Part shown: piece by piece, positions 1 to 9,598 of the stretch | How the letters are laid out: every line of letters begins with the position of its first letter | Position numbering within the stretch: the first letter of the stretch is position 1 | Source: Okeania sp. | Lineage (GTDB): Bacteria > Cyanobacteriota > Cyanobacteriia > Cyanobacteriales > Microcoleaceae | DNA: 9,598 bases | Assembly (NCBI RefSeq): GCF_035285525.1 | Contig: NZ_JAYKGW010000212.1 | Span: 1 to 9,598 of the forward strand | Reading direction: 5' to 3' | Translations under genes and position numbers: made by a program | Notes under the pieces: model-generated | What the model saw: the letters and a program-made list of their open reading frames with translations, nothing else | Database searches by the model: none | Told to the model about the DNA's origin: nothing

Positions 1-149
1 CATATTTCGGGTAATATCAAACAAGGAAAGCACCAGAAAATCCCCCAACCCTCCTTTGAAAGGGGAGTAGAAGAGGAAAAATTAAGTAGGTGTAGGTTGG
101 GTTGAGGCACGAAACCCAACAACTACAGCATATTTCGGGTAATATCAAA
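1..149. repeat. Perfect 21-bp direct repeat pair (1-21 and 129-149, CATATTTCGGGTAATATCAAA) bracketing a 107-bp insert built from small dispersed repeat modules
   Basis: Identical 21-mers read directly at 1-21 and 129-149. The sequences diverge immediately after (caagg... vs tccag...). The left copy touches the window edge, so the repeat may extend further left. Confidence 0.85.
92..120 (+). repeat. Family-A small dispersed repeat, hairpin GTAGGTTGGGTT-GAGGCACG-AAACCCAAC
   Basis: GTTGGGTT / AACCCAAC inverted arms. The same unit recurs at 3535-3563 (reverse orientation) and twice at 5041-5123. It resembles the very small mobile repeats (SDR) described for Nostoc/Anabaena genomes. Confidence 0.85.
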
Positions 150-171
150 TCCAGATAATTACTGTACCCAA

Positions 172-248
172 GTCATTGCGACGGTCTCTCCGTGGAAGGA
201 AGCAATCTCAGGGGGTTTCGGGAGATTGCTTCCTATCGTCGCAATGAC
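172..248. repeat. Long two-segment hairpin repeat (family E): GTCATTGCGACG...GGAAGCAATCTC / GAGATTGCTTCC...CGTCGCAATGAC
   Basis: Outer 12-bp arms 172-183 / 237-248 and inner 12-bp arms 198-209 / 222-233 are perfectly complementary, separated by an internal bulge, with a 12-nt loop. It lies just 3' of the stop of the 326-1486 gene. The CGCAATGAC / GAGATTGCTTC type sequence is, from memory, a common dispersed repeat in Nostocales. Confidence 0.75.
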
Positions 249-325
249 AACTATTAAACTGGATTCTACATAATACCAAAATTAATTGGCGATAGTGTTA
301 CGCACCGCTACACGATCGCTCCTTT

Positions 326-1486
326 TCAGTTTATCCTTTTCCACCATCCGCGTATCCGCGACGAAATCCCTGTCTGACTCTGTTTTTGTTGCCGACAAAG
401 TTCGAGATTTTTTCGTACAGTCTGAGTATGAGGATGTTCCTGACCTAATGTTTGTTCAAACATATCTAATGCTTGCAAAAACAAAGGTTCTGCTGCTTCG
501 TATTTTCCTTGAGAACGATATAATTCTGCTAAGTTATTGAGGTGATTGGCAAGAGAGGGATGATTTTCGGGTAAAGCAACTTTGTCGATTTCAATAGCTT
601 GCAAATACAAAGGTTCTGCTGCTTCGTATTTTCCTTGAGATTCATATAATCCTGCTAAGTTATTGAGATTGCTTGCCAAACCTTCCTCCAAACCCAACTC
701 TTGCTGCCAAGCTATTGCCTTCTGAAAATATCCCATCGCTTTCTGCACCTCCTCCTGATAATCTTCATATTCCCCACGTTCCAACCGTCGAGCAAAAATC
801 TTTCCCAAACTCCCATAAAAAGTCACCAAACTAACATCCTTCTCTCCCTTTTCCCGTTCAATATCAGAAATCAACTCCTGCAAATCTGTCACAGGCAAAA
901 AATAAGGGTCATCATCATCCACCTCATCCCACCTCTCACCCAAAACCGGAGCCAAAAAATCCACATCCTGCTTTGGAAGAGCCTTTTTCTGAAAAGAAAC
1001 AAACCGAAATACACCCTTGCGCCACGCCCAAAAATCCGGCGCTCTTTTACTCAGACTGCATTCCATTTGCAACGTCATCCACAAGACAATAGAAAAAGGA
1101 AATTGTCGCAAAGCCTCCCGCGTCCACTGTAAATAACCGAAAAACTTATCCTGTTCCGATCTTTCCCCATCCAAAGTCAAAAAACGCAACCCCTCCACAC
1201 CCGTCACAGTAATTACAGCTTGATTTCCTGCCTGCAAATATTCATCAGTTTCCACCACCGAAGCGATCGCCGCCCTCAGACTAGGTTCACCTTTTGGTAT
1301 CTGCACTCGATAGCAAGGAATATTAGGGGATAATTCTGTTTCATACTTGCGAATTATTTTTTCTCTATATTGACTATCATCACAAACAGCAATCAGAATA
1401 TTTAAAGTTCGGTAACTCGCCTCAATAGAAACAATTAAATCATCATAATTGTTCTGATTCTCTAGATTTTCTAGCAACTTTTTCAT
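326..1486 (-). CDS. TPR-repeat protein with an uncharacterised, Walker-A-less N-terminal domain (386 aa)
   Basis: Full-length ORF with ATG at 1486. The C-terminal ~150 aa hold three 42-residue kinesin-light-chain-type TPR units (LASNLNNLAGLYESQGKYEAAEPLYLQAIEI; LANHLNNLAELYRSQGKYEAAEPLFLQALDM). The N-terminal ~230 aa lack a GxxxxGK[ST] motif but carry conserved-looking strings: LNILIAVCDD, AVITVTGVEGL, FFGYLQWTREALRQFPFSIVLWMT, APDFWAWRKGVFRF. An acidic linker WDEVDDDDPYF follows. Confidence 0.9.
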   Translation of the reverse strand: MKKLLENLENQNNYDDLIVSIEASYRTLNILIAVCDDSQYREKIIRKYETELSPNIPCYRVQIPKGEPSLRAAIASVVETDEYLQAGNQAVITVTGVEGLRFLTLDGERSEQDKFFGYLQWTREALRQFPFSIVLWMTLQMECSLSKRAPDFWAWRKGVFRFVSFQKKALPKQDVDFLAPVLGERWDEVDDDDPYFLPVTDLQELISDIEREKGEKDVSLVTFYGSLGKIFARRLERGEYEDYQEEVQKAMGYFQKAIAWQQELGLEEGLASNLNNLAGLYESQGKYEAAEPLYLQAIEIDKVALPENHPSLANHLNNLAELYRSQGKYEAAEPLFLQALDMFEQTLGQEHPHTQTVRKNLELCRQQKQSQTGISSRIRGWWKRIN

Positions 1487-1514
1487 ATCAGCTATTATAT
1501 TTTAATAAATTTAA

Positions 1515-1637
1515 TTATTGAGCAAGCTTGTCAAAGGGAAGTTTGGGGGAATTAAACCGTTCCATATCTTTAACAAAGGAAATAATTAAGTCATCATAAT
1601 TATTCTGATTTTCCAGATTTTCTAGCAACTTTTTCAT
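1515..1637 (-). pseudogene. 40-codon ORF / 5' gene fragment duplicating the start region of the downstream TPR gene
   Basis: MKKLLENLENQNNYDDLIIS... is near-identical to the first 20 residues of the 326-1486 product (MKKLLENLENQNNYDDLIVS...). The DNA repeat (~1578-1647 vs ~1427-1496, offset 151 bp, roughly 90 percent identical by eye) includes ~10 nt upstream of the ATG, then diverges. This could be a remnant of recombination or a real small ORF. Confidence 0.4.
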
Positions 1638-1678
1638 ATCAGTTATAGCAATCTTAAATAGTTTGTAATATAGATATA

Positions 1679-1762
1679 ACTTACACAGATGAACCGAGAA
1701 ACCCGGTTTGTACAAGAAACCGGGTTTCTGCAAGAAGAGACCGGGTTTCTTTGCCTAAGTCT
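1679..1762. mobile_element. Family-B MITE-like element (ends ACTTACACAGATGAACC... / ...TTGCCTAAGTCT) with internal perfect 13-bp hairpin
   Basis: The left end matches the family-B terminus seen at 3188-3289 and 6062-6161. There is a perfect inverted repeat AGAAACCCGGTTT (1697-1709) / AAACCGGGTTTCT (1717-1729) with a 7-nt loop, and a third half-site AGACCGGGTTTCT at 1738-1750. Confidence 0.6.
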
Positions 1763-1793
1763 TAGCTCCATATTTTTAATAAGTTGGTATTAA

Positions 1794-1832
1794 TTATCCA
1801 TTATCCATTATCCATTATCCATTATCCATTAT
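1794..1832. repeat. Heptamer tandem repeat (TTATCCA)x5 plus a partial copy, STRR-like
   Basis: Five perfect TTATCCA units at 1794-1828. The next, diverged unit supplies the stop codon (TAA, 1829-1831 on the minus strand) of the NTPase gene. Heptamer tandem repeats (STRR) are characteristic of heterocystous cyanobacteria. Confidence 0.9.
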
Positions 1833-3112
1833 AACTTCCCCTTCCTTTGCAAAATTTCTGTAACAATAGGGTGAACATCATACCAAAGTTTTGCATTGCG
1901 ATACTCTAGCACATATAACCCATGCAATAGATCTAAAAATCTTTGTTCTTTCGGGTCATTTGGAGTAAAGAATTGATAAGTTTGCTGTAAAAGTTCATAG
2001 TCCGCATTTCCAATTCTCGTATCAAAATCAATACTAATATTAGTAATAGCTTCCTGTAGCACTTCAGCATTAATTTTTATGTCTAAATCATCTGGTTTGC
2101 GCCGAATTAACCGCAGACAAATTCGACAACATTGATTAGTTATTCTGACTAATTCTCGTAATACTCCACCACTATAAATAATAATTTTCTTAACAACTTC
2201 TGGCTCAATTAAATCTCTGGAAATGCGTTTATACATCACATCAGTTAACATAGCGATCGCTTCTGATATTGGCTCAGAATTATTTATGTAACGTTCTCCC
2301 TGTTTAAACAATTTAGAAACTGGCATTATCACAATTTGATTATTAGTTTCTGTTGTTAAAGTTCCTGCCATCCGTACTTCCCGTAAAGCAGAAATCGGAA
2401 CAGTAAAAATAACTCTAATATTGGGTTGAAATAATGATTTGACATTTTCTTCAAAAACCTGTCTTACTACACCCAAATCAATTTTATCTAAATCATCAAT
2501 AATCACTAAAATTTCTTTCTGAGAAGCACCCTGAACCACAGCAGCAATTTCATTAATTCTAGCAATTAAATCAGATATTTTTCGGTTAAATTCTTGTTTA
2601 ATTTCATCTCTAATAGTAGCATCAGCTTTTAACTTCCCACTAATTATTTTAAATAAGTCAAAACCAACCCCAACTCCAGCTTGAGATTCTTCAATTTCTG
2701 TTCTAGTGTGCTTGGCAAACCACTTATAAAATTGCTCTTTTATAGAAGGTTTAATTTTTATCTTTTGTTTTTCAGCTTCCTCCATTAAACGAACAGCGAT
2801 CGCGAACAAAATATTAATGTGATTAACATCGGACATTTCTATCGAATCAGAGATAGAGAAAAACACCACAAAATATTTATCTGCCATCCGCCGACCAAAC
2901 TGTGCTAAAAGAGTAGATTTACCACATCCCCGATGACCAGCAAAAATTATTTTACTATCTCCAGAAGGACTATCCTCCACCAGTTGTTCCAACTCTTCAA
3001 TAGTTTCAGTTCCATATTCAACCCAGAACTTTTTCAGTGCCGTTTCTGTCAGTAATGGTAGAAGTTCCATATTTCTATAAGCTTCCCGAAATGGTTCTAA
3101 TAATTGACTCAT
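1829..3112 (-). CDS. AAA+/STAND-like P-loop NTPase (427 aa), ORC/Cdc6- or archaeal-ATPase-like
   Basis: Walker A GHRGCGKST is encoded at 2912-2938 and Walker B EILVIIDDLD at 2486-2515. A ~140-aa helical insert lies between them. There is a sensor-1-like VIFTVP and a sensor-2-like SGGVLRELVR, then a helical, possibly winged-helix C-terminus. Only ~55 aa precede the P-loop and there is no repeat/sensor domain. Confidence 0.92.
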   Translation of the reverse strand: MSQLLEPFREAYRNMELLPLLTETALKKFWVEYGTETIEELEQLVEDSPSGDSKIIFAGHRGCGKSTLLAQFGRRMADKYFVVFFSISDSIEMSDVNHINILFAIAVRLMEEAEKQKIKIKPSIKEQFYKWFAKHTRTEIEESQAGVGVGFDLFKIISGKLKADATIRDEIKQEFNRKISDLIARINEIAAVVQGASQKEILVIIDDLDKIDLGVVRQVFEENVKSLFQPNIRVIFTVPISALREVRMAGTLTTETNNQIVIMPVSKLFKQGERYINNSEPISEAIAMLTDVMYKRISRDLIEPEVVKKIIIYSGGVLRELVRITNQCCRICLRLIRRKPDDLDIKINAEVLQEAITNISIDFDTRIGNADYELLQQTYQFFTPNDPKEQRFLDLLHGLYVLEYRNAKLWYDVHPIVTEILQRKGKL

Positions 3113-3187
3113 ATTCTTCTAAATTGTTTGGTTTTATAATAGTAGTATAGAATTAATTGGTACAAGTAAATAAGAATTAATTTTACT

Positions 3188-3289
3188 AGGACTTACACGG
3201 GAGGAACCCGGTTTCTATAATAAATCGTTGTTTTGAGCAGTAATAATCTACCCTCATACCCAGTTTCTGGGTTCATCTGCGTAAGTCCT
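3188..3289. mobile_element. Family-B MITE-like element, ~102 bp, imperfect ~30-bp terminal inverted repeats
   Basis: The left end AGGACTTACACGGGAGGAACCCGGTTTCT is opposed to the right end CCCAGTTTCTGGGTTCATCTGCGTAAGTCCT (reverse complement AGGACTTACGCAGATGAACCCAGAAACTGGG). It has no coding capacity. Confidence 0.65.
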
Positions 3290-3476
3290 GTTTACTATAA
3301 AGGTAGCTAATATCAAATCTGGTAATATCGGTATAAAAAAGCCAGAAAATATGTCTACCATACAGTAGATACCATCAAACTCAAATAAATCATCTATCTC
3401 AAGATAGATATTTCATACCTGTCTTGATGTAACCATTCAGCTATTACTCCCTTCCCGGTGGAAGATTTCCTATAAG

Positions 3477-3563
3477 GTAGGTTGGGTTTTAGCTTGCTTC
3501 CGCGCAGCAGTACGAAGTCAAACCCAACACAGACGTTGGGTTTCGTACCTCAACCCAACCTAC
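3477..3563. repeat. Two abutting family-A repeats in opposite orientation forming a large composite inverted repeat
   Basis: 3477-3528 is GTAGGTTGGGTT + long-loop variant + AAACCCAAC. 3535-3563 is GTTGGGTTTCGTACCTCAACCCAACCTAC, the reverse complement of the 92-120 unit. The outer 12-mers GTAGGTTGGGTT / AACCCAACCTAC are complementary. Confidence 0.8.
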
Positions 3564-3599
3564 AATCTCAGGAATGAAGTAACTATAGCAATCCTATTT

Positions 3600-5021
3600 T
3601 CAACCTCTTTTCAGCAAGTGTTCTTGATTGAATAAAATCCAGTTTTTTAATCCTAATGCAAACTCAGAATTATTATCTAAATTTAAAGCGCGATCGCATA
3701 CAATTAATGCTTTTTTCCATCTTCCAATTTTAGCTAAAGACCAAGCAAAGTTTGCCTGTATCCAAGATTCTTGTGGAGATAATTTTACGGCTTTTTCTAA
3801 TTGTTGAAGTGCTTCTTGCCATTTTTGTTGCCGACAATTAATTAAACCTAAAACTCCATAACTTCTCCCATCGTTAGGATTAATTTTAATTGCTTGATTA
3901 GCTGCAATAATAGCTTGGTTATCTTCGATATAAACTAATATCATTGCTAACTCTACTGCTGCTATACCATGATCAGTTTCTTCGAGCAAACAATGTTGAT
4001 AAGCCGAAACTGCTCCCGTTAAATTTCCTTGTTTTAAAATTTGTCTAGCTTGCTTTAAATTTTCAGAAATAAACTTACCTTTCAGTGCCTCAATTAATTC
4101 ATCAGCAGTTTGAAAACGTTCCTCTATTTCTATTTTCATTCCTTTTAAAATAATTTCTTCTGTTTGAACAGAAATTGATGGTTCTATTTGCCGGGGAGAA
4201 ATTAAACTTTCTGAACCTAATCTACCAGGAGCTGCTATTGGCATTTCACCTGTTAAAGCATGATAAATTGAAGCACAAATAGCATACAAATCTGTACTAG
4301 GATTAGATTTAGTTAAATTCGTATATTGTTCAATAGGTGAATATCCAGGTGTTAACATAGCAGTCATTTTATTCGTGATATCTGCTAAAAATTTCCTAGC
4401 AGAACCAAAATCAATTAAGATAGCTTGGTCTTGAGAATTAATAATAATATTATCTGGTTTAATATCCCGATGTAAAAAGTTATTAGCATGAACTAACTTT
4501 AAAGCTTCTGTAATTGCAATAAAATATTTTTTGACAATATTTTCGGGAAGTTTACCTCTTTCTTGCAAAATTTTAGATAGAGGCTTACCTAAAACAAATT
4601 CCATAACTAAATAAGCAGTATTATTAGCTTCAAACCAGTTAATTACTCTGACAATATTAGGATGAACACATTTGTTCAAAGATTTTGCCTCTGTCTTAAA
4701 TTTTTGGATTTGTTCTTGTTGAATTTTAGGAGAAATAGAAGGAGGCCAAATAATATTAACTCCATGCCTAAGAAACTTATCAGGGCAAAGTTCCTTAATC
4801 GCTACATCAGTAAAATTTTCTAAATCAATTGCTTTATAAGTAATGCCAAAACCACCCTCACCTAAAACTTTTTCTATTCTGTATTTACCTTGCTGAAGTA
4901 AAGTACCATTAGGCAGTTGATATCCTACTGAATCTAAAGTTTTTAAAGCAAAACCACAAGCAGTACAAGTAATAGCTATATCAAGATTTTCTGTGGCACA
5001 AATTGGGCAATTTATTAACAT
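3600..5021 (-). CDS. Hanks-type Ser/Thr protein kinase with N-terminal zinc ribbon and C-terminal TPR repeats (473 aa)
   Basis: N-terminal CPIC-x10-CTAC. Kinase motifs are the glycine loop GEGGFG, VAIK, catalytic loop HRDIKPDN, DFG and PGYSPIEQ (APE equivalent). The C-terminal ~150 aa have TPR-like helices (e.g. GVLGLINCRQQKWQEALQQLEKAVKLSP). I set the start at ATG 5021 (MLINCPIC...) because the 30 upstream codons of the ORF track merely translate tandem family-A repeats. Confidence 0.92.
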   Translation of the reverse strand: MLINCPICATENLDIAITCTACGFALKTLDSVGYQLPNGTLLQQGKYRIEKVLGEGGFGITYKAIDLENFTDVAIKELCPDKFLRHGVNIIWPPSISPKIQQEQIQKFKTEAKSLNKCVHPNIVRVINWFEANNTAYLVMEFVLGKPLSKILQERGKLPENIVKKYFIAITEALKLVHANNFLHRDIKPDNIIINSQDQAILIDFGSARKFLADITNKMTAMLTPGYSPIEQYTNLTKSNPSTDLYAICASIYHALTGEMPIAAPGRLGSESLISPRQIEPSISVQTEEIILKGMKIEIEERFQTADELIEALKGKFISENLKQARQILKQGNLTGAVSAYQHCLLEETDHGIAAVELAMILVYIEDNQAIIAANQAIKINPNDGRSYGVLGLINCRQQKWQEALQQLEKAVKLSPQESWIQANFAWSLAKIGRWKKALIVCDRALNLDNNSEFALGLKNWILFNQEHLLKRG

Positions 5022-5033
5022 TTTCTTTGAACC

Positions 5034-5189
5034 ATAATAGAAGTAGGTTGGGTTGAGGCACAAAACCCAACCACAATAATAGAAGTAGAAGTAGGTTGGG
5101 TTGAGGCACAAAACCCAACCACAATAATAGAAGTAGGTTAGGTTTGACTGTTGTACCGCTACAGGTCAGCAAGCAACAACCCAAGCTAC
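5034..5189. repeat. Tandem array of family-A repeats (42-bp unit, 48-bp unit, diverged long-loop third unit) immediately upstream of the kinase start
   Basis: Units at 5034-5075 and 5076-5123 share ATAATAGAAGTAGGTTGGGTTGAGGCACAAAACCCAACCACA; the second has an extra AGAAGT. The third unit, 5124-5189, begins identically and then carries a longer loop (GTAGGTTAGGTTTGACTG...CAACAACCCAAGCTAC). Confidence 0.9.
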
Positions 5190-5223
5190 ATTTTTAGATA
5201 AAACAATTGGATTATAGCTAAAG

Positions 5224-5877
5224 TCAAGTAATTAAAAATAATAACCTAATTTTACCTATAGAAATTTCATCTCCTGAATTTAATATTGTTGGTTTATTCA
5301 TACGATATCCAAACCGAGTTTTACCTATAGGTTTAATATAAATACCATAAGTTGAACCCATATCTTTTATGTGCCATTGATTATTTTCAAAATAGATTTC
5401 TGCATGAGTTGAGGAAACAGTCTCATTTCCATAAAACCCATCTAAATCAATTTCTACTGGTCCGATATTTGGGTCAAATTTACCAATAATAGCATTGTGA
5501 CTATCAATAATAAATTCTCTTATCGGCGCACCTACTTCTTTAGAAATTAGTTTAGCAACAATGCTTTTACTAAGAGGAGTACGGGTAGAACTTATAGGCG
5601 ATATATGGTTTTTTTGAGCATCTTCTATGATTTGATTTTGGCTGGCAAAAATATTGGTATTTACTGGTGTTTTTAGGGGATAGTTATTAATATTTTGATT
5701 GAAGTTTAATTGTTGTTCATCTGATTGAATAAATGTTTTTCCTCCTGGATTTTTCATCCATTGTTCTTGGGCTGTAAATGAATTGATTGATGTTTGAATT
5801 TCTGAACCACAAACTTCACAAAATTCGTTTGTGTCCGTATTTCTATTGTAAAAACATAAATTACAAGTAATAGCCAT
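5224..5877 (-). CDS. Zinc-ribbon + FHA domain protein (217 aa from ATG 5877; a TTG at 5889 would add 4 codons)
   Basis: N-terminal CNLC-x11-CEVC, then a Q/N-rich low-complexity linker, then a C-terminal FHA fold signature: IIGKFD...VEIDLD...VSSTHAEIYFENNQWHIKDMGSTYGIYI...LNSGDEISIGKIRLLF. The zinc ribbon / linker / FHA layout is reminiscent of Anabaena FraH, but I do not claim orthology. Confidence 0.9.
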   Translation of the reverse strand: MAITCNLCFYNRNTDTNEFCEVCGSEIQTSINSFTAQEQWMKNPGGKTFIQSDEQQLNFNQNINNYPLKTPVNTNIFASQNQIIEDAQKNHISPISSTRTPLSKSIVAKLISKEVGAPIREFIIDSHNAIIGKFDPNIGPVEIDLDGFYGNETVSSTHAEIYFENNQWHIKDMGSTYGIYIKPIGKTRFGYRMNKPTILNSGDEISIGKIRLLFLIT

Positions 5878-5973
5878 AATTATTGTCAAAAAAAATTATT
5901 TATTTAGGGGAAATATATTATTTTGTGTAAGTCCTGATATAACAATATGAAATAATTTGTCAGAAAAAACTTT

Positions 5974-6026
5974 AGGGGTTTGGTTTCCAAATCCCTTTGC
6001 GTTTGGGGAAAGGAGACCAAACCCCT
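5974..6026. repeat. Family-C hairpin repeat AGGGGTTTGGTTTCC...GGAGACCAAACCCCT
   Basis: Inverted arms at both ends of a 53-bp unit. A second copy of the family lies at 7298-7349. A solo family-B terminus (TGTGTAAGTCCT) sits nearby at 5924-5935. Confidence 0.75.
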
Positions 6027-6061
6027 ACAATCAAATCTTACAACCTATTATTGCTATATTC

Positions 6062-6161
6062 AGAACTTACGCAGAAACTGGATTAATCAACAAAATTTTG
6101 TGGTTTGAACAACAATATCACAACAATAAACCCGGTTGATTTCTGGCTTTGTGTAACTTCT
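6062..6161. mobile_element. Family-B MITE-like element (~100 bp)
   Basis: Left end AGAACTTACGCAGAAACTGG and right end AAACCCGGTTGATTTCTGGCTTTGTGTAACTTCT, the same terminal motif family as 3188-3289 and 1679-1762. Confidence 0.55.
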
Positions 6162-6196
6162 GTTATTCTGAAAAAATCTACTCCTTACTTTAACTT

Positions 6197-6580
6197 TTAA
6201 CAAAAATTTAGAGGAGGTAATGCTCCTATTTTTGGTTCTATATCAGATAAATCTGAATCAATAACTGAGGAAATTGTTTGATTTTCTAAGTCTGTTAGAT
6301 TATGAATATTCTGATAATTAACTGTAGGTAAGTCTAGCATAATACTACTGTCTCGATATCCTTCTTTTATATCTTCAATCCAAGTTTTAATAATTCCCTG
6401 CAACTGAATTTCATTGATTTTACAGTTACTTTGCTTTTCTAGTTCATTTTTAATTTTATTACATACTATGGGAGTAAAAAAAATTGTTGGCTGGTCTTCA
6501 TAATATTGTCCTAAGTCTACAGTATATCTATATTTTTGATTAGTATTTTTTTTAGTAACATTTAGAGAATATTGAACCAT
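6197..6580 (-). CDS. Hypothetical protein (127 aa), no recognisable domain
   Basis: An open frame of 127 codons is unlikely by chance in such AT-rich DNA. It has an ATG start at 6580, the same strand as the downstream cluster, and an amphipathic, acidic composition. It has no motif I recognise. Confidence 0.55.
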   Translation of the reverse strand: MVQYSLNVTKKNTNQKYRYTVDLGQYYEDQPTIFFTPIVCNKIKNELEKQSNCKINEIQLQGIIKTWIEDIKEGYRDSSIMLDLPTVNYQNIHNLTDLENQTISSVIDSDLSDIEPKIGALPPLNFC

Positions 6581-6627
6581 AATAATTTCAAATAACTAAG
6601 AATTGATAACCATTCAGATATTAGCAC

Positions 6628-6656
6628 TAAGCTATAGAATTTTCAATTAAATACTC
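6628..6656 (-). promoter_or_regulatory. Candidate sigma-70-type promoter for the 127-aa ORF: TTGAAA-17 nt-TAATAT
   Basis: The reverse complement of 6628-6656 reads TTGAAAattctatagcttagtgcTAATAT. The -10 element ends 47 nt upstream of the ATG at 6580. AT-rich context makes chance matches likely. Confidence 0.3.
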
Positions 6657-7140
6657 ATCAATTATCTAATCATAAAATGTAAGCATTCAGCCGTCAAATA
6701 TTACTTTTGTTATTTCATAAAGCGATTCATTATTCAGAAGTTTTTTTTGACTATAAAAACCAGTTTTTAAGTTGATATTCGTTTAAATTTTCTCCTTAAA
6801 GTTGAAGTTTTTATTCCTAAATCCTGCAGTTCTTCAGGGGGAGGCTAGCTAATATCTGTTTGCGGAGCATCCCGCAGGAAATGCTTACAATAAAATTAGC
6901 TTAAGCTATACCAATCCTAAATAATTTTTCAAAACAAACCTAGAGATTAAATCTCTAAATTCTATCTGCACTTAGGTTCGGAAAGCTAACCCCTATAATA
7001 AAACATTACAAGCTTTTTAGGATTACTATATTTTGACTGAATTTAAAATTCTAGTCTGAGAATATAAAACTTTTATGAGACATCTCCAAAAAGAAAAAAC
7101 AGGAAATCAATTCTTATCCATACATTATGAATTACTTCTT

Positions 7141-7168
7141 CCTATTGCCCATTGCCCATTGCCTATTC
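7141..7168. repeat. Imperfect heptamer tandem repeat (CCTATTG CCCATTG CCCATTG CCTATTC), STRR-like
   Basis: Four consecutive 7-bp units read directly from the sequence. Confidence 0.8.
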
Positions 7169-7195
7169 CCTCTTTTCTAGAGGAGTCTATTGGTC

Positions 7196-7223
7196 TTGAC
7201 ATAATTTAGTTTGATACTATAAA
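7196..7223 (+). promoter_or_regulatory. Candidate sigma-70-type promoter for the MscS-DEP gene: TTGACA-16 nt-TATAAA
   Basis: Perfect -35 hexamer at 7196-7201, a 16-nt spacer, and TATAAA at 7218-7223, ~190 bp upstream of the ATG at 7415. The resulting 5' UTR would include the family-C hairpin at 7298-7349. Confidence 0.35.
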
Positions 7224-7297
7224 ATATACAGCCATATTATAGTAAATTTCTCTAGTTCATTTATAGCAATCCTAAATAGATTTTCAGATTTCATAGT

Positions 7298-7349
7298 AGG
7301 GGTTTGTTTTCCAAACCCAAATGGAAAAGAATTTGGAGACTAAACCCCT
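7298..7349. repeat. Family-C hairpin repeat AGGGGTTTGTTTTCCAAA...TTTGGAGACTAAACCCCT
   Basis: It has the same terminal arms as 5974-6026. It is the sequence translated by the TTG-initiated extension of the 7304 ORF. Confidence 0.75.
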
Positions 7350-7414
7350 GCAGTTTTTTCTCACAAATGATTTCTTATGACTATACCTTTCTATATTTCT
7401 GCAAATTAAAGAAG

Positions 7415-9439
7415 ATGAATTTTATACAAAATAATATGGCAAAATTTCCCAAATATATATTTAGATTTGCCCTTGTACTTTGCATCGGTTTACTATCAGT
7501 TTTTCTCCTCTCTCCTGTCCAAGCTGAAGATGTAAAAATTATCAAAGCTCCAGTGATATTAGATAGTCGAATATTGTTAGAAATTGAACCTTTAGATAAC
7601 TACACAGCTCAGGAGCGAGCTGCATCTATCACATCAACTTTAGAGTCAGCATTAGCTGATAGTATTGAACAAAAAATCCCGCCCAAGGTGGAACTACAAA
7701 AGAAAACACCTCCAAAACTCAAAGTAACTCCTTCTGAACAAAATGTGGAATTGACTGTTGATACTGCTCTCTTGGTAGAAGTAGAATCAGATGATAATCG
7801 CCTGTTAGTCAAAGTAGTTCCCATTGAGCAAAATTTAGAATTAATGGTTAACAGTCGTCTCTTGATGGAGGTAGAATCAGAAGAGGAGGCAAAAACATTG
7901 CAGGAACAACTCCAGCAGAGTTTAGATAAAATTTGGCAGGAACGGACAGCTAATACCAAAAATACCGAAATGTCTGAATTTGAATTAAGAATAGCACTCA
8001 AATATCTGACAATTGCTTTTGTGATCACTCTGTTGCTTCAGACAGGATTAGTATTACTATTTCGTCAAGTTCTACGTCGGAAGATCAAAAACCCTGAAAG
8101 ACGTTGGTACTCATTGCAATTATTGGTTCTGGTCTTATTACAGGTAGGAGTATGGGCGACATTTATCTGGTATGGAGTCAAATTATTTCCCATAACTGAA
8201 GATTGGTTTTACCAAGTTGTTGAACATCTAAACAAAACATTTAGTAGCCAAATGTTTCAATTGGGAGAAGAGAAGATTTCTCTCAACCGCATATTAGCGA
8301 TCGCTTTAACCGTTGTAGCACTTTGGATCGGGGTAAGTTGGTTTATTCGTATTCTCAAATCTCGCTTACTCCCACTCATAGAAGTTGAACGCAGTCACCA
8401 AGATGCAATTGCTTTTTTTGCTCAATATGCACTACTATCTATTGGCACACTCTTAATTATCAATGCTGGAGGAGTAGATTTTCAATCTATAGCTATTTTA
8501 ATTGGGGCGCTGGGAATCGGTATTGGTTTTGGATTACAAAATATTGTGAAAGACTTTATTTGTGGATTAATTTTAATTGTCGTCCGTCCGATCAAAGTTG
8601 GAGAGTTAGTCCAGGTGGGAGAATTTCAAGGTTTAGTTCAACGCATTGGTACTAGGACTACTGATATCTCCAATATCGAACGCTACATTATTACTATTCC
8701 TAATTCTCGCTTTATTGAAGGGGAAGTGCTCAACTGGAACCGTAGTGGTATCACGAGGGTGAAAGCTTATGTAACAATTCCCTACGAAACAGATATTGAC
8801 TTTGTCTACAGGGTTCTACTTGCTGCTGCACAAGTAGAACATCCAGATATTTTGCGTCATCCTCCCCCCAAGGTTAAATTTCGGGAATATATAGAAGATG
8901 GGTTGCAATTTCGGGTGGTAGCATTTATCCGCGATCCTCTGAAGCAACCAAAGGTGAGAACTCACTTATATAACCAGATAGAAATACATTTGCGCAAGTA
9001 TGGCATTGATGTGGCTCGCCCTCAAAAAGACCTAACTCTCAAAGAACTCGACCCAGAAATCTATGGTTGGCTGCGATCGCAAACCTCTGATGAGTTCCGA
9101 GTTATATCTCAAGAAACTCAATTTCTTGAACCTCCTGTTATCAAAGAAGAGTACGACTGGGAGGCGATATCTAATGCAATGCGGGGAGAGAATGGAGTTT
9201 CTATCAAAGATCGACGGTTTAAGTTTAAGCTCTTTAAAAATGTCTTTTTAGGTTCGGAAGCAGTGGAGTGGTTAATGGTTAATGAACGAGCTACGAGGGA
9301 AGAGGCAATAATGATGGGTGAGTTAATGTTGCAACAAGAAATAATTCACCACATTTTTGATGAACATCGTTTTAAGGATGAACCTCTGTTTTATAGATTC
9401 TATAATGATGAGGAAGTAGAAAGTAATGTCGAATCCTGA
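7415..9439 (+). CDS. MscS-family mechanosensitive channel with signal peptide, repeat-containing periplasmic N-domain and C-terminal DEP domain (674 aa from ATG 7415; ATG 7436 is an alternative start)
   Basis: Signal-peptide-like FALVLCIGLLSVFLLSPVQA-ED. About five TM helices. Pore helix and beta-domain signature GALGIGIGFGLQNIVKDFICGLILIVVRPIKVGELVQVGEFQGLVQRIGTRTTDISNIERYIITIPNSRFIEGEVLNWNRS. C-terminal DEP-like GVSIKDRRFKFKLFKNVFLGSEAVEWLMVNERATREEAIMMGELMLQQEIIHHIFDEHRFKDEPLFYRFY. I rejected the TTG start at 7304 because it reads through a dispersed repeat. Confidence 0.93.
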   Translation: MNFIQNNMAKFPKYIFRFALVLCIGLLSVFLLSPVQAEDVKIIKAPVILDSRILLEIEPLDNYTAQERAASITSTLESALADSIEQKIPPKVELQKKTPPKLKVTPSEQNVELTVDTALLVEVESDDNRLLVKVVPIEQNLELMVNSRLLMEVESEEEAKTLQEQLQQSLDKIWQERTANTKNTEMSEFELRIALKYLTIAFVITLLLQTGLVLLFRQVLRRKIKNPERRWYSLQLLVLVLLQVGVWATFIWYGVKLFPITEDWFYQVVEHLNKTFSSQMFQLGEEKISLNRILAIALTVVALWIGVSWFIRILKSRLLPLIEVERSHQDAIAFFAQYALLSIGTLLIINAGGVDFQSIAILIGALGIGIGFGLQNIVKDFICGLILIVVRPIKVGELVQVGEFQGLVQRIGTRTTDISNIERYIITIPNSRFIEGEVLNWNRSGITRVKAYVTIPYETDIDFVYRVLLAAAQVEHPDILRHPPPKVKFREYIEDGLQFRVVAFIRDPLKQPKVRTHLYNQIEIHLRKYGIDVARPQKDLTLKELDPEIYGWLRSQTSDEFRVISQETQFLEPPVIKEEYDWEAISNAMRGENGVSIKDRRFKFKLFKNVFLGSEAVEWLMVNERATREEAIMMGELMLQQEIIHHIFDEHRFKDEPLFYRFYNDEEVESNVES

Positions 9440-9460
9440 TAATTATTGTTTATAAAAAAT

Positions 9461-9598
9461 ATTGTAGGGGCGGGTTTTTCTAGAGATGTTTTGGTTGACT
9501 CTCAGATTTAGCTAAACCCGCCCTGTCGATTATTGTAGGGATGGGTTTTTCTAGAGATGTTTTGGTTGACTCTCAGATTTAGCTAAACCCGCCCTGTC
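9461..9598. repeat. Tandem duplication (period 71 bp) of a family-D hairpin repeat GGGCGGGTTT...AAACCCGCCC; second copy truncated by the window end
   Basis: 9461-9531 and 9532-9598 are near-identical. Each has 10-bp inverted arms separated by ~36 nt. The array starts 22 bp after the MscS-DEP stop codon. Confidence 0.9.

Follow-up and report, generated by a model that had tools for sequence, protein, structure and literature searches.

An Okeania contig probably joins two independently conserved gene sets, a kinase cluster and an ATPase-TPR pair

Trans arginine fingers are used by ORC and clamp loaders. In the MoxR-vWA ternary conflict systems, the iSTAND protein is an inactive STAND/AAA+-like partner of an active AAA+ ATPase, and such systems are concentrated in cyanobacteria (Kaur et al. 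2020, PMC7159879). The TerY-P triad is taken here as defined by Anantharaman et al. 2012, in the form in which PMC10542128 cites that definition, and the Deinococcus genes DRA0331-0334 are an example of a vWA-STPK-FHA-PP2C operon (bioRxiv 10.64898/2026.01.23.701218). In Anabaena PCC 7120, the filament-forming TPR protein All4981 is co-transcribed with an overlapping upstream gene and binds its product, All4982 (PMC7002697). The region described here bears likenesses to each of these systems.

Layout of the region

The window is the whole stretch of DNA analysed, 9,598 nucleotides from Okeania sp. A sequence-only reading had placed it in a Nostocales setting; the source belongs to Oscillatoriales, Microcoleaceae. 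All six minus-strand ORFs claimed by that reading were found where it had put them, between 326 and 6580. The domains it named are present according to Pfam, and the motifs GEGGFG, VAIK, HRDIKPDN, DFG, GHRGCGKST and ILVIIDDLD were read in the translations, together with CxxC...CxxC zinc ribbons at the N-termini of both the FHA protein and the kinase. The features are as follows.

6197..6580, minus strand: orf127, gene 1 of Unit A (Module A), a conserved 127-aa protein
5224..5877, minus strand: FHA protein, gene 2 of Unit A, with zinc ribbon, low-complexity linker and FHA domain
3600..5021, minus strand: kinase, gene 3 of Unit A, a 473-aa Hanks-type Ser/Thr kinase with N-terminal zinc ribbon and short C-terminal TPR
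1829..3112, minus strand: ATPase, gene 1 of Unit B (Module B), a 427-aa soluble P-loop ATPase, AAA+/KAP-like
2912-2938, minus strand: Walker A of the ATPase, GHRGCGKST
2483-2512, minus strand: Walker B of the ATPase, ILVIIDDLDK
1487..1828, minus strand: spacer inside Unit B, with a TPR-gene 5' duplicate (1574-1646), AGAAACCCGG-type repeats (1697-1750) and an (ATTATCC)5.7 array (1793-1832)
992..1486, minus strand: N-terminal domain of the TPR protein (N-domain), gene 2 of Unit B, residues 1-165 of 386 aa, predicted to adopt an AAA+-like alpha/beta fold without a P-loop
389..775, minus strand: C-terminal TPR array of the same protein, kinesin-light-chain-type TPR_10/TPR_12, about 3 units

Unit A (3600-6580) consists of orf127, the FHA protein and the kinase, and Unit B is a two-gene operon of the ATPase gene (1829-3112) and the TPR gene (326-1486). 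Spacers of 487, 202 and 307 bp occur in the region, and 342 bp separate the ATPase and TPR genes. In that interval, ORF 1515-1733 was rejected as a separate gene; it holds a 73-nt stretch copied from the 5' end of 326-1486 at 89% identity (1574-1646 versus 1423-1495). We consider it very probable that the region consists of two independently conserved gene sets, found together only in this Okeania contig.

The ATPase and its TPR-bearing partner

The ATPase matches KAP_NTPase in Pfam at 34.3 bits (cut-off 20) and, more weakly, AAA_16 and ATPase_2. Walker B is followed by a GGVLRE 'sensor-2-like' motif and then by a winged-helix-like C-terminal end. From cyanobacteria to Methanosarcina, the columns G59, G62, G64, K65, D206, K210, G315, G316 and R319 are invariant, and the protein is, to judge by its motifs, catalytically intact. 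A search of its sequence for a hydrophobic segment found none. The AF2 model is of low confidence (pLDDT 58), and its best Foldseek matches are RdrA and Cdc6/ORC.

That the NTPase is partnered with a TPR protein, as the sequence-only reading had it, is borne out by gene order. An ATPase orthologue (54-88% identity) is present at 80 cyanobacterial loci, a set strongly skewed to Nostoc that thus amounts to far fewer independent observations. In 78 of them the next gene downstream, in the same orientation, is the N-domain-TPR gene, and in the other two less than 510 bp of sequence remain past the ATPase. At the 78 other loci that have both genes, these overlap or lie a few bases apart (median ~7 bp, with 10, 3 or 0 nt as frequent overlap lengths), and the spacer here is unusually long. 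The pair also occurs in Methanosarcina (L099), with a 65-bp gap and an hhalign match of 99.0% (E 2.8e-18), and in two further distant contexts, L102 (99.6%, E 7e-24) and, with a weaker match, L104 (83%). In the metagenomic proteins P0405 and P0479, N-domain and ATPase are fused in one chain.

Residues 1-230 of the TPR protein have no Pfam match, and the N-domain has none in Pfam, NCBIfam or PHROG. Based on its AF2 model (pLDDT 85.8, pTM 0.81, from a 38-sequence alignment), we assign it with good confidence to a predicted degenerate AAA+-like fold. The top 50 Foldseek matches in the PDB are all AAA+ modules, including ORC3, NSF D2, ClpC and the Sir3 AAA-like domain, with E values down to 4e-5 and modest TM scores of 0.35-0.45. 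None of the 38 N-domain sequences contains a Walker A motif (GxxxxGK[ST]); the beta1 strand ends in LLIAVCDD. The best-conserved motif, APDFWxW[R/K] (here APDFWxWR), directly precedes beta5. The wide family conserves DF[WF]x[WIF][RK], with G96, L119, R123, A149, D151 and F152 invariant throughout. The N-domain had been proposed as a possible effector, and the models point instead to a degenerate AAA+-like domain.

The TPR array (TPR_10 E 2e-21, TPR_12 E 7e-20) is matched by Pfam at residues 270-366 only, and its DNA contains a 126-bp unit repeat at 462-541 and 588-667. TPR copy number varies widely among orthologues, whose lengths run from 217 to 970 aa.

We favour, with some reserve, a physical ATPase/pseudo-ATPase complex as the form in which Unit B acts. 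The degenerate N-domain would dock on the ATPase, and the two would form a heteromeric nucleotide switch of the ORC or clamp-loader kind. The active site of the ATPase would probably be completed by the partner, and the TPR array would bind a client or signal. Only tentatively do we suggest that the partner supplies a trans arginine finger. The idea comes from the family-wide alignment of the ATPase, which has no conserved Arg after beta4 (the sensor-1 strand), and from the partner's APDFWxW[R/K] motif at the AAA+ arginine-finger position, as placed by predicted secondary structure and motif position. Against it, the distant partner at L104 has Lys at the motif position, and R123 is conserved better still.

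An anti-phage role of the STAND/Avs kind, in which the TPR would sense a phage protein and oligomerisation powered by ATP would bring in an effector, either fused or from a gene elsewhere, seems improbable to us. The combination of NTPase, winged helix and TPR fits STAND-like logic, RdrA of RADAR is among the best matches of the ATPase model, TPR copy number is highly variable, and relatives P0369 and P0380 have N-terminal extensions. One relative, P0456, carries an N-terminal TIR domain (TIR_2 E 5.5e-24), and one Nostoc genome has two paralogous ATPase-TPR pairs (L027, L069); these last two findings point to a role in conflict for certain lineages at least. However, ATPase relatives occur in >534 species genomes (427 clusters at E<=1e-30 in a 50%-clustered library), with identities across cyanobacterial orders that track taxonomy, and the inspected neighbours are of housekeeping type (RuBisCO operon, ClpB, Ndk, HDAC-like, alpha/beta hydrolase) rather than defence islands. 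PADLOC matches are weak and only to generic P-loop or TPR models, and an extra N-terminal domain is present in fewer than about 10 of 149 sequences examined from a representative search. Since the conserved pair has no enzymatic effector and its conservation is broad and strong, a cellular assembly or scaffolding switch is favoured over suicide defence.

The kinase cluster and its position beside the ATPase pair

The kinase ORF, 3600-5111, has Pfam matches to Pkinase (E 8e-40) and TPR_2 (E 1e-12), and the earlier description of the kinase as catalytically intact agrees with the complete set of catalytic motifs in its translation. TTG 5111 was rejected as its start; it enters an exact 48-bp tandem repeat (5038-5133), and the orthologues begin at ATG 5021 (MLINCPIC). 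Orthologues at 76-86% identity are 468-694 aa long and members of the wider family mostly ~700 aa, and in related Microcoleus proteins of 754 aa the zinc ribbon, kinase and FHA domain are fused.

Directly upstream of the kinase, as at loci L082, L083/84, L090, L092 and L094, lies the FHA gene, whose start is most likely ATG 5877 (MAITC), judging from its orthologues. Canonical phosphothreonine-binding FHA domains have GR, SRxH and Asn. The protein had been called a phosphothreonine reader; the FHA domain is indeed present (ORF 5224-5889, E 5e-12), but these residues are partly replaced, with GK for GR, SSTH for SRxH and Tyr181 for an Asn that is kept in five of the six aligned relatives and is Thr in the sixth.

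The third protein, orf127, has no match in Pfam, NCBIfam, PADLOC, PHROG or the PDB. It is 42-66% identical to 127-aa ORFs that head kinase clusters in Microcoleaceae, Hormoscilla, Planktothrix and a metagenome, with an invariant core WIEDIxEGYR and a C-terminal motif EPxxGxxPPL. It had been considered a possible output of a joint module; it belongs, as a conserved component, to the kinase cluster and not to the ATPase pair. The orf127-FHA-kinase set recurs in relatives without the ATPase, and Hormoscilla and Planktothrix have it as part of a cluster made up of orf127, vWA, FHA, PP2C and kinase genes, full clusters with vWA and PP2C being found at L090 and L092. The link to TerY-P suggested for the kinase/FHA pair is thereby upheld, as relatives show a TerY-P-like vWA/PP2C/kinase neighbourhood, and so is the absence of vWA and PP2C partners, of which no remnant was found in the window. 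Unit A is best explained as a pared-down form of an orf127/vWA/ZnR-FHA/PP2C/ZnR-kinase-TPR cluster that is conserved in cyanobacteria and belongs to phospho-Ser/Thr signalling of the TerY-P kind. The vWA and PP2C genes may have been lost here or may never have been present.

It is unlikely that Unit A is instead a decaying, non-functional leftover of the full cluster, minus two genes. Besides the two absences, Tyr181, the short TPR form of the kinase and the repeats inserted around the genes would fit decay. All three ORFs are nevertheless intact, the kinase has its full catalytic motifs, and Microcoleaceae MO_207.B10 has this three-gene form too, likewise lacking vWA and PP2C, at 64-78% identity, which argues for a maintained reduced variant rather than decay.

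Gene order in relatives separates the two units. No orthologue of the kinase, the FHA protein or orf127 was found within 10 kb of the ATPase at any of the 80 cyanobacterial loci, and no ATPase or N-domain relative was found near kinase orthologues at 10 loci (six independent contexts; 6-8 kb per side). In GCA_029976225.1, the ATPase (88% identical) and the orf127-FHA-kinase set (66/64/78%) are on different contigs, each with unrelated neighbours. In Dapis, Okeania KiyG1 and Trichodesmium MO_231.B1, other genes are upstream of the ATPase, and no kinase or FHA gene adjoins it. In Microcoleus and one other lineage, non-orthologous zinc-ribbon kinases lie co-oriented just upstream of the ATPase, and kinase domains occur within 10 kb of it at 34 of the 80 loci, so that a looser kinase-ATPase link is possible.

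The sequence-only reading had joined all six genes into a single module for conflict or signalling, gated by phospho-Thr and NTP, with kinase and FHA protein controlling the ATPase-TPR switch and an effector hidden or elsewhere; contiguity, shared orientation, the lack of a predicted minus-strand terminator-like site between kinase and ATPase, and the zinc-ribbon kinases upstream of the ATPase in Microcoleus and at L080 (where a ZnR-FHA gene lies 7 kb upstream) speak for it. The synteny largely refutes it, however, and we regard it as very improbable. Also against it are the separate contigs, the alpha/beta hydrolase or other genes that the closest relatives have upstream of the ATPase, the spacers of 200-490 bp packed with mobile repeats, and the Microcoleus kinases, which belong to another family (26-28% identity) and carry a C-terminal membrane region. 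The side-by-side position of Units A and B is best read as chance juxtaposition. For the region as a whole, the best explanation, and a likely one, is that independent Units A and B were joined by lineage-specific rearrangement in repeat-rich DNA.

Comparison with described systems

Unit A resembles TerY-P and vWA-STPK-FHA-PP2C systems in that its relatives cluster vWA, FHA, PP2C and zinc-ribbon Ser/Thr kinase genes. It differs in that the window contains neither vWA nor PP2C, the zinc ribbon is N-terminal rather than C-terminal, the kinase bears TPRs, and the cluster is headed by a conserved 127-aa protein that the TerY-P definition as quoted in PMC10542128 does not include.

Unit B shares with All4981/All4982 a cyanobacterial TPR protein paired with an upstream gene, which in the Unit B family often overlaps the TPR gene. 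Primer-derived peptides (the All4981 N-terminus MNSELFQKLAKAQ, the All4982 C-terminus ...LKSEQL and some internal ones) had no match among 78 family pairs or 511 proteins. Like the iSTAND/MoxR-vWA systems, it pairs an inactive AAA+-like domain with an active ATPase; in contrast to them, its active partner is not MoxR, effector-associated domains are absent, and a MoxR or vWA gene adjoins the pair in none of the inspected loci. With RADAR RdrA and KAP NTPases, the ATPase shares a KAP_NTPase match above the gathering score, a long helical insert between Walker A and Walker B and, from its low-confidence model, RdrA rings as top Foldseek matches, whereas Unit B has no RdrB-like deaminase and the ATPase no transmembrane insert.

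STAND NTPases with TPR sensor arrays (MalT/AfsR-type, Avs-type) have the same order of P-loop NTPase, helical lid and winged-helix-like end. The ATPase has weak Pfam matches to AAA_16, NACHT, NB-ARC and nSTAND families, and TPR_10/TPR_12 arrays are common on cyanobacterial STANDs. Unlike in STANDs, the TPR array of Unit B is on a separate polypeptide, tethered via the degenerate AAA+-like domain. An N-terminal effector is absent, the STAND families all stay below their Pfam cut-offs, and conservation is broad, not patchy.

For ORC and clamp loaders, PDB profile searches gave no sequence homology to the Unit B proteins, and hhalign detected none between the ATPase and the N-domain protein. Unit B also lacks a DNA-replication context, and its inactive subunit bears TPRs. 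The likeness is in structure and composition: the N-domain finds its best structural matches in ORC3, NSF D2 and the Sir3 AAA-like domain, Cdc6/Orc1 is among the best ones found for the ATPase, and one active subunit is combined with one inactive subunit, as with the degenerate members ORC3 and the Sir3 AAA-like domain. In our reading, Unit B would act as a heteromeric ATPase switch split over two proteins, ORC/STAND-like in type.

Gene content and repeats of the window

ORF translation of the window recovers the six minus-strand ORFs of the sequence-only reading with their coordinates unchanged. Pfam searches bear out the domains proposed for them, and the catalytic motifs and both zinc ribbons are readable in the translations. 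The genes and repeats are as follows.

Table. Genes and repeats of the window
326-1486, minus: TPR protein; TPR_10/TPR_12 repeats at the C-terminus, preceded by the N-domain (residues 1-165)
1515-1733, minus: spurious ORF
1829-3112, minus: ATPase (P-loop NTPase)
3600-5111, minus: kinase with zinc ribbon, complete Hanks domain and TPRs; start most likely ATG 5021
5224-5889, minus: zinc-ribbon FHA protein; start most likely 5877
6197-6580, minus: orf127, a 127-aa protein
7304-9439, plus: MscS-type mechanosensitive channel (MS_channel_2nd, E 2e-17) with C-terminal DEP (E 1.8e-21)
5038-5133: exact 48-bp tandem duplication, palindromic core GGTTGGGTTGAGGCACAAAACCCAACC; related copies at 87-134 and 3535-3564
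1423-1495 and 1574-1646: 73-nt duplication (89% identity) covering the first 21 codons of the TPR gene and its ribosome-proximal region
1793-1832: perfect (ATTATCC)5.7 heptamer array, abutting and overlapping the ATPase stop codon
5938-6049 and 7262-7385: inverted copies of a 55-87-nt repeat, 75% complementary
9460-9598: 71-bp tandem repeat with GC-rich inverted ends, two copies at 97% identity, reaching the contig end

The repeats account for two irregularities in the gene calls. The kinase ORF is stretched to 5111 because the exact 48-bp tandem repeat, a member of a small family dispersed in the spacers, lies there. Of the two ORFs for which the sequence-only reading proposed no function, 6197-6580 encodes a genuine conserved protein, whereas 1515-1733 is a by-product created by the 73-nt duplicate of the TPR gene 5' end, which sits inside a normally very short ATPase-TPR junction. 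Neither residues 1-230 of the TPR protein nor orf127 gave any profile match in Pfam, NCBIfam or PADLOC. The reading had also spoken of Nostocales; the source, Okeania sp., belongs to the Oscillatoriales.

The inverted 55-87-nt repeats bracket orf127 and a 723-bp gene-free stretch upstream of it. Since the TTG at 7304 overlaps a repeat arm, the true start of the channel gene is probably later; a 90-bp repeat lies within its N-terminal region (7719-7794 and 7809-7884), and the DEP domain is one known chiefly from eukaryotic signalling. The 71-bp tandem repeat may be the cause of the assembly ending at 9598. Neither Rfam nor tRNA scans of the window gave a hit, and scans for promoters and terminators told little (36 promoter-like sites observed, 29.8 expected).

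A conserved gene pair and a separate kinase unit

We scanned one genome per species for relatives of the ATPase. More than 534 genomes were positive, and the best 80 loci were kept (54-88% identity). A gene for an N-domain-TPR protein (N-domain 47-83% identical) lies directly downstream on the same strand in 78 of these 80 loci, usually with an overlap or a gap of a few bases; in the other two the sequence ends within 510 bp of the ATPase. The 342-bp spacer of the window, which holds repeats and the duplicated gene start, is unusual. Beyond these loci, a search of 1.8 billion cluster representatives yielded 427 clusters with relatives of the ATPase at E<=1e-30, with members mostly of 405-440 aa. 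One of these clusters is from Methanosarcina, where the gene 65 bp beyond the ATPase encodes 583 aa comprising the N-domain (hhalign 99.0%) and TPRs. The same arrangement recurs in two more distant contexts, and two metagenomic proteins carry N-domain and ATPase in a single chain. We conclude that the ATPase and its downstream TPR protein are a real pair, as the sequence-only reading had supposed for this part of its gene set. Its presence in Methanosarcina as well as in hundreds of cyanobacterial species gives the finding a modest but real value.

Some relatives depart from the usual form. In the proteins P0379 (811 aa) and P0207 (420 aa), the first 110-245 residues of the ATPase continue directly into the N-domain, entering it midway at GEPSL, and then the TPRs; they have the appearance of fusions made by in-frame deletion within the gene pair, or of chimeras of the pair produced in assembly. 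One genome, Nostoc sp. P2081 bin 11, holds two paralogous pairs (L027 and L069) whose types diverge at the ATPase C-terminus, …IIIESLRRQGAINVK vs …VVELLKEQGLI….

The wider claim, that all these genes form one phosphothreonine- and NTP-gated module, fares differently. Orthologues of the kinase, FHA protein and orf127 occur within 10 kb of the ATPase in none of the 80 loci, and the sole kinase matches nearby share 26-34% identity and have no fixed position or strand. Upstream of the ATPase, Dapis, Okeania KiyG1 and Trichodesmium MO_231.B1 carry genes other than these, and in GCA_029976225.1 the orf127-FHA-kinase triplet lies on a different contig from the ATPase (88%), each among unrelated neighbours. 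The two units are thus not linked and the single-module interpretation is not supported: because the core genes are not adjacent in relatives, it fails by the standard that the sequence-only reading had set for itself. The module would have been a new multi-gene defence candidate, and its failure spares effort on a set that is not conserved.

Another zinc-ribbon kinase family, with a multi-pass membrane C-terminus, is encoded co-oriented just upstream of the ATPase in Microcoleus (L006, 7747-9504) and an uncultured cyanobacterium (L080, 6680-8440); the latter also has a zinc-ribbon FHA gene 7 kb upstream (2234-3229). A loose recurrent association of kinases with the ATPase could lie behind these occurrences, as could conserved synteny; the 80-locus sample is too phylogenetically clustered for a test of kinase enrichment.

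A putative two-subunit ATPase switch

The ATPase passes the KAP_NTPase profile (PF07693; 34.3 bits against a gathering cut-off of 20, residues 42-236), with weaker matches to AAA_16 and ATPase_2. Its matches to the STAND-type profiles NACHT, NB-ARC, nSTAND5 and AAA_16 all fall under their own cut-offs. A profile search of the PDB gave only a marginal THEP1 match (E 7.5e-4). The AF2 model, built with 18 close homologues, is poor (pLDDT 58), and its resemblance to RdrA and Cdc6/ORC in Foldseek is indicative only. Walker A, Walker B and the GGxxR lid motif are kept from cyanobacteria to archaea, and the wide-family alignment has no conserved arginine after the sensor-1 strand. The protein is 427 aa long with no repeats and no additional domain, the TPRs being encoded by the next gene; in rare cases a relative has a TIR domain or another extension at its N-terminus.

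The N-domain, which matched no Pfam or NCBIfam family, was modelled with confidence from a 38-sequence alignment (pLDDT 85.8). The model has a five-stranded alpha/beta core (strands 29-34, 58-62, 91-95, 132-137 and 159-161) that matches AAA+ structures: AAA+ modules make up all of the top 50 Foldseek matches in the PDB (probability >=0.93), led by ORC3, NSF D2, ClpC and the Sir3 AAA-like domain, at modest TM scores of 0.35-0.45. In all 38 sequences the beta1-alpha1 loop is only the three residues CDD(S) (LLIAVCDD...), and none of them therefore has a Walker A GxxxxGK[ST] following beta1. The best-conserved motif family-wide, APDFWxW[R/K], sits just before the last strand, at the site of AAA+ arginine fingers. 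The N-domain has no detectable sequence relationship to the ATPase (hhalign probability 0.2%), such as a degenerate duplicate might have kept.

From the predicted fold of the N-domain, its lack of a Walker A, the position of APDFWxW[R/K] and an ATPase without a sensor-1 arginine, we infer that the two proteins form a heteromeric ATPase/pseudo-ATPase switch. The N-domain partner would complete the ATPase active site and the TPR array would bind a client. We tentatively propose, as a possibility short of an even chance, an undescribed ancient two-subunit AAA+ switch, cellular rather than defensive, whose P-loop-less subunit gives the arginine finger and couples ATP turnover to the TPRs. It would be common to most non-picoplanktonic cyanobacteria and methanogenic archaea, with a variable client-binding array, and, as a split relative of STAND/ORC machines, would play a core part in the cell. 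An active ATPase beside a TPR-bearing, P-loop-less look-alike makes a directly testable biochemical prediction.

The alternative that the pair is a defence or conflict system is unlikely. It draws on the STAND-like logic, one TIR-fused relative, the variable TPR copy number and the presence of two pairs in one Nostoc genome; against these stand a broad, strongly conserved distribution that tracks taxonomy, a setting among ordinary genes (the RuBisCO operon, ClpB and Ndk, for instance), and the lack of an effector in the conserved pair. PADLOC matches are only generic. PADLOC-DB v2 has no specific match for the ATPase, the N-domain-TPR protein, the FHA protein or orf127; the kinase matches mad6/PD-T4-6, the ATPase VakA (E 3e-6 over 70 residues), and the TPRs match generically too, in keeping with the earlier view that no named defence system fits. 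We therefore favour a cellular switch or scaffold for the pair.

The kinase unit and comparison with known systems

The kinase forms a unit with the FHA protein and orf127, distinct from the ATPase pair. In one metagenome and in Microcoleaceae MO_207.B10, kinase orthologues (78-82%) are preceded by the FHA protein (64-65%), as the proposed FHA/kinase sub-pairing anticipated, and, where the sequence reaches, by orf127 (66%); no ATPase is nearby. Kinase orthologues in Hormoscilla and Planktothrix (55-60%) end a cluster of orf127, vWA, zinc-ribbon FHA, PP2C and kinase, with one extra kinase-FHA gene in Planktothrix, and a third context reads vWA, lipoprotein, orf127, FHA, kinase. With its invariant WIEDIxEGYR core, orf127, which matched nothing in the PDB, Pfam, NCBIfam, PADLOC or PHROGs, is now defined as a regular component of the vWA/FHA/PP2C/kinase clusters found in cyanobacteria.

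The complete clusters of Hormoscilla and Planktothrix are flanked (at L090 1-1265 and 10547-12182, and L092 8416-14079) by mobile or toxin-antitoxin genes, among them PIN, MNT/HepT, Uma2, CHAT, a Tn3 transposase and an integrase, which points to surroundings that are variable and island-like. In two genomes the full forms thus lie amid genes for transposases, CHAT proteins and toxin-antitoxin systems, a setting compatible with this unit acting in stress or conflict.

In an alignment with six relatives, the FHA domain of the window has Lys, Ser and Tyr at three positions where canonical FHA domains have Arg, Arg and Asn; none of the relatives shares the Tyr. This Tyr181 (5347-5349) replaces the Asn of S-x-N-G, which is kept in five of the six relatives and is Thr in the sixth. 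GK in place of GR and SSTH in place of SRxH are further departures of the lineage. Judged from these substitutions, phosphothreonine binding may be weakened or altered.

Known systems resemble both units in part. The ATPase pair is a widespread, uncharacterised variant of known AAA+/STAND-type switches. It differs from STAND NTPases, which have sensor repeats and effector on the NTPase chain, in that the ATPase has neither. The P-loop domain of the KAP family reportedly carries inserted transmembrane helices, as Aravind and co-workers are said to have described in 2004; the ATPase passes the profile score without such an insert, as no membrane segment was found in it (maximum Kyte-Doolittle 19-residue mean 1.09, no window >1.6). 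Literature searches on Sll1717 and on cyanobacterial KAP NTPases with TPRs found no paper on the pair. The TPR-protein operon All4981/All4982 of Anabaena looked like a possible characterised counterpart, but orthology is not supported: the N-terminus of All4981, the C-terminus of All4982 and some internal peptides, recovered from the primer tables of the paper (PMC7002697), match none of the 78 family pairs and no other protein collected here, and a metagenome scan with one of the primers gave chance matches only, in unrelated bacteria. The iSTAND ternary system comes with adjacent MoxR AAA+ and vWA genes (PMC7159879), whereas neither adjoins the pair in the window or in seven annotated loci (L002, L003, L006, L040, L080, L096 and L098).

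For the kinase unit the nearest comparison is the TerY-P triad, which, as quoted in PMC10542128, consists of a TerY-like vWA protein, a PP2C-like phosphatase and a Ser/Thr kinase with a C-terminal zinc ribbon; a similar operon is reported in Deinococcus (bioRxiv 10.64898/2026.01.23.701218). The vWA and PP2C partners that the sequence-only reading had found missing are indeed absent from the window, as gene or as spacer remnant. The vWA proteins of L090 and L092 gave a best tblastn E of 0.16 and their PP2C proteins no match, and no ORF has a Pfam PP2C; among the relatives, L090, L092 and L094 have vWA genes. The full clusters of the relatives share the vWA/PP2C/kinase logic of the triad as outlined there, but its kinase has the ribbon at the C-terminus, whereas the window kinase, itself intact (Pkinase E 8e-40), carries its CxxC...CxxC ribbon at the N-terminus and ends in TPRs.
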